From a bacterium (GTDB taxonomy: Bacteria > Patescibacteriota > Minisyncoccia > Phycocordibacterales > UBA9973): a stretch of DNA of 61,456 nt. The notes beneath the pieces were generated by a model. That model was not told where the DNA came from. It was given only the letters and a program-made list of their open reading frames with translations, and did no database searches. This document shows, in pieces, positions 1 to 61,456 of this stretch. Both the position numbers and the translations under genes were made by a program. Where the stretch lies: NCBI GenBank assembly GCA_021831595.1, contig JAKBMK010000022.1, positions 1 to 61,456 on the forward strand. Direction: 5' to 3'. Each line of letters begins with the position of its first letter. The first letter of the stretch is position 1.

Positions 1-1090
1 CAGCTTCATTTACTTCACGAGAATAAAACTTTCCTAATGTTTTAAGTATACTACCGAGTGACCCAGTCTCTTCCCCAACGTGAATCATACCAGCCATAAT
101 AGGTGGAATCTCTGGATGCATTGAAAAAGATTCTGACAAAGAACTACCACTCTTTATCTTTTCTGAAGCATCTTTTAATAAATCTTCAAAAACTCTATTT
201 CCAACAACAACGGAAGTGAGCTCAATAGCACGAACAATCGTAATACCCGAAGATAACATTGTGTCCATGTTGTCGGCAATTCTAGATAAATAAAGCTTTA
301 TATAAATATTTTTAAAGACAGGGATAGAGATTTTCAATCTATCAAGATAAACTTTTCCAGAAGTAGTCTTGGATAGTCTTATGATATACATAACAAACAA
401 AGCCAAACCTATCACAATAAATATTCCATAATGTACCATTAGATCACTTAAGCCAAAGACTATCTTCGTTATGAGTGGGATTGCTTGTCCTGATTCTTTG
501 ATAATAACTGAAAGTCTAGGAACAATAAAAACGAACATCATAATCATAACAATGAGGAATACTCCAATGACAAACCCTGGATAGATAAGAGCATTTTTAG
601 TTTTTGATGTTAACTGATATTGACGATCAAGATAATCTGCTAGATATGAAAATGTCTGTGTAAGTTTACCAGATTCCTCTCCAGCCTTGACCATATTCAC
701 ATAAAAGATAGAGAAAACCTCCGGATGACGCGACAAAGATTCTGATATAGAAACTCCAGACTCTATGTCAGAACAAATAACGTTCAATACTTTCACAAGA
801 GTTGGATTCTCTGTATTCGAAGCAAGAAGATTGAAAGCTTTCAAAGCAGAGACTTGGGCTTCAAACAGAGTAGAAATCTGCCTGGACATGATAACAATAT
901 CCTTCATCTTTATCCCCTTTTCAAACATGGATAATTTAAAAATCCCTTTGTTCTCTTGCTCTTCTTTTATAGAGGAGACTATCAAACCTCTTCTCTGCAA
1001 TGCAGAAATAGCTGAATCTTTGGATGAAGCTTCTATAGATCCATTCTTCTTTTCCCCTGTATTTGTTATTGTTTCGTATTTAAATAACAT
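1..1090 (-). CDS. pilC: type IV pilus platform protein PilC / GspF family (C-terminus cut by window edge)
   Basis: Absent from the ORF track because it runs off the window. My minus-strand translation from the ATG at 1090 gives MLFKYETITNTGEKKNGSIEASSKDSAISALQRRGLIV... and later ...HPEIPPIMAGMIHVGEETGSLGSILKTLGKFYSREV. This is the duplicated GspF-domain pattern. It lies directly downstream of pilT. Confidence 0.85.
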   Translation of the reverse strand, partial: MLFKYETITNTGEKKNGSIEASSKDSAISALQRRGLIVSSIKEEQENKGIFKLSMFEKGIKMKDIVIMSRQISTLFEAQVSALKAFNLLASNTENPTLVKVLNVICSDIESGVSISESLSRHPEVFSIFYVNMVKAGEESGKLTQTFSYLADYLDRQYQLTSKTKNALIYPGFVIGVFLIVMIMMFVFIVPRLSVIIKESGQAIPLITKIVFGLSDLMVHYGIFIVIGLALFVMYIIRLSKTTSGKVYLDRLKISIPVFKNIYIKLYLSRIADNMDTMLSSGITIVRAIELTSVVVGNRVFEDLLKDASEKIKSGSSLSESFSMHPEIPPIMAGMIHVGEETGSLGSILKTLGKFYSREVNEA

Positions 1091-1095
1091 AAATT

Positions 1096-2154
1096 TTAAA
1101 GCATACGCTCAAGAGCAAGTGGATTAAATGAATATTGATATGCACTTTCAAGAGAAATCTCGCCTTTAGCTACCAGCTCGACTAAATATCTATTCATATC
1201 TATCATTCCCTGTTCTGAAGATGTCTCTATGACAGTATTTATCTCGTGGGTTCTTTTCTCTCGAATAAGATTAGAAACAGCATTATTGTTTATAAGTAAT
1301 TCAAATGCAGGAATTCTACCGCCGGTAATACGAGGAATGAGACGCTGAGAGAGAATACCAACCAAACTTGAAGCAAGCTGTAATCTTATCTGATCCTGCT
1401 GAGCTGCTGGGAATGAGTCGATAATACGATCAATCGTTTGTGGAGCATTGTTGGTATGAAGGGTTGAGAAGACAAGGTGCCCCGTCTCAGCTGCAGTAAC
1501 CGCTGCAGAAATAGTCTCGTTGTTGCGCATTTCACCAATCAAAATAACATTCACATCTTCACGAAAAGCCGCTTTAAGTGCTATAGGGAAATCTGCTGTA
1601 TCTAGGCCTATCTCGCGCTGGTCAACTATTGATCTATCTTGAGCATAGACATGTTCAATAGGATCTTCAATAGTAATAATATGAGTCGTACTTTCTTTGT
1701 TGATATAATTGATCATTGTCGATAGAGTTGTAGACTTACCTTGACCAACAGGACCGACAACCAGGAAGAATCCCTGTTTTTTCAAAGCGAAAGTTTTAAG
1801 GATTGCAGGCAAATTAAGTTCTTCAAAACTTTTTGCACGAGGAACTAAACGTAGTGCGATACAAATACCTCCTCTCTGGAAGAAAGCATTACCACGCAAG
1901 TGAGTAGTGCCCTTGTAAGAATAAGAAAAGTCTATTTCTTTCTCTACTAGAAACTTGGCAGTCTTCTCTTTGCCAAGAAAAACGGTTAAGAGATCCATCA
2001 TGTCCTCCTTTTTTAAAGTTTCTTTATTTGAAAGAAAAATAAGTTCTCCGTTGATGCGAACAGCTGGCTTCCTCCCTTCTCCTAAATGTAAATCTGATCC
2101 ATCCTCATGAATCAAACTTGTTAATATTTCATCTATATATTTAGAATAGTCCAT
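1096..2154 (-). CDS. pilT: twitching-motility ATPase PilT
   Basis: 352 aa. Walker A GPVGQGKST, IITIEDPIE, LIGEMRN and TGHLVFSTLHTN motifs. The size and lack of an N-terminal domain are typical of PilT. Confidence 0.9.
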   Translation of the reverse strand: MDYSKYIDEILTSLIHEDGSDLHLGEGRKPAVRINGELIFLSNKETLKKEDMMDLLTVFLGKEKTAKFLVEKEIDFSYSYKGTTHLRGNAFFQRGGICIALRLVPRAKSFEELNLPAILKTFALKKQGFFLVVGPVGQGKSTTLSTMINYINKESTTHIITIEDPIEHVYAQDRSIVDQREIGLDTADFPIALKAAFREDVNVILIGEMRNNETISAAVTAAETGHLVFSTLHTNNAPQTIDRIIDSFPAAQQDQIRLQLASSLVGILSQRLIPRITGGRIPAFELLINNNAVSNLIREKRTHEINTVIETSSEQGMIDMNRYLVELVAKGEISLESAYQYSFNPLALERML

Positions 2155-2162
2155 TTTGTAGT

Positions 2163-2546
2163 TTATTTCTTACTAATAATTTCGTTTACTTTCTCTATTA
2201 CTTCAGAAGGAGTACTGGAAGCTTTTACTATATACCCTACCGCTCCTAATGCTTCACCACGGGCAATATCTGAGGGCTGTCCGCGATTGGAAAGAATAAT
2301 TTTGATAGCAGTTTCTCCTAATTTCTCTTCTTTCATTTTTTCTAGCATTTCAAAACCATCCATTACTGGCATAACAATATCTAACAGCATAATATCAGGC
2401 ACATATCCCCCTCGAAGTTTCTCTAATGCAATCTCAGGACCTAATGCTGTTGAAACAGCAAATCCAGATTTACTGAATTTAAGGGCATACATATCCAAAA
2501 GGAAATTATCGTCGTCAATAATAAAAATTTTTTTATTTGATTCCAT
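2163..2546 (-). CDS. stand-alone response-regulator receiver (CheY-like)
   Basis: 127 aa. IIDDD acidic pocket, MLLDIVMP phospho-acceptor Asp and a conserved Lys (YIVKA). No output domain. Confidence 0.85.
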   Translation of the reverse strand: MESNKKIFIIDDDNFLLDMYALKFSKSGFAVSTALGPEIALEKLRGGYVPDIMLLDIVMPVMDGFEMLEKMKEEKLGETAIKIILSNRGQPSDIARGEALGAVGYIVKASSTPSEVIEKVNEIISKK

Positions 2547-2599
2547 ACTTATTTATTATAATACAATTTTGAAACTTCTCCTACCCCTAATATCAGCAA

Positions 2600-4324
2600 T
2601 TAAAAATTGTATATTTCTTGGAATGGAATAAGACCATCCATACTTTTAATTATAGCGTCTTCGCGCATTGTTATCATACCTCGAGATCTAGCTAACTTAA
2701 ATATTTCAGCTTCTTGTGGCCTTTTAAGTATTATATCCTGCATTTCTCTGTCTATTTTAAACATTTCATAAACAGGTACACGTCCAAGCATTCCAGATGG
2801 ACACTCTGGAGAAGATATAGCCTCATAGACGAAATCTTTATTTATATTGAGTTTTGATTTAAATTCATCTGGTAAACCAATAAAATGTTTCTCGAGCATG
2901 GCTTTTGTGGCACCTTCAATAGGAACTTTCTGTTTAGAATTTGGATGTATTTTACGAGCCAAACGTTGAGCAATACTTAGAACTAGTGTAGGAGCAATAA
3001 GGTAAGGATCGATACCCATATCTATAAGACGAGGAATTGCTCCAACAGCACTATTGGTGTGAAGTGTTGAGAACACAAGGTGACCAGTAAGAGCTGCCTG
3101 AATAGCGAGCTCGGCTGTCTCTTTATCACGAATCTCTCCTACGAATATTATATTTGGGTCTTGTCTTAAAATAGAACGAAGTCCTGAAGCAAATGTATAC
3201 CCTATCTCTGGTGCAACTTGAGACTGATTAATTCCATCTATATGATACTCAACTGGATCTTCGAGAGAAACAATGTTCTCTTTTTCATGATCGAGTTCAT
3301 TTAACATAGAGTAAAGAGATGTCGTCTTACCGGAACCTGTAGGACCCGTGATAAGTATAAGACCATAAGGGCGATTTATCGCTTCTCTCACAAGTGCTAT
3401 GTTCTCAGGAGACATATTCAAATCATCTAATGGCTTCACCCCTCTCTGAGAGTCCAAAATACGCATAACTATCTTCTCTCCATAATACGCTGGCATAGTA
3501 GAGACACGATAGTCGATCTTGCGTCCTTCAATCTTGGCAGAGAAACCTCCATCCTGTGGCTTTCTCTTTTCGTCTAGGCGAAGTTTGGAAAGAATCTTAA
3601 TACGAGCAACAACACCATTGTAGACAGCTATAGGCAAAATGAGAGATGTATGCAAAACTCCATCTACTCGAAAACGAACCTTTATTTTGTCCCCAGAATT
3701 CTCTATATGAATATCAGAAGCATTCCCTTCAACCGCGTGTCGCAATATAACAGCAACAATCTTGATAATAGGAGCATCTTCTGTTATTTTCTCTTCCTCT
3801 CTCCCCTTTCCATCCTTTTTGTCATCTTTATTTGCTTCGTCTACGTTAAAAGTAACATCTTGATCGAGCTCTGAAAGAGCTGAATCAACTTCACTACTCA
3901 ACACATCATATTTGCCAAGCAAATTGTTAAAAGTACTTTTGGCAATCAAATACAGCTTAAATGGTTTATTTAGTTTGGCGGTTATGAAGGTAAGGACATC
4001 TATGGCCTGAACATTTTCTGGATCAACAATTCCTATTTCTATTACATCATTAACTACTCCGATAGCTAAAAATTGATATTGTTTAGCTGTTTCTTCTGGA
4101 ATTATTTTAAGAATTGTAGAAGTCACAAGACTTGGATCTACTTTCTTAACAGGAATGTTAAAAATAGTTGATTTTAAATCAAGAATCACCTCTTCTTTAA
4201 CATTAAAAACAAGAAGAGCCTGGTCTATATCACCATTGTATTTATCTTCTGCTGTTTTAACGATTTCAGGAACTTGGTCTTCTCTTATAAGACCATGTTT
4301 TACTAATTCTTCTAATAGCATCAT
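2600..4324 (-). CDS. pilB: type IV pilus assembly ATPase PilB / GspE family
   Basis: 574 aa. Has an N-terminal T2SE_N-like domain, Walker A GPTGSGKTT, VGEIRD and TGHLVFSTLHTN. Confidence 0.9.
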   Translation of the reverse strand: MMLLEELVKHGLIREDQVPEIVKTAEDKYNGDIDQALLVFNVKEEVILDLKSTIFNIPVKKVDPSLVTSTILKIIPEETAKQYQFLAIGVVNDVIEIGIVDPENVQAIDVLTFITAKLNKPFKLYLIAKSTFNNLLGKYDVLSSEVDSALSELDQDVTFNVDEANKDDKKDGKGREEEKITEDAPIIKIVAVILRHAVEGNASDIHIENSGDKIKVRFRVDGVLHTSLILPIAVYNGVVARIKILSKLRLDEKRKPQDGGFSAKIEGRKIDYRVSTMPAYYGEKIVMRILDSQRGVKPLDDLNMSPENIALVREAINRPYGLILITGPTGSGKTTSLYSMLNELDHEKENIVSLEDPVEYHIDGINQSQVAPEIGYTFASGLRSILRQDPNIIFVGEIRDKETAELAIQAALTGHLVFSTLHTNSAVGAIPRLIDMGIDPYLIAPTLVLSIAQRLARKIHPNSKQKVPIEGATKAMLEKHFIGLPDEFKSKLNINKDFVYEAISSPECPSGMLGRVPVYEMFKIDREMQDIILKRPQEAEIFKLARSRGMITMREDAIIKSMDGLIPFQEIYNF

Positions 4325-4326
4325 AA

Positions 4327-4968
4327 TTAATTTGTGTTAAACGAAATTAAATCACCGAACACCATTGATCCATTTACATTGGCAGCTGCTCGATAGAAAT
4401 ATGTCGTCTTTGAAGTTAGGTTCGGTATAGCAGAAGCAAAACTACCTACTAGAGATGCTGTCGTCTTGGGAGTAGCTTTCCCTAAATCCTGGGTAGTACC
4501 ATATTCAAAATATATATTATTAGAAGTTGCTCCATTTTCTAAAGTACCATTTAAAACAGCTGATTTGTTCGTAACATTAGAAGGAGCTTTCGTTATGATA
4601 AATATGGTTGCCTTGTTGGTAACAGCAGGTTTATCTGTTGGAGAGAATGGGTTTTCTCGCCCATAAGGAGCCTGCTCTAATGAAGGCTTATTATTAACTA
4701 GCAAATTAAAAGATTTATCTTTAAATATATCTGCATCTATCTTTATGTTCGTCAACGTCCTTAGGTTCATGAGGAAGGCTGTATCTTCTGCAGCTTTTTG
4801 GCTTATAGTTGTAGCTTCAGTTGGAGCAGATGTAGTAAGAGATGAGGTTAAAGAGCTATCAGCGGAAGAAGCTTCTTTTACAAAACTATTATAAAAATAA
4901 GAATAAGCTCCGAGAATGAAAACTAGGACAAAGGATATTATTAAAAATTTATTATATTTCCTGTGCAT
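4327..4968 (-). CDS. membrane-anchored hypothetical protein with C-terminal Fn3-like beta domain
   Basis: 213 aa. N-terminal TM helix, Ser/Thr-rich linker, and a C-terminal VLNGTL...YFEYGTT...YFYRA pattern. Located inside the pilus operon. Confidence 0.4.
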   Translation of the reverse strand: MHRKYNKFLIISFVLVFILGAYSYFYNSFVKEASSADSSLTSSLTTSAPTEATTISQKAAEDTAFLMNLRTLTNIKIDADIFKDKSFNLLVNNKPSLEQAPYGRENPFSPTDKPAVTNKATIFIITKAPSNVTNKSAVLNGTLENGATSNNIYFEYGTTQDLGKATPKTTASLVGSFASAIPNLTSKTTYFYRAAANVNGSMVFGDLISFNTN

Positions 4969-4970
4969 AA

Positions 4971-5564
4971 TTATTTAAGCCAATAAGTTTCTACTTTAAC
5001 AACGTAACGATATACATTTGAATCCAGACCATCCACAGGCTTACCTCCTGTGTCTTCTGGGACAGTGAAAGAAATTGATTTAACGTCTACCAGTCTTAAA
5101 TTATACTCTAAATCTTTCAAGAAACGAAGGAATTGATCATAAGTTCCTTCTGTTGTAAAACCTAGAGGAAATACACTATATTTGCGTGAATCTGAAGCAG
5201 TTTCTGAAGTGACAGTATTCCCACTTTGCGTAGGATCGATTTTCTTGATAGTTTCAAACTTAATATCTTTTATTGGCATACCCTGAAGACTGGCAATGCG
5301 CTCAATCTCAAGAATAAATTCTATGTTATTAACAGAACTTGGAAGAAAATCTTCCAAACGATCTTTGTCGGCTTGAGAAATTTCATTGTACTGTTTCAAA
5401 AGATCGTCTTGTGTCTTCTGAAGACTGGTGGAATTATTCAAGGCTTCATTGTAGACATTAATCTCAGACCTCAAATCAGAGACATCTTTATACCAAGGAT
5501 TAACCCCAAAAATAAATGTGAGGACCGATGCAAGTATTAAGATTATTGGTAAAAGAAGTCTCAT
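4971..5564 (-). CDS. PilO-like pilus assembly protein (by position and topology)
   Basis: 197 aa. Single N-terminal TM helix, then a coiled coil and an alpha/beta domain. It is the third gene after pilM. Confidence 0.45.
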   Translation of the reverse strand: MRLLLPIILILASVLTFIFGVNPWYKDVSDLRSEINVYNEALNNSTSLQKTQDDLLKQYNEISQADKDRLEDFLPSSVNNIEFILEIERIASLQGMPIKDIKFETIKKIDPTQSGNTVTSETASDSRKYSVFPLGFTTEGTYDQFLRFLKDLEYNLRLVDVKSISFTVPEDTGGKPVDGLDSNVYRYVVKVETYWLK

Positions 5565-5566
5565 AA

Positions 5567-6349
5567 TTATTGATTATTATTTGTTGTAGGTATAACCTTT
5601 TGATTAACAACATTATTAACCTTGTTAATATCTATTGTGGGAGTTTGGGTGGTAGGTGTAACTGTCGTATCAGGAGTCTCGGTTATTGCCTGGGGAGCCA
5701 CCTCTGGAGCATTGTTTATTGTGGTATTTGAATCTGTGTTAGCTTTTGCATTTGAGACGTTGTCTGTATAAGAGAGAAGATTCGAATCAACAGTAAATTC
5801 TAAATCAAAAGTAACAAAATTATTCTTATTCTTTGTTAGATTAGAAAAGATTACATCTTTAAACATTTTTCCCTTAGGTGAATTAAACACTTCTGCTTGC
5901 AAAGCGATAGATTTATAATCACGAGCAACGCCTGACATTTTCACAGAAAAAACATCTTTGATAGTGGTATGTTCAAATTTATTAAACTGAATAGACTTGA
6001 GGGTCAAACTGTTTAAGGTTTCAAATAAAGGAGATAGTATTTTGTGTCCCTCTAGAACTTCCTTTGCTACACCGGTACGCTTGTCATACAACTCCAGCTC
6101 TGCGATAGTATCCTTTTCAAAACTTCCACGTATTTTTGACAAGTTAGCAGATAATTCTTCTTTGTTTTTTATAAGATAATAATTCTTGTAAACATAAAGA
6201 CCTGCTGCTCCAACAATCATAGTAATGAAAACGAAAACTGCGACAACCATAAACAGATTAGTTCCGCTTGAACTAGTAGTACTTGCAGGTGTATTCCCTG
6301 CTAGAATAGGCTTCTTTGGTATAAATGATGTTTGAAATGAATTCTCCAT
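5567..6349 (-). CDS. PilN-like pilus assembly protein (by position and topology)
   Basis: 260 aa. Short cytoplasmic N-terminus, one TM helix and a Thr/Pro/Asn-rich tail. Lies immediately downstream of pilM. Confidence 0.45.
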   Translation of the reverse strand: MENSFQTSFIPKKPILAGNTPASTTSSSGTNLFMVVAVFVFITMIVGAAGLYVYKNYYLIKNKEELSANLSKIRGSFEKDTIAELELYDKRTGVAKEVLEGHKILSPLFETLNSLTLKSIQFNKFEHTTIKDVFSVKMSGVARDYKSIALQAEVFNSPKGKMFKDVIFSNLTKNKNNFVTFDLEFTVDSNLLSYTDNVSNAKANTDSNTTINNAPEVAPQAITETPDTTVTPTTQTPTIDINKVNNVVNQKVIPTTNNNQ

Positions 6350-6356
6350 AATTTAA

Positions 6357-7505
6357 TTATAAAAATTGTCGCAAAGCTAGTCCAACCGCTACACTGAACT
6401 CTGGTCCACTAATCTCTAAGATAGGTGCGAGGAATGCTGGGGCTTCAGTTTTAAAGAATGGATTACTGTATAATACCTCTGTGTGAAAATTTTCTGCTGC
6501 TTTTTCTTTCAAGCCTTTGATGAGAGAACCACCTCCAGTTAAAATTACTTTACTTACATTCTTATTATACTTCTTCTGATACGCAAACACAACACCATTT
6601 GTATCAGATAAAATATATTCCACGGACAATCGAACAATATCTGCAACTTCTGGATTACTATTTAGATCAAGTCCGACATTTCTCTTCAATTTTTCTGCTT
6701 CGGTAAAAGAAATACCGAGAGATGATGCTATATTCTTCGTAATGTCAGCACTTCCTCTGTTCACAACGTGGAATACGTGGACTACTCCCTCTTCTATTAT
6801 AGAGAGCTTGGTTTTCGAAGCTCCAAAATCCATGAGTAATACTGGAGCTAAATCGTGAGAAAGAGAAGATCTAATATTACTAAAAATTTCCATCTCAAAA
6901 GAATCAGATTTTAATTCTGTCTTCTTTAAAATCTCTTGATAGCGAGTAAGAATGTCATTGTGGATAGCAACAACAAGAACTTCTGTCTTGTTTTCTGGAA
7001 CAGTAGATTTTGCTGCGGGATTCATGACATTGTTTTCAGAGGATTCTACTTCTCTTGGAAGCACAAACCAATCGAGGGTAACTTCAGTAATAGGAACAGG
7101 AATATATTTACGAGCTTCTAGAGGGATAACACTATCGAACTTGTCTTCTGTAATTTTATCAGGCAAGGTCATTGTAAAAATCAAACTAGAAGAGGAAGGA
7201 ATTGCAATAATACCAGACTTGATAGTAACATTGGATTCTCTCATGACATCAATAAGGGCCTTGACCACATCATCAGTTTGAAGATTGGTAATAGAACCTA
7301 TATCACTATTCCCGTATGGACCAAGTGAAATAGCACCGTAAGTTTCGAGTACAGCCTTCCCTGCCTTCTTTTTAAGCTGAACAACTTTGATAGCAGAAGA
7401 ACCAATATCAACACCAAGGACACTATCACCAGATTTGTCTTTACTGAAAATATCCGTAAGACTAGAAAGCCCTGTTGAAATTATACTTTTAAGTGAATTA
7501 TCCAT
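6357..7505 (-). CDS. pilM: type IV pilus assembly protein PilM (actin-like ATPase fold)
   Basis: 382 aa. GVDIGSSAIKVV phosphate-1 motif, DFGASKT and LTGGGS motifs. Confidence 0.8.
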   Translation of the reverse strand: MDNSLKSIISTGLSSLTDIFSKDKSGDSVLGVDIGSSAIKVVQLKKKAGKAVLETYGAISLGPYGNSDIGSITNLQTDDVVKALIDVMRESNVTIKSGIIAIPSSSSLIFTMTLPDKITEDKFDSVIPLEARKYIPVPITEVTLDWFVLPREVESSENNVMNPAAKSTVPENKTEVLVVAIHNDILTRYQEILKKTELKSDSFEMEIFSNIRSSLSHDLAPVLLMDFGASKTKLSIIEEGVVHVFHVVNRGSADITKNIASSLGISFTEAEKLKRNVGLDLNSNPEVADIVRLSVEYILSDTNGVVFAYQKKYNKNVSKVILTGGGSLIKGLKEKAAENFHTEVLYSNPFFKTEAPAFLAPILEISGPEFSVAVGLALRQFL

Positions 7506-7548
7506 ATTGCTACTTTCTAGTATAACATATATATAGTAAAATTAAGAA

Positions 7549-8220
7549 GTGGAAAAGGCTATTTATAACATAAAGTCTTTAATTAATTCCCTACTCAGTC
7601 TGTTATTCCCTTCAAAATGCCTCGGATGTGAAAAACGAGGAATTATTTTATGTGAAAGTTGTATAGATAATTTTAAATTGGCAGAGAGACCGACAGAAGA
7701 GAGAATACTTTCTCTATATGACTATCGAGACCCTATCGTCAAAAAAGCCATATGGCAGCTCAAATATTATCATTCTCCATACTTAGGAAGAGTATTAGGT
7801 AAATTGATTTATGATTCATTCTTGGAAGAAATAAATTCATTGCAAATGTTTTCGGCTGGGTCCCCTATCCTTGTTGTCCCCGTACCCATATCACACAGTA
7901 AAAACAAAAAGAGAGGATACAATCAATCCGAAGTAATTGCAAAAGGCTTCATATCCGCAAATCCAAATATTTTTAAAATAAAAAAAGATATTATTTATAA
8001 AAAGATGAACACCATTCCTCAAGCTCGTATAGAAAACAGATTAAAAAGACTAAAAAATGTTAAAGACTCTTTTATCATAAAAAATAGTGAAGCAATAAAA
8101 AACAAAACTGTCATTGTCATAGACGACGTTACTACCACCGGTGGCACTCTTCTCGAAATAATGAAACTCCTGAAAAAATCAGGGGCAAAGAAAATCGTTG
8201 GTTTTACTATCGCTCACTAG
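7549..8220 (+). CDS. comF: ComF family phosphoribosyltransferase-domain protein
   Basis: 223 aa. N-terminal CxxC...CxxC zinc finger (CLGC...CESC), RGYNQSE and a PRTase loop VIDDVTTTGGT. GTG start 6 nt after a TAAAAT box. Confidence 0.8.
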   Translation: MEKAIYNIKSLINSLLSLLFPSKCLGCEKRGIILCESCIDNFKLAERPTEERILSLYDYRDPIVKKAIWQLKYYHSPYLGRVLGKLIYDSFLEEINSLQMFSAGSPILVVPVPISHSKNKKRGYNQSEVIAKGFISANPNIFKIKKDIIYKKMNTIPQARIENRLKRLKNVKDSFIIKNSEAIKNKTVIVIDDVTTTGGTLLEIMKLLKKSGAKKIVGFTIAH

Positions 8221-8237
8221 TCTGATATTATATAGCC

Positions 8238-9437
8238 ATGCGAGAAACAAAAAAGAAAAAATATTGTGCGGATTGTGGAGGGGCGCAAGTGAATCATGGT
8301 ATGGTTTACTTTTCTTTATGGTTAAGTGAGACGATTGAGCCATGGACAAAATGGATGGATAATATAATCCCTGAGAGAAAACTCGAATGGATAGGACCAA
8401 TACTTGTAAAAGTTCTCACCTTTCTTCATTTGGGCAACGTAACAACAGCTCCTAATGAAAAAGACAGTTATCGTGCGAAAGTTTTATGGGAGGAAGCTAT
8501 CAGGAGAGGTATCGATATGAAAGAATTCCATTTATTTGGAATCGGTAATGATATCTTCATCTCTAGATTTAAAGGAGAAATGCGATTCTTTGACGTTCTT
8601 CCTCGCACGAAGGATTATGATCCAAGAGGACTTGAATGGATGGACAACAAGAATGAAATGAAGAAACATTTCCAAAAAGAAGGAATAAAAGTAGCTGCTG
8701 GAGGCATAGTGAATAGTGAGAAAAAAGCTTTGAAATTATTTAAGACACTAAATGCACCAGTTATCGCCAAGCCAAACTTGGGCTCTCGAAGTCGACATAC
8801 AACTACACACATATCGACAGAAGAAGAAATGAAGCGCGCGTACCACCTCGCTCACCAGCTTGCACCTTGGGTAATGATAGAAGAAGAACTCGAAGGATAT
8901 GTACACAGAGGAACTGTCATTGGAGGAAAATTTATTGCAGCACTTCGTCGAGAGCCAGCTTATGTCATCGGAGATGGAGTCCACAATGTGAAAGATTTAA
9001 TTGAAATAGAAAATAAAAATCCACTTCGCGACAACAAAATGTTCCATCAGCTTGCCCTTGATGAGGAAGCTAGAAAAGAACTCAAACATTGGGGCAAAGA
9101 TGAAAATACAATTCCGAAAGACAAAGAAATTGTGACCCTAGGACAGAAAACTAGCCGTGCGGTCGGAGGTGGTATCACAGATGTGACAGATAAAATGCAC
9201 AAAGATAACATAGAAATGCTCGAGAAAATTGGAAAAGTCCTAAACGATCCTCTCATTGGAGTCGACTTCATTATGAAAGATGTCTCAGTCTCATGGAAAG
9301 ATCAACCAAAGTGTGGAGTCATCGAATGCAACAGTGCTCCTTTCATCGATCTTCATCACTTCCCCCTTGTCGGCAAGCCACACAACGTCGCTGCTGCCCT
9401 CTGGGATATAATTTATCCAGAATCAAAAACACACTAG
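8238..9437 (+). CDS. ATP-grasp domain protein (RimK / cyanophycin-synthetase-like)
   Basis: 399 aa. DNKNEMKKHFQKEGIKVAAG...VIAKPNLGSRSRH...VMIEEELEG...GVIECNSAPF matches ATP-grasp ligase organisation. N-terminal CxxC. Confidence 0.6.
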   Translation: MRETKKKKYCADCGGAQVNHGMVYFSLWLSETIEPWTKWMDNIIPERKLEWIGPILVKVLTFLHLGNVTTAPNEKDSYRAKVLWEEAIRRGIDMKEFHLFGIGNDIFISRFKGEMRFFDVLPRTKDYDPRGLEWMDNKNEMKKHFQKEGIKVAAGGIVNSEKKALKLFKTLNAPVIAKPNLGSRSRHTTTHISTEEEMKRAYHLAHQLAPWVMIEEELEGYVHRGTVIGGKFIAALRREPAYVIGDGVHNVKDLIEIENKNPLRDNKMFHQLALDEEARKELKHWGKDENTIPKDKEIVTLGQKTSRAVGGGITDVTDKMHKDNIEMLEKIGKVLNDPLIGVDFIMKDVSVSWKDQPKCGVIECNSAPFIDLHHFPLVGKPHNVAAALWDIIYPESKTH

Positions 9438-9453
9438 GCCCTGCCTAGTGTGT
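9429..9453. terminator. bidirectional hairpin between convergent genes
   Basis: ACACACTAGG-ccctg-CCTAGTGTGT: 10-bp perfect stem, with an A-run before it and a T-run after it. Confidence 0.7.
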
Positions 9454-9454
9454 T

Positions 9455-10468
9455 TTATAATTTAATCAAAAAATTAGTTTTATCTCCGAGGATTAGAGGG
9501 TCACCTTTACTATCCATCTTCACATTATCTACAACAAAAGCTTCTGTGTCTGTATTCTTGATAATTCTTCTAAGTTCACTATCCCTCTCTATATGTTTTT
9601 TTATTTCTTCTAATTCATTATTATCTTTTAGAACGAGTATGCCTTTTATAAATATTTCTTTCTCGCCATCTCTGTATCTATAACCACTACCGATATCTCC
9701 GGAAAGTGAATCTCCGACTATTACAAGTTTTTCTTTAGAAACTTTTATACCCTTATCTTCAAGTTTTTTAATAAGTTTTGGAATGATTATTTCTTTCCCC
9801 CCTCCAACCATATCTTCATCGGTAGCTATCCCTATAAATAATTCCGATAAACCCAAGTACTTGGAAAGAGTTTCTACAAAGTCACGGCCATTAGCTGTCA
9901 TGCCAAACATAGGGATTCCCATACTTTTATAAAATTTGGCCAAAGCAAAGACTGGTTTTATTTTAGATGTTTCAAATTCTTCTGGAGTATTTTGATAAAG
10001 TTCATCAGCTATTCGTGAGGCAATTACCACATATCTATCAAGATATGTTTTAGCACTACTATGAATATTATTCCCTTCACTATCTATCTCCTTCTTACTA
10101 TAATTCAAACGCTCTTTAACATAGACTTCTGGGTCTATCCACTCTCTAAATCCTAAATTATAAATTCCGTTCATTCGATCAAACTCACGGAAAGAATTCC
10201 CAAGGCGGAAACCTTTGAAGTAAACCTCTTCTATATCTGGAAAATCCTTATCGAATAATTCTCTGAAAAGTGTCCTGATGGCTCTGCCGTGTATACTTTT
10301 CAATTCTGCTAAAGTTTTATCTATATCAAAAAATGCCACAGCCGCTGGCGTGCCGTCTTCTGTGATTGTGATAGGCATCTCCTTGTAACTTCCATCTATA
10401 CATGGAAGTTCGGAGATAACTTTCATAAAAGTTGTATGAATATTATTTGTATTTGTGGTGTCTTCCAT
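9455..10468 (-). CDS. HAD-superfamily hydrolase-like protein
   Basis: 337 aa. FFDIDKTL (motif I, DxDxT) and VGDSLSGDI (motif IV-like). Confidence 0.55.
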   Translation of the reverse strand: MEDTTNTNNIHTTFMKVISELPCIDGSYKEMPITITEDGTPAAVAFFDIDKTLAELKSIHGRAIRTLFRELFDKDFPDIEEVYFKGFRLGNSFREFDRMNGIYNLGFREWIDPEVYVKERLNYSKKEIDSEGNNIHSSAKTYLDRYVVIASRIADELYQNTPEEFETSKIKPVFALAKFYKSMGIPMFGMTANGRDFVETLSKYLGLSELFIGIATDEDMVGGGKEIIIPKLIKKLEDKGIKVSKEKLVIVGDSLSGDIGSGYRYRDGEKEIFIKGILVLKDNNELEEIKKHIERDSELRRIIKNTDTEAFVVDNVKMDSKGDPLILGDKTNFLIKL

Positions 10469-10982
10469 TTTTATCCAAGGGGTCGTCTACTGTTATCTCT
10501 GATTCGGGAGCAGTGGTTCTATCCATTTTCAAATGCATTGGATGCTTCTTATCTACGACATAACTACCTAGAAACTTTTTGAATTCTTCTATGCGAGACT
10601 CTTCGTTGATCTCTACAAAGTGCTCGAATGGTTTACTTTCTGGAGTGAATTCATGATGTCCCCTTATCTCTCCGTCTTTGAAAACACGAAGGTGATACTG
10701 GTTATCGAAGTCTTCTAGCTTACGCCAAGAGAGCACCTGCCCTCTGTCATGCCAAGCTACGAAATGGTTGCCAAAGCCCCATTCTGTATGCAGATGCTTC
10801 TCAAGTTCTTCGAGTGTCTTACCTGGTGCAAGCCAGCCGATATGATAAGGCTGACGACCCTTCTCGTGCCAAACTAAATGCCATTTAAGAAAATGCTTCT
10901 GAACCCAAGGGAAATATTTATATAAATGCTTCCATATATTTTTCTTAATCTTTTGTGTTGTAGTTAATTCTTTCTTGTTCAT
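10443..10982 (-). CDS. hypothetical His/Trp-rich protein
   Basis: 179-aa ORF overlapping the next gene by 26 nt. No domain recognised. Confidence 0.45.
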   Translation of the reverse strand: MNKKELTTTQKIKKNIWKHLYKYFPWVQKHFLKWHLVWHEKGRQPYHIGWLAPGKTLEELEKHLHTEWGFGNHFVAWHDRGQVLSWRKLEDFDNQYHLRVFKDGEIRGHHEFTPESKPFEHFVEINEESRIEEFKKFLGSYVVDKKHPMHLKMDRTTAPESEITVDDPLDKNGRHHKYK

Positions 10983-10999
10983 ATTCTTTAATTTTAAAC

Positions 11000-11158
11000 T
11001 TATAAATTCCTATCCATTAAATTCTTGTCCATGTGGGACTCGGCGACCTTACGTTCAACAATCTTTTCCAGCTTTTTAGATGCAACATTAAAAATAATTA
11101 TATTGCCTATGATAATTATAGATATCAAGAACCATGTTTTATTGAACTGTGGTTTCAT
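11000..11158 (-). CDS. small hypothetical membrane protein (52 aa), leaderless-type start
   Basis: Below the ORF-track size cut-off. My translation is MKPQFNKTWFLISIIIIGNIIIFNVASKKLEKIVERKVAESHMDKNLMDRNL. TATAAT (11165-11170, minus strand) lies exactly 6 nt before the ATG. Confidence 0.4.
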   Translation of the reverse strand: MKPQFNKTWFLISIIIIGNIIIFNVASKKLEKIVERKVAESHMDKNLMDRNL

Positions 11159-11197
11159 ACCGATATTATATACTAAAAAGTATTTTTATAAAAACAA

Positions 11198-11221
11198 AGA
11201 GCTATCCCGAAAGATAGCTCT
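11198..11221 (-). terminator. rho-independent terminator after the dksA-like gene
   Basis: AGAGCTATC-ccgaaa-GATAGCTCT: 9-bp stem, followed on the minus strand by TTGTTTTT. Confidence 0.7.
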
Positions 11222-11242
11222 TTTAATGGTGTTTAACGCAAA

Positions 11243-11680
11243 TCAGTTATGATTCTTTGTTTCAACACACTTTGTGGCCCCGGGCGTGCATTTTAAGCGC
11301 GCCTCGCTGATGAGTTTGCCGTTACACTTTGGGCAGTGACACTGTCCAAAGGTTTTGTTGCCAATACGGATAAGAGCAAATTCTAATACTTTGATGAAAT
11401 CCTTCTGGCGTTGCATCAGTTTCCCTTGCTCTTCTTTAGAAAGCGTTTCCTGACCTTCCTCTAGGACTTTGAAAGTCGGCGAGGTATCGGCGGTATCGTT
11501 GCTCTCCTTTTTGTTGATCTCTAAGGTCTTCTTTGCTTGGTCAATCTTACCAAGAATTATTTCCTTAAACATCTCCAGTTTAGCATCTGAATACCTGACT
11601 AAAGTTCCTTCAGCTGGAACCTCTAGAACATCAACTTCTAATCCTTCGTTGAGTTCTCCATCTTTAACGGTTTGACTCAT
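11243..11680 (-). CDS. DksA/TraR-family C4 zinc-finger protein
   Basis: 145 aa. Coiled-coil N-terminal part and a C-terminal CHCPKC...(17 aa)...CTPGATKC four-Cys finger. Confidence 0.65.
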   Translation of the reverse strand: MSQTVKDGELNEGLEVDVLEVPAEGTLVRYSDAKLEMFKEIILGKIDQAKKTLEINKKESNDTADTSPTFKVLEEGQETLSKEEQGKLMQRQKDFIKVLEFALIRIGNKTFGQCHCPKCNGKLISEARLKCTPGATKCVETKNHN

Positions 11681-11771
11681 TTTTCAAAAAATTTAAAACA
11701 AGACTTTTCAGTCTTGCTAGTTAATACTATTATTTTCATTTATATAATACACCACTAAAATAACTTTGTCA

Positions 11772-11810
11772 AAAGAGCCCCTGGAAGATCAAATCTTCCA
11801 GGGGCTCTTT
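11772..11810 (-). terminator. strong hairpin terminator
   Basis: AAAGAGCCCCTGGAAGAT-caa-ATCTTCCAGGGGCTCTTT: 18-bp perfect stem, 16 nt downstream of the small minus-strand ORF. Confidence 0.75.
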
Positions 11811-11825
11811 GTAATAATTCAAGAA

Positions 11826-12002
11826 TTAAAAAGCTATCCAGTGTGCCAAATATGCGATGAACAAGATTGCTGCAAGCATTCCCAAAATATATTGATACTT
11901 AGAGAGAACTGCTATAGCAACCACAGCAATAATTGCTTTCACTGCACCCATAGCTAAAACTGAAGCCCAAATAGTTTGTATAAAATTTTGTATTGTTTCC
12001 AT
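11826..12002 (-). CDS. small hypothetical membrane protein (58 aa)
   Basis: My translation is METIQNFIQTIWASVLAMGAVKAIIAVVAIAVLSKYQYILGMLAAILFIAYLAHWIAF, with two predicted TM helices. It is followed by the 11772-11810 terminator. The plus-strand ORF 11766-11957 in the track is its antisense shadow. Confidence 0.45.
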   Translation of the reverse strand: METIQNFIQTIWASVLAMGAVKAIIAVVAIAVLSKYQYILGMLAAILFIAYLAHWIAF

Positions 12003-12120
12003 CCCGTACGAAGCAGATTACGATCTTTATTTTATTTAAAAAACCAAATCTGCATAATTTAAATTATAATAATTAAATAACTTAATATCTTAATCCCGTG
12101 ATCGTAGCTTCGTACGGGAT
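12001..12120. repeat. 120-bp inverted-repeat element (21-bp arms around an AT-rich core)
   Basis: ATCCCGTACGAAGCagatTACGATC (12001-12025) pairs with GATCGTAGCTTCGTACGGGAT (12100-12120). That gives 14 + 7 perfect bp with a 4-nt bulge. Confidence 0.6.
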
Positions 12121-12150
12121 CCATGGTTATATTGTATCACAAACTATTTT

Positions 12151-13449
<1,299 letters not shown>

Positions 13450-13514
13450 TTAATTAATAATTTAACTTCGTAAGGTCATTTTAGCATAAAATGCCAATTT
13501 CCCGAAAACCAAAA

Positions 13515-13537
13515 ATCGTGAGGCCTTACCTCACGAT
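13515..13537 (-). terminator. rho-independent terminator
   Basis: ATCGTGAGG-cctta-CCTCACGAT: 9-bp stem overlapping the TGA stop of 13531-13935. TTTTT follows on the minus strand. Confidence 0.7.
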
Positions 13538-13935
13538 TTATTTTCTTTTTGATAATTCTTTATTAATTCTATATCCTTGAAATCCTTTTCTCTTCCCAGT
13601 GCAGTTTTGAATTTAATAAGCTCATTTAAATTCATAAAAGGAATCCCCTCTATAAATAAAGCACTAGATATTGCCTCTTCTACAGTAGTAGTATATTTTT
13701 CCCAATTTAACTGGGGAATAATATCAAAACCTTCTCTGTTAAGAAAAATTCTATTGTATTTTTCTACTTCTTCCCATTCACCAGCCCCTCTCATTTCATC
13801 AAATAATTTTTTTGTAACAGCTATATCTATATCCGAAGCTTTTCTTATACCTAATACATCAAGAACACTACCGGAAACAATCACATATTGACCTCTGGGT
13901 AAATTTAATTCTTTGATTTTGTTTATAATATTCAC
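13531..13935 (-). CDS. hypothetical protein, possibly nucleotidyltransferase-fold
   Basis: 134 aa. GSVLDVLGIRKASDIDIAV resembles the GS...DxD motif of minimal nucleotidyltransferases. The assignment is weak. Confidence 0.4.
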   Translation of the reverse strand: MNIINKIKELNLPRGQYVIVSGSVLDVLGIRKASDIDIAVTKKLFDEMRGAGEWEEVEKYNRIFLNREGFDIIPQLNWEKYTTTVEEAISSALFIEGIPFMNLNELIKFKTALGREKDFKDIELIKNYQKENKS

Positions 13936-13961
13936 AAATTCATTATATCAAATTTTGATCT

Positions 13962-14060
13962 AGCAAGAACGGTTCTTGCTATATCAAGAACCGTTCTTGC
14001 GAATTTTCTTGCAAATTTTTTAATCTAGGTAGCAAATGAGTTCATATTAAAAACGGTTCT
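13962..14060. promoter_or_regulatory. array of CAAGAAC-N-GTTCTTG palindromes (candidate operator sites)
   Basis: AGCAAGAACgGTTCTTGCT (13962-13980), CAAGAACcGTTCTTG (13986-14000) and a half site ACGGTTCTTG (14052-14061). All lie upstream of the minus-strand gene that starts at 13935. Confidence 0.45.
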
Positions 14061-14065
14061 TGTGA

Positions 14066-14102
14066 ATCTAAAACACCTCAGATCTTCTGAGGTGTTTTAG
14101 AT
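14066..14102. terminator. long hairpin terminator
   Basis: ATCTAAAACACCTCAGA-tct-TCTGAGGTGTTTTAGAT: 17-bp stem, 12 nt downstream of the stop of 14114-14809. Confidence 0.7.
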
Positions 14103-14113
14103 TTAAGTTAAAA

Positions 14114-14809
14114 TTATTCAAACATTTTTGCAAACCAACCGAACAAACTAAACTTCTGTGCATTAACGTCTAAAAAGTTAGTAACCTTAGCCTGTTGTTG
14201 CTTTAGATTTGAAATTTGATCTTGAAGAACTTTTTTAGTATCAACGTTGGTAGTTTGATCTACTATTTTTGAAAGTTGTTCTATCTGATTATCAGTTTTA
14301 GCAATTTCACTTCTTAATTGACCAATGGTTCTATAATCAGTACCAATCAAAAATGTCTTGAACTTACTTCTCTCTTTAATCTTCTCTATTTTATCTGCAA
14401 TATCATTTTTATTACCATCCTGCTCTTTGGCAATATTCTTGATTTGTTCTCCTCTTGTACCCTTTTCTTTATCAGCAACATTAAGAAGGCCTTGAACAAA
14501 ATCAGATACTACGCTTTTGTGTTCCTCTGTATCTATCTCATCTTTTTCTGTATCGGAAGACTCATCCTTATCGTTTTTATCTTCATCAATGTTTTCATCT
14601 TGGTCATTTTCTTTGTCTTGATTCTTGATGTTATCTCCGGGGTGACTATCCTCATTATCACCGACGTCTTCTTTGTCTTGTTCAGAAGTCACTTGGCTCC
14701 CCCTACTTCCTTCGTAAGAAGATTTATCATCGGCCTTTGCAAAAGACACAGCTAGACCAAAAACCATAAACACAACAACCAAAATTCCAACTAATTTTAT
14801 TTTATTCAT
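14114..14809 (-). CDS. secreted acidic coiled-coil hypothetical protein
   Basis: 231 aa. Signal-peptide-like N-terminus, a D/E/K-rich low-complexity region and a C-terminal coiled coil. Confidence 0.55.
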   Translation of the reverse strand: MNKIKLVGILVVVFMVFGLAVSFAKADDKSSYEGSRGSQVTSEQDKEDVGDNEDSHPGDNIKNQDKENDQDENIDEDKNDKDESSDTEKDEIDTEEHKSVVSDFVQGLLNVADKEKGTRGEQIKNIAKEQDGNKNDIADKIEKIKERSKFKTFLIGTDYRTIGQLRSEIAKTDNQIEQLSKIVDQTTNVDTKKVLQDQISNLKQQQAKVTNFLDVNAQKFSLFGWFAKMFE

Positions 14810-14978
14810 AATTTATAATAATTTATTAAGTTAATAATAGACCCACACTACATAAGACGAAGCTCAAGTGAGTTTCTTACACTTCTTAAGCTTATCACTT
14901 TTTAATTATACCACAAAATATACTAAGTAAATACAATATGGTATAATTGTATATTATAAATCTAACTAATAAAATTTT

Positions 14979-15377
14979 ATGATGAAAGAATTCAAACAAT
15001 TTCTACTTCGTGGAAACGTCGTCGACTTGGCAGTCGGTGTCGTCATCGGTGCAGCCTTTGGAACGATAGTCACATCTTTGGTGACGGATATACTCACTCC
15101 CCTTATCGGTGCCATCGCAAAAGTTCCAAACTTTGATGGATTAGTTTTTACAATTAATGACAGCATCTTCAAGTATGGTCACTTCTTGAATGCTTTAATA
15201 TCCTTCCTATTGGTTGCGGGAGCGGTCTTCTTCTTTGTCGTCAAACCAGTGAATGTCCTCATTAGTCGCTCTCGCAATGAGCCCCCAGCAGATCCTACGA
15301 CCAAGAAGTGCTCGCAGTGTTTGAGCGAAATCCCTATCGAAGCCAAAAGATGCTCCCACTGTACAGAACTAGTTTAA
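14979..15377 (+). CDS. mscL: large-conductance mechanosensitive channel MscL with C-terminal CxxC...CxxC tail
   Basis: 132 aa. FKQFLLRGNVVDLAVGVVIGAAFG is the canonical MscL TM1. The tail is CSQC...CSHC. Confidence 0.9.
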   Translation: MMKEFKQFLLRGNVVDLAVGVVIGAAFGTIVTSLVTDILTPLIGAIAKVPNFDGLVFTINDSIFKYGHFLNALISFLLVAGAVFFFVVKPVNVLISRSRNEPPADPTTKKCSQCLSEIPIEAKRCSHCTELV

Positions 15378-15387
15378 TATTTTAATC

Positions 15388-15403
15388 TGCGGAGGCGGTG
15401 AGA
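15388..15403. repeat. orphan copy of the tRNA-Ser 3' end (putative distal att site of the island)
   Basis: TGCGGAGGCGGTGAGA is identical to 47339-47354. There is no tRNA body next to it. Confidence 0.7.
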
Positions 15404-15449
15404 ACGTGAGTACACTTTTCGAATTTTACATATTCTGTACACCTTTCGC

Positions 15450-15477
15450 GTGATTTTAAATATTAATTTAAAATCAC
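15450..15477. promoter_or_regulatory. perfect 12-4-12 palindrome in the island arm
   Basis: GTGATTTTAAAT-atta-ATTTAAAATCAC. Nearby are GTACAC motifs at 15408-15415 and 15437-15442, plus an inverted copy at 15575-15582. Confidence 0.4.
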
Positions 15478-15540
15478 AAGCTCAAGGTTTTCTCATCTCA
15501 CACGCAAGCAAAGCAGTTTGCTTGCTCGCCTCTGCCCAAC

Positions 15541-15612
15541 AAAAAAGACCCTGACGGGTCATTTTGTACGAGCGGTGTACTCGGGTATGGTACCCGTGGG
15601 TGCAACCCTTGT
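15541..15612 (-). ncRNA. candidate ~70-nt small RNA (promoter + terminator, no ORF)
   Basis: A minus-strand extended -10 TGCTAAAAT (15619-15627) is followed by GC-rich hairpins (CGGGTA-cca-TACCCG) and then a GACCC-gtca-GGGTC + T6 terminator (15541-15560). Confidence 0.25.
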
Positions 15613-15707
15613 AAGGACATTTTAGCATCTTTTTGAGAGTAAGACTAAGGTTTGTGGGTCGCTATGTGTAAATGCCAACAAATGCCAATTTTTGGTATAA
15701 TACGAAT

Positions 15708-16403
15708 ATGAAAATGACAGTCGGCGAATTAGTAGCAAAACAAATGAAAGAAGATAAGAGTTCTTTAACCCTACCAAATGGGCTTCTTCCTCCTGGGGCT
15801 AAAGAGGCTCTAGTATCGATTGCCGATATGAAGAAAAAGATAGAAGAACCACTTAGAAAACAACTTGAAATGGCAAAATTGGCATATGGTAGTATAGCTC
15901 CGCATTTAGATAGAATAGCTGAAATGAATAAGATAGTTCAAGAAAATTACATTATTCCACAAAGAAGGATTCAAGAAGTAAGAATTGTTAATTCTGAAGA
16001 ACTAGGAATCAGATCAAACAGAAAGGAAAATAATGTAGTTGTTGCATCATATCTGTTGCCTAAAAATGCTAATTGGGAAAGTTTAAGCATTCAATTTTTA
16101 GATGGGCATGTTGTTAATGTTTCTTATTCAGGAATGAAATCACAAAAGTTTGATTTTAAAGATATGGGCTTTATGAACATGAAGACGAACAAACCAGATT
16201 TAAAATGGGAATTACTCCGAGCAATTGCGGAAAATAGTGGAGCATTAACTAAGTCTAAATGGAACAGAAAATTTGGGCGAAACGTTAAATATGAACTCAA
16301 TGAGAGATTAAAGAAATTTTTTGGTATGGATTCAAATCCTATTTCTCACTACACTAAAAAAGGAGGATATCGAGCCACTTTTTCTCTCACAGAAGTTAAA
16401 TAG
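15708..16403 (+). CDS. hypothetical protein (first island gene)
   Basis: ORF 15672-16403 trimmed to the ATG at 15708, because TGGTATAAT (15693-15701) lies 6 nt upstream of it. No domain recognised. Confidence 0.55.
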   Translation: MKMTVGELVAKQMKEDKSSLTLPNGLLPPGAKEALVSIADMKKKIEEPLRKQLEMAKLAYGSIAPHLDRIAEMNKIVQENYIIPQRRIQEVRIVNSEELGIRSNRKENNVVVASYLLPKNANWESLSIQFLDGHVVNVSYSGMKSQKFDFKDMGFMNMKTNKPDLKWELLRAIAENSGALTKSKWNRKFGRNVKYELNERLKKFFGMDSNPISHYTKKGGYRATFSLTEVK

Positions 16404-16515
16404 TCATTGGGTGTTAAATGACGATAAAGGGACTTTTTCTTGTTTAAGTAAAAGTCCCTTTATATTTCAGCTATTTCTAATGTCTATTGAATAGAAATAA
16501 AAAGAAATTGTCATT

Positions 16516-17874
16516 TTGTCATTCAATGACGAATATGTTTTAGGGAAGAAGCTAAGAACCTTCCCCGAAGAACATATTATGAAAAAGCAAAAGTTAGTAT
16601 GGTCAGTTACTTCTCGTAAAGTAAGTGACTTAGTAAAAAACGGATACAATCCGAGAAAATTAGGTGAGGGTGAAAAAAGAGACTTAGAAAAGTCTATAAA
16701 GGAATTTGGAGCAGTAGTTCCTGTTATCCTTAATATCGGCTCTAGGTCTAATATTCTTATTGGTGGTGAACAGCGTGTAAAAGTCTATGCTGATCTTGGC
16801 ATAGAAGATGTTGAGTGTATGATACCTTCTCGAGAGTTAACATTAGAGGAAGAAAAAGAACTCAATTTGAGACTAAATAAAAACACTGGATCATGGGATG
16901 AAGAGCTTCTAAAAGAGTTCGAAATGGATATGCTTCTTAATGTTGGTTTTGGAGACGAAGAATTACAAAATCTTTTTGATGATGTAGATCTTGTTGAGGA
17001 TGATTTTGATATTGAAAAAGCTATTAAAGAAACCATTAATCCAAAAGTAAAAATTGGCGAGATATGGGAACTTGGAAAACATAGGTTGCTTGTGGGCGAC
17101 TCCACTGACATAACTTCTGTACAAAAGCTAATGGATAGTGACCTTGCAGACATAATCTACTGTGATCCCCCATATAACATTGGATTGGACTATTCAAAGG
17201 GTGTTGGTAATAAAGAAAAATATCAAGGTTCGTATTCTGCTAAAGATGACTCCAAAAAAGATTCTGATTACATGGATTTTTTAGATAAGAGTATGGAAGT
17301 AGCTAAAATCATAGCTAAGAAAAATTCACATTTCTTTTATTGGTCTGATTCTTCATATCTCTGGATGACTCAGGAATTATACAAAAAGAATGATATTCAA
17401 AATAAAAGAGTTTGCCTATGGTTGAAAAATAATCAGAATTGCACCCCTAAGATTGCCTTTAATAAAGTCTATGAACCTTGTGTTTATGGGGTTATTGGTA
17501 AACCTTATATTAACCCTAACATGAATAATGCCAATGAAATTCTTAATCAAGAAATAACAACCGGCAATCAAGCTCACGATGAGATACTTGAAATGATAGA
17601 TATCTGGATAGAAAAAAGAGACAGTGCTCAATCATATCAACATCCTACTCAAAAACCTGTCACCTTAAATGAAAAACCTCTTAAACGTTGTAGTGCACCT
17701 ATGCATATTGTATTCAGTGGCTTCGGTGGAAGCGGTAGTGATTTAATTGCATGCGAAGAACTTGGTAGATGTTGGCGTGGGGTCGAAAAAGATTTAATCT
17801 TCGCAACTATCATCATAGACAGATGGGAAAAATTTACCAACCTTAAGGCAAAGAAAATTTATGAAAATAAATAA
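16516..17874 (+). CDS. ParB/Srx-like N-terminal domain fused to an N4/N6 DNA methyltransferase (beta class)
   Basis: 452 aa. NPRKL...GAVVPVILN...LIGGEQR is ParB-nuclease-like. DPPYN (motif IV), HPTQKPV and FGGSGS (motif I) follow. An alternative ATG start at 16579 (MKKQKL) is at least as likely as the TTG at 16516. Confidence 0.85.
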   Translation: MSFNDEYVLGKKLRTFPEEHIMKKQKLVWSVTSRKVSDLVKNGYNPRKLGEGEKRDLEKSIKEFGAVVPVILNIGSRSNILIGGEQRVKVYADLGIEDVECMIPSRELTLEEEKELNLRLNKNTGSWDEELLKEFEMDMLLNVGFGDEELQNLFDDVDLVEDDFDIEKAIKETINPKVKIGEIWELGKHRLLVGDSTDITSVQKLMDSDLADIIYCDPPYNIGLDYSKGVGNKEKYQGSYSAKDDSKKDSDYMDFLDKSMEVAKIIAKKNSHFFYWSDSSYLWMTQELYKKNDIQNKRVCLWLKNNQNCTPKIAFNKVYEPCVYGVIGKPYINPNMNNANEILNQEITTGNQAHDEILEMIDIWIEKRDSAQSYQHPTQKPVTLNEKPLKRCSAPMHIVFSGFGGSGSDLIACEELGRCWRGVEKDLIFATIIIDRWEKFTNLKAKKIYENK

Positions 17875-18610
17875 AGGAGGAATCTATAAGGTTGGGAATC
17901 ATGTGATCGGGTGTGGTGATTCCACAGACCAAGTATTTGTGTCTAAGGTAATTGGAAAAAATAAAATACGAGCCATTATTGCTGATCCACCCTACGGTGT
18001 TGCGTATGTAGAAAATAAAAAAGGATTTGCAAAACTCGGTGTTAAAGATGAGAAAATAATTGCAGGCGACCATATCCAAAGTGAAGATGACTATGAAGAA
18101 TTCACTAGAAAATATCTAGGTGCAGTTGTTCCATATTTAGAAGAATATAATGCGTGTTACATATTTAATGCGGATCCAATGTTTCCATCACTTCGTATTG
18201 GTATGAAAAATGCAGGTTTTTATTACAGCCAAATGCTCATTTGGATTAAAAACCAACCTGTGATGAGTCGGAAAGATTACCTGTCGCAATATGAGCTCAT
18301 AGCATATGGATGGTTTGGTAAACATAAGACGGAAAGATCTAAAGCTAAAAATGTCATATATTATCCAAGACCAAATAAATCTAAACTTCACCCAACTCAA
18401 AAACCAATTGGTTTGCTTCGTAAAATTATTCCTGACAATACATCCATAGGAGATATTATTTATGATCCATTTTTAGGAAGTGGTTCTACTGCTATTAGTG
18501 CTGAACATTTAGGTCGAAAATGTATTGGTATAGAGATAGATGAGGGGTATGTATCTATTGTACTTCAGCGACTAGAAAAATTGACTGGAGATAAACCAGT
18601 TAAATTATAA
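17861..18610 (+). CDS. N4/N6 DNA methyltransferase (beta class)
   Basis: 249 aa. DPPYG, HPTQKPIGL and DPFLGSGST. Overlaps the previous gene by 14 nt. Confidence 0.85.
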   Translation: MKINKGGIYKVGNHVIGCGDSTDQVFVSKVIGKNKIRAIIADPPYGVAYVENKKGFAKLGVKDEKIIAGDHIQSEDDYEEFTRKYLGAVVPYLEEYNACYIFNADPMFPSLRIGMKNAGFYYSQMLIWIKNQPVMSRKDYLSQYELIAYGWFGKHKTERSKAKNVIYYPRPNKSKLHPTQKPIGLLRKIIPDNTSIGDIIYDPFLGSGSTAISAEHLGRKCIGIEIDEGYVSIVLQRLEKLTGDKPVKL

Positions 18611-18614
18611 ATGT

Positions 18615-18989
18615 ATGAACGAGGAAGACTTCACAAAAGATCCATACAAAAAACAAACATATGAGACATATGCTCTTTGGAAGTCCCTCCCTTCTTTTCT
18701 TAAAGGGCAACCAAGAGTAGCTCTTGAGAAATTTGGAATAAGCGAAGAAATAATATTTGATCTTTTATCAATAAAAACTCAAGCTGAATTTTCAAAGAAA
18801 TATTACATTGATGTTGGAACACTTACCGATTGGAATAAAAGATTAGAAAAAGATGGTCTTACTAAAGATATTAATAGTTGGGCTAGGAAGTTAACTCCAA
18901 ATGTTATCTTTGCTCTTTATAAAAATATAACCAAGAACGGCAGGGCTCATGAAGTGAGAGCTTGGTACGAATTAATTGAAAATAACTAA
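18615..18989 (+). CDS. small hypothetical protein with probable helix-turn-helix (terminase-small-subunit-like feel)
   Basis: 124 aa. AEFSKKYYIDVGTLTDWNKR looks like an HTH. Starts 5 nt after the MTase stop. Confidence 0.35.
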   Translation: MNEEDFTKDPYKKQTYETYALWKSLPSFLKGQPRVALEKFGISEEIIFDLLSIKTQAEFSKKYYIDVGTLTDWNKRLEKDGLTKDINSWARKLTPNVIFALYKNITKNGRAHEVRAWYELIENN

Positions 18990-18990
18990 T

Positions 18991-19185
18991 ATGGAAAACA
19001 TTAACTTAAATGAAATAAATACAATTCTCTCTGATACTCTTCGAAAAGTAATAAGTAAAGAAATATCGCTAAAGAAAGCAAGTATGATAGCAAAACTTGC
19101 CTCGACACTTTCAAAGAATATCGTGAATGTTGAATTGAAGGATAGAGTCGAATTTCTTGAACAAGCACTTAAAACAAGACGATAA
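18991..19185 (+). CDS. small coiled-coil hypothetical protein
   Basis: ORF 18976-19185 trimmed to the ATG at 18991 (MENINLNE...), 2 nt after the upstream stop. Confidence 0.4.
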   Translation: MENINLNEINTILSDTLRKVISKEISLKKASMIAKLASTLSKNIVNVELKDRVEFLEQALKTRR

Positions 19186-19188
19186 TAT

Positions 19189-20706
19189 ATGAAAAATCTA
19201 GCAAACATTTTAAGAAGATCTAACCTTTCTCCAAAAGAAAGAATTGTTACTATAATTCAAAATGAAGTTTATAAAGAAAAAAATGGCAAAGGAACTCTTA
19301 CTGAATCCGAAATCTATTCTTTGTCACAAGGATGGACACCAAAAGATTCTTATGAAGCTAAAGAATATAATAAATATTTGGAAGCATCTAAATTAGAAAA
19401 ATCTATGAGACTAGACGCACGAATGTTTGCATATAGATCAGAGAATTTATTATTAAGGAGTAATATATTAATCAATTATACAACATACTTAGAAAATACC
19501 TTGGATGATTTTAAGAAAAATGAAACCGTAAGTAGATATGTACCACAAGAAGAAATAATCAATTTTATAATGGAAAATACATATCTTTGTTACGATAAGC
19601 TAATTCATATATTTACTTTCAATAATCTTTCTATGAATATTAGAGACGACCTACTTCTTTTGGATGAGTATGCATCTTACGACAGTAAATATTTAGAAGA
19701 TGAAGTTTTTCTTTATGAGATATTTAATAAATCAACACCTTTGGATGCACAAAATAAAGATACTCTCATTAATCATATATTTTCTCGTATGTATAATGAT
19801 GGTTTTAGAAAAATAAAAAATGGGTCAGAAAAAGATGGTTTTATGTTATTGCATTCTTTCGCAGAACTTCCAATAAATAAAGTATTCGAGAAATGGGCTG
19901 AATATGCTCATATTAATCTTGATGAAAAAAATATCAGTACTGAAAATTATTTACTTAATAAATTTGAAGAATATTCAAAAGAAAAAAACCAAACGATGAA
20001 AATGATCGTAAAAGAGACGTTATCTAGATGGATAGATAATGGATTATTCGTATCCGAATATGCTCCTTTATTTTTTAGTAACAGAAAAGATACATGGAAT
20101 GGAAATGCAAAACTTACACATAAAGAAATTTTTACAAAATGGTATACAGAATTACAAAAGACAAAAACATTTATTGGCAATCTTGTTTCAGATGGAACTT
20201 TAGAAATTAAATTTATTGATAGAGAGATTTTCAGTACAATAGAAAAAATTAAGATTGTAACAAGCAAAAGTTTATATAAATGTAAATTGGATATTGATTT
20301 TGTAAAAGAATGTAAAGATCAAATGATGGTGTTATCACCAGTAGTAGGGTTATTTTTGTTTATAAAAAAGAATAATAATCCACTAGTAAACTACAAAACG
20401 CTGAAATCTTTTTGTGAAATAGCACAGATTTTTTCTGATATATTTGATATTGATATGACGGATAAATATTCAGAATCTTTGCAATCTTTTGAGCAAGAAC
20501 TAAATATGATAAATATTACTTTTAGCAAATTACTCGATAAGGTAAGTGGTCTTTTATATACAGATAAAAATATAAAGTATGTTTTAGAAATAAATGATGA
20601 TAATTTACTTTTTAATTTAAACGACAGATCGTCTCAAGTTGCAGATAGTATTATCGATGATTATAAAGGCGAACTTAAAAAGATGGGCTTCAGGACTGAT
20701 ATGTAA
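19189..20706 (+). CDS. large all-alpha hypothetical protein
   Basis: 505-aa uninterrupted ORF starting 4 nt after the previous stop. No motif recognised. Confidence 0.6.
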   Translation: MKNLANILRRSNLSPKERIVTIIQNEVYKEKNGKGTLTESEIYSLSQGWTPKDSYEAKEYNKYLEASKLEKSMRLDARMFAYRSENLLLRSNILINYTTYLENTLDDFKKNETVSRYVPQEEIINFIMENTYLCYDKLIHIFTFNNLSMNIRDDLLLLDEYASYDSKYLEDEVFLYEIFNKSTPLDAQNKDTLINHIFSRMYNDGFRKIKNGSEKDGFMLLHSFAELPINKVFEKWAEYAHINLDEKNISTENYLLNKFEEYSKEKNQTMKMIVKETLSRWIDNGLFVSEYAPLFFSNRKDTWNGNAKLTHKEIFTKWYTELQKTKTFIGNLVSDGTLEIKFIDREIFSTIEKIKIVTSKSLYKCKLDIDFVKECKDQMMVLSPVVGLFLFIKKNNNPLVNYKTLKSFCEIAQIFSDIFDIDMTDKYSESLQSFEQELNMINITFSKLLDKVSGLLYTDKNIKYVLEINDDNLLFNLNDRSSQVADSIIDDYKGELKKMGFRTDM

Positions 20707-20713
20707 AGCAAAT

Positions 20714-20753
20714 AACAATAAAAGGATGATTATATAATCATCCTTTTATTGTT
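20714..20753. terminator. bidirectional terminator (40-nt perfect palindrome)
   Basis: AACAATAAAAGGATGATTAT|ATAATCATCCTTTTATTGTT, between convergent genes. Confidence 0.8.
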
Positions 20754-20769
20754 AGATATTTACTCAAAC

Positions 20770-21756
20770 TTATTCCTTACTACCATCAGCGTAAATGATT
20801 GTTTTAACTTCCCATTTATACTTTAAATTAGTAAATTCTGTATCTTTCAATTTAACATCTTCATCCATAAATTGATTGTAGTCTATTCCTGATTCCCAAA
20901 CCTTACTTTGATGAGCAGGAATTGATTTATCATAACCAACACTTATTGCTTTAATTTTATTATCAAAAATATCATAAAAGGTTAAGACACCTTCTACTCC
21001 CTTAATATCTTTGTCTGTTTCATTGGTTAGTTTTAGATTCATTTGAATCTGATCTTGATAAGTGCCAGAGGTATAATCAGCTTCATAAAAACTCTTTTTT
21101 GTTACTTCAAGACTAACTTTATTTGCTTGAGTGCTTGGTGTTTGAGTATCTGTTTTAGTTACTCCTCCTTGTTGTAAACTTTTACTTAATTCTTCTTTTG
21201 CCTTAGCAACACTAGCAACATGTTTTGCTGTAGAGATTGAACCCATAATAATTGCTAATACAATTAATGCCACAATAGAAAGAATTACACCGTGTTTAGT
21301 TGATGAATTTTCTATTTGTTTTATACCTGATGCTTCTGCTTTTTTCTCATACTTCTTTGTAACTAAATGCATAATTATTCCTCCTGCAATTCCTACCATG
21401 AAAGCAATTATAGTAATAAATGTTCCACCAATGGCAGTTCCTATTGCACCACCCGCCTGTTCAAATTCATTAGCTGATGAAGAAATAACTTTTGAGCCAA
21501 TAACGAAAGTTAAAACTAATGCGGATACTGGAAGCAAGAAGAAAGAGATTTCTGTTAAACGAAAAAATCTTTCTAAAATATGATTCTTCTCCGTAAACTG
21601 ATAAACATTCCAGATCATTAAAATCCAGATAATTAAAAAACCTATACCCATATAAGAGTTACCCGTCATCCACGCATAATTTTGCCAAAAAATTAAAGCG
21701 GGTAACAATGCTAACAAAATCTTAAGAGACAAATGCTTTTTGATATTGTTTTCCAT
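20770..21756 (-). CDS. multi-pass membrane protein with C-terminal extracytoplasmic beta domain
   Basis: 328 aa. About 6 hydrophobic helices, a Gly-rich helix (GGAIGTAIGGTF), then a soluble C-terminal domain of about 120 aa. Confidence 0.6.
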   Translation of the reverse strand: MENNIKKHLSLKILLALLPALIFWQNYAWMTGNSYMGIGFLIIWILMIWNVYQFTEKNHILERFFRLTEISFFLLPVSALVLTFVIGSKVISSSANEFEQAGGAIGTAIGGTFITIIAFMVGIAGGIIMHLVTKKYEKKAEASGIKQIENSSTKHGVILSIVALIVLAIIMGSISTAKHVASVAKAKEELSKSLQQGGVTKTDTQTPSTQANKVSLEVTKKSFYEADYTSGTYQDQIQMNLKLTNETDKDIKGVEGVLTFYDIFDNKIKAISVGYDKSIPAHQSKVWESGIDYNQFMDEDVKLKDTEFTNLKYKWEVKTIIYADGSKE

Positions 21757-21782
21757 AGTTTCTGTTTTGCGTTTTATTTATA

Positions 21783-21937
21783 AAACCTAGTGATAAGACG
21801 CAAAAAGCCCACCACATAGGTAGTGACCGAAGTCACTCATATCCGTTTCCAGATACGGCAGATCGTGCGACCCCATATGATGGGTTCTTTATGCACGATC
21901 TGACTAACTTTCACCATGCCTTTATCACTAAAGGTTT
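21783..21937 (-). ncRNA. candidate structured RNA of unknown class (four-helix junction)
   Basis: A 14-bp closing helix joins 21783-21796 to 21922-21937. It encloses three hairpins: 21822-21837 (6 bp; the loop reads UUCG on the minus strand), 21843-21858, and 21861-21900 (8 bp plus an inner ACCC/GGGT stem). A minus-strand TATAAT lies at 21968-21973. Confidence 0.3.
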
Positions 21938-22041
21938 AGGCTACTTAAACTATTAACTTGTAAAGAAATTATACCTTATTTTTTAAGGTCGCACCATATT
22001 AGCTCACATTTAAGTATTTGTGTAGTCGAGTTATCAACAGC

Positions 22042-24495
22042 TTAATTTTGAGCGGTTTTATTTTTTGCTATACGTTTCTGGTGTTTCTTATCCCATTTTT
22101 TATGCCACTCTTCTTCCCAAGAAGGCAGGTTCAAATAGATTTGTTGTGTCGCATCACATACAGGCAACAAGCCAGTTATATGATCAAAATTTTTCTTCCA
22201 AGGTTCAGGCCAACAATGTGGGACACCAGGGAATTCTGTTAATTCAGTATTTGTAAGAACGAGTACCGGATTTATTGGTCGACTGTTTTTCCAATATTTT
22301 CTTCCTACTTTTGCGATTTTAGTTATATTTTTTATTTCATATGCAGTAAGTTCTTTTTTCATAGTACAAAATACAATAACGGCACCTGGAAACTTTTTAG
22401 CTAATCCGGACATTCTGTCAAAATCTTTCTTCTCAAAATCACTAAAGCTTTTACATTCAGCAAATAAAACACCGCTACAATCATTATTTCTGTTTGATTT
22501 TTGTTCCCAAAACCCAGCAAAATCAGCTTCCAGTTTTTTGCCTTCTTTGTCTGTTGCATTAAAACTAAAAACAGGAGAAAATTTTGTACCAATTAAGCTA
22601 TGCTCATTAAAGAAATTTACTCCGAGTAATACTGAAAATGCACCATCAGCATGTTGAGGAACACTGAAAGGTCCTGATGTTTTATAACTCCATGTTGAAA
22701 TATGTATGTTTCCAATAGCAGGAAAAGAATGAAGGCATTTAGGGCATACGCAAAGATCTTTAACATCATCAAGTTGATACCAAGATTTTCTAAAACACTC
22801 TGGGCATTCTATTTTTAGACCTAGCCTAAATATACCCTTTGATAAAAGATATTCATGTAAACTTTCGTCAGAACCTCCTCGACGGCTTTTGAGTTTGGCT
22901 TTTACTTTATCAACAGATAGATCTCTGCCTTCTTCTAGTTCAATATTGGTTGTAGCTTCATCTTTGTAAAGATTTTTCCCACCATTCATGTGGTCCAAGA
23001 CTTTTAATAAACTTTCATTTCCAAGAGTTGCAATATGACCGTCTAATTTATTATATATCTGCTTTGCAAGAACCCCTGGATTAGATAATTTAGAAACCCA
23101 CCCCTGGTCTTCCAGCCATGCGAAGAAAGTTTTTTCAGAAGTAGGGATATCCCAATATTCCTTAAGTGTATCTTTCACAAGATACACGAGACCATTTCTT
23201 CCAACTCTCCATTCGTTCCTAAAAGATCCCTGACTAGAAATAGCTCGAATAAACTTTTCACCAGTACTTCTAGGTAAAACTTCTGCCATATATTCATTTG
23301 AACCATAGAACCTAAAACTGATTTCGTTGGCGCAACACGGTTCACTATCCATACTTTTATCTTGTGTAAACTTTGGAAAGACTGGATTAAAATGAACTCT
23401 AAACTTCTCCATGTCTGTAATTTCTATGGAAGTTTGTTGTTCATATGTATCATTGGGGTCTGCACCATCATAGGCCCTGCCTCCACTCTCATCCCATATG
23501 CGTGGATACCAATGTTGTAAGCTAAAATAGCCAAATTTAGAAGTATCTTTCGGATCGTCAATTTTTACTGAAGATGCAAAAAAATTACTCATATCATCCA
23601 TGTCACAATTTCTGCCTCTAATTATAGAGACTACGTCAAATACGCCACGTTGATGTTTCCACTCATGCCTATTAGCTTTAATGAACTTAATCATTTCATC
23701 TTTTAGACTTTGATTGTCTCTTAATTGTTTAGGTAGAGGAAATACAGAACGTCCAAGGGCACGCAGATTCCAAAAATCTACAATATCCAAATGTTTTGAA
23801 GCATCAAAATAAAATACTGCTGCCTCTTTTCGGAAGCCAGAGTGTCTAAAGTGTTCAAGGTTTCCTTGTGTTGCTCGTCTAGGAAAAATATTATCTCCAT
23901 GGAAAAGATCACCAACCGAGGATAGGTCAATATCAATTTCTTTTATATCAAGCGGTTTGTAATAATTTTTTCTTAAAGCATCAAGAGTTTTGTCTGGGAA
24001 TTCACCGAAGATGCTTGCCCATAAAAGTGGATACTTGTTTGGTATTTTAGGAATAATAACCTTAACTGGATATTTGGGTTTATATTTAAAATGTATTTCA
24101 AATATTTCATTAAAAACATCAAAGATTCCGATACCAAAATGAGCTTTAAATGGACTACTGTAAACACCGTGTTGTTGCCAAATTTCATTAGGACTAATGA
24201 TTCTTAGTCCTGTATCTCTCACGAAAGCTGGAATCTCTTTTGAAAATTGAACAAGAATATCGGGGTCAAAGGAATCAATATATCCAAGAATAACTTTTTT
24301 AGGTTCTGGTGCTTTGATTGGACCTTCACGCCAAGTTTTGGGCATTTTCTTATACAGAGGAATAATTGGATTATAAACTCCTCCCCATAATGTGGAGCTG
24401 ATTTTAATTGCCTCACGAACTTGCTCCGGTGAATTTGGGTCAACGAGATAAGCAAGCTTTAGTGGTCTAACTTTTATATCAACTGTTCCTAACAT
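22042..24495 (-). CDS. large hypothetical protein with Zn ribbon and PD-(D/E)xK-like C-terminal region
   Basis: 819-aa ORF. Start moved to the third codon (ATG 24495) because a minus-strand TGCTAAAAT box (24502-24510) lies exactly 6 nt upstream of it. CPEC...(20 aa)...CPKC ribbon at about 22730-22820. EADFAG...VLFAECKSF (D...ExK pattern) at about 22450-22530. Confidence 0.65.
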   Translation of the reverse strand: MLGTVDIKVRPLKLAYLVDPNSPEQVREAIKISSTLWGGVYNPIIPLYKKMPKTWREGPIKAPEPKKVILGYIDSFDPDILVQFSKEIPAFVRDTGLRIISPNEIWQQHGVYSSPFKAHFGIGIFDVFNEIFEIHFKYKPKYPVKVIIPKIPNKYPLLWASIFGEFPDKTLDALRKNYYKPLDIKEIDIDLSSVGDLFHGDNIFPRRATQGNLEHFRHSGFRKEAAVFYFDASKHLDIVDFWNLRALGRSVFPLPKQLRDNQSLKDEMIKFIKANRHEWKHQRGVFDVVSIIRGRNCDMDDMSNFFASSVKIDDPKDTSKFGYFSLQHWYPRIWDESGGRAYDGADPNDTYEQQTSIEITDMEKFRVHFNPVFPKFTQDKSMDSEPCCANEISFRFYGSNEYMAEVLPRSTGEKFIRAISSQGSFRNEWRVGRNGLVYLVKDTLKEYWDIPTSEKTFFAWLEDQGWVSKLSNPGVLAKQIYNKLDGHIATLGNESLLKVLDHMNGGKNLYKDEATTNIELEEGRDLSVDKVKAKLKSRRGGSDESLHEYLLSKGIFRLGLKIECPECFRKSWYQLDDVKDLCVCPKCLHSFPAIGNIHISTWSYKTSGPFSVPQHADGAFSVLLGVNFFNEHSLIGTKFSPVFSFNATDKEGKKLEADFAGFWEQKSNRNNDCSGVLFAECKSFSDFEKKDFDRMSGLAKKFPGAVIVFCTMKKELTAYEIKNITKIAKVGRKYWKNSRPINPVLVLTNTELTEFPGVPHCWPEPWKKNFDHITGLLPVCDATQQIYLNLPSWEEEWHKKWDKKHQKRIAKNKTAQN

Positions 24496-24606
24496 AAACA
24501 TATTTTAGCAAAAAATGACCCTTAAATAAAGGCGTTTTAGTTATCAACTACTAGTACTCGGGACGCTCTGGACTCTTAGGGCTGGTTGCGTCATTAATGT
24601 AGGTAT

Positions 24607-25938
24607 ATGAAAATAGATAACCCAAATCAAGAGAAAGGAGTAGAAAAAATTAAGGTCGAACCAAAGAAGATCAGGTACTGTCTTTATGCGAGAAAATCAA
24701 CAGAATCAGAAGAAAGACAGGTTCTTTCAATAGACAGCCAAATCAGTGAAATGCTCCAATTAGCCGATCGTGAGGGGCTTGAAGTAGTCACTATGAAGCG
24801 TGAAAGCCATAGTGCTAAAGAGACTGGGCAAAGACCTGTATTTAACGAAATTATTGAAGAAATCAAACAAGACAAATTTAATGCAATCCTCACCTGGGCA
24901 CCCGATCGTATTTCAAGAAATGCAGGTGATCTTGGAAAAATTGTAGACTTAATGGATTCAGGAAAATTACATATGATACGAACCTTCGGACAAACATTTG
25001 GAAATAATCCAAATGAGAAGTTTCTCCTAATGATACTAGGAAGCCAAGCAAAACTAGAAAATGACAATCGAGGTATTAATGTGAAGCGAGGATTGCGAAC
25101 GAGAGTAGAGATGGGGTTATGGCCTGGGATGGCACCGCTTGGATATCTCAATCAAAAACTGATGGATAGGAAGTGCCAGATAGTAATTGATCCAGACAGA
25201 GCACCAATCATAAAGAAAATGTTTGAGAAAGTGGTATATGAACATTGGAGTGGTAGAAAAGTATATAACTGGTTACGATTTGATTTAAATTTCTATACTC
25301 GAGGAAATAAACCCCTGACACTATCAGGGGTTTATCGTATCTTTAATATGCCAATCTATTATGGACCATTTGAATACCCAAGAAATTCTGATAACTGGTA
25401 TCAAGGAAGTCATACTCCAATAATTACTCAAGAGTTATTTGAAAAAGCTCAAGCACAATTAAAGAGAGATAGAATTGTGAGAGAAAACAGAGAGTTTGCT
25501 TTCACTAAATTATTTACATGTGGAATGTGTAGCTCGGGAATATCTGCTCAAGAGAAGTACAAAGAACTTAAAGATGGAACTACCGCTAAATATGTTTACT
25601 ACTCTTGCTCAAAAGCGAGAGATCGAAATTGCAAAAATAAATATATTAGAGAAGAAGAATTGATAGATGAATTATTTAAAGTGATTGATAAGGTAAGTAT
25701 CAATGAATTAGGAATGAGAATCAAGCTTGAAGAAGAAATCAAGAGATTCAATCGACTTCAAAGATTGGCAACAAAAGGCACACCTAAATACTCAATAAAT
25801 GAGGATGATGTGAATACTAGAGAATACGCCAAGTATGTACTTAGAGAAGGCACACCACTTGAGAAGAGAGAACTACTTGGACATTTAAGGAGTAGATTGG
25901 TACTAAATGATAAGAAAATTACATTAATTGAAGAGTAG
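24607..25938 (+). CDS. large serine recombinase (resolvase domain + recombinase domain + zinc ribbon)
   Basis: 443 aa. YARKSTESEERQ catalytic-Ser region, ILTWAPDRISRN, GLWPGMAPLGY and CGMCSSGI...YYSC zinc ribbon. Confidence 0.9.
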   Translation: MKIDNPNQEKGVEKIKVEPKKIRYCLYARKSTESEERQVLSIDSQISEMLQLADREGLEVVTMKRESHSAKETGQRPVFNEIIEEIKQDKFNAILTWAPDRISRNAGDLGKIVDLMDSGKLHMIRTFGQTFGNNPNEKFLLMILGSQAKLENDNRGINVKRGLRTRVEMGLWPGMAPLGYLNQKLMDRKCQIVIDPDRAPIIKKMFEKVVYEHWSGRKVYNWLRFDLNFYTRGNKPLTLSGVYRIFNMPIYYGPFEYPRNSDNWYQGSHTPIITQELFEKAQAQLKRDRIVRENREFAFTKLFTCGMCSSGISAQEKYKELKDGTTAKYVYYSCSKARDRNCKNKYIREEELIDELFKVIDKVSINELGMRIKLEEEIKRFNRLQRLATKGTPKYSINEDDVNTREYAKYVLREGTPLEKRELLGHLRSRLVLNDKKITLIEE

Positions 25939-25970
25939 CAATTCAAAGTTGCATTTAATAAAGGTAGATG

Positions 25971-26000
25971 ATAACATATCAATATAATTTGATATGTTAT
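25971..26000. promoter_or_regulatory. 12-6-12 perfect inverted repeat over a TATAAT box (candidate ArsR operator/promoter)
   Basis: ATAACATATCAA-TATAAT-TTGATATGTTAT. It ends 1 nt before the arsR ATG. Confidence 0.55.
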
Positions 26001-26001
26001 T

Positions 26002-26304
26002 ATGAACAACAAAAAACAAAAAACATTTTTAGAGCAGTTAAAAGCATTGAGTGATAATACTCGACTCGATATTGTTTTATTTATCGCTTCCGGTGAAAAA
26101 TGTGTTTGTGATATATTTAAGCATCTAAAATTACCCCAAAATCTTATTTCCCACCACTTGGCAGTTTTGCGTAAAAATGAACTAATAATAAATCGCAAGG
26201 AAGGCAAATGGGTTCATTACTCCCTGAATAGAAAGAATTTTGAAAAGATACAAAAAAGCTTAGAAAAAATTATAAAAACAAAAGAAATAATATCAAAATG
26301 CTAA
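26002..26304 (+). CDS. arsR: ArsR/SmtB-family metalloregulator
   Basis: 100 aa. LSDNTRLDIVLFIASGEKCVCDI (metal-site CVC) and a wHTH (ISHHLAVLRKNELI). Confidence 0.85.
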   Translation: MNNKKQKTFLEQLKALSDNTRLDIVLFIASGEKCVCDIFKHLKLPQNLISHHLAVLRKNELIINRKEGKWVHYSLNRKNFEKIQKSLEKIIKTKEIISKC

Positions 26305-26327
26305 ATATTAATTTGAATAAACAAAAT

Positions 26328-26630
26328 ATGAATAAAAAAATTGTCATTTATGATCCGCCAATGTGTTGCTCAGCTGGTGTATGTGGTCCTAACCCAGACC
26401 AAACACTTATTAGCTTACAAGACACATTGGAAGAAGTTAAAAAGTTGGGTATAGAGGTTGAACGTTATCTTATTACACAAAGCCCCGAAAAATTCAAGGA
26501 AAATTCTGAGATTATAAAACTAATTCAAGGACAGCAACTAAAAGTATTACCAATTACAACTTACGAAGGAAAGATCGTTAAAACCGGTTCATATCCAACG
26601 CTTGAAGAATTTAAAAAGTTTATTAATTAA
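26328..26630 (+). CDS. arsD: arsenical resistance operon metallochaperone ArsD
   Basis: MNKKIVIYDPPMCCSAGVCGP carries the Cys12-Cys13-Cys18 signature. ORF 26298 trimmed to this ATG. Confidence 0.85.
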   Translation: MNKKIVIYDPPMCCSAGVCGPNPDQTLISLQDTLEEVKKLGIEVERYLITQSPEKFKENSEIIKLIQGQQLKVLPITTYEGKIVKTGSYPTLEEFKKFIN

Positions 26631-28486
26631 TGAAAAATAATATGAATACAAAATTTTATTTCTTTTCAGGCAAGGGCGGTGTAGGTAAAACAACAATGGC
26701 TGCTTCAAGCGCGGTATATTTTGCGGGTCTTGGAAAGAAAACTCTCATTGTTACCACTGACCCAGCTTCAAACTTAGCGGATGTTTTTGAGCAAAAAATT
26801 GGTCACAAGATTACAAAGATTAAAACAAATGAAAATCTCTTTGCGATGGAACTTGATCCGGATGTCGCTACGGCTGAATATAAAGAAAGAACGCTATCTC
26901 CGCTTCGTGGTTTGATTCCTGAGGAAAGTTTTGTAGTTCTAGAAGAGCAATTAAATTCACCTTGCACGGCAGAAATGGCCGCCTTTGATCGTTTTACCGA
27001 CTTTTTGCAAGAACCCAAATATGAAATAGTGATCTTTGATACTGCCCCGACTGGACACACCCTACGACTTTTGGAATTGCCAGTGGAATGGAGTGGTGTT
27101 ATAGAAAAGGCCGCTAAAGAAGGTGGTGGCGAAACCTGCATTGGTCCAGCCGCTGCTCTATCTGAATCAAAAGCTAAATTTGACCAAGCCATAGCAGCCA
27201 TGAGAGATACTTCCAGAACTACATTCGTTTTTGTCCTACGACCTGAAGTAACACCGATTTATGAGGCTGAGCGTTCTATTGCTGAGCTTTTAAAGCTTAA
27301 AATAACTTCACAAGAACTCATTATCAATGGCATTTATCCTCAAGATGTTTGTAATAATCCGTTTATGTTGGCGCGTTTGGCCAAACAGCAAGAATTTTTG
27401 GGAATTATAAAGAACAAATTTTCCATCCCCATTACTTTGATAGAGCTTGAACCAGGCGAAATCAAGGGTGAAAAATCGCTAATTAAAATGGGCAAAAAGC
27501 TTCACGAGCAAGCTCTAAAGTTAAAAGATTATCAGCCAGTAAAAATAACTATAGATAAGAGTAAATTTACGTTGGGCGATATTCCCAAAGTTGATGAGAA
27601 AATAAAACCATTACTTATTCCTCAAAATAGCAAAAGACGAACAATCTTTTTTGCTGGCAAAGGAGGAGTAGGAAAAACTTCAGTGGCAGCAGCAACGGGC
27701 TTGTGGATTGCTGAACAAGGTTATAAAACACTGCTTTTGACAACTGACCCAGCTTCTCATTTAAGCCAGATTTTTGAGCAGGATGTGAATGATAAGCCAA
27801 CTTTAATAAAAGGTGAAAAAAGTTTATGGGCTTGTCGAATCGATCCAGTTAAGGCGGTTGCCGAATACAAAGAGAAAATCTTAGTTGAAGCCAGACAAAA
27901 ATATGACAAACAAAGAGTAATTGCCATTGAAGAAGAATTGAATTCGCCCTGCACAGAAGAAATGGCTACTTTTGAGAAATTTATTGATTTTGCTACAAGA
28001 AAAGATTTTGAGGTTATCGTCTTTGACACTGCTCCAACTGGACATACATTACGACTTCTAGAATTGCCAGTTGACTGGAGCAAACAAATAGAAATCAAAA
28101 CTTTTACCTCAACTGGTGAAACAGAAATTGATAAAATTACCAAATCGCGTTTCAAAGAAGTCATTGATATGATACAGGACATCAATCAGACAACTTTCAG
28201 TTTTGTGATGTATCCTGAGTCCACTCCTATTGAAGAAGCAGCTCGGGCCATGGATGAACTTCTAGCTATTGGTGTTCCTACCAGTCTTGTTGTAGCGAAT
28301 TTCATCCTGCCAAAATCAATTATCACGAATGATTATCTAAGACAAAGGAAAACAATGCAAGAAAAATATCTAGTGGAAATGGAGAGACGTTTTACCTCTC
28401 CGATTGTAGAATTGCCACTTTTGGTCGATGATTTAATCGGCAAAGATAATCTTATGCTTGCTGGGCATATGCTATACGGAAAATAA
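26630..28486 (+). CDS. arsA: arsenite-stimulated ATPase ArsA (two homologous halves)
   Basis: 618 aa. GKGGVGKTT appears twice and DTAPTGHTLRLLELP appears twice. Confidence 0.92.
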   Translation: MKNNMNTKFYFFSGKGGVGKTTMAASSAVYFAGLGKKTLIVTTDPASNLADVFEQKIGHKITKIKTNENLFAMELDPDVATAEYKERTLSPLRGLIPEESFVVLEEQLNSPCTAEMAAFDRFTDFLQEPKYEIVIFDTAPTGHTLRLLELPVEWSGVIEKAAKEGGGETCIGPAAALSESKAKFDQAIAAMRDTSRTTFVFVLRPEVTPIYEAERSIAELLKLKITSQELIINGIYPQDVCNNPFMLARLAKQQEFLGIIKNKFSIPITLIELEPGEIKGEKSLIKMGKKLHEQALKLKDYQPVKITIDKSKFTLGDIPKVDEKIKPLLIPQNSKRRTIFFAGKGGVGKTSVAAATGLWIAEQGYKTLLLTTDPASHLSQIFEQDVNDKPTLIKGEKSLWACRIDPVKAVAEYKEKILVEARQKYDKQRVIAIEEELNSPCTEEMATFEKFIDFATRKDFEVIVFDTAPTGHTLRLLELPVDWSKQIEIKTFTSTGETEIDKITKSRFKEVIDMIQDINQTTFSFVMYPESTPIEEAARAMDELLAIGVPTSLVVANFILPKSIITNDYLRQRKTMQEKYLVEMERRFTSPIVELPLLVDDLIGKDNLMLAGHMLYGK

Positions 28487-28503
28487 AATTTTACAACACC
28501 ACT

Positions 28504-29123
28504 ATGAACAATTTAGATCAAAAAAATAGATTATATAAAAAGGGGCTTTGGTTAGAATATTTTACGGTCGGTTACAATATTGTTGAAGGATTTGTTTCAA
28601 TCGGCTCAGGAATAATTGCTGGAAGTGTTGCTTTAATTAGTTTCGGTTTGGATAGCTTTATAGAGTCTATCTCTGGAGGAGTTCTTATTTGGAGACTGAA
28701 ATATAATTTGGAAGATAAAAAAAGGAAGAAGAAATTGAGCGAAAGGCTGTTAAATATGTGGCTTATTCTTTTTTCATTCTTGCCTTTTATGTGGCGTATG
28801 AAGCAATTAAAAAACTTTACCTTAATGAAATGCCTGAAGGTTCATTAATGGGCATAATTATAGCGTCTCTTTCTATTATTATTATGCCATTTCTTGCCAG
28901 TCAAAAACGAAAGGTAGGTGAAAAAATCGGTAGTAAGGCATTAGTGGCTGATTCTAAAGAAACCGTTGCCTGTGTTATACTTTCAGTAACTTTACTTATT
29001 GGGCTTTTGTTTAATTATTTTTTTGGTTGGTGGTGGGCAGACCCAATTGCTTCTTTAATAATTGTCTGGTTCTTGATTAAAGAAGGGCGAGAGTTGTTAG
29101 AAGGTGAAGAAAATGAGAATTGA
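28504..29123 (+). pseudogene. cation-efflux (CDF-like) membrane protein split by a frameshift at an A7 run
   Basis: ORFs 28504-28848 and 28758-29123 are two halves of one protein. The frames join at AAAAAAA (28717-28723). One extra A would give ...LEDKKKEEEIERKAVKYVAYSFF... Confidence 0.6.
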
Positions 29124-29168
29124 TATTGAAATAATTCTATGATTAAATAAAAATTAACTTTGCAAATT

Positions 29169-29534
29169 ATGAACAATTTAAATAAAGAAATTAAAAAGTT
29201 TTCTGAATCTATTCAAAAAACAAAAGATTATCAAGATTATAAAAAGGCATCCGAAATATATAATAATGACAAGGAAGCTCAAAAACTGCTAAAAGATTTT
29301 CAGGAAGCTCAGCGAGCATCCGCTATCTTTCAACAAGGAGATTTCCCTGGGATGGCAGAGCAGAGAGCGAAAACCGAAGAATTGTTAAACGAAGTCAGAA
29401 AAAGTAAAGTGATTAATGATTGGATAAAAACCAAAAGAAAAGCCCAAGGTGCAATAAGTGAAATGGCAATTACCTTGAGTAATGATCTTGACCTTAATTT
29501 TGCTCCGCCTCAAAAGGGTGGTTGCTGCGGATAA
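29169..29534 (+). CDS. YlbF/YmcA-like helical protein with C-terminal GGCCG tail
   Basis: ORF trimmed to the ATG at 29169 (MNNLNKE). The YQDYKKA...DKEAQKLLKDFQEAQ pattern is YlbF-like. Confidence 0.45.
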   Translation: MNNLNKEIKKFSESIQKTKDYQDYKKASEIYNNDKEAQKLLKDFQEAQRASAIFQQGDFPGMAEQRAKTEELLNEVRKSKVINDWIKTKRKAQGAISEMAITLSNDLDLNFAPPQKGGCCG

Positions 29535-29799
29535 TCCATAAAAATACTCAAAACTAATGAATAAAGATAATACTAATGGGAATGAGGTGACTGTTGAAAA
29601 AAAAGAAATATCCCTTGAAGAATTTAAAAATAACCCAACTATATCAATATAGTATCTCATTTTAATGAGCAATTACTTAAAAATTTAATAAATTAAATTT
29701 TTGGGGATAGTTATTTATCTAATTTAATATTTTTTTAAATTATCTTTTATAGTAGTTAACCCAAAAGCAGAGATATTTCTATCCCTAAAATAACATTAT

Positions 29800-31734
29800 C
29801 TAGGCTTTTTTAAATAGTCTAAGCCCATTTAAAATAACAAGTATTGCTACTCCAGTATCTGCTGCAATCGCAATACCAAGATTTGAAATCCCAAATACAG
29901 CTAAAATAAGAAAAGCAACTTTTGCAAGAAGTGCGGCACTGATGTTTTGTTTTACTGTTTTTATCGTTTTTTTACTTAGTTCAACCGTTTGGGGAATATT
30001 TAGAATATTATCATTCATGAGTGCAATATCAGCAGTTTCAATAGCCACGTCTGAACCTTTTGCACCCATTGCAATACCTACATTTGAGAGGGCAAGTGAC
30101 GGTGCGTCGTTAACACCATCGCCAACCATAACAACAGAGCTGTGCTTATCTCTGAGTATTTGAATTTTATTAACTTTTTCATCAGGAAGAAGAGAACCAA
30201 AAACCTCTGTTATTCCCAAATTATTAGCCACATACGAAGCGGTGTGTTGATTATCACCAGTAAGCATTATGGTCTCCACCCCCAGAGTGCGAAGCTGTGT
30301 AATTGTTTCTTTTGCTTCATCTCTTATCTTGTCGGATATAGCTAGGGCACCCATTATTTGTTGACCCTCACTTACTAAAACTACAGTTTTGCCTTCTTTC
30401 TCAAACTTTTCAACTTTGTCTATAATTCCTTTAGTAGAGACACTATGTGAATCCATAAGTTTTAGATTACCTACACAATGTTCTAAATCATCACATATCA
30501 TACATGTTGCCCTTCCTCCTTTCCCTGCAATGTTCTGATAGTTTTGCATGCCGTGGGGACTTATTCCTTTTTCCTTTGCAAAATTTAAAATACTTTTTGC
30601 AAGTGGGTGTGAAGAAAATTGTTCAAGACCAGCTGCGTCCTCTAAAACTTGTTCTTCAGTAAATCCATTAAAAGCGACAACATCTGAGATGTATGGTTCT
30701 CCAAGCGTCAAGGTGCCTGTTTTATCAAATGCAATCACTTTTACTCTCTTCAATTCTTCCAAATATTTACCTCCTTTAATCAGCACACCTCTCCTTGAGG
30801 CACCACCAATCGCTGAAGTAATAGCTACAGGTGTCGAAATAACCAAGGCACACGGACAAGCAATGACAAGCAGAATAATTGCTCTATCAAGCCAAACCAA
30901 GAAAGAATCACCAGTTATTAAGGGTCCAGCTAGTGTTATTAAAAATGCTATAGCAACAACAGATGGAGTGTAATATTTCGCAAAGCGGTCGATGAATTCC
31001 TGTGTAGGAGCTTTAGCTTTCTGTGCTTGTTCAATAAGTGCGATAATTTTTGAAAAGGTGGAATTTTTACTGTCTTTTGTTGTCTCAATCTCCAAGTAAC
31101 CATTTTCATTCAATGTTCCAGCAAAGACGGTGTCACCCTCTCTCTTGTCTTTGGGGATAGATTCACCCGTTATTGTAGCTTCATTAACAGCAGATAATCC
31201 TTTGATAATTTTTCCATCTAGCGGAATGAGTTCTCCTGGGCGTACTGACACTATTTGTCCAATCATAACTTCACTTACAGCAATATTTTTACCATCGAGA
31301 AGTGTTGCTGTCTGCGGAGACTTGTGGATAAGGGCCTGCAGTGCACGACGAGATCGATCAATGCCATATTCTTCAAAAGCTTCTGCAAGTGAAAAGAAAA
31401 AAATAACTGCGGCTGCTTCGGGAAGTTCGCCAAGATATATCGCACCTAAAGATGCAATCACTACTAAAAAATCAATATTAAGAAACTTTTGTTTCGATAA
31501 TCCTCTCCATGCACCCTTTACCACATAGATACCTCCAGAAAGAATTGCGAGATAATAAATTGCAGTGACAAGAGTAGCTCCAACCGGAAGGAAACTCAAA
31601 ATAAAACCTAGAACAACACATACTCCCGCAACATAAGTTAAGAGTTTTTTCCAGTTTACATGTTTGATAATCGTTGAAGTTTTTGCTTCGAGTTCACAAC
31701 ATGTATTATTTTTTATATTTTCATTTTCCATCAT
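29800..31734 (-). CDS. heavy-metal P1B-type ATPase (Zn/Cd/Co-type, no HMA domain)
   Basis: 644 aa. CPC in TM6 (IACPCALVISTP), DKTGTLT, GDGVNDAP and TGES. The N-terminus has only a CC pair. Confidence 0.9.
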   Translation of the reverse strand: MMENENIKNNTCCELEAKTSTIIKHVNWKKLLTYVAGVCVVLGFILSFLPVGATLVTAIYYLAILSGGIYVVKGAWRGLSKQKFLNIDFLVVIASLGAIYLGELPEAAAVIFFFSLAEAFEEYGIDRSRRALQALIHKSPQTATLLDGKNIAVSEVMIGQIVSVRPGELIPLDGKIIKGLSAVNEATITGESIPKDKREGDTVFAGTLNENGYLEIETTKDSKNSTFSKIIALIEQAQKAKAPTQEFIDRFAKYYTPSVVAIAFLITLAGPLITGDSFLVWLDRAIILLVIACPCALVISTPVAITSAIGGASRRGVLIKGGKYLEELKRVKVIAFDKTGTLTLGEPYISDVVAFNGFTEEQVLEDAAGLEQFSSHPLAKSILNFAKEKGISPHGMQNYQNIAGKGGRATCMICDDLEHCVGNLKLMDSHSVSTKGIIDKVEKFEKEGKTVVLVSEGQQIMGALAISDKIRDEAKETITQLRTLGVETIMLTGDNQHTASYVANNLGITEVFGSLLPDEKVNKIQILRDKHSSVVMVGDGVNDAPSLALSNVGIAMGAKGSDVAIETADIALMNDNILNIPQTVELSKKTIKTVKQNISAALLAKVAFLILAVFGISNLGIAIAADTGVAILVILNGLRLFKKA

Positions 31735-31755
31735 ATTTAGTTTGTTTAATTACTA

Positions 31756-32514
31756 TTATCTTGATTTATTTTTTTCAGAAATTGTTGACTGAAGCAACGA
31801 TTTAAAATCTTCATACCCCTGTGGGTTTTCAATCTTTTCACCATTTAAGAAAAATGACGGTGTCCCTTGAAGATTTAGTTTTTGTCCTGACTTACGATCC
31901 CTCTCTATTCGACTTTTCACTTCCTGTGAAATAATATCCTTTTCGTATTGATTCATATCAAGTTCGATTTGACGAGCATAATTTTCAAAAATTTTAGGAT
32001 CTGGTGTTTGCTTTTCTCCCCAGTCTCTTTGATTTTCAAATAGAGTATTATGCATCTCCCAATATTTTCCTTGCTTACCAGCGGCCTCTACTGCAAGTGC
32101 AGAAGTCATACTATTTTTATGTCCCGGGAGAGGAAAGTATCTTACGACAAATCTTACCTCGTCTTTATATTCTTCAGATAAGCGTTTTATTACAGGATAA
32201 TATGCTCCGCATGCTTCGCATTCGAAATCAAGATATTCTACAATTGTAACAGGAGCATCTTTATTACCTTTAACCCAATCATCAGATACTACTGAAAGAA
32301 TCTCATTAGTAGGAGTTACTGGCTTATTTGACCTATACCAGAAAATCCCAACTATTGATCCTGCAATTAAAAGCAGTGTCACAACTCTCTTTGTCCATTT
32401 CCTAACCTTTTTTGAATGTTGTTTTGCTTGTTCTTCTATGGCTTTTTCCTGCCGATATAATTCTTTCCGCTCTCTCTTGGTAATTACCAGATTGTTTTGT
32501 TTATTGTATTCCAT
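31756..32514 (-). CDS. membrane-anchored DsbA-like thiol:disulfide oxidoreductase
   Basis: 252 aa. One TM helix and a thioredoxin fold with CEAC (FECEACGAYYP). Confidence 0.75.
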   Translation of the reverse strand: MEYNKQNNLVITKRERKELYRQEKAIEEQAKQHSKKVRKWTKRVVTLLLIAGSIVGIFWYRSNKPVTPTNEILSVVSDDWVKGNKDAPVTIVEYLDFECEACGAYYPVIKRLSEEYKDEVRFVVRYFPLPGHKNSMTSALAVEAAGKQGKYWEMHNTLFENQRDWGEKQTPDPKIFENYARQIELDMNQYEKDIISQEVKSRIERDRKSGQKLNLQGTPSFFLNGEKIENPQGYEDFKSLLQSTISEKNKSR

Positions 32515-32521
32515 AATATTT

Positions 32522-33232
32522 TTATCTTAATGTTCTTATTTTGTACACATTGTTATTCATAATTTTCCGCACGACTTGAGTGAAAACTAATTTTTTTATA
32601 CCTGAGAGATTACTGCCGAACTTTTCATAAAATACATCCGGCGAATCAAACACTCCAAAATCTTTAACGATACCCTCCTTTTGAATATATGTATTACATT
32701 CACTCCATTCATTTGAAATGTTCTGAAAATTTTTTACATCAACACCATAACCGCAAAAGTCACCAGAGGAATTCCCAAACATAGACTTTAATCCTTTCAG
32801 ATATGCGCTGTCCAAAATAAGTCCTTCCATCTCAAACCATGTACCATTATAGTACACTTCTGCCCAGCTATGAATTATTTCCTTCGGTGCTAGAAAATAT
32901 GCTACTCCATTTATTAATCCCTTCTGTAATTCTTTATGTATAGCAAAGCCGTGGAATCTACACGGTATGTTTACCGCCCGAAGCAGTGTCATGAATAAAA
33001 TTGTCTTAGTGTTACATTGTCCGTATCCATCACGCAGAATCTCTGAAGCTGACAGGTCGTCTGATTTGTTGTATCCAAAGCTGATATCATCTTTGACAAA
33101 ATTGTAAATACTTAAAATCCTGTCTTTCTCTGCCAAAGATAACCAGTTCTTATCTTGTATAAGACTTTGTACTCTCGAATTATTGTAATCAAGCAGTTTT
33201 GTGGATTTTAAATATTGTTTCATTTCTTCCAT
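32522..33232 (-). CDS. transglutaminase-like cysteine protease-fold protein
   Basis: 236 aa. GYGQCNTKT (catalytic Cys) and HSWAEVY (His). Confidence 0.75.
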   Translation of the reverse strand: MEEMKQYLKSTKLLDYNNSRVQSLIQDKNWLSLAEKDRILSIYNFVKDDISFGYNKSDDLSASEILRDGYGQCNTKTILFMTLLRAVNIPCRFHGFAIHKELQKGLINGVAYFLAPKEIIHSWAEVYYNGTWFEMEGLILDSAYLKGLKSMFGNSSGDFCGYGVDVKNFQNISNEWSECNTYIQKEGIVKDFGVFDSPDVFYEKFGSNLSGIKKLVFTQVVRKIMNNNVYKIRTLR

Positions 33233-33247
33233 AATTAATATTTTAAG

Positions 33248-34321
33248 TTATTGCAACTTTTCAGGTTCGATTGCTCGATCATATCTTCTGCCCTCGAACA
33301 TAATAGTTGGTATCTTTATTGTTTTAATTGTATTTTCTACAATATCTTTTTGGTTGACTAAGCTTGATTTTACAATATCTGAATTCGCAGTTTGCTGTAT
33401 TTTAACTAAATCTCCTTTTGAGTACCCAATTTCTGTCAACCAAGTAAGTATTACATCTTCAGCTTCTTTTGCTGTATAAATTGTATTGAATTTAATTTGA
33501 TAATCAACATTATCAACATCTTTTCTCGTGAATATTCTCTCCAAAATTTGCCAGTCCGCTGGTGTATTTAGAGATGACAAAGGGTATATCTTTACTGCCT
33601 CTAAATATGAAGCTATCATTTTTGAGTTAGGAAATCTATATCCATTATTTTGTTTCGTATCGGGTATTGGATAAACCAAATAGGTGAGATTGTATTTGTC
33701 GGCAAATTGGGTGTCTTTTATATTCCCAAATAATTTGGCACAAAATTTACAGCTCGGATCTATTATCTCTAGAGCAATAGATTTATTTGTGTCGTATGTT
33801 TTGTAATAGCTGTTAGAATCGGAAATAAATTCTTTGGGGTCCCATTTTTTGAATCGGTTTGGAATCATTGTAATCGTTTCACCAAAGGTTAGAACACTAT
33901 CTTTTGCCCACATGAGCACTTGTCCTTCTTTTAAAGAAACCCAGAACCCCGGCTTCCCTGATGTAATACCGCATGATTCTCCAGCCAATGAACAAGACTC
34001 GGCATTATTTGGATTACATGTATCATAAACCAAGAGGTTGAGTCCGCTGTTAAAAACAACAAGTAGACTCCATACGCTTAAAAACACAAAGATTGATGCA
34101 AAAACCCCTATCCAACGGTCAAGAAACTTAGCTAGGCGAGGTTTTGTGATTATAAGCTTTCCTAACAGCCTAGCTTTTGCTTCTTCTTGGAAATTAATAT
34201 CGCAAGGCCTAAAAGTCATCTTCCGAAGAGTGCAACTCCAAGCCTTTTTAGCCAAGGATCTGTATTTAGCGGAAAAAATTCCTAAGATTGCGAAAATTAT
34301 AAATGCTGCAATGCAAAACAT
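33248..34321 (-). CDS. membrane protein with Cys-rich N-terminal part and DsbA-like CxxC domain
   Basis: 357 aa. Two TM helices, several Cys pairs and IIDPSCKFCAKLF. Confidence 0.5.
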   Translation of the reverse strand: MFCIAAFIIFAILGIFSAKYRSLAKKAWSCTLRKMTFRPCDINFQEEAKARLLGKLIITKPRLAKFLDRWIGVFASIFVFLSVWSLLVVFNSGLNLLVYDTCNPNNAESCSLAGESCGITSGKPGFWVSLKEGQVLMWAKDSVLTFGETITMIPNRFKKWDPKEFISDSNSYYKTYDTNKSIALEIIDPSCKFCAKLFGNIKDTQFADKYNLTYLVYPIPDTKQNNGYRFPNSKMIASYLEAVKIYPLSSLNTPADWQILERIFTRKDVDNVDYQIKFNTIYTAKEAEDVILTWLTEIGYSKGDLVKIQQTANSDIVKSSLVNQKDIVENTIKTIKIPTIMFEGRRYDRAIEPEKLQ

Positions 34322-34323
34322 AA

Positions 34324-35523
34324 TTATAAATTAGTCATAATAGTTTGTAATGTTTTTACGAAAAAATCAACTTGCTCTTTCGTGTTATTGAGACCAAGGG
34401 ATACTCGCACTAGTGGCGGATATTTCTTGAGATTCTTTAGATAATAATGGCAACAAAAATACCCACTTCGAACCATAATGTTTTGTGCAGATAGAAAAAT
34501 TGCTAAACGGTGAGCATCAATCTTGTCGGAATAGAAGCTCACAATAGAACTAGGAGAACTGTTGATGAGTTTTATGTTTGGAATATTAGATAGTTCATCA
34601 AATAGAAAGCGTAAAAGTTTTTCCTGATAAGCTTGAGTTGTAACTCCTTCTTGTTGGTAATTTTTAATCCAATTTATACTAGCAGAGAGACCAATTATCC
34701 CAGCAAAATTTTGCAAACCAATTTCAAGTCGACTGTTCAAATCATCTGGATCAGATATTAACTTATATGTGTCTGATTCTACTTCTTCAACCATACCACC
34801 GCCGATAAATCCAATGTCGAGAATTGCAAGAAGAGTTTTTTTGATCACGATTACTCCTATGCTTGGACCATACATCTTGTGTCCAGAAAAGAATAATGCG
34901 TCAAAATCACTTTCTTGAATGATTTTCTGATTATGACTAATCCCTTGAGCAGCATCAATCAGAACAATTCCGCCAGTCTTGTGTAGATCATTTGCTATTT
35001 CTTTTAAATTAACAAGTTCACGACCATCAATATTCGACATACTGTTTAAAACAGCAACCGATTCAGACAGATCATTTTTATCATACACCAATGACCCATC
35101 AACAGAACGCTGAAGCACAATACGGGGAATACCCAATCTCTTTGCTATAGTCATTGTAGGCAAGAAAACGGAATTATGTTCTATATCCGAAGTAATTATT
35201 TTCTTGAATTTAGGAGGTAGTTGATTAAGCACCAAGTTGAGACCATAAGTTGTGTTGAGTGTAAAAGCCACAGTATATTTAGAACTCGATTTTCCAACAA
35301 AATTAAGAACTTTCTTTCTGGTCTCTTTTATTTTCTCATCCAATTTTATACCCCAATTGTATTTAACGCGTCCTCCACATGAATTATATTCGTGATAATA
35401 CTCATCCATCATGTCTATAACCTGTTGTGGTCGCAATGTCTGACAGGCTGAATCAAGATAGATATTTTTTTTATCTAGATAATCAAAGTCAGACATATTT
35501 TTATTATTAGCTGATATTTGCAT
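34324..35523 (-). CDS. class V aminotransferase / cysteine desulfurase-like
   Basis: 399 aa. LDSACQT, IDAAQG, FSGHKMYGP (PLP Lys) and a C-terminal RSGYFCCH. Confidence 0.8.
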   Translation of the reverse strand: MQISANNKNMSDFDYLDKKNIYLDSACQTLRPQQVIDMMDEYYHEYNSCGGRVKYNWGIKLDEKIKETRKKVLNFVGKSSSKYTVAFTLNTTYGLNLVLNQLPPKFKKIITSDIEHNSVFLPTMTIAKRLGIPRIVLQRSVDGSLVYDKNDLSESVAVLNSMSNIDGRELVNLKEIANDLHKTGGIVLIDAAQGISHNQKIIQESDFDALFFSGHKMYGPSIGVIVIKKTLLAILDIGFIGGGMVEEVESDTYKLISDPDDLNSRLEIGLQNFAGIIGLSASINWIKNYQQEGVTTQAYQEKLLRFLFDELSNIPNIKLINSSPSSIVSFYSDKIDAHRLAIFLSAQNIMVRSGYFCCHYYLKNLKKYPPLVRVSLGLNNTKEQVDFFVKTLQTIMTNL

Positions 35524-35524
35524 A

Positions 35525-36262
35525 CTACTTCAAAGCCTGCTCAATGAGTGCTTTTATAGATTCATAAGGCTGTGCGCCAGAGAGTGGGTATTTTTCTCCG
35601 TTTTTGGCAACTACAATACTCCAAGGTGTGCCGTTGCCTCCTGTTGCTTGTGCATTCTGCACATGCTCTTCAATTTTCTTAGCATATCTACCGCTTGTTA
35701 GACACTCATTGAATTTACCTGTATCAAGACCAACATATTGGGCAATCTTAGGCAATTCCGCTGGATCCAGTCCATTGTTTGCTGGAGTAATTTCCATAAG
35801 TCGATCTAAATATGCCCAGAACTTATCATTACCCCCAAGTTCTCCTGCACATTCAGTAGCTTCTGCCTCCTTTCGTGCTTTTGAGTGTAATTGATCAAGT
35901 GGGAAATGACGATACACCCAGGCAACTTTCCCTTGTTTCCCTTCATTATCCATAACTTGCTTCATTGTGTCATGAAAACGCTTACAGAATGGACATTCAG
36001 TATCTGAATATTCTACAATTTTTACTGGGGCATTTATATTACCCCTAATGTGATCTTCTTTGTTAATTGGTTTTAATTTATCTAAGTTTTGAGTAGGCTC
36101 TTCAGCTATTTGTTGATTTGAATTAGATTCTGTGTTTTTTATATTATTAGTATTTGATTTTTCACTACTATAAATTACAGAACCAGCAATTAGAACTGCA
36201 GCGATTACGATAGCGATTGGCATTGCCAATGTATTTTTTGGGCTTTGTTTATTTTCTTCCAT
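35525..36262 (-). CDS. membrane-anchored DsbA-like thiol:disulfide oxidoreductase
   Basis: 245 aa. ECPFCKRFH CxxC and GTPWSIV (cis-Pro loop region). Confidence 0.8.
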   Translation of the reverse strand: MEENKQSPKNTLAMPIAIVIAAVLIAGSVIYSSEKSNTNNIKNTESNSNQQIAEEPTQNLDKLKPINKEDHIRGNINAPVKIVEYSDTECPFCKRFHDTMKQVMDNEGKQGKVAWVYRHFPLDQLHSKARKEAEATECAGELGGNDKFWAYLDRLMEITPANNGLDPAELPKIAQYVGLDTGKFNECLTSGRYAKKIEEHVQNAQATGGNGTPWSIVVAKNGEKYPLSGAQPYESIKALIEQALK

Positions 36263-36322
36263 GTTTTTATAAAGTTAAATTAATAAATCCGCATCGAAAG
36301 ATCGAGGCGTTTTTAATTTTAT

Positions 36323-36712
36323 TTAGAAGATTTTGGGATTTAAAATTCCATTAGAAAAAGCATCTTTAAGTGGATTAAATATCCGAAAACTATTTATGAT
36401 ATTTTTTAAAAATAAAAAAGATGGTTTCTGTATTAAAAATCTATTAGAAAAAGCAAATCTGCCTATTAGAATAAATGCTAGGATAAATAGAAACATAGAT
36501 ACTATATTTTTTGTTGGCAACACAGTAAAAGCATTTTGCCATTCCTGAAAATGTTCCATTGGATTCATTTGACACATAGCCTCTGAATGAGCACTGAAAG
36601 GGCAATTGGTTTCAGATTTATTAGAAGTCAATCCAGACTCAAGCTGAAAGAACCCAAAAATTAGGACCCAGATGGTAAATATTATTACTGCAAATTTTAT
36701 TAAATCTTTCAT
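36323..36712 (-). CDS. small 2-TM protein with C-x11-C-x-M / EH..WQ motif (paralog of 36873-37316)
   Basis: 129 aa. NCPFSAHSEAMCQMNPMEHFQEWQ and a C-terminal FSNGILNPK. Confidence 0.55.
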   Translation of the reverse strand: MKDLIKFAVIIFTIWVLIFGFFQLESGLTSNKSETNCPFSAHSEAMCQMNPMEHFQEWQNAFTVLPTKNIVSMFLFILAFILIGRFAFSNRFLIQKPSFLFLKNIINSFRIFNPLKDAFSNGILNPKIF

Positions 36713-36780
36713 ATTGGGTTGATAATAAAAATATTACTTAGGTAATTATAACATTTATATAATATTATACATAGGCTACA

Positions 36781-36819
36781 ATCATTGACATGTATACCCC
36801 CTTGGGGTATACTAATGAT
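36781..36819. promoter_or_regulatory. CsoR-type operator embedded in a TTGACA-17-TATACT promoter
   Basis: ATCATTgacatGTATACCCCcttGGGGTATACtAATGAT. The core GTATACCCC-ctt-GGGGTATAC is at 36792-36812. The -35 TTGACA is at 36785-36790 and the -10 TATACT is at 36808-36813. Confidence 0.6.
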
Positions 36820-36872
36820 TGTATAAATCTTGTTGCTTTTTAAAAATAAAGCATGATATAATAACTACCTGT

Positions 36873-37316
36873 ATGAAATTAATGGCAAAAAATAATAAAT
36901 TCGGGAAAGTATTGCTTATAATATCAGCTCTGTTTTTTATATGGATTAGTTCTTTTGGATTAATGTACCATATGAATGAAATGAAACTCGATTCAACCAA
37001 AAATAGTTGTTTATTCAGTGGCTCACCAGAAGCTTGTGCTATGACTTTTTCTGAACACGTTACTCTTTGGCAAGGAATGACAACAACTTTACCTCAAAAT
37101 ATTTTAGGTATTATGGGTACCCTTTTGGCGATGGTAACATTTGCTCTAGTATTTACTTTTTATAGAAATTATCTTTTTGAATTTACTCGGCGTATTTCTT
37201 TTCGGTTTAGACTTTATATAAAACAACATCCACAAATAAACCTTTTCAATTATCTAGGAGAAGTATTTTCTAGTGGTATTCTTAATACAAAAAAATATAA
37301 GTTAGCAACAATATAG
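36873..37316 (+). CDS. small 2-TM protein with C-x10-C-x-M / EH..WQ motif (paralog of 36323-36712)
   Basis: ORF 36819 trimmed to the ATG at 36873, which is downstream of both promoter boxes. SCLFSGSPEACAMTFSEHVTLWQ and a C-terminal FSSGILNTK. Confidence 0.55.
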   Translation: MKLMAKNNKFGKVLLIISALFFIWISSFGLMYHMNEMKLDSTKNSCLFSGSPEACAMTFSEHVTLWQGMTTTLPQNILGIMGTLLAMVTFALVFTFYRNYLFEFTRRISFRFRLYIKQHPQINLFNYLGEVFSSGILNTKKYKLATI

Positions 37317-37411
37317 TTTTGCGATTTACCAAGTTTAGTTTGGTCGCTTTTGGTAAATAATATCGCAAGGCTTTTTTGTTGTTTATTTATCAAATAAATC
37401 TTACTAATGTA

Positions 37412-37903
37412 ATGAAAAAAACTATAATTATCACCCTCCTTATAGTGGCAGGCCTTATAGGTCTTATATGGTTGGGTAGTAAAAATCAAAAATCACCAGT
37501 GGCAGATTCTGGTATAAAAAGTGCTCTCACTTCTTCTGAATATGTTTATGACTTTGGTTCTATCTCAATGAAAGATGGTGATGTGACCAAAGAATTTACT
37601 GTAACTAATGGAACAGATAAAGATATTACTTTTCCAACTCTCGTGACTTCGTGTATGTGTACAAAAGCATATTTTGTATCACCTGACGGCAAAACAAAGG
37701 GACCTTTCGGTATGCCAGGCATGGGTTATGTTCCACCTCTTGATGAAACAATTAAAGCTGGAGAAAGTCGTATAGTTAGAGCTGTTTATGATCCAAACGC
37801 TCACGGTCCTGCTGGAGTTGGTGTAATAGACAGATTCATAACTCTTACTGACACAACTGGAAGTAGCCTCAAATTAGAAATTAAAGCGGTAGTAACGCCA
37901 TAA
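37412..37903 (+). CDS. secreted DUF1573-like protein
   Basis: MKKTIIITLL signal anchor. YDFGSI...VTKEFTVTNGTDKDITF...SCMCT is the DUF1573 pattern. Confidence 0.5.
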   Translation: MKKTIIITLLIVAGLIGLIWLGSKNQKSPVADSGIKSALTSSEYVYDFGSISMKDGDVTKEFTVTNGTDKDITFPTLVTSCMCTKAYFVSPDGKTKGPFGMPGMGYVPPLDETIKAGESRIVRAVYDPNAHGPAGVGVIDRFITLTDTTGSSLKLEIKAVVTP

Positions 37904-37908
37904 TAATT

Positions 37909-38688
37909 ATGAAAAAAACAATAACAATTTTAATTGTCATCGTTGTTGCTATCTTGGGAATAGTATTCTTGAAATATAATCCTGGTATATCTTCATTCAT
38001 TTGGAGTTTAAGTAATAGTGGTGCATGGCTTCTACCTCTTGTTCTTGTGTCAGCACTTCTTGATAGTGTTCACCCTTGTTCATTTTCAATCTTACTTATA
38101 ACGATTGCTTTCTTATTTGGAATGCAATTAACAAGAAAGAAAATTCTACAAATAGGTGGAATATATATTGCTGGAATATTCACAGCTTACTTCTTAATTG
38201 GTCTTGGAATACTAAAAGTTCTACATATCTTCAATACTCCGCACTTTATGGGCAAGCTTGGAGCTTCACTTTTGATTGCATTTGGATTGATTAATCTTTT
38301 AAGTTGGTTATTTCCAAAATTTCCAATCAAACTAAAAATTCCATCGGTGTCGCATACTGCGATGGGGAGACTCATGGAAAAAGCATCTTTCCCAGCAGCT
38401 TTCGGGCTTGGTTTACTTGTAGGTATTTGTCAGTTCCCATGTATGGGCGGACCATACCTAATGGTTATTGGTCTCTTAAAAGATCAGGTAACATATCTTT
38501 CTGGTTCTGGTTATCTACTTCTCTATAACTTAATCCTTATCATTCCTCTTGTTGCCGTACTATGGATATCCGCTGATAAATTAGTTGTAAACAAAATACA
38601 AGATTGGAAAAGAACAAATTTGAAAGGCTTAAAATTCTGGGCAGGTCTTGCCATGATTATTATTGGAATCCTAATCTTATTTATGTAA
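37909..38688 (+). CDS. ccdA: CcdA/DsbD-type thiol-disulfide electron transporter
   Basis: 259 aa and 6+ TM helices. Conserved Cys in SVHPCSFS and CQFPCMGGPY. Confidence 0.75.
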   Translation: MKKTITILIVIVVAILGIVFLKYNPGISSFIWSLSNSGAWLLPLVLVSALLDSVHPCSFSILLITIAFLFGMQLTRKKILQIGGIYIAGIFTAYFLIGLGILKVLHIFNTPHFMGKLGASLLIAFGLINLLSWLFPKFPIKLKIPSVSHTAMGRLMEKASFPAAFGLGLLVGICQFPCMGGPYLMVIGLLKDQVTYLSGSGYLLLYNLILIIPLVAVLWISADKLVVNKIQDWKRTNLKGLKFWAGLAMIIIGILILFM

Positions 38689-38691
38689 TTT

Positions 38692-39180
38692 ATGAACAAA
38701 CTAACAATTGATGAATTCTTAATTAAAATAGAAAGTTTAAAAGAAAATGCTGGTGTTGATTTATCAACTACTGAGGACTTGAGTCTTGCGGTTATGAATC
38801 TAATCAGTCTAGAAGAACATTTCTTTTTTACTGGCGTGAAATTAAATAAAGACGAATATTTTGAAACTTCAAATGAAATTCGAAATCTTCGTAAGGAATT
38901 ATTAAAAGAATTAATGCCAAATCATGAGGGAGAAACATGGTGTATATCAAAACACCTACTTTCCTCTACGATGAGGCTAATAGAAGTCGGCAATAAGCTC
39001 TCGTCTGAAAATAAAAAAGATGAAGCAAAAATAATGTTTGAACGTGCGTATAAAGTTTACTCGATATTTTGGGCTCTTAAATTAAAATTAATAGATGGTC
39101 AATTAATAAAAGATACAGCAAAAACAAGTTCTAATCTCGAGGACTTGGTTGGCAAATTAGCTGATTGCTGTAATGAATAA
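38692..39180 (+). CDS. hypothetical helical protein ending in CCNE
   Basis: 162-aa ORF starting 4 nt after ccdA. Confidence 0.5.
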   Translation: MNKLTIDEFLIKIESLKENAGVDLSTTEDLSLAVMNLISLEEHFFFTGVKLNKDEYFETSNEIRNLRKELLKELMPNHEGETWCISKHLLSSTMRLIEVGNKLSSENKKDEAKIMFERAYKVYSIFWALKLKLIDGQLIKDTAKTSSNLEDLVGKLADCCNE

Positions 39181-39187
39181 ATAATAT

Positions 39188-40219
39188 ATGGAACACGAAA
39201 ATCAAAACAATGCGTCTTTAGAAAATAAAGAAGAAATATCAAATCAATTACTTGAGGCTAAAGCAGTTAAAAAAGATCGTCTACTCTCTGCAAGTATTTT
39301 AATTTCTTCAATAATTTTAGGTGGAGCTTTAATCTACACAGTAGGACCTAAAAGCGGAACTGGGCAAAGTGCAAGTGCTGCAGGGCAACAAACACCTGTA
39401 TCAGATTTAGAAGGAAAAGTTTTACCAGCAAAGGGTGTAACATTACCTGCTGTCTGGGGTGATTTGGGTGTAAAATTAGTAGATGCTGGAGTTATAGATG
39501 CTGATAAATTTAAATCAATCTATGAACAAAGAGGTCAATTTACAGAAGAATACAGGAAATTACTTCTTGATCAGAATAACAAGAAAATAAAAATAACAAA
39601 AGAAAATTCAGGTTATATATTAAACTTGTTTTGGGCTCTTGGTTTAGCAAATAAAAATGAGATATTAGAAAAAGGAGAAATGGTGGACCCTCAATACGGT
39701 GGAGCGGGTAATTTTGCCTCAACTGGTGGTTGGACTATTGCCAAAGGTGGATCAATGGACCATTACAGTAAACATGCTTTCTTCACACTAACTTCAGAAC
39801 AACAAGCTCTTGTAGATAAAGTATCTCGTGGTATTTATCGACCATGTTGCGGTAATTCAGTCCATTTCCCTGATTGTAATCATGGAATGGCGATGCTAGG
39901 ACTTCTCGAATTAATGGCTTCACAAGGAGCTAGTGAGCAAGATATGTGGAATACAGCACTAACTGTCAATTCATACTGGTTCCCTGATACTTATCTAACA
40001 ATAGCTACTTACATGAAGAATAAGGGTATTGATTGGAAGAATGTAAATCCACAAGAGATGTTAAGTGCCGAATACTCTAGTTCAAGAGGATATGCCAACA
40101 TTGCTTCTCAAGTAAAAAAGCCCAATAGTCAAAGTGCTGGTGGAAGTGGTTGTGGTTTAGGTGATACAGGTGCGTCTGCCCCTGCTTCTCAAAGTCAGCA
40201 GACTGGTTGCGGGTTGTAG
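39188..40219 (+). CDS. membrane-anchored hypothetical protein with CC/C/H cluster and Cys-Gly tail
   Basis: 343 aa. One TM helix, RPCCGNSVHFPDCNHGMAM, and a tail ...GGSGCGLG...QQTGCGL. Confidence 0.5.
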   Translation: MEHENQNNASLENKEEISNQLLEAKAVKKDRLLSASILISSIILGGALIYTVGPKSGTGQSASAAGQQTPVSDLEGKVLPAKGVTLPAVWGDLGVKLVDAGVIDADKFKSIYEQRGQFTEEYRKLLLDQNNKKIKITKENSGYILNLFWALGLANKNEILEKGEMVDPQYGGAGNFASTGGWTIAKGGSMDHYSKHAFFTLTSEQQALVDKVSRGIYRPCCGNSVHFPDCNHGMAMLGLLELMASQGASEQDMWNTALTVNSYWFPDTYLTIATYMKNKGIDWKNVNPQEMLSAEYSSSRGYANIASQVKKPNSQSAGGSGCGLGDTGASAPASQSQQTGCGL

Positions 40220-40235
40220 TTAAATACATTGATTT

Positions 40236-40469
40236 ATGAAAGAAAAAATAATTCATCAGCTTAAGATTGAAGAAAACAAGATTAAAAAAATAATTAAAGC
40301 AATTGATAGTAATAAATGTATAGATGATGTTCTGGTTCATATAAGTGATGCCAAGAAAACATTATTAACTATCAGATGTATGATTTTACAAGAATACTTA
40401 CTTAAGGTTGCTAAACAAAATAATTTTCCAAAAAGACAAGTTCTCAAATATTATAAATTAACAAATTAA
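40236..40469 (+). CDS. CsoR/RcnR-family (DUF156-like) metal-sensing repressor, divergent ligand set
   Basis: 77 aa. Helical L..I..Q...I...I......C.D.L.....A...L pattern. It has Cys28 and Cys48 but not the canonical C-H-C spacing. Confidence 0.5.
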   Translation: MKEKIIHQLKIEENKIKKIIKAIDSNKCIDDVLVHISDAKKTLLTIRCMILQEYLLKVAKQNNFPKRQVLKYYKLTN

Positions 40470-40487
40470 ATATGAAAAAACATTAAA

Positions 40488-42251
40488 ATGAATGAATTTA
40501 TAAAAAATCAAAAACTAAAAAAAGTAAGACTTAAGGTTCATGGTATGCACTGTGCAAGCTGTGAAGTCTTAATCGAACGAAAATTCAAAAATGTTTCTGG
40601 GATAGAAAAAGTTAACATTAATCACGCAAGTGGACATGCTGAACTTATCTGTTCACAAGATCCAGATATAAAGCAACTAAATAATTTAGTTAACAAAGAA
40701 GGTTATCATGTTTCGTCGTGGGAAGACCGCAATGAAAGCATTCCAGATATCACACAAAAAAACACCAAAACAGATTATTTACAAATGGGATGGATCTTTC
40801 TTATAATTGTTTCCATATATTTTATATTGAAACAATTTGATTTTCTGCCAAGTATTTCTGTTGATGGAAGTATGAGTTATGGTGTGATATTTATTATTGG
40901 GTTAGTGGCTGCTGTTTCATCTTGCATAGCGGTTGTAGGAGGATTATTGCTGGCACTTGCAGAAAAGTATAATCAATCTCATCCAAACCTGACTGGAATT
41001 CAGAAATTTAAACCTCATATATACTTCAACATTGGACGTGTTCTAGGATATACAGTGTTCGGTGCTTTGGTTGGTGCCCTAGGGTCAGTATTTACTATAT
41101 CTCCCAGAGTTAATGGATTCCTGATGATATTTGTAAGTGCTATTATGCTCCTGCTGGGATTTCAATTACTACATCTTTTCCCTGGGTTGAGAAGATTTAG
41201 TCCAAGAATGCCAAAATTTATCAGTCATAAAATCCATGATCTTAGTGGAAAAGATAGTAAAAGTGCACCAATGACACTCGGTGCTTTAACATTCTTTCTG
41301 CCTTGTGGATTTACTCAGGCATTACAGTTATATGTTTTAGCTAGTGGTGACTGGAAGATAGGAGCTTTAACAATGCTTGTGTTCTCGCTAGGAACTCTAC
41401 CAGCTTTAATTTCACTTAGTGCTGTTTCAAGTTTCGCAAAGGGTGTATTTCAAAAACACTTCCTTAAATTTGCTGGTGTCCTTGTAGTTATGCTCGCACT
41501 ATTTAATATAAATAATGGGCTAACTCTTGCTGGGTATAATTTTAATCCAGCCGAAATTTTTGCTTCAAAATCAAGTAATGCAGAAAGTTCTGGTATACCT
41601 AAAGCAGAGATAGTAGATGGAAAACAAATTGTCAGAATGAAAGTCAGTGGTTACACTTATACCCCTAATAAATTTACAGTTGTTGAAGGTATCCCCGTTG
41701 AATGGCAAATTGATGGAGCTTCAGCTGCTGGTTGTGGAAAAGTAGTTGTCATGCCTTCTTTAGGATTAAGTAAATATCTGTCACCTGAGGGTATAACTAC
41801 GATAAACTTTACCCCCACACAAACAGGAACAATCCCATTTAATTGTAGTATGGGAATGATGACTCGTGGCTCTCAATTTACAGTAGTTCCGAATACTACT
41901 GGAGTCGTTGGTGCAAAAATAGAAACTCCAGCTGAAACATCAACACCTACGTGTGATCCTTCTGTTTCAAAATGTCCAGACACTCAGAAACTCTCCATTG
42001 AAGTTTCTCAAGAAAAAGGTGTTTACCCTAGATCGTTAACTGCCAAAAAGGGAGTACCGATTGAATTAACAATAAATAATAAAGTTGCACTTGGTGGCTG
42101 TATGTCTATATGGGTAATACCAGAATATGATATTACTATGCCAATGAAAATTGGTGTTATTAAGAACACTTTTACACCAACAGAAACTGGTGTCTTAAAT
42201 ATTACTTGTAGTATGGGATCAAAAATGGCCGAAATTATTATTAAAGATTAA
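40488..42251 (+). CDS. HMA domain + DsbD_2/TauE-like membrane domain + two cupredoxin-like domains
   Basis: 587 aa. VHGMHCASCEV (HMA), FFLPCGFTQA in the membrane core, and two C-terminal beta domains ending in NCSMG / TCSMG. Confidence 0.65.
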   Translation: MNEFIKNQKLKKVRLKVHGMHCASCEVLIERKFKNVSGIEKVNINHASGHAELICSQDPDIKQLNNLVNKEGYHVSSWEDRNESIPDITQKNTKTDYLQMGWIFLIIVSIYFILKQFDFLPSISVDGSMSYGVIFIIGLVAAVSSCIAVVGGLLLALAEKYNQSHPNLTGIQKFKPHIYFNIGRVLGYTVFGALVGALGSVFTISPRVNGFLMIFVSAIMLLLGFQLLHLFPGLRRFSPRMPKFISHKIHDLSGKDSKSAPMTLGALTFFLPCGFTQALQLYVLASGDWKIGALTMLVFSLGTLPALISLSAVSSFAKGVFQKHFLKFAGVLVVMLALFNINNGLTLAGYNFNPAEIFASKSSNAESSGIPKAEIVDGKQIVRMKVSGYTYTPNKFTVVEGIPVEWQIDGASAAGCGKVVVMPSLGLSKYLSPEGITTINFTPTQTGTIPFNCSMGMMTRGSQFTVVPNTTGVVGAKIETPAETSTPTCDPSVSKCPDTQKLSIEVSQEKGVYPRSLTAKKGVPIELTINNKVALGGCMSIWVIPEYDITMPMKIGVIKNTFTPTETGVLNITCSMGSKMAEIIIKD

Positions 42252-42257
42252 ACATAT

Positions 42258-42578
42258 ATGAAATTATCACAAAGTTTGAAAGTTTTGATAGGAATAGGAT
42301 TCTTGATATTACTCGCATATATCTTAATTCCTAATTTTGCCAAATTTTCATGGATTCTATTAGTTTTAGTTTGTCCTCTTTCTATGATTTTTATGATGAA
42401 AACAATGGGTCATAATCATGGAGGAACAGAGAAAGTTTTTGTTTGTCCAGAATGCGGTTCATCTTATGAAGACGCAATGTCAGCAAGAAAATGTGCAAAC
42501 ATGTGCAAGGAAGAAAATGGTCGTAATTCAAAAATTATTAGCCCTCAAAGAAATAAAAATGAAAACAACTGTCATTAA
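42258..42578 (+). CDS. DUF2933-like small membrane protein with C-terminal Zn-ribbon
   Basis: 106 aa. LVCPLSMIFMMKTMGHNHGG, then CPEC...CANMC. Confidence 0.45.
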   Translation: MKLSQSLKVLIGIGFLILLAYILIPNFAKFSWILLVLVCPLSMIFMMKTMGHNHGGTEKVFVCPECGSSYEDAMSARKCANMCKEENGRNSKIISPQRNKNENNCH

Positions 42579-42771
42579 AATAAATGGTATTCACTGCAAG
42601 TCTTGCAAAATATTAATAGAAGATGTTTGTAAAGATATTAAAGGAGTTAAATCGTGCTGTGTCGATGTTCAAACAGGAAAAACATTACTAGAATATGATG
42701 AAAATTTTGACTTTGCTGTGTTTAAAAAAGAGGTTGAAGGTTTAGGTCAATACAAAATAGAAATTAACTAA
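42559..42771 (+). CDS. copZ: copper chaperone CopZ-like HMA protein
   Basis: ORF 42418 trimmed to [21 protein letters not shown] (MxCxxC). 70 aa. Confidence 0.75.
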
Positions 42772-42772
42772 T

Positions 42773-45700
42773 ATGAATACAAATAAATTGACCTTCTTGA
42801 TAGAAGGAATGCATTGCGGTTCTTGTGAGATAATAATTAAAAATGAATTATCGGAATTACCAGGGGTAAGTAATATCTTGGTTGATTCTAAGTCAGGTTC
42901 TGCGGAGTTAACTCTTGATAGTTCAAAAAATAACATTGAAGATGTTGTTTTAGCAATAAAACAAGCTGGATATAATGCCGAACTTCAATCTGAATTAAAA
43001 ACTGAAGAAAATGAAAAGGATATAACAATCTCTACGAATTATGGAGATAGTAAAGAACCATTAAAAATTAAATTAGAATCTAAAATCTTAGCAGAGGGAA
43101 AAGTTTTGGAAGATGGTAATGGCAAAACATATTTTGATGGAGTTATTAAAAATAATCGTTCGGCAGAATTTATAATTCCAGAAAATTCTCTTGAAGTAGA
43201 TAAGTTAGTCGGACAGTTGAGTAAAACAACTACCATTGCTAGATTGTTTGATATAGTTTCAGGCGAAAATCACAAAAATGAAAATCTTAAAAAATCCTTA
43301 CCTGAAAATAAATTCAATGAAGCAACACCAGAGCTTGTTGTCACTGAAAATAATTCTAATCAAAGAATAAGTTTGTCCCTTTTTGGAATGCATTGTTCAT
43401 CATGTGCAAATATTATTGAACGATCTTTAAAAAAGGTGTCGGGAGTCAAGCAGGCTAATGTTAACTTTGCCGCAGAAAAAGCAAGTATAGTTTATGATCA
43501 ATCTCAGGCAACCACGCAGAATTTAATTGATGCTATAGGTAAGGCTGGCTATAAGGCAGAATTAGTTGATTCGAAAGATGGAGATTATGAACGCAAAAAA
43601 CGCGAGAAACAAACTAATTTGTTCTTTAAATTATTTTGGTATAGTTTTGCTTTGAGTGTGCCAATGTTGTACTTCATGTTGCTAGATTTCTTTGCTATAC
43701 CTGGAAAAACAGCGGTCTTGCCTTATGTTGGCATTATTTCTCTTATACTAACTATCCCAATTCAATTTATAATTGGATCAGGGTTTTATAAAGGAATGTG
43801 GTCATCTCTTAAGATGAAAACATTTAATATGGACAGTTTGATTGCTATTGGTACATCTACAGCTTTCTTTTACAGTCTATTTAATTTTATAAATTATTTT
43901 GTAAAAACTGGATCATTGATAGGTCTTAATGGAAAAATTCCAGAGTTATATTTTGAAACAGCAGCATTCTTGATTACATTTGTTATTCTTGGAAAATGGC
44001 TTGAAATACGAACTAAAAGTAAAACAGGAGATGCTATCAAAAAGCTTATGGGCTTGCAGGCTAAAACTGCACGGGTAATTAGAAACGGAGTTACTGTTGA
44101 TGTTCCAGTTGAAGATGTAATACACGGTGATATTATTATGGTTCGCCCTGGTGAAAAAATACCAGTAGATGGAAAAATAACAAAAGGAATATCTGCAATA
44201 GATGAATCCATGATTACAGGTGAAAGTCTACCTGTCGAAAAGAAAATTGGAGATAATGTAATTGGAAGTACTGTAAACAAAACAGGTAGTTTTGAATTTG
44301 AAGCTACCAAAGTAGGAAGTGAAACAGCTTTAGCTCAAATTATTCGATTAATCGAAGATGCCCAAGGATCAAAGGCACCAATTCAAGGATTTTCAGACAG
44401 AATATCTGCGGTCTTTGTGCCAATAGTTATTGGTATTGCAATACTAACTTTCGTAGTTTGGTATTTGTTTTTAGGATCAACATTAGCTTTTGCATTAATG
44501 GCATTTACTGCTGTGATTGTAATTGCTTGCCCTTGTGCTCTAGGTTTAGCCACACCTACATCGTTAATGGTTGGTACAGGTAAAGGGGCTGAATACGGTA
44601 TTTTAATAAAAGGTGGTGAGCCATTGGAAGCGGCTTGTCATATAAATACTGTTGTGTTTGATAAAACTGGTACATTAACAAAAGGTAAACCAGAAGTTAC
44701 TGATATTATTTCCTTTGAAAGCACAGATGAAGATGAAATATTAACTATTTCTGCTAGTTTAGAAAGGCTATCAGAACATCCTTTGGCGGAAGCAATTTAC
44801 ACTTATGCAAATGAAGAATCAGTGAGTCTAGATGAAGTTAAAGATTTTTCAGCTATTCCAGGACATGGAGTAAAAGGTATAATCGATAATACTGAATATT
44901 ATTTTGGAAATCGTCGTTTGATTACAGAAATCCTTGGCCTTTCGATTAGTAAAGTTGATCGCAAGTTAACTAAGCTAGAGGAACAAGGAAAAACCGCGAT
45001 GATTCTAGCTACTAAAGAAAAAATATTAGGTGCTGTTGCTGTTGCTGATACAGTCAAACCTACTTCTTTTGAGGCGGTTGCTAAGTTGAAAAAAATGGGC
45101 ATCACAGTATATATGATTACTGGTGATAATGAACGGACAGCTAGAGCAATTGCTTCTCAAGTTGGAATTGAAAATGTTTTAGCTGAAGTATTGCCAGAAG
45201 ACAAAGCAAATGAAGTTAAAAAACTCCAACAAAATAACAATAAAGTTGCGATGGTTGGAGATGGTATTAATGATGCTCCAGCTCTTGCACAGGCGAATCT
45301 TGGTATAGCCATGGGTTCTGGTACAGATGTGGCTATGGAGACAGGAGGTATCGTGATCATGAAGAATGATTTAAACGATGTTGTCACTGCATTTCAATTA
45401 TCACGAGAAACAATGTGGAAGATTAAACAAAATATGTTTTTTGCATTATTCTATAACATAATTGGAATACCTATTGCAGCCCGTATATTTATAGGTTTTG
45501 GGTTAGTCTTAAAACCTGAGTTAGCTGGACTTGCAATGGCATTAAGTTCAATTTCAGTAGTTGGTAATTCACTATTATTAAAATACTTTAAACCAAACAA
45601 GAGAAACTATATTTCCTTAGTTGCTCCACTTGTGATGGTTATTGTATTCACGTTCGGTTTTATAGAATTTGCTAAATTAAGTTCAGGAATGGAAAACGAA

Positions 45701-46468
45701 GGACCTAAAACAATGGTATCTATTGAAGGAGCATCAACGCTCAATACGTTTATAGCTAATGGACAGACTAAGATAAATTTTGCCGAAGGCAATCCTAAAT
45801 TGTTTTTAGGGGCAGATAGTATGCCTGGTATGTTGAAAGCTAATCAAGGTACTTTAATTATTGGTGATAATGAAATTGTGATTGGTTATGACGAAGCAAT
45901 GATGATGATAAAAGAGAATCTAATTAAAGGACCAGGCGATGTATTAAACAATTTCTTTGGTCTACCTTCTGTAAAAATTGTAGGAATTATTGAACCTACT
46001 GGAACATTGATTGATAGCTATCATTTCGTAAACAATGCAACACTAGCTAACCTGACAAGTAGTGCTACGGTTAAGCATGTCGCAGAAAAAGAGATTATAA
46101 AGAGTTTCTATTTTGATGTAGCTCCTGTTGCTCCGTTAATAGAAGTTACTGATTGGTACGGAGTAAAAACATTCATTAAAGATCCAAAATTTACTTTTGA
46201 TGTAAACAATATTCCGACCCCAGAAAAACTAAAGAATAATATTCAAGGATTTAGTGAAATATCCTTGGGTGATAAAAAATATTTACCTGTGTATATCGGG
46301 TTTAGTGAGGCGAAAATGATGATAGACGCTAAATTGTTTACAAAAGCTGGTGATACGATTGAGAATTTCTTTGGTAACAATGTAATGATTGCGGGAATAT
46401 TGCCAGAAACTAAAACTAGTCTTGATACCATGCATTTTGTTGGACAAGGGTTTGAATTAGTAAAATAA
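42773..46468 (+). CDS. copA: Cu(I)-type P1B-1 ATPase CopA with two HMA domains and a ~400-aa C-terminal extension
   Basis: 1231 aa. GMHCGSC and GMHCSSC; [10 protein letters not shown]; YFETAA; YNIIGIP; MALSSISVV; DKTGTLT; GDGINDAP. An extra TM helix and a duplicated domain follow the ATPase core. Confidence 0.92.
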
Positions 46469-46491
46469 ATTAACAAAATAAATATAAAGAT

Positions 46492-46893
46492 ATGAACAAA
46501 AAAATTGTTTTTTCACTAATTGGAGTTGTAATAATTGGATTATCTATTTTTCTATTGAGAGGTAATAATATTGTGCCTTCAATTAAAGTTAATGATCAAC
46601 TTATTTCCAATGAAAGTGTTGTGGTAGAAAGTGTGACTGCTGTAGCCCCTAGCTGGCTCGTTATACAGACAGAAACCAACGGAATACAAGGTCCCGTAAT
46701 CGGATATACTAAAATTGTTAAAGGTGAAAATAAAAATGTCAGTGTAAAAATTGATTCAAGTAAAAAAACACCTAAGCTCTTCGCTATGATACATGAAGAT
46801 AATGGTGAAAAAAATAAGCTTGATTTCCCTGATAATGACATGCCATTACTATATAACGGTGAGATGGTCCTCCAATTATTTTCTGTTGAATAA
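46492..46893 (+). CDS. secreted hypothetical beta protein
   Basis: 133-aa ORF with a signal anchor. Confidence 0.5.
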   Translation: MNKKIVFSLIGVVIIGLSIFLLRGNNIVPSIKVNDQLISNESVVVESVTAVAPSWLVIQTETNGIQGPVIGYTKIVKGENKNVSVKIDSSKKTPKLFAMIHEDNGEKNKLDFPDNDMPLLYNGEMVLQLFSVE

Positions 46894-46944
46894 TAGTTTC
46901 AAAGTATTATAATTAATACATTAAAAGATTAAACGTATAATTAA

Positions 46945-47166
46945 ATGAAATTATCAAAATTATTACATGTAGCCAGTGTTATAGTGGGAGTAATTGGAAT
47001 TATTGTGTTTATAAGTGCTGTTTTTGGAGGGTCTGATAATGTTGTGTTTGGAATAACTAAGTTTGATGCTTTGGTTTGTGCTGGAATAATTATTCTTATT
47101 GCAATATGGCTTGGAATAGGAACAATTCATCATGTAATAATAGAACAAAAAGGAGGAATTCTTTAA
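46945..47166 (+). CDS. small 2-TM hypothetical protein
   Basis: 73-aa ORF, hydrophobic. Confidence 0.4.
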   Translation: MKLSKLLHVASVIVGVIGIIVFISAVFGGSDNVVFGITKFDALVCAGIIILIAIWLGIGTIHHVIIEQKGGIL

Positions 47167-47203
47167 TTTCGAAGATAGCGCTAGAGAAGTCTGTTTATCA
47201 CTT

Positions 47204-47229
47204 AAAAAACGCCCCTAGGGGCGTTTTTT
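47204..47229. terminator. bidirectional terminator
   Basis: AAAAAA-CGCCCC-ta-GGGGCG-TTTTTT. Confidence 0.75.
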
Positions 47230-47338
47230 AAGTAATAGTGCTATATAATATTTATACCCCCATATACATGCTTGTAAGTAACACATTATTTTATGGACCT
47301 TATAGCTTTGTGGGTCACCAAAACTAACAGGTTGTCAA

Positions 47339-47354
47339 TGCGGAGGCGGTGAGA
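47339..47354. repeat. proximal copy of the 16-nt att repeat (inside the tRNA-Ser 3' end)
   Basis: TGCGGAGGCGGTGAGA is identical to 15388-15403. Confidence 0.7.
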
Positions 47355-47427
47355 TTCGAACTCACGGAACCGATTAAGGTTCGACGGTTTAGTAAACCGT
47401 TGATTTAAACCACTCATCCACGCCTCC
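47341..47427 (-). tRNA. type II tRNA-Ser, anticodon ACU as read by hand (A34)
   Basis: GGAGGCG-TG-GAT..ATC-A-ACGGT-TTACTAA-ACCGT, a long variable arm (GAACC/GGTTC), GTGAG-TTCGAAT-CTCAC, CGCCTCC, and discriminator G. Confidence 0.75.
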
Positions 47428-47524
47428 TACTTTATCTATATCTAACTTTGCTTATATTAGCATATTTATTTTAATAATAAAATGTTATTGAGAAATAAGC
47501 TCAATTGTGCTATTTTGATTATAC

Positions 47525-47611
47525 GGAGCCATGGGAGAGTGGTTTAATCTACCTCTTTGCTAAAGAGGCGGGGAGTAATTTCCCCCGCTGGTTCGAATCC
47601 AGCTGGCTCCG
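47525..47611 (+). tRNA. type II tRNA-Ser(GCU)
   Basis: GGAGCCA...CCTCT-TTGCTAA-AGAGG, variable arm GGGGA/TCCCC, GCTGG-TTCGAAT-CCAGC, TGGCTCC, and discriminator G. Confidence 0.85.
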
Positions 47612-47620
47612 CAAAAATAA

Positions 47621-47651
47621 AAATCCAATAACGTCTGACGTCATTGGATTT
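47621..47651. terminator. bidirectional hairpin after the tRNA and after the GtrA-like gene
   Basis: AAATCCAATaACG-tctga-CGTcATTGGATTT. Confidence 0.55.
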
Positions 47652-48039
47652 TCTGTGCGATGAATATGTACCTAGATATGAAATAACTTGGGAAAGACAA
47701 TATGCTGGTCAGAATTATCTGAGAGACAATATATCGTATATGCAAGTATTCTACTAGAACATACAAGAGCCCTGTATTTGTCAGTAAATATAGTATTGAG
47801 AGTATTAAATATAAAAGTATTTGCTTTTCTATCACCTTAATACTTTTATTTTCAAATACCCAAATCTTTTTCAAGACAAATCCGAGGACATCGGTAAGGA
47901 TAAACGTTATCACCGCTGACAATATATACCAAAGCCCTACATATTCAGTAAGACTATATAAGGTCACAAAGCCAAAGATGATACCTACTCCCCCACTGAT
48001 ACAGAATCGCACTACTTTTAGAGCACTTTCTTTATTCAC
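47641..48039 (-). CDS. GtrA-family membrane protein
   Basis: 132 aa and 4 TM helices. VRFCISGGVG... is a GtrA-like N-terminus. Confidence 0.65.
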   Translation of the reverse strand: MNKESALKVVRFCISGGVGIIFGFVTLYSLTEYVGLWYILSAVITFILTDVLGFVLKKIWVFENKSIKVIEKQILLYLILSILYLLTNTGLLYVLVEYLHIRYIVSQIILTSILSFPSYFISRYIFIAQKIQ

Positions 48040-48134
48040 TTTTCTACTTTTTTCTTCATACTATATAAAGAATGACAATAAAGCAAATACCGTAATATTT
48101 TTAAAAATAGTCATTTTTTGGTATAATACCTCTC

Positions 48135-48506
48135 ATGAAAAAGTTAAGAGCAATCAGAGGATTAGTAGGTTTTAGAGAATTCCTTAAGAATCAAGGAATT
48201 CTAACACTAGCGATAGGTTTCATTCTTGGAGGAGCGATTTCTAAGTTCGTATCATCGTTAGTTACAGATGTCATCTACCCTATTATGAATGGACTTATGG
48301 GTGGAGTAAACGATTTGAATTCAGAAGTCTATCATATGGGCAAAACTTCTATATATTATGGACGATTCCTAAACAACGGCATAGACTTCATAGTCATCGC
48401 CCTTGTGGTATACGCAGGAGTCAAACTAATGAGAATAGACCAAGAACAAATAGGCAAAATGGATATAGGTAAGATAAATGCCTTAAATGTACCAACTAAA
48501 AAGTAA
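48135..48506 (+). CDS. MscL-like mechanosensitive channel (divergent paralog)
   Basis: 123 aa. FLKNQGILTLAIGFILGGAISKFVSSLVTDVIYPI is MscL TM1-like. TATAAT lies 7 nt upstream. Confidence 0.65.
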   Translation: MKKLRAIRGLVGFREFLKNQGILTLAIGFILGGAISKFVSSLVTDVIYPIMNGLMGGVNDLNSEVYHMGKTSIYYGRFLNNGIDFIVIALVVYAGVKLMRIDQEQIGKMDIGKINALNVPTKK

Positions 48507-48564
48507 ATCCCAATCATATACCCTTCAAACCCCTTGCGTTTGGAGGGTATTTATGATAGTATTT

Positions 48565-48589
48565 AGTTTATCTAACTATTAGATAAACT
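48565..48589. promoter_or_regulatory. 10-5-10 palindrome upstream of marR (candidate MarR operator)
   Basis: AGTTTATCTA-actat-TAGATAAACT, ending 10 nt before the ATG. Confidence 0.5.
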
Positions 48590-48598
48590 TATAAAACT

Positions 48599-49012
48599 AT
48601 GAAAAACAAACAAAATATAGACGATATGTTAATAGCCTTTCGTCAGAATATGACGAACTCGTTGTTCAAAGAAGCTAAAGGTAGTGGACTTTCCCTTTCT
48701 CACTTTGAAATCCTTATCTACATAATGCACCGAGGTGAAGTCACAATGAAAGATATTGCCGAGTGGCTCCACATCACTCCCCCTTCGGCAAGCAGTCTGG
48801 TAGAAGTATTGGTAAAGAAGAAGTTGGTAACGAGAACTCAGTCAGACAAAGACAGAAGAACCGTCCACATCACATTAAACAAAGAAGCTCATAAACTCAT
48901 CGGCTCAATCCACAAAAAGAAAATGACTGTTTTTAAAAAAATGCTTTCTAAATTAAATAAAGAAGACGAGGCCGACTTAATTCGCATTTTAAACAAATGC
49001 ATAACAAATTAA
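48599..49012 (+). CDS. MarR-family transcriptional regulator
   Basis: 137 aa. wHTH with MKDIAEWLHITPPSASSLVEVLVKKKLV...DKDRR. Confidence 0.85.
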   Translation: MKNKQNIDDMLIAFRQNMTNSLFKEAKGSGLSLSHFEILIYIMHRGEVTMKDIAEWLHITPPSASSLVEVLVKKKLVTRTQSDKDRRTVHITLNKEAHKLIGSIHKKKMTVFKKMLSKLNKEDEADLIRILNKCITN

Positions 49013-49017
49013 ATTGT

Positions 49018-50001
49018 ATGAAAAACAAAATTATAAAGACATTATCAAGACCAAAGATTGTTATCCCAGTGTATGCTCTAATATTGATAGTTGTCATTGG
49101 TCTCAATTACAAAAATATAGGTAAGGCTCCAATAGTAGAAGAGCAGATAGATAGCAAGACTGGATTCACAGAAAATGTAGCAAATACAATAAACCTCAGT
49201 TTCCCAAAGAGCGGAAGAATAGAGAAAGTTTCTGTGGCGTTAGGGCAAACGGTACACAAAGGAGAAGTCCTTGCCAAACTTGTGTCTCCCGATGGAGAGG
49301 GCCTTGTAGCCCAAGCCAAAGGAGCTCTGGATCTGGCCGAAGCACAGTATGCATCACTTAATCTTCAATACAAAAATGCAAAATCACAGCAAGACTTAAT
49401 AGTGAAAAATGCCTATCAAACTTTATTATCTAGCGGACTCGAAGGAGTACCCAGCGAACAAGATCAGAACACTCCTATCATCACTAGTACATACAGCTGC
49501 GATAAGGAAGGAAAATACGAAATCAATCCTTATCAGTCAGGAGATAGTGATACAGGATTATCAGCGACATATAAAGGATTAGAAAATGGAACTCTAAGTA
49601 TTAAATATGATAATCCTGTCCCACTTGGAAATTGCGGACTTCAAATCAAATGGAAACATGTCACCTATTTTAGACCAGATATAAAATGGACAATAGATAT
49701 TCCTAATACAAAAAGTTCCGTATATCTAGCAAACAAAAATGCTTATGAATTAGCAAAAGAAACCAGAGATAAAGTCCTCTCAGAATTGCTCACAACAATC
49801 GGAAATGGCGAAGGAGGAAATAGTGTAGCAACTGCACAAATAAACGCAGCAAAAGGTGCCTACGAAGCAGCCCTAGGAACATATCAGAATAATTTGATAA
49901 TAGCTCCCGTAGACGGAATCATAAGCTTCATAGATAAAGATTTAAAAGTTGGTCAATCTGTCGCCCCAAATAAAAATATTATAACTATAAACACAAAATA
50001 A
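49018..50001 (+). CDS. HlyD-like periplasmic adaptor / efflux accessory protein
   Basis: ORF trimmed to MKNKIIKTL. Signal anchor, GRIEKVSVALGQTVHKGEVLAKL lipoyl-like hairpin, and APVDGIISF. Confidence 0.6.
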   Translation: MKNKIIKTLSRPKIVIPVYALILIVVIGLNYKNIGKAPIVEEQIDSKTGFTENVANTINLSFPKSGRIEKVSVALGQTVHKGEVLAKLVSPDGEGLVAQAKGALDLAEAQYASLNLQYKNAKSQQDLIVKNAYQTLLSSGLEGVPSEQDQNTPIITSTYSCDKEGKYEINPYQSGDSDTGLSATYKGLENGTLSIKYDNPVPLGNCGLQIKWKHVTYFRPDIKWTIDIPNTKSSVYLANKNAYELAKETRDKVLSELLTTIGNGEGGNSVATAQINAAKGAYEAALGTYQNNLIIAPVDGIISFIDKDLKVGQSVAPNKNIITINTK

Positions 50002-50006
50002 AAATC

Positions 50007-50642
50007 ATGGAAAATCCTAATAAAGAAAGTATGTTTGCAAAACCGTGGGTCCAAAGCGTAAGTGGAATAATCGTTCTAACATTGTTATCTATTGCTTTTA
50101 TATATTTTAAGATAATTTCATCATATATAAGTGTAGAGAATAGTACTATTTCTGCTCCTGTCATATCTATCAGCACAGAAACTTCTGGTGTTTTGGATGA
50201 AGTTTATGTAAAAGAAGGAGATGAAGTAAAGACGGGAGAGCCTCTCGCCCGCGTCGGAGCTGAAATCTTAAAATCTAAAATAAATGGAATAATCATCTAC
50301 ACAAGTAATACACCTGGACAAGTTTTTAACTCTTCACAACCTATTATCAAAATGATAAATCCTGAAGACTTAAGAGTTGTGGGCACAATAAAGGAAAATT
50401 CTGGCCTCTCCAAGATAGAAGTTGGAGATCCTGTATCTTTTACTGTCGATGCATATGATGGTGAGAAATTTACAGGAATAGTAGAAGAAATAAGTGAAAC
50501 ATCTAAGGATAGTAGTGTCGTCTTCAGTATCTCAGACAAGAGAGAAGTGAAGGAGTTCACTGTTAAGGTAAGATATAACACATCTACAAATTCAAAATTT
50601 AAGAATGGGATGTCGGCTAAAATAAAAATTTATAAAAGTTAA
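50007..50642 (+). CDS. HlyD-family secretion/adaptor protein (short)
   Basis: 211 aa. GVLDEVYVKEGDEVKTGEPLARV and a beta-barrel part. Confidence 0.65.
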   Translation: MENPNKESMFAKPWVQSVSGIIVLTLLSIAFIYFKIISSYISVENSTISAPVISISTETSGVLDEVYVKEGDEVKTGEPLARVGAEILKSKINGIIIYTSNTPGQVFNSSQPIIKMINPEDLRVVGTIKENSGLSKIEVGDPVSFTVDAYDGEKFTGIVEEISETSKDSSVVFSISDKREVKEFTVKVRYNTSTNSKFKNGMSAKIKIYKS

Positions 50643-50648
50643 TTATTT

Positions 50649-52133
50649 ATGAAAGAAACCAAGCAGAGTAGCCTGCGATGGTGGATACTGCTGACAGTTA
50701 TCATCGGAACATTCCTGGGACGTCTCGATCAGACAATCGTCAACCTAGCACTTCCTAAAATTATTGATGAATTCAGTATCACTGTTTCATCTGCTGGGTG
50801 GATTGCAACAGCCTATATACTCGCTAATGCTGTCTTCGTCCCTATCTGGGGCAAACTCGGTGATACTATCGGTAGAAAAAAGGTCTACATCTTGGGTTTT
50901 ACAATTTTTATAGTGGGTTCAGTCTTGGCAGGATTTGCTTGGAACCTTTCTTCGATGATTGTCTTTCGTGTTATACAAGCTATCGCTGGATCGGCCGACT
51001 ATCCGACAGCTATGGCTATCATTGCCGTTACTTTCAAAGAAGGTAAAGAGAGGGCTCAGGCTCTCGGATTCTGGTCTGCATCATTTGCGGCCGCTTCAGT
51101 CTTCGGTCCCCTTTTGGGTGGACCCCTCATCGATGCTTTCGGATGGAGATCGGTATTCTTCATAAATTTACCAATCGGAATTGTGGGGACTTTGATGGCA
51201 ATACGCTTCATCAATGAATCAAAATCAGAAATCAAAACAAAATATTTCGACTGGTGGGGTGCAACCACACTTGGAATAATGCTTTCTACTTTGGTTTTAG
51301 TTCTCGACAAAGGATCAGACTGGGGATGGACATCTTTGTATAGTATAATTTCTTACTTTGTAATAATCCTCTTCACAAAAATTTTCATCGAAGTAGAACA
51401 CAGAGCCAAAGAACCAATAGTTGATTTGAATTTCTTTAAAATTCCGGCATTCGTAAATACTCTCATGAACAATTTTGTTGTCTTCATGGGAATGATGGGA
51501 GGAGTTTTTCTTGTACCTATTTTTGCACAGACATTCCTCGGCTATGGAGCTACAGAGTCAGGATACCTCTTCATGCCAATGGCCGCTGCAATGATGCTCG
51601 CTTCCCCGTTGGGTGGTGCATTATCAGGGAGAATACAGGCAAGATATGTCATCTTTGCTAGTACGATAGTAGCAGCTCTAGGACTTTTCCTGTTTTCATT
51701 CTTAGATCCAAGATCAGGACCAATGGCTATCGTTGTTCCTCTTTGTATCATGGCTTTCGGTATGGGGTTCGGCATGGCTCAACGTACAAACATTATCGCT
51801 TCTGTTGTAAAACAAAGCGAGATCGGTATTGCTTCTTCCATTTTGGCAATTGCTAGAAACATCGCCGGGGCCTTTGGTATAGCACTCTTTGGAACCATTT
51901 TAAATAATAGAATAGAGCACAACATCCTCGAAATAAACCGCTACAGTCATTTCTTTGGTACCAGTGTGACTCAATTCAAACAATACACAGCTCTCATAAT
52001 ACTCAAAGCTCAAATCAACGCATATGATTATGTCTTTATCGTATCTAGCTTGGTTGTAGCTATTGGGTCATTTGCCATCCTATGGCTCAAAGTTAAAAAA
52101 GAAAATACTAAAGTACAAGTCCATATAGAATAG
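50649..52133 (+). CDS. MFS drug:H+ antiporter, 14-TM DHA2/EmrB type
   Basis: 494 aa. LDQTIVNLALP, GKLGDTIGRKK and 14 hydrophobic segments. Confidence 0.9.
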   Translation: MKETKQSSLRWWILLTVIIGTFLGRLDQTIVNLALPKIIDEFSITVSSAGWIATAYILANAVFVPIWGKLGDTIGRKKVYILGFTIFIVGSVLAGFAWNLSSMIVFRVIQAIAGSADYPTAMAIIAVTFKEGKERAQALGFWSASFAAASVFGPLLGGPLIDAFGWRSVFFINLPIGIVGTLMAIRFINESKSEIKTKYFDWWGATTLGIMLSTLVLVLDKGSDWGWTSLYSIISYFVIILFTKIFIEVEHRAKEPIVDLNFFKIPAFVNTLMNNFVVFMGMMGGVFLVPIFAQTFLGYGATESGYLFMPMAAAMMLASPLGGALSGRIQARYVIFASTIVAALGLFLFSFLDPRSGPMAIVVPLCIMAFGMGFGMAQRTNIIASVVKQSEIGIASSILAIARNIAGAFGIALFGTILNNRIEHNILEINRYSHFFGTSVTQFKQYTALIILKAQINAYDYVFIVSSLVVAIGSFAILWLKVKKENTKVQVHIE

Positions 52134-52175
52134 AATGTATTAACATATTTCACTAAATACTGTTATAATGTGGAC

Positions 52176-52922
52176 ATGGATGACTTGGAGAATCTAAGAA
52201 AAGAAAACGAGAGATTACAAATGATGAATGAAAATAAGTCTGATCTTATCTCTATCTCAGCACATCAGATTCGTACTTCATTATCTGCATTCAAATGGAC
52301 ACTCCGAATGTTTTTGAATAAAGAATTAGGAGATATAACAGATGAACAGAAAAACTACTTAGATAAAATGATGAGTAACAATGAACATGTTCTTGCTCTA
52401 GTTAACAGTCTTTTAAGTTTGAATCATTCAAGTGACACTTCTATAACCTTTAACTTCAAAAAGATTGATATTGTAAATATGGTTGAAAAAGTAAGCTCCT
52501 TATTCATAGCTGAAACTAAAAACAAGAATATAAACCTGCTCATAGAAAAACCAGAAGAACAAATACCAGAACTCTCTGGTGATGAAGAGATGCTGATAGT
52601 AGTATTCCAGAATTTAATAGAGAATGCTGTTAAATATAGTGATAATGATACAGACATCAAAATATCTCTAACCTATAACAAAGAAGACAACAGTGTCCTT
52701 TTCTCTATTAAGAATAAAGGCATCGGTATAAACAAAGAAGATGAAGGAAATATCTTCAATAAATTCTTTAGAGCTCCAAATGCAATAGCAAAAGAGCATA
52801 TTGGTTCAGGATTTGGCCTATTTGCTACGAAGAACATAGTGGAAAGGCATTGTGGAAAAATATGGTTTGAGAATGAACAGAACCAGGGTACGACGTTTTT
52901 TGTGACATTGCCTATATCTTAA
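52176..52922 (+). CDS. cytoplasmic sensor histidine kinase (HisKA + HATPase_c)
   Basis: ISISAHQIRTSL (H box), N box LIENAVKYS, and G boxes GIGI / GSGFGL. Start set to the ATG 6 nt after TGTTATAAT (52161-52169). Confidence 0.85.
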   Translation: MDDLENLRKENERLQMMNENKSDLISISAHQIRTSLSAFKWTLRMFLNKELGDITDEQKNYLDKMMSNNEHVLALVNSLLSLNHSSDTSITFNFKKIDIVNMVEKVSSLFIAETKNKNINLLIEKPEEQIPELSGDEEMLIVVFQNLIENAVKYSDNDTDIKISLTYNKEDNSVLFSIKNKGIGINKEDEGNIFNKFFRAPNAIAKEHIGSGFGLFATKNIVERHCGKIWFENEQNQGTTFFVTLPIS

Positions 52923-52947
52923 TGAGTATGATATAATTTAAACGCAT

Positions 52948-53313
52948 ATGAAAAAGGTACTTATAATCGAAGATGACAGCTTTCTACTAGACCTAGAAGC
53001 TGCAAAGATCAAAAAGAATAATTATGATGTCCTCGTAGCCCAAACAGGCGAAGATGGCATGAAGAAAATAAAGGAGCCAGATTTAGGCATCATCCTTCTT
53101 GATCTTCTTTTGCCAAATTATGATGGATATGAAATTCTCAAGAAAGTTCGAGCCGATGAATTAACTAAAAAGATTCCTGTTGTCGTCTTCTCTAATTGTG
53201 CTGAACAGAAGGATATAGATAAAGCAATGGAGTTGGGTGCGAATAAATTCATGGTTAAATCCAACTTCTCTCTGGAAGAACTAGTAGAAGAAATAGGTAA
53301 ACTCATCCTCTAA
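52948..53313 (+). CDS. stand-alone response-regulator receiver
   Basis: 121 aa. IIEDD, ILLDLLLP, and K in FMVKS. Confidence 0.85.
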   Translation: MKKVLIIEDDSFLLDLEAAKIKKNNYDVLVAQTGEDGMKKIKEPDLGIILLDLLLPNYDGYEILKKVRADELTKKIPVVVFSNCAEQKDIDKAMELGANKFMVKSNFSLEELVEEIGKLIL

Positions 53314-53338
53314 AACACCATTAAATATGGTGTTTTTT
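53312..53338 (+). terminator. rho-independent terminator
   Basis: AAAACACCAT-taaat-ATGGTGTTTT + TT. Confidence 0.75.
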
Positions 53339-53360
53339 GTTTAAATGCTATAATCACAAT

Positions 53361-55559
53361 ATGAAGTTGGAAGACAAGATAGAACTACATTTTCGTATTG
53401 ATATAAATCAAAAGAAAGCATTAAACACACTTGGAATTAAAACTCTGAGGGATTTGCTCTATCATTTCCCCACAAGATATTCTGATATAAGTGAGGTCAG
53501 GAATATAAATACTTTGACGGATGGAGAAAACGTTACTATCTTAGGTAAATTAACAGATCTTAAAACTAAAAAAGGATTCAAGAGTAAAATCCCGATGGGA
53601 GAAGCTCGTCTTTCTGACCTCACTGGTTCTATCAACATTATATGGTTCCATCAACCCTATTTAGCAAAAATGTTGAAGGAGGGCTCAACCGTCCGAGTAA
53701 CAGGCAAGGTCACAGAAAGTAAAACTTATGGACTAACTCTTACTAATCCTGAGATAAACAAAGAAGACATTTTGCCTATAGATATTCATGATTCTCTATT
53801 CAATAATAAAGAGGCAGAAGTTCAGTTCGGATTCCCTATATATAGTGAAAGTCGCGGAATAACCTCTAAGTGGTTTTACCACGCTATACAGAAGATACTT
53901 AAAGATGATTGTGTAAAAAATATAACTGATTATATTCCAGTAGAAATTTTAAATACTTACAAATTGCCAGCTTTACACACTGCCCTTTTCTGGGTTCATA
54001 TGCCACAGAAGAAAGAACATGCCGAAATCGCCAGAAAAAGATTTGCTTTCGAAGAAGTCTTCTTCATTCAGCTTGCTCGCCAGCAAGAAAGAAAAAAGTA
54101 TGAAGAAAACTTTTCTTATAAATTAAAAATTCCACATAAAGACATTGGGGACTTTGTTTCTCGTTTTCCTTTCACTCCGACAAAAGCCCAAAATGACGCT
54201 ATTAACACAATATTAGAAGACTTTGTGAAAGACAAACCAATGTCACGCCTTATTGAAGGTGATGTAGGTAGTGGAAAAACTTTTGTGGCCGCAACAGTGG
54301 CTTATGCTGTTATCAAAAATAGACCACTTAAAGAAAATGGTGAGAGCCAAAATTTTGGAAATTTACAAGTTGCCTATATGGCACCAACGGAAGTCTTAGC
54401 AACTCAGCTTTTTGAGAATTTTATAAAATATTTTGAGCATACCGGCATTTCTATTGCTCTTATGACAAGCTCAGGCTGTCGTAAATTTCCAAGTAAATCG
54501 GCCCGATGGGAGAATGGTTCACAAATAAAAGATTGGACTCCTATAGCCAAGAATCAGCTTTTAAAATGGATTAAAAATGGCGAAATACCAATAGTTATCG
54601 GTACACACTCACTCATATCAAAATCTGTGGAATTCAAAAATTTAGGATTGGTGATAATTGATGAACAACATCGCTTTGGCACAAACCAAAGAATGAAGCT
54701 GGCTAAAAAAGAAGGCCATGTGCCTCACTATCTTTCAATGACAGCAACCCCTATCCCCCGCACACTTGCTCTCACGATTTATGGAGACCTCGATCTAACT
54801 ATTATCGACCAGATGCCAGAAGGCCGCAAACAAGTCATCACAGAAATAGTTTCTGAAAACAAAAGAGGGAAAGCATATGAAGAAATTAAAAAAGAACTAG
54901 AAGCTGGAAGGCAGCTTTATGTGATTTGTCCGAAGATTGCAGATGGAGATGACGATGAGAAGATAAAACTTGATGTGAAATCTGTTACAACTGAGGCGAA
55001 AAGATTAAAGAAAGATATTTTCCCAAATTACAATATTGATATTATGCACAGCAAGATGACTAAAGAGAAGAAAGAAAAAGTCATGCGTGATTTTGCTGAG
55101 AAGAAAATTGATATATTGGTGTCTACTTCTGTTATTGAAGTTGGCGTAAATGTACCAAATGCAACAATGATAATTATCGAAGGAGCAGAAAGATTTGGTC
55201 TCGCTCAGCTTCACCAACTCCGTGGTAGAGTCATCCGCTCAAACCATCAATCATACTGCTACTTATTTGCCGATGCAAAAAGTGACAAAACCATAGATAG
55301 ACTTAAGGCTCTCACCAAAGCAGCAAGCGGATTCGAGCTTGCAGAACTCGACTTACAGCTCCGCGGAGCAGGGCTTCTTTCTGGAGATAAGCAGTGGGGC
55401 ATCACAGACCTTGGCATGGAAGCAATCAAAAATATTAAAATGGTAGAAGCCGCTCGAACCGAAGCTATCAAAATGATTACCACAGATGTCGACCTAAAAT
55501 CCTTTCCCCTCCTCTCAAAAACCCTCTCTGAAAAGAATCTTAAATTGCATTTTGAATAA
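53361..55559 (+). CDS. recG: ATP-dependent DNA helicase RecG
   Basis: Wedge domain, GDVGSGKT, DEQHRFG and QLRGRVIR. Start set to the ATG 6 nt after TATAAT (53349-53354). Confidence 0.92.
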   Translation: MKLEDKIELHFRIDINQKKALNTLGIKTLRDLLYHFPTRYSDISEVRNINTLTDGENVTILGKLTDLKTKKGFKSKIPMGEARLSDLTGSINIIWFHQPYLAKMLKEGSTVRVTGKVTESKTYGLTLTNPEINKEDILPIDIHDSLFNNKEAEVQFGFPIYSESRGITSKWFYHAIQKILKDDCVKNITDYIPVEILNTYKLPALHTALFWVHMPQKKEHAEIARKRFAFEEVFFIQLARQQERKKYEENFSYKLKIPHKDIGDFVSRFPFTPTKAQNDAINTILEDFVKDKPMSRLIEGDVGSGKTFVAATVAYAVIKNRPLKENGESQNFGNLQVAYMAPTEVLATQLFENFIKYFEHTGISIALMTSSGCRKFPSKSARWENGSQIKDWTPIAKNQLLKWIKNGEIPIVIGTHSLISKSVEFKNLGLVIIDEQHRFGTNQRMKLAKKEGHVPHYLSMTATPIPRTLALTIYGDLDLTIIDQMPEGRKQVITEIVSENKRGKAYEEIKKELEAGRQLYVICPKIADGDDDEKIKLDVKSVTTEAKRLKKDIFPNYNIDIMHSKMTKEKKEKVMRDFAEKKIDILVSTSVIEVGVNVPNATMIIIEGAERFGLAQLHQLRGRVIRSNHQSYCYLFADAKSDKTIDRLKALTKAASGFELAELDLQLRGAGLLSGDKQWGITDLGMEAIKNIKMVEAARTEAIKMITTDVDLKSFPLLSKTLSEKNLKLHFE

Positions 55560-55587
55560 AAAATAACCTCTTAGAGGTTATTTTTTA
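55558..55587. terminator. bidirectional terminator
   Basis: AAAAAATAACCTC-tta-GAGGTTATTTTTT, between convergent genes. Confidence 0.75.
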
Positions 55588-56186
55588 TTCTCTTTAGAAA
55601 CAAATTCTTTAAATTGTTCAATATCTTTTCTAGAACCTAGTATGTGAATATTGTTTGGATCAAAAACAACAAATTCATTCTTATTCATATGGTTTGCTAT
55701 TACTGTATCAAAATTATTTTCTAAAAATTTATTATGATTATCTTGAACTTCTAAAAGTCTTTCATGAGAATTTACATATGGATTATATTTAGGTTTTTCT
55801 CTTTTATCTCTTGCTTCTGATGAATCATTATAAATATGATGGGAATTAATGATAACAGACATTAATTTATCTGCTAACCTAAAATTCTTATGATTTTCAA
55901 TTTTATCTGTAAAATAAAAACCTTCACCAAAACTTAAATTACCCTTAGAAATATAAGACCTATCAAATTCATCAAAATTCTCTCGTGTTGCATGGAATAA
56001 AATATTTTTTAATTTACTCTCTGAGAATACAGTATTTAAATATTCTGAGTACTGTTCTTTTGTGCCAATCTGAAATAATTCTGGATTTTGCTCAAATACA
56101 AAATCAACCCCTTCTTTTATTTTATTTTCAGGAGTTTTTATCTCTTCTATTTTATTCGTTTCTAAACCTGAATTATTGAAATTCAT
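55578..56186 (-). CDS. hypothetical protein, possibly ADP-ribosyltransferase-fold (polyvalent-protein ART-like)
   Basis: ORF 55578-56252 trimmed to MNFNNSG because its first 22 codons are the tRNA. LFHATRENFDEF...GEGFYFTD...NEFVVFDP resembles an H / GxGxYF / E triad. Confidence 0.35.
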   Translation of the reverse strand: MNFNNSGLETNKIEEIKTPENKIKEGVDFVFEQNPELFQIGTKEQYSEYLNTVFSESKLKNILFHATRENFDEFDRSYISKGNLSFGEGFYFTDKIENHKNFRLADKLMSVIINSHHIYNDSSEARDKREKPKYNPYVNSHERLLEVQDNHNKFLENNFDTVIANHMNKNEFVVFDPNNIHILGSRKDIEQFKEFVSKENKK

Positions 56187-56193
56187 ATATTTG

Positions 56194-56267
56194 TCCGTCC
56201 TCCACGACTCGAACGTGGGACCCTCGAGGTATAAGCTCGATGCTCTAACCAACTGAGCTAAGGACGG
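56194..56267 (-). tRNA. tRNA with anticodon UAU (Ile, AUA-reading) as read by hand
   Basis: CCGTCCT-TA-GCTC-AGTTGGTTA-GAGC-A-TCGAG-CTTATAC-CTCGA-GGGTC-CCACG-TTCGAGT-CGTGG-AGGACGG-A. Confidence 0.8.
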
Positions 56268-56325
56268 AAATAATGGTTACTCTGACCTATATAATATAAT
56301 CATATTTTAGATAAAAAGCAACAAG

Positions 56326-56991
56326 TTAATTTTCACTTAAAATATCTTGTATATATTCAAGACCTATTAAAATTTGAGACGCAATAGACTTATCTTCAAC
56401 AATAACAGAACAGGTTCCATGCCCAAACCCATTCTTATAAGAAATAGATGAAAACTTTGACTCTTTTATGTAAGAATTTCTAAATTGTGACGTCGGGATA
56501 TCGAGAGTTTTTGACCAGAACGATATCTGTTCTTTGACTTTCATATCTGAATATAAATGCAATTTCACTCTTAACTTTTCTCTAGGAACATTAAAAAATT
56601 CAAGCCATCTAATAAAAAATACTAACATTTTAGGATTTGTATTTGTAAGTGCAACAGAATAAGATTTTGTTTTAGAGCCCTCTCCCCAATACAAGAAAAA
56701 CCCAGATATTAACAAATCTCTATCTGATAAAGACTTTAATTTATCTTTAATGCCTTTATAAACCAAATCATGCTGAAGATTGCGTTTATTTTGCATCGTA
56801 TTACGATATCTCTCAATTCTCTGAGGACTAAAATCGCGCAATTCTTTTATCCTTTTTTCAGAAAGGGGCATATCAGAAAGCCATTCACTCAAAGTCCCCT
56901 TGCCAATACCAAGCTTTTCTTTTATTTGACTATAACTTAAACCTTTCTGCCTAAGTTTAATAGCTTTTTGTTTATCTAGTTTTCTTGCCAT
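56326..56991 (-). CDS. HTH protein with LAGLIDADG-like endonuclease-type C-terminal region
   Basis: 221 aa. N-terminal resolvase-type HTH (GLSYSQIKEKLGIGKGTLSEWL), then LISGFFLYWGEGSK. Confidence 0.35.
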   Translation of the reverse strand: MARKLDKQKAIKLRQKGLSYSQIKEKLGIGKGTLSEWLSDMPLSEKRIKELRDFSPQRIERYRNTMQNKRNLQHDLVYKGIKDKLKSLSDRDLLISGFFLYWGEGSKTKSYSVALTNTNPKMLVFFIRWLEFFNVPREKLRVKLHLYSDMKVKEQISFWSKTLDIPTSQFRNSYIKESKFSSISYKNGFGHGTCSVIVEDKSIASQILIGLEYIQDILSEN

Positions 56992-57088
56992 AAAATTGAA
57001 CCTTTGGGATTGATATATTTATATTATATCAATAGTTCAGTTATATGCAAACAGCCCCAAAGCAAAGCTTCGGGGCTGTTATTTTTTC

Positions 57089-58978
57089 TTATTTAATTTC
57101 CTCTTTACGTTTGGGCACGATTCCATTCGCTGTTATTAGCTCGTTGTATTCAGCTTGTTCTAGGGTTTCTACTTCGATAAGCTTTTTCGCAATAGCATCC
57201 AAGACTTTTCTCTTTTCAGTGAGAACTTCTTTAGCTACTTTAAATGCATTGTTCATGATCTTTGAGACTTCCCCATCAATAAGGGCGCTTACTCTCTCTG
57301 AATATTCTTTGTCATTCACACCCTGACCAAACATTGTTCTGCCTCCATCACTCTCAAGTGCTATTGGCCCTATCTCATCACTCATACCCCAGCGTGTGAC
57401 CATCGCACGAGCGAGACTTGTTGCAACTTGTAAGTCATTCGATGGTCCTGTCGTAATATCTCCAAAGACCATTTCTTCTGCTACATAACCACCAAGAGAC
57501 ATTGCGATGTCATCGAGGAACTCTTTTTTGCTCTGTAGTCTCTTCTCTTCAAGTGGAAGCTTGAGAGTATAACCTCCAGCGTGTCCACGAGAAACGATAG
57601 AAACTTTGTGCACTGGATCGGCATAAGGGAGCATTGAGGCGATAAGTGCGTGGCCAGCTTCATGATAAGCCGTAATCTCTTTTTCTTGTTTTGAAAGTAA
57701 GTGACTCTTTCTCTCGGGACCCATCATAACTTTTTCAATAGAGCGAATAAGGTCGAACTGAGCAACTTTCTTCCTATCTTCTCTTGCGGCAAGAATTGCT
57801 CCTTCGTTCATAAGTGAGAAGAGATCGGCACCAGAAAATCCTGGTGTACGTTCAGCGATAACTTTCAAATTCACATCTTCAGCAAACGGTTTCTTACGAG
57901 CATGAATAGAGAGAATGTCCTCTCTGTCAGAACGATCAGGCAAGTCGAGAAGGACTCTTCTGTCGAATCTTCCAGGACGAAGTAGAGCTGGGTCTAGAAC
58001 ATCCCCCCTGTTGGTTGCAGCCATAACTATCACCTTTTCATTTGGCTCAAATCCATCCATCTCCACAAGTATTTGGTTTAATGTCTGCTCGCGTTCATCA
58101 TTTCCACCTCCAACTCCTGTACCACGCACACGTCCGACGGCATCGATCTCGTCGATAAATACTATCGATGGAGCAGCACGTTTTGCCATTTTAAATAAAT
58201 CTCGCACACGAGAGGCTCCTACTCCTACGAACATTTCAACGAACTCAGAACCGGAAAGGTGGAAGAACGGCACAGCCGCCTCTCCTGCGACGGCTCTGGC
58301 AAGCAAAGTCTTCCCTGTCCCTGGTGCACCAGTAAGAAGAACTCCTTTTGGAATTCTTGCTCCTATATCTAAAAACTTTTTAGGATTCTTTAGGAAGTCT
58401 ACAATTTCTTTCAATTCTTCCTTGGCTTCTTTTGCTCCAGCAACATCTTTAAAAGTAACTTTATTGTTTATATCATTTGGATCTGTGATACGAGCCTTCG
58501 ACTGACCGAAGGTAAATGCCTGCATCCCCTGACCTTTGACCTGACGAGTAAGCATCCATATGAAGAAGACAACCATAAGAACTGGAAGGATGAAAGGAAG
58601 CAAATTTAGAACTGTATACCAGAATCCAGATTCTGTCTTTATCTCTATCGGAGTAGCAGTGAGCTTCTCAGGAGTAACTCCATAGTTATACAAAGTTTCA
58701 GTTAAGGAACTTTCTAATTCTTTCTTGGCTGTGCCCTTTGTTTTATCTTTAAAAGTTATATTTATATCCTCTCCTGAGACAACAATTTTCTCTATTGAAC
58801 CATCTACTACACTTTTTGCCACATCAGAAATTGCCATCTTTTTTATATCCTCAGGCTTTTTAGCTACAAGCGTATAAATAAGAGTAATACTTATGAATAT
58901 AAATATTGTAATAATAATTTGATTCGCAATATTAGGTATTTTGGGCTCTTTAGGTTTGTTTTTTATGTTTGGTTTCAT
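57089..58978 (-). CDS. ftsH: ATP-dependent zinc metalloprotease FtsH
   Basis: 629 aa. [17 protein letters not shown], second region of homology, and HEAGHAL. Confidence 0.97.
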
Positions 58979-59007
58979 AGTTCATACATTATACACAAAT
59001 TTGGCAC

Positions 59008-59044
59008 AAAAAAAATGCCGGATCCTGTATGAAGACCCGGCATT
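59008..59044 (-). terminator. orphan minus-strand terminator just upstream of the ftsH promoter
   Basis: AATGCCGG / CCGGCATT 8-bp stem with a 15-nt loop, followed on the minus strand by T8. Confidence 0.5.
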
Positions 59045-59211
59045 ACCTAACCTAAACCTAACCTAAATACTAATTATAAGGGTGACTACGATGTGCCTTT
59101 GGGAGGCAGGAACTCATAACCCCTGTAAAGAACGTGACTTATACAATAGCAAATTTAAATAAATTTTACAAATTTTGATATTATTCCATATAACTGATAA
59201 CATAAGAGAGT

Positions 59212-59661
59212 ATGGCAACATATATAGACAATAGAAAAGCACACTTTAATTATACCGTTGATGAAACTTTCGAAGCTGGAATAGAACTTCATGGTTTTGA
59301 AGTTAAATCAATCAAGAAAGGACAAGGTAGCATCACATCTTCTTTCTGTATAGTGCGTGGTGGAGAAGCATATATAGTAGGTATGCATATTCCTCCGTAT
59401 CAAATAAATAATACAGATCCTGGCTATGATCCGGACAGGACACGCAAACTTCTTCTTTCTAAAAAAGAGATCAAAAAATTGGCAGACAAGGATTCAATGA
59501 AAGGATTGACTCTAATTCCCCTTTCATTGTATAGTAAAGGTCCCTACATAAAGGTAGAGATAGCTGTTGCTCGTGGAAAGAAAGTTTTCGACAAAAGAGA
59601 AACAATCAAGAAACGAGAGGCAGATATAGAGATGAGTAGAGAGTATAAAACAGTTCGTTAA
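59212..59661 (+). CDS. smpB: SsrA-binding protein SmpB
   Basis: 149 aa. NRKAHFNY...EAGIEL.G.EVKS...R.RKLLL pattern. Confidence 0.95.
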   Translation: MATYIDNRKAHFNYTVDETFEAGIELHGFEVKSIKKGQGSITSSFCIVRGGEAYIVGMHIPPYQINNTDPGYDPDRTRKLLLSKKEIKKLADKDSMKGLTLIPLSLYSKGPYIKVEIAVARGKKVFDKRETIKKREADIEMSREYKTVR

Positions 59662-59666
59662 CAAAT

Positions 59667-60057
59667 GGGGATGATCGGCTTCGATGAAGTGAATCATCTT
59701 ATATATGCATGTAGAGTACGGAGGTATCTCTTAAAACTTCTTCCAAAAGACTAAGTGCAAACAAAGTCGCTTCAGTAAAATCACCTTACGCTTTTGCGTT
59801 TTCTGGTTTTGCTCCTGCTTTCGCCTAATTTAGGCCAGAGCAGTGTCTACTCTCTCGACATCCGATGAAGAGAGTGGGCATAATTTATCGGGTTACGATT
59901 TTAGAACAGCTTGCTCTAAAATCCGACAATTTAAAGCTCGTTATTTATCTTTCTTATATATTCTCTAGGATAAATAGTTAAAACCCATGAATATATTAAA
60001 CATGTAGATTTCTATAAGATTTCTCTCCACACGCGGGTTCGATTCCCGCCATCTCCA
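59667..60057 (+). ncRNA. ssrA: tmRNA (ssrA)
   Basis: The 5' end GGGGATGATCGGCTTCGA pairs with the 3' end CATCTCC-A, including G3:U70. T-arm GCGGG-TTCGATT-CCCGC. Tag frame GCA AAC AAA ... GCT TTC GCC TAA at 59757-59828. Lies directly after smpB. Confidence 0.9.
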
Positions 60058-61456
60058 CATAAAGGTACTTCTTCGGCAAAATGCGCCGCGCGCTCGCGCG
60101 CGGTGATGTCGTGGGGGCAGACGGTTTCCGAATTGGGCTTTTGAGTTAATGCGAATTCGGTGGGTGGGCAAAATGAGATAGATACGGATTTGTCACGCAA
60201 TTGTTGGTTCGTTCCAGTTTTTTTGAAATAGTCACGAATTTCAAAAAAATTGTCACAAGAAACCAATTGCGTGGCTTTTTTTATATCTAAAATCCATCCC
60301 CGCAATGGTTCGACCCAATTATTTCTCTCTGCTCGGGCGAAGTCAATTTTCCTAGCGAGAGACACCTTTTCTTTCAATAATTCGTTTTTCTTCGTTAAGT
60401 AATTTTCTTTCGGAATGTCGCCGTCTAAATAAAGAGTAACTAGATCGTCTAATTTTTTCTGCGTCTCTCGCTCATTATCTTTAATCCGCCCGAGCAGACT
60501 TCCCGACGATACTTTTATTTCGTTATTCCATTCGTCCGTTTTTCGTAACATATAGTCCGTCCAATCGTCGGGAAGCGAAATTTTTTGAAGCTGTTCTTTT
60601 AATTGAAGAACGAGCAAATCTTCTCGCAAATACGATTGAGAACATTTTCCTTTTTTCTTCGTACAACGATAATAACGATAACGACCGCCGTTACCTTTCG
60701 CCCATTGAGCAGTAATCATACTTCCGCATTCGCCACAACGAAGAAGTCCCGAAAAAGGAAAATTGTGTCCAACCTTTGTTTTGCGTGGTTTCGCTCGTTC
60801 TTTCAATCGCTTCTGCACAGCTTCAAATAAATCTGGGGAAATAATTGGCGTAAAGCTTCCAGTAAAATATTCATCGTAATGTTTGGTAAGTCCGAGATAT
60901 GATTTATTCGTCAACATTCGATACATGGAAGCATTGCCAAGTGGCGTTCCGGACTTCGTAACTATGCCGTGATCAGCAAAAAACTCCGCCAATGATTTAA
61001 AGCCGTGACGACCGGTAGCAAATTCTTCAAAAGCACGAACAATAATTTTTGCTCGCACATCGTCAGGTTCGATATTCCTCGTTTTCGAATTATTCACATA
61101 ACCAAAAGGTGCTTTTGCAAGCCACTCACCACGGCGGAGTTTTTGGCGAATACCACGATCAATATTCTGTTTAAGATTATCAGAATAATACTTACTTTGT
61201 CCGAACGCCACTTGAAGCATAAAGAGGCCTTGCGGGGTGGGTTCAAACCAAAATGTCGGAAAGCGTAAAGAAACCAGTTTTGTCGTGTCCACAGCGTAAA
61301 TGATGCGTCCTCCGTCGATACTATTGCGCGCTAAACGGTCGGGATGCCACGCGAGGATACCAACACCGTCTAAACTTTCAATCTTACTCATCATTTCGCT
61401 GAATTTCTCACGACCTGGTTTCTTTGCACTTTTCGACTCTTGAAATTCCTCAAGAA
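60012..61456 (-). CDS. large serine recombinase (N-terminus beyond window; C-terminus overlaps the tmRNA 3' end)
   Basis: ILAWHPDRLARN, GEWLAKAPFGY and CGECGSMI...YYRC zinc ribbon. The frame stays open upstream of the annotated Met to the window edge (LEEFQESKSAKKPGREKFSEMMSK). Confidence 0.85.
   Translation of the reverse strand, partial: LEEFQESKSAKKPGREKFSEMMSKIESLDGVGILAWHPDRLARNSIDGGRIIYAVDTTKLVSLRFPTFWFEPTPQGLFMLQVAFGQSKYYSDNLKQNIDRGIRQKLRRGEWLAKAPFGYVNNSKTRNIEPDDVRAKIIVRAFEEFATGRHGFKSLAEFFADHGIVTKSGTPLGNASMYRMLTNKSYLGLTKHYDEYFTGSFTPIISPDLFEAVQKRLKERAKPRKTKVGHNFPFSGLLRCGECGSMITAQWAKGNGGRYRYYRCTKKKGKCSQSYLREDLLVLQLKEQLQKISLPDDWTDYMLRKTDEWNNEIKVSSGSLLGRIKDNERETQKKLDDLVTLYLDGDIPKENYLTKKNELLKEKVSLARKIDFARAERNNWVEPLRGWILDIKKATQLVSCDNFFEIRDYFKKTGTNQQLRDKSVSISFCPPTEFALTQKPNSETVCPHDITARERAAHFAEEVPLCGDGGNRTRVWREIL
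60058..61456. mobile_element. start of a second integrated element at the ssrA 3' end (rest beyond window)
   Basis: The recombinase gene abuts and overlaps ssrA. G+C jumps sharply: my hand count is 39/60 at 60061-60120 versus 11/60 at 59941-60000. Confidence 0.55.

Follow-up and report, generated by a model that had tools for sequence, protein, structure and literature searches.

The question raised by this locus is what kind of DNA begins at the 3′ end of the tmRNA gene (ssrA), a known hotspot for genomic islands, and why the reading frame of a recombinase encoded on the opposite strand runs into that gene. The window analyzed here, a stretch of 61,456 nucleotides (contig JAKBMK010000022.1), ends inside this reading frame. 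Our preferred explanation, to which we give a probability of roughly 70% on the basis of comparative sequence analysis, is that an integrative element with its attP site inside the recombinase gene and with invertible modules was inserted at the very 3′ end of the tmRNA gene by a crossover inside CCACA. The features of the locus are collected in Table 1.

Table 1. Features at the junction between the tmRNA gene and the putative integrative element (window coordinates).
Feature	Position	Strand	Basis
tmRNA gene (ssrA), judged intact	59667..60059	+	ARAGORN; Rfam RF00023; 3′ end the same as in most of the closest element-free relatives
Large serine recombinase gene	60012..61456, runs off the window	-	Translation; Pfam; full gene on DAICBR010000002.1
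Last 13 sense codons and stop (..DGGNRTRVWREIL*)	60012..60054	-	Antisense of the tmRNA T-arm and acceptor
Core CCACA, presumed crossover region	60055..60059		Repeat starts at 60055; the tmRNA end shares it with the outer end of either arm
Left arm I, 117-nt inverted repeat, 100% identical	60055..60171		Repeat search; flanks the recombinase gene
Imperfect inner repeat extension	60171..60292		Repeat pairs with segments that immediately precede the start codon
G+C-rich hairpin GCCGCGCGC-tc-GCGCGCGGT	60085..60104		Fold; inside arm I, 26-46 nt beyond the tmRNA end

The tmRNA gene was called by ARAGORN at 59667-60058 and matched by Rfam RF00023 at 59667-60060 over its full length (126.4 bits, model positions 1-374). 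Both agree with the end near 60057 given in an earlier note on this DNA; the 3′ end is at 60057-60059. The 3′ strand of the acceptor, CATCTCC, occupies 60050-60056, the discriminator A is at 60057, and the discriminator is followed by CA in place of an encoded CCA. The comparison with insertion-free relatives that the earlier note had proposed showed the same SmpB-tmRNA locus in about 25 relatives (SmpB 64-88% identical) with no recombinase downstream, which bears out the suggestion that foreign DNA starts at the tmRNA 3′ end. Most of the closest among these empty sites have the identical T-arm and acceptor (..GGGTTCGATTCCCGCCATCTCCAC), and CCACA is the only tmRNA sequence that is shared with the repeats of the element. 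Both observations speak against the idea that the present tmRNA 3′ end may be encoded by the element. The T-arm and acceptor are native, and the gene is intact and is the integration target. Because a tblastx comparison of occupied and empty tmRNA loci detected no resumed synteny within 5.5 kb beyond the element, a locus with a synteny anchor was used instead. At this locus (L050), a 4.25-kb element lies exactly between tRNA-Glu (..GGGTCA) and tRNA-Val, and the gap between these two genes is 29-51 nt at the element-free loci L168, L203, L192 and L208.

The recombinase reading frame comprises 480 codons in frame from 61454 to a TAG stop codon at 60012-60014, inside the tmRNA gene, with an overlap of 47 nt (about 15 codons). 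This matches the earlier description of a minus-strand serine recombinase frame that is open to the window edge and has its last codons in the tmRNA T-arm and acceptor. The window encodes residues 43-522 of the 522-aa recombinase P0001; the first 42 residues lie beyond its edge, and the full-length gene was found on contig DAICBR010000002.1. Pfam identified, in order, Resolvase (PF00239, E = 1.4e-10), Recombinase (PF07508, E = 3.7e-13) and Zn_ribbon_recom (PF13408, E = 7.6e-14), in keeping with the proposal of a serine recombinase instead of a tyrosine integrase. The catalytic serine motif YARKST (residues 9-14 of the full protein, beyond the window edge) contains S13, which is at least 90% conserved among 42 homologues and aligns with YLRRS of the SPbeta integrase, the nearest solved structure (E = 1.6e-9). 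The domain order and the serine motif are those of the large serine recombinase (integrase) family, to which we assign the predicted protein. A coiled-coil motif within the zinc-ribbon domain also characterizes this family. An AlphaFold2 model of P0035, a homologue that bears the conserved tail described below, predicted long helices at residues 321-458 with moderate confidence. The pLDDT was below 53 across residues 458-525 (the C-terminal 70 residues), so the model is uninformative on the role of the tail.

No candidate recombination directionality factor (RDF) was conserved next to the recombinase gene, and the upstream neighbours vary between loci. Likewise, no conserved protein-coding neighbour of at least 80 aa was found across the loci compared, and small XRE-type HTH genes were the only recurrent neighbours. 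A promoter and terminator consensus scan around the gene gave no matches above shuffled expectation, and no close relative was found on viral contigs.

The gene is flanked by two arms in inverted orientation. The partner of the left arm lies beyond the window at 12427-12543 of L001, which corresponds to would-be window positions 61638-61754. In a BLAST search, the left arm matched back to the window. The right arm terminates in ..TTTATGTGG|TGTTATCC, and arm I also codes for ..PPTEFALTQKPNSETVCPHDITARERAAHFAEEVPLCG. Four Logan k=31 contigs stop exactly at 60084, which is 30 nt into the repeat. Contig L006 stops at 60058, a hint of heterogeneity at the core. The locus is present in the sequencing runs SRR22746137, SRR22746138, SRR22746143, SRR13178629 and SRR13201255. 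The source genome is outside the species-representative collection, and look-ups with SmpB and P0001 gave only DAICBR010000002.1, a contig that ends about 400 nt beyond the right arm and on which the element of this genome was traced up to that point. The core consists of the last two acceptor nucleotides, the discriminator and two further nucleotides. Homologous arms at about 57 loci measure 92-155 nt (mostly 112-150 nt), are 77-100% identical within a locus and diverge between loci. The inner extension of the repeat is 92% identical (60171-60194) and 100% identical (60275-60292) to its counterparts, and is interrupted in the left arm by an 80-nt local palindrome (60194-60229 / 60238-60273).

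The G+C-rich hairpin reported in the earlier note is real, with eight G-C pairs and a 4-nt loop; its position had been given as 60083-60102, which is 2 nt off. A perfect hairpin with at least six G-C pairs was present in 49 of 57 homologous arms with compensatory sequence differences, mostly 31-45 nt from the arm end (overall 31-76 nt), and is therefore not a chance feature. It is conserved in position and structure and not in sequence. The fold of the whole arm was no more stable than that of shuffled sequences (z = -0.44), and only the local hairpin stands out. The jump in composition beyond ssrA had been counted exactly in the earlier note (39/60 G+C at 60061-60120 and 11/60 at 59941-60000), and only 0.07% of 60-nt segments reach 65% G+C. 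The recombinase region has 42.6% G+C compared to 35.1% for the whole window, within the top 1.2% of segments of the same size, but this excess is only a modest signal because FtsH reaches 41.3%. No further copies or remnants of the element were found in the window.

In related loci, the arrangement extends beyond the second arm, where a second module with its own inverted repeats, termed S, and variable cargo ends in another copy of the core. This double inverted-repeat layout is unusual; recombinase genes between inverted arms recur at about 57 related loci. Read in the sense of the tRNA, the order is tRNA or tmRNA end, core, arm I, antisense recombinase gene, inverted arm I, inverted core, S module, core and host DNA, with the S module consisting of an S repeat, a structured region with variable cargo, and an inverted S repeat. 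The element is thus built of two back-to-back modules, each with its own near-perfect inverted repeats, and its three cores alternate in orientation. The S repeats measure 226 nt (L072), 220 nt (L050), 159 nt (L084) and 41 nt (L030) and overlap the I arms by the 3-7-nt core, which occurs again at the host junction. In these four complete elements, the three sites have only 3-7 nt in common (TCA, GCACAA, CCACCA and TCACAAA). The start of S adjoins an arm in 55 of 57 loci. The cargo includes the Shedu protein SduA, beta-helix/PKD proteins and small XRE-type HTH proteins, and L030 carries nearly none. Rfam searches matched no family to the conserved S region or to the conserved units that follow tmRNA in relatives. 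The distance between the core and the pentamer CGAAC is 14-18 nt towards the tRNA and 20-24 nt towards S. A comparable shift is known for the LI integrase, in which the motif for the zinc-ribbon domain is displaced by 5 bp between attP and attB (PMC3783163). The 6-nt offset of CGAAC in the element resembles this shift, and the motif of the putative host half-site is the one nearer the centre.

The layout provides an answer to the question of why the recombinase frame enters ssrA. S end, core and I end together form a site that falls within the 3′ end of the recombinase reading frame. When the frame is read from I through the core into S, it ends in a conserved tail, ..EVSxC(G/D)x(I/L)(L/I)(S/T)FARTYFE..; when it is read from I through the core into a tRNA gene, which is the case in the window, its last 14 or so codons are antisense tRNA. 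Here, the tail at the insertion site replaces the conserved tail VILSFARTYFEKNE*, which is encoded beyond the other arm (right-arm flank). The conserved-tail frame is open in 55 of 55 loci and varies mainly at third codon positions: GCN codons show 1.5 bits there and 0.1 at positions one and two, and NTN codons keep an invariant T and show 2.0 bits at position three. Judged by this pattern, the conserved tail is coding sequence. The frame continues into ssrA because it contains the recombination core, and the codon-like variation of the tail across the repeat indicates that integration swaps the last 14 or so codons for antisense tRNA. An overlap between the 3′ end of the frame and a convergent tRNA or tmRNA gene, in the same antisense frame and yielding GNRT motifs, is present at 61 of 74 species-representative loci. 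Recombinases that are at least 90% identical diverge after ..LCG into tmRNA antisense, EILSFARTYFEKNES, LNS* or QDTKSNK... The flipped order was observed at L160 (sense tRNA-Ile, core, arm, recombinase, arm, core, S tail), where the two arms differ and the assembly graph is therefore unambiguous. Arms of 117-226 nt are near or above the k-mer size of assemblers, and the orientation of modules can therefore not count as independent evidence in many contigs from short reads.

The family comprises at least 573 loci among species-representative genomes. At least 15 different tRNA species, as well as tmRNA, have relatives of the recombinase at their 3′ ends, and some genomes carry several copies of the element (JBGSSJ01, CAITSL01, CAYXKV01). 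No description of this recombinase element family was found in open-access text, and the family is widespread in Patescibacteria and apparently undescribed.

A mechanism can be proposed for the element. In any tRNA gene, the duplex of T-arm and acceptor would serve the enzyme as an attB-type half-site, and the start of S would serve as an attP-type half-site, an assignment inferred from one shared pentamer, CGAAC. The circular form would integrate through attP x attB, and excision would use the two outer sites, which are in direct orientation. Through the internal inverted copy of attP, either the recombinase module or the cargo module could be inverted, and such a flip would restore or remove the conserved C-terminal tail. 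Located about 30-45 nt inside the arm, the conserved hairpin probably substitutes for the displaced terminator of the target RNA gene. We know of no canonical large serine integrase that recombines attL with attP, and inversion catalysed by the enzyme is therefore an extrapolation; homologous recombination between the arms could be another route to module flipping. If the enzyme reads the universal duplex of T-arm and acceptor, as proposed, it could land at essentially any tRNA or tmRNA gene end. It is a tentative further proposal that this is a serine-integrase system without a directionality factor, in which a swap of the conserved 14-residue C-terminal tail, brought about by integration, excision or inversion, sets the activity or direction of the enzyme and which lands at nearly any tRNA or tmRNA end without damage.

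The element shares features with several known systems. The predicted protein has the same domain order, followed by helices that are modelled as long, as the large serine integrases (SPbeta SprA/YokA, Listeria A118/LI, Bxb1 and phiC31), whose sites likewise agree in few central bases without long end repeats, although the sequence relationship is distant (E = 1.6e-9 to the SPbeta integrase). In contrast to these integrases, the element targets the 3′ ends of many tRNA genes and tmRNA, has its attP core inside the integrase frame, and has a second, inverted attP copy and perfect inverted repeats of 117-226 nt around gene and cargo, with no directionality factor evident and no phage genes present. 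In mycobacteriophage BPs, attP lies inside the repressor gene (gp33), and integration alters the encoded C-terminus (PMC4557955). The C-terminus of the element's protein would likewise change across attP, with ..ILSFARTYFE.. giving way to antisense tRNA codons, but the split gene is that of the recombinase and not of a repressor. The intP/intX gene of Myxococcus phage Mx8 and the integrase gene of Sulfolobus SSV1 also contain attP. BPs, Mx8 and SSV1 use tyrosine integrases instead of a serine recombinase and, unlike the element, are not known to keep a second, inverted site through which a flip could restore the tail.

The hin gene lies inside its own invertible segment, and inversion of the G or C segment exchanges the C-terminal part of a tail-fibre gene. 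The element resembles Hin, Gin, Cin and Pin in topology only, in that the recombinase gene lies between inverted crossover sites and its two orientations give alternative C-terminal coding. It is not a system of this type: the protein has 522 aa and large serine recombinase architecture, where these invertases have about 190 aa and end in an HTH, the arms measure at least 117 nt compared to inverted sites of 26 bp, the tail that is swapped is the recombinase's own, and the unit is mobile and targets tRNA genes. It also differs from the IS607 family of serine transposons, whose small transposase has an N-terminal DNA-binding domain followed by the catalytic domain and whose ends lack inverted repeats; here, the catalytic domain is N-terminal, followed by the Recombinase and zinc-ribbon domains, and long inverted repeats are present. 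Nor does it match a tRNA or tmRNA island of the tyrosine-integrase type, as the enzyme is of the serine type and no direct repeat of the tRNA 3′ end of about 15 nt or more was present in 25 of 26 loci. The tycheposons of Prochlorococcus, which belong to a different phylum, are reportedly integrative elements that carry cargo and reside at the tRNA and tmRNA genes of streamlined genomes, in some cases with large serine recombinases; we know of no double inverted-repeat layout or split recombinase frame in them. The large serine recombinases of the clostridial transposons Tn4451 (TnpX) and Tn5397 (TndX) excise a circular intermediate whose joint affects recombinase expression, and these transposons use short sites centred on GA instead of tRNA ends and are not known to have long inverted repeats around the gene.

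Four other explanations were weighed. The recombinase module alone (arm I, gene and inverted arm I; about 1.7 kb) could be an IS-like transposon with 117-nt terminal inverted repeats that moves between core-bearing sites, with the S modules as independent MITE-like passengers or neighbours that share the site. Such a unit would fit the near-identical recombinase modules that adjoin different flanks, the scarcity of cargo at L030, the combination of heterologous arms and S types at L160 and L161, and the units mimicking tRNA ends downstream of tmRNA and tRNA-Glu in recombinase-free genomes. However, the cores around a single module are inverted, so that site-specific recombination would invert the module and could not excise it, and the start of S, which encodes the conserved tail of the frame, lies beside an arm at nearly every locus. 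Many homologues are found on contigs of just 1.7-2.3 kb, but short contigs are expected from assembly breaks at the repeats, and we regard this explanation as unlikely. Still less probable is a resident, non-mobile switch of the phase-variation type, in which a Hin-like recombinase flips its own segment by a tRNA gene and so alters its own C-terminus or the transcription of a neighbour. The position of the gene between inverted repeats and the observation of both orientations, with two alternative C-termini, agree with such a switch, and inversion may be one of the activities of the element. A resident switch is at odds with presence or absence that differs among close relatives at tmRNA and tRNA-Glu, and with the many tRNA targets, multiple copies and variable cargo.

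The version in the earlier note was a classical ssrA island, in which the tmRNA 3′ segment is duplicated, the T-arm and acceptor are borne by the element, and a second copy lies at the far end. The overlap of the frame with the tmRNA gene and the general standing of ssrA as an integration site had made this plausible. It is already contradicted and now very improbable: repeat identity ends 5 nt into the tmRNA gene, the tmRNA 3′ end is the same as at most of the closest empty sites, and the far ends hold only the 3-7-nt core. The earlier note had proposed to look for a downstream copy of the tmRNA 3′ segment; of 26 loci searched over about 3.8 kb, 25 had no direct repeat of the tRNA 3′ end, and the exception, L030, is explained by its far-end site. 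The earlier note had taken the lack of such a repeat, together with synteny and typical composition in related genomes, as grounds for rejecting an insertion; since this repeat is not expected with a serine recombinase, the argument is unsuited to the locus. Finally, the inverted repeats could be assembly chimeras and the extension into the tmRNA gene an accidental open frame, given that the source is a metagenome-assembled genome, that contigs break around the repeats and that the tRNA-derived tail is not conserved as protein. This is hardly credible, as the same architecture occurs in dozens of independent assemblies from different assemblers, including the complete chromosome CP060229.1 (L072), unique flanks support each of the four junction types, 61 loci share the same frame, and the alternative tail shows conservation of the coding type.

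An integrative element with its attP site in the recombinase gene would define a large family among the mobile elements of Patescibacteria, about which little is known. It would explain a recurrent oddity of annotation, in that recombinase frames ending in 'GNRTR..LYQLS' peptides are antisense read-through of tRNA genes, and its layout would account for assembly breaks beside tRNA genes in these genomes. A compact integrase (about 520 aa) that would recognize the conserved T-arm of tRNA genes could interest genome engineers. The layout, with attP in the integrase gene, a spare inverted copy and perfect repeats of 117-226 nt, would represent a new and testable coupling of the state of a serine integrase to its own structure, and the Shedu anti-phage cargo would connect the family with the way defence islands move in reduced genomes.

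Both ARAGORN and Rfam recovered a complete tmRNA gene (ssrA) at the position where the earlier note had described a minus-strand serine recombinase ORF running into a tmRNA, and the stop codon of this ORF confirmed that description, with an overlap of 47 nt between the ORF and the tmRNA. The tmRNA discriminator is followed by CA, with no encoded CCA. The ORF carries the Resolvase, Recombinase and Zn_ribbon_recom domains; their order, together with the catalytic motif, identifies the protein as a large serine recombinase. On recount, the G+C values reported earlier for 60061-60120 and 59941-60000 (39/60 and 11/60) were correct, and the G+C hairpin reported with them is present at 60085-60104, 2 nt away from where it had been placed.

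Features of the window and of loci from relatives
Feature	Locus	Position or length	Strand	Basis or remark
SmpB gene	window	59212-59661		directly upstream of tmRNA
tmRNA (ssrA), complete	window	59667-60058	+	ARAGORN
tmRNA (ssrA)	window	59667-60060	+	Rfam RF00023, 126 bits, full model covered
tmRNA acceptor 3′ strand, CATCTCC	window	60050-60056		
tmRNA discriminator A	window	60057		
Core, CCACA	window	60055-60059		
Recombinase ORF, TAG stop	window	60012-60014	−	ORF open at window edge
tRNA-Ser, anticodon ACT (unusual)	window	47340-47427	−	
tRNA-Ser, anticodon GCT	window	47525-47612	+	
tRNA-Ile, anticodon UAU	window	56193-56267	−	
LOOT RNA family (RF03000)	window	21822-21942	−	full-length Rfam match, 74 bits (gathering score 46.4)
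S repeat	L072 (complete chromosome)	226 nt		
S repeat	L050	220 nt		
S repeat	L084	159 nt		
S repeat	L030	41 nt		

The window falls within MAG contig DAICBR010000002.1 (GCA_027428335.1), which runs 1485 nt past the window edge (locus L001). The complete recombinase encoded there (P0001) consists of 522 amino acids, of which the first 42, including the catalytic YARKST, lie outside the window. A perfect inverted copy of window positions 60055-60171 is located directly upstream of its start codon, and the recombinase gene therefore sits between long inverted repeats (arms I). These arms are 117 nt in length and 100% complementary, with an imperfect extension that reaches the start codon, and both have CCACA/TGTGG (the core) at their outer ends, the left one coinciding with the final tmRNA bases. 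Four independent Logan contigs (k=31) end exactly at 60084, 30 nt inside the repeat, which is the pattern expected from repeat collapse in a de Bruijn graph. Another Logan contig, L006 (SRR22746143), ends at the core (window 60058); this could reflect a second arrangement in that sample, such as an empty site or another junction, or merely low coverage.

A protein search with the recombinase returned thousands of relatives, with 6580 of the 8000 scored candidates at E < 1e-10. Many are 60-90% identical, every named one is from Patescibacteria, and contigs from one genome per species contain at least 573 loci that code for one. In 61 of the 74 loci examined, the ORF runs at its 3′ end into the 3′ end of a tRNA or tmRNA gene that converges on it, always in the identical frame. 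Because of this overlap, the predicted proteins of the family have C-terminal peptides such as GNRTRITALRRRCPNR or YRTRTCHPLIANEVLYQMS, which are translations of the antisense T-arm and anticodon-arm. The targets were tRNA-Glu (33), Ala (9), Arg (4), tmRNA (3, plus 3 missed by ARAGORN) and Ile (3), as well as Gly, Ser, Leu, Val and Pro. In about 57 loci the gene is enclosed by inverted arms with 77-100% identity, which measure 92-155 nt and in most cases 112-150 nt; they vary in sequence from locus to locus, and therefore the two arms of one element evolve in concert. The G+C hairpin is conserved as part of the arm: 49 of 57 arms carry it, in most cases at 31-45 nt from the outer end, and its sequence differences are compensatory.

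Other tRNA and tmRNA genes were observed in relation to these targets. In L113, L118 and L129 (about 7000-8500), more distantly related large serine recombinases (30-45% identical to P0001) likewise converge on the tmRNA at a distance of no more than about 130 nt, and tmRNA-end targeting therefore extends beyond the close family. The window contains a divergent tRNA-Ser pair that is matched in locus L054, where the ACT tRNA is the insertion target, as it also is in L061; a repeat-arm and element search of the window found no element remnant at the window's pair. The tRNA-Ile(UAU) of the window, a tRNA species that serves as a family target in L037 and L160, is located in a stretch (55578-56991) with 23-26% G+C, the lowest within the last 11 kb of the window. 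It is flanked on one side by a gene for 202 aa whose product has an ART-PolyVal domain (PF18760), and on the other by an ORF of 221 aa that matched nothing in Pfam.

Past the second arm, every locus contains the conserved sequence TNTAATNNTANCCTTTGCGCGAACYTNTTTYGAA, usually followed by 150-250 nt rich in hairpins, including a long stem with compensatory changes (at one pair, for example, 8 loci have U-A and 8 have C-G). An Rfam search of this conserved S region gave no matching family. An extra conserved stretch past the long hairpin, consisting of a CTTCC..GGAAG hairpin and then CCTCGGCATCCGCCTCGGRCATTNCCGCTAKGGCTACTCGCGCC, was seen in L001 (12780-12941), L017 (about 560-700) and L161 (about 2150-2346), and the window's contig ends inside it. 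The entire second module is visible in four loci and is bounded in each by its own perfect inverted repeats (S), which share a core overlap of 3-7 nt with the recombinase arms; the core recurs at the junction with host DNA. The layout in tRNA sense is therefore tRNA end, core, [I, recombinase, I inverted], core inverted, [S, cargo, S inverted], core, host. In the four complete loci the cargo measures between about 170 nt and 2.9 kb. Members of the family carry, among other cargo, a Shedu SduA protein and a secreted protein of the beta-helix/PKD kind, and a small gene of the XRE-type HTH class is frequent. A copy of the tmRNA 3′ segment at the far end had been proposed as a test of insertion, a test that does not apply here; a direct repeat of the tRNA 3′ segment was looked for within about 3.8 kb in 26 loci and was absent from 25, the one exception (L030) being accounted for by the far-end site.

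The frame that runs from the recombinase through the arm and core into the start of S is open in 55 of 55 loci and encodes the tail EVSxC(G/D)x(I/L)(L/I)(S/T)FARTYFE(Q/N), with a stop 2-8 codons further on in most loci. Its variation is codon-like, as GCN codons carry 1.5 bits at the third position versus 0.1 at the first two, and hydrophobic NTN codons have an invariant T and up to 2.0 bits at the third position, so this tail is probably translated in at least one of the states that the element adopts. In the window's contig, EEVPLCG would be followed on the right flank by VILSFARTYFEKNE and a stop, and is followed on the tmRNA side by DGGNRTRVWREIL and a stop. The recombinase gene thus contains the recombination core, and its last ~14 codons are replaced when the element inserts at a tRNA. 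Locus L160 holds a flipped, integrated copy in the order tRNA-Ile (sense), core, arm, recombinase, arm, core, S tail, an arrangement that is not an assembly ambiguity because its two arms differ. The arms around one recombinase gene in L160 and L161 are of different arm types, and in L161 the S regions differ too; either related elements may have traded arms and S regions, or these contigs (k=141) may be chimeras.

Comparison with relatives that lack the insertion, as the earlier note had suggested, showed about 25 (SmpB 64-88% identical) with a tmRNA and no recombinase within 6 kb. The view that a serine-recombinase element begins at the tmRNA end was right. The tmRNA 3′ end is identical, ending in GGGTTCGATTCCCGCCATCTCCAC, in most of the closest of these; the T-arm and acceptor are therefore native and not element-borne, and the suggestion that the element encodes them was wrong. 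Anchoring on the host gene past the far end of L050 showed that its relatives have tRNA-Ser(cga), tRNA-Glu(ttc), 29-51 nt and tRNA-Val(gac) before the anchor gene, and that L050 has 4.25 kb inserted precisely after the GGGTCA of tRNA-Glu, with only TCA repeated at the opposite end. Among recombinases that cluster with the window's at 90% identity or more, LCG is followed by one of four forms, namely tmRNA antisense (four members), EILSFARTYFEKNES, LNS with a stop, and QDTKSNKSIYPFI with a stop; one module therefore adjoins differing DNA exactly at the core.

Several further arrangements were observed. In L162 (1837-6720), a module at least 90% identical to that of the window adjoins a diverged S-like site (ACTTAATAGTTGAAAGTTGGAAC) and not a tRNA, and is followed by small genes (DUF5678, SEC-C) and then by another serine recombinase, 516 aa long and distinct from the first. 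Recombinase-free loci L088-L106 contain 1-3 units of about 110-180 nt after the tmRNA terminator hairpin, 0-500 nt past the tmRNA (for example L092, 6933-7300). Each opens with a sequence that imitates the tmRNA 3′ end in inverted orientation (TGTGGAGATGAGC..GCGGGAATCGAAAG), and several end in a direct imitation (CCCGCCATCTCCACA); these look like MITE-like units or footprints, and they matched no family in an Rfam search. Similar imitations directly follow tRNA-Glu(ttc) in L166, an inverted pseudo-copy of the tRNA end with a hairpin inserted, and in L209, a second partial direct copy (CCCGATAGGGTCACAAAC).

Searches of the open-access literature found neither the family nor the double inverted-repeat layout described, and the viral contigs searched held no close relative. 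Among solved examples, the SPbeta integrase shows only distant sequence kinship (E = 1.6e-9). Tycheposons reportedly integrate at tRNAs, some of them carrying serine recombinases. Integration-dependent switches with attP inside a gene include the Mx8 and SSV1 integrases, and Hin/Gin-type segments likewise swap a C-terminal coding part. The closest functional analogy is to such switches, for example mycobacteriophage BPs, in which attP lies within the repressor gene (PMC4557955).

The three sites, tRNA-I, S-I (inverted) and S-host, would correspond to attL, an internal inverted attP and attR of a serine integrase. The distance of the pentamer CGAAC from the core is 14-18 nt on the tRNA side, where the pentamer is the T-loop, and 20-24 nt on the S side. 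LI integrase offers a parallel to this offset, as its zinc-ribbon-domain motif is shifted by 5 bp between attB and attP (PMC3783163). The outer sites are directly oriented, and the whole element could be excised; a single module could only flip because its own two sites are inverted. Such inversion could be carried out by the recombinase itself or instead by homologous recombination between the arms. Canonical integrases are not known to pair attL with attP. Recombinase-free tmRNA sites have a terminator hairpin at the position matching the arm hairpin, and the conserved arm hairpin, lying 26-46 nt beyond the end of the tmRNA, would be well placed to substitute for the displaced native terminator. 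The excised circle would hold two inverted attP copies dividing the recombinase segment from the cargo segment, and the conserved tail would be restored to the recombinase either in this circle or upon a flip of its module.
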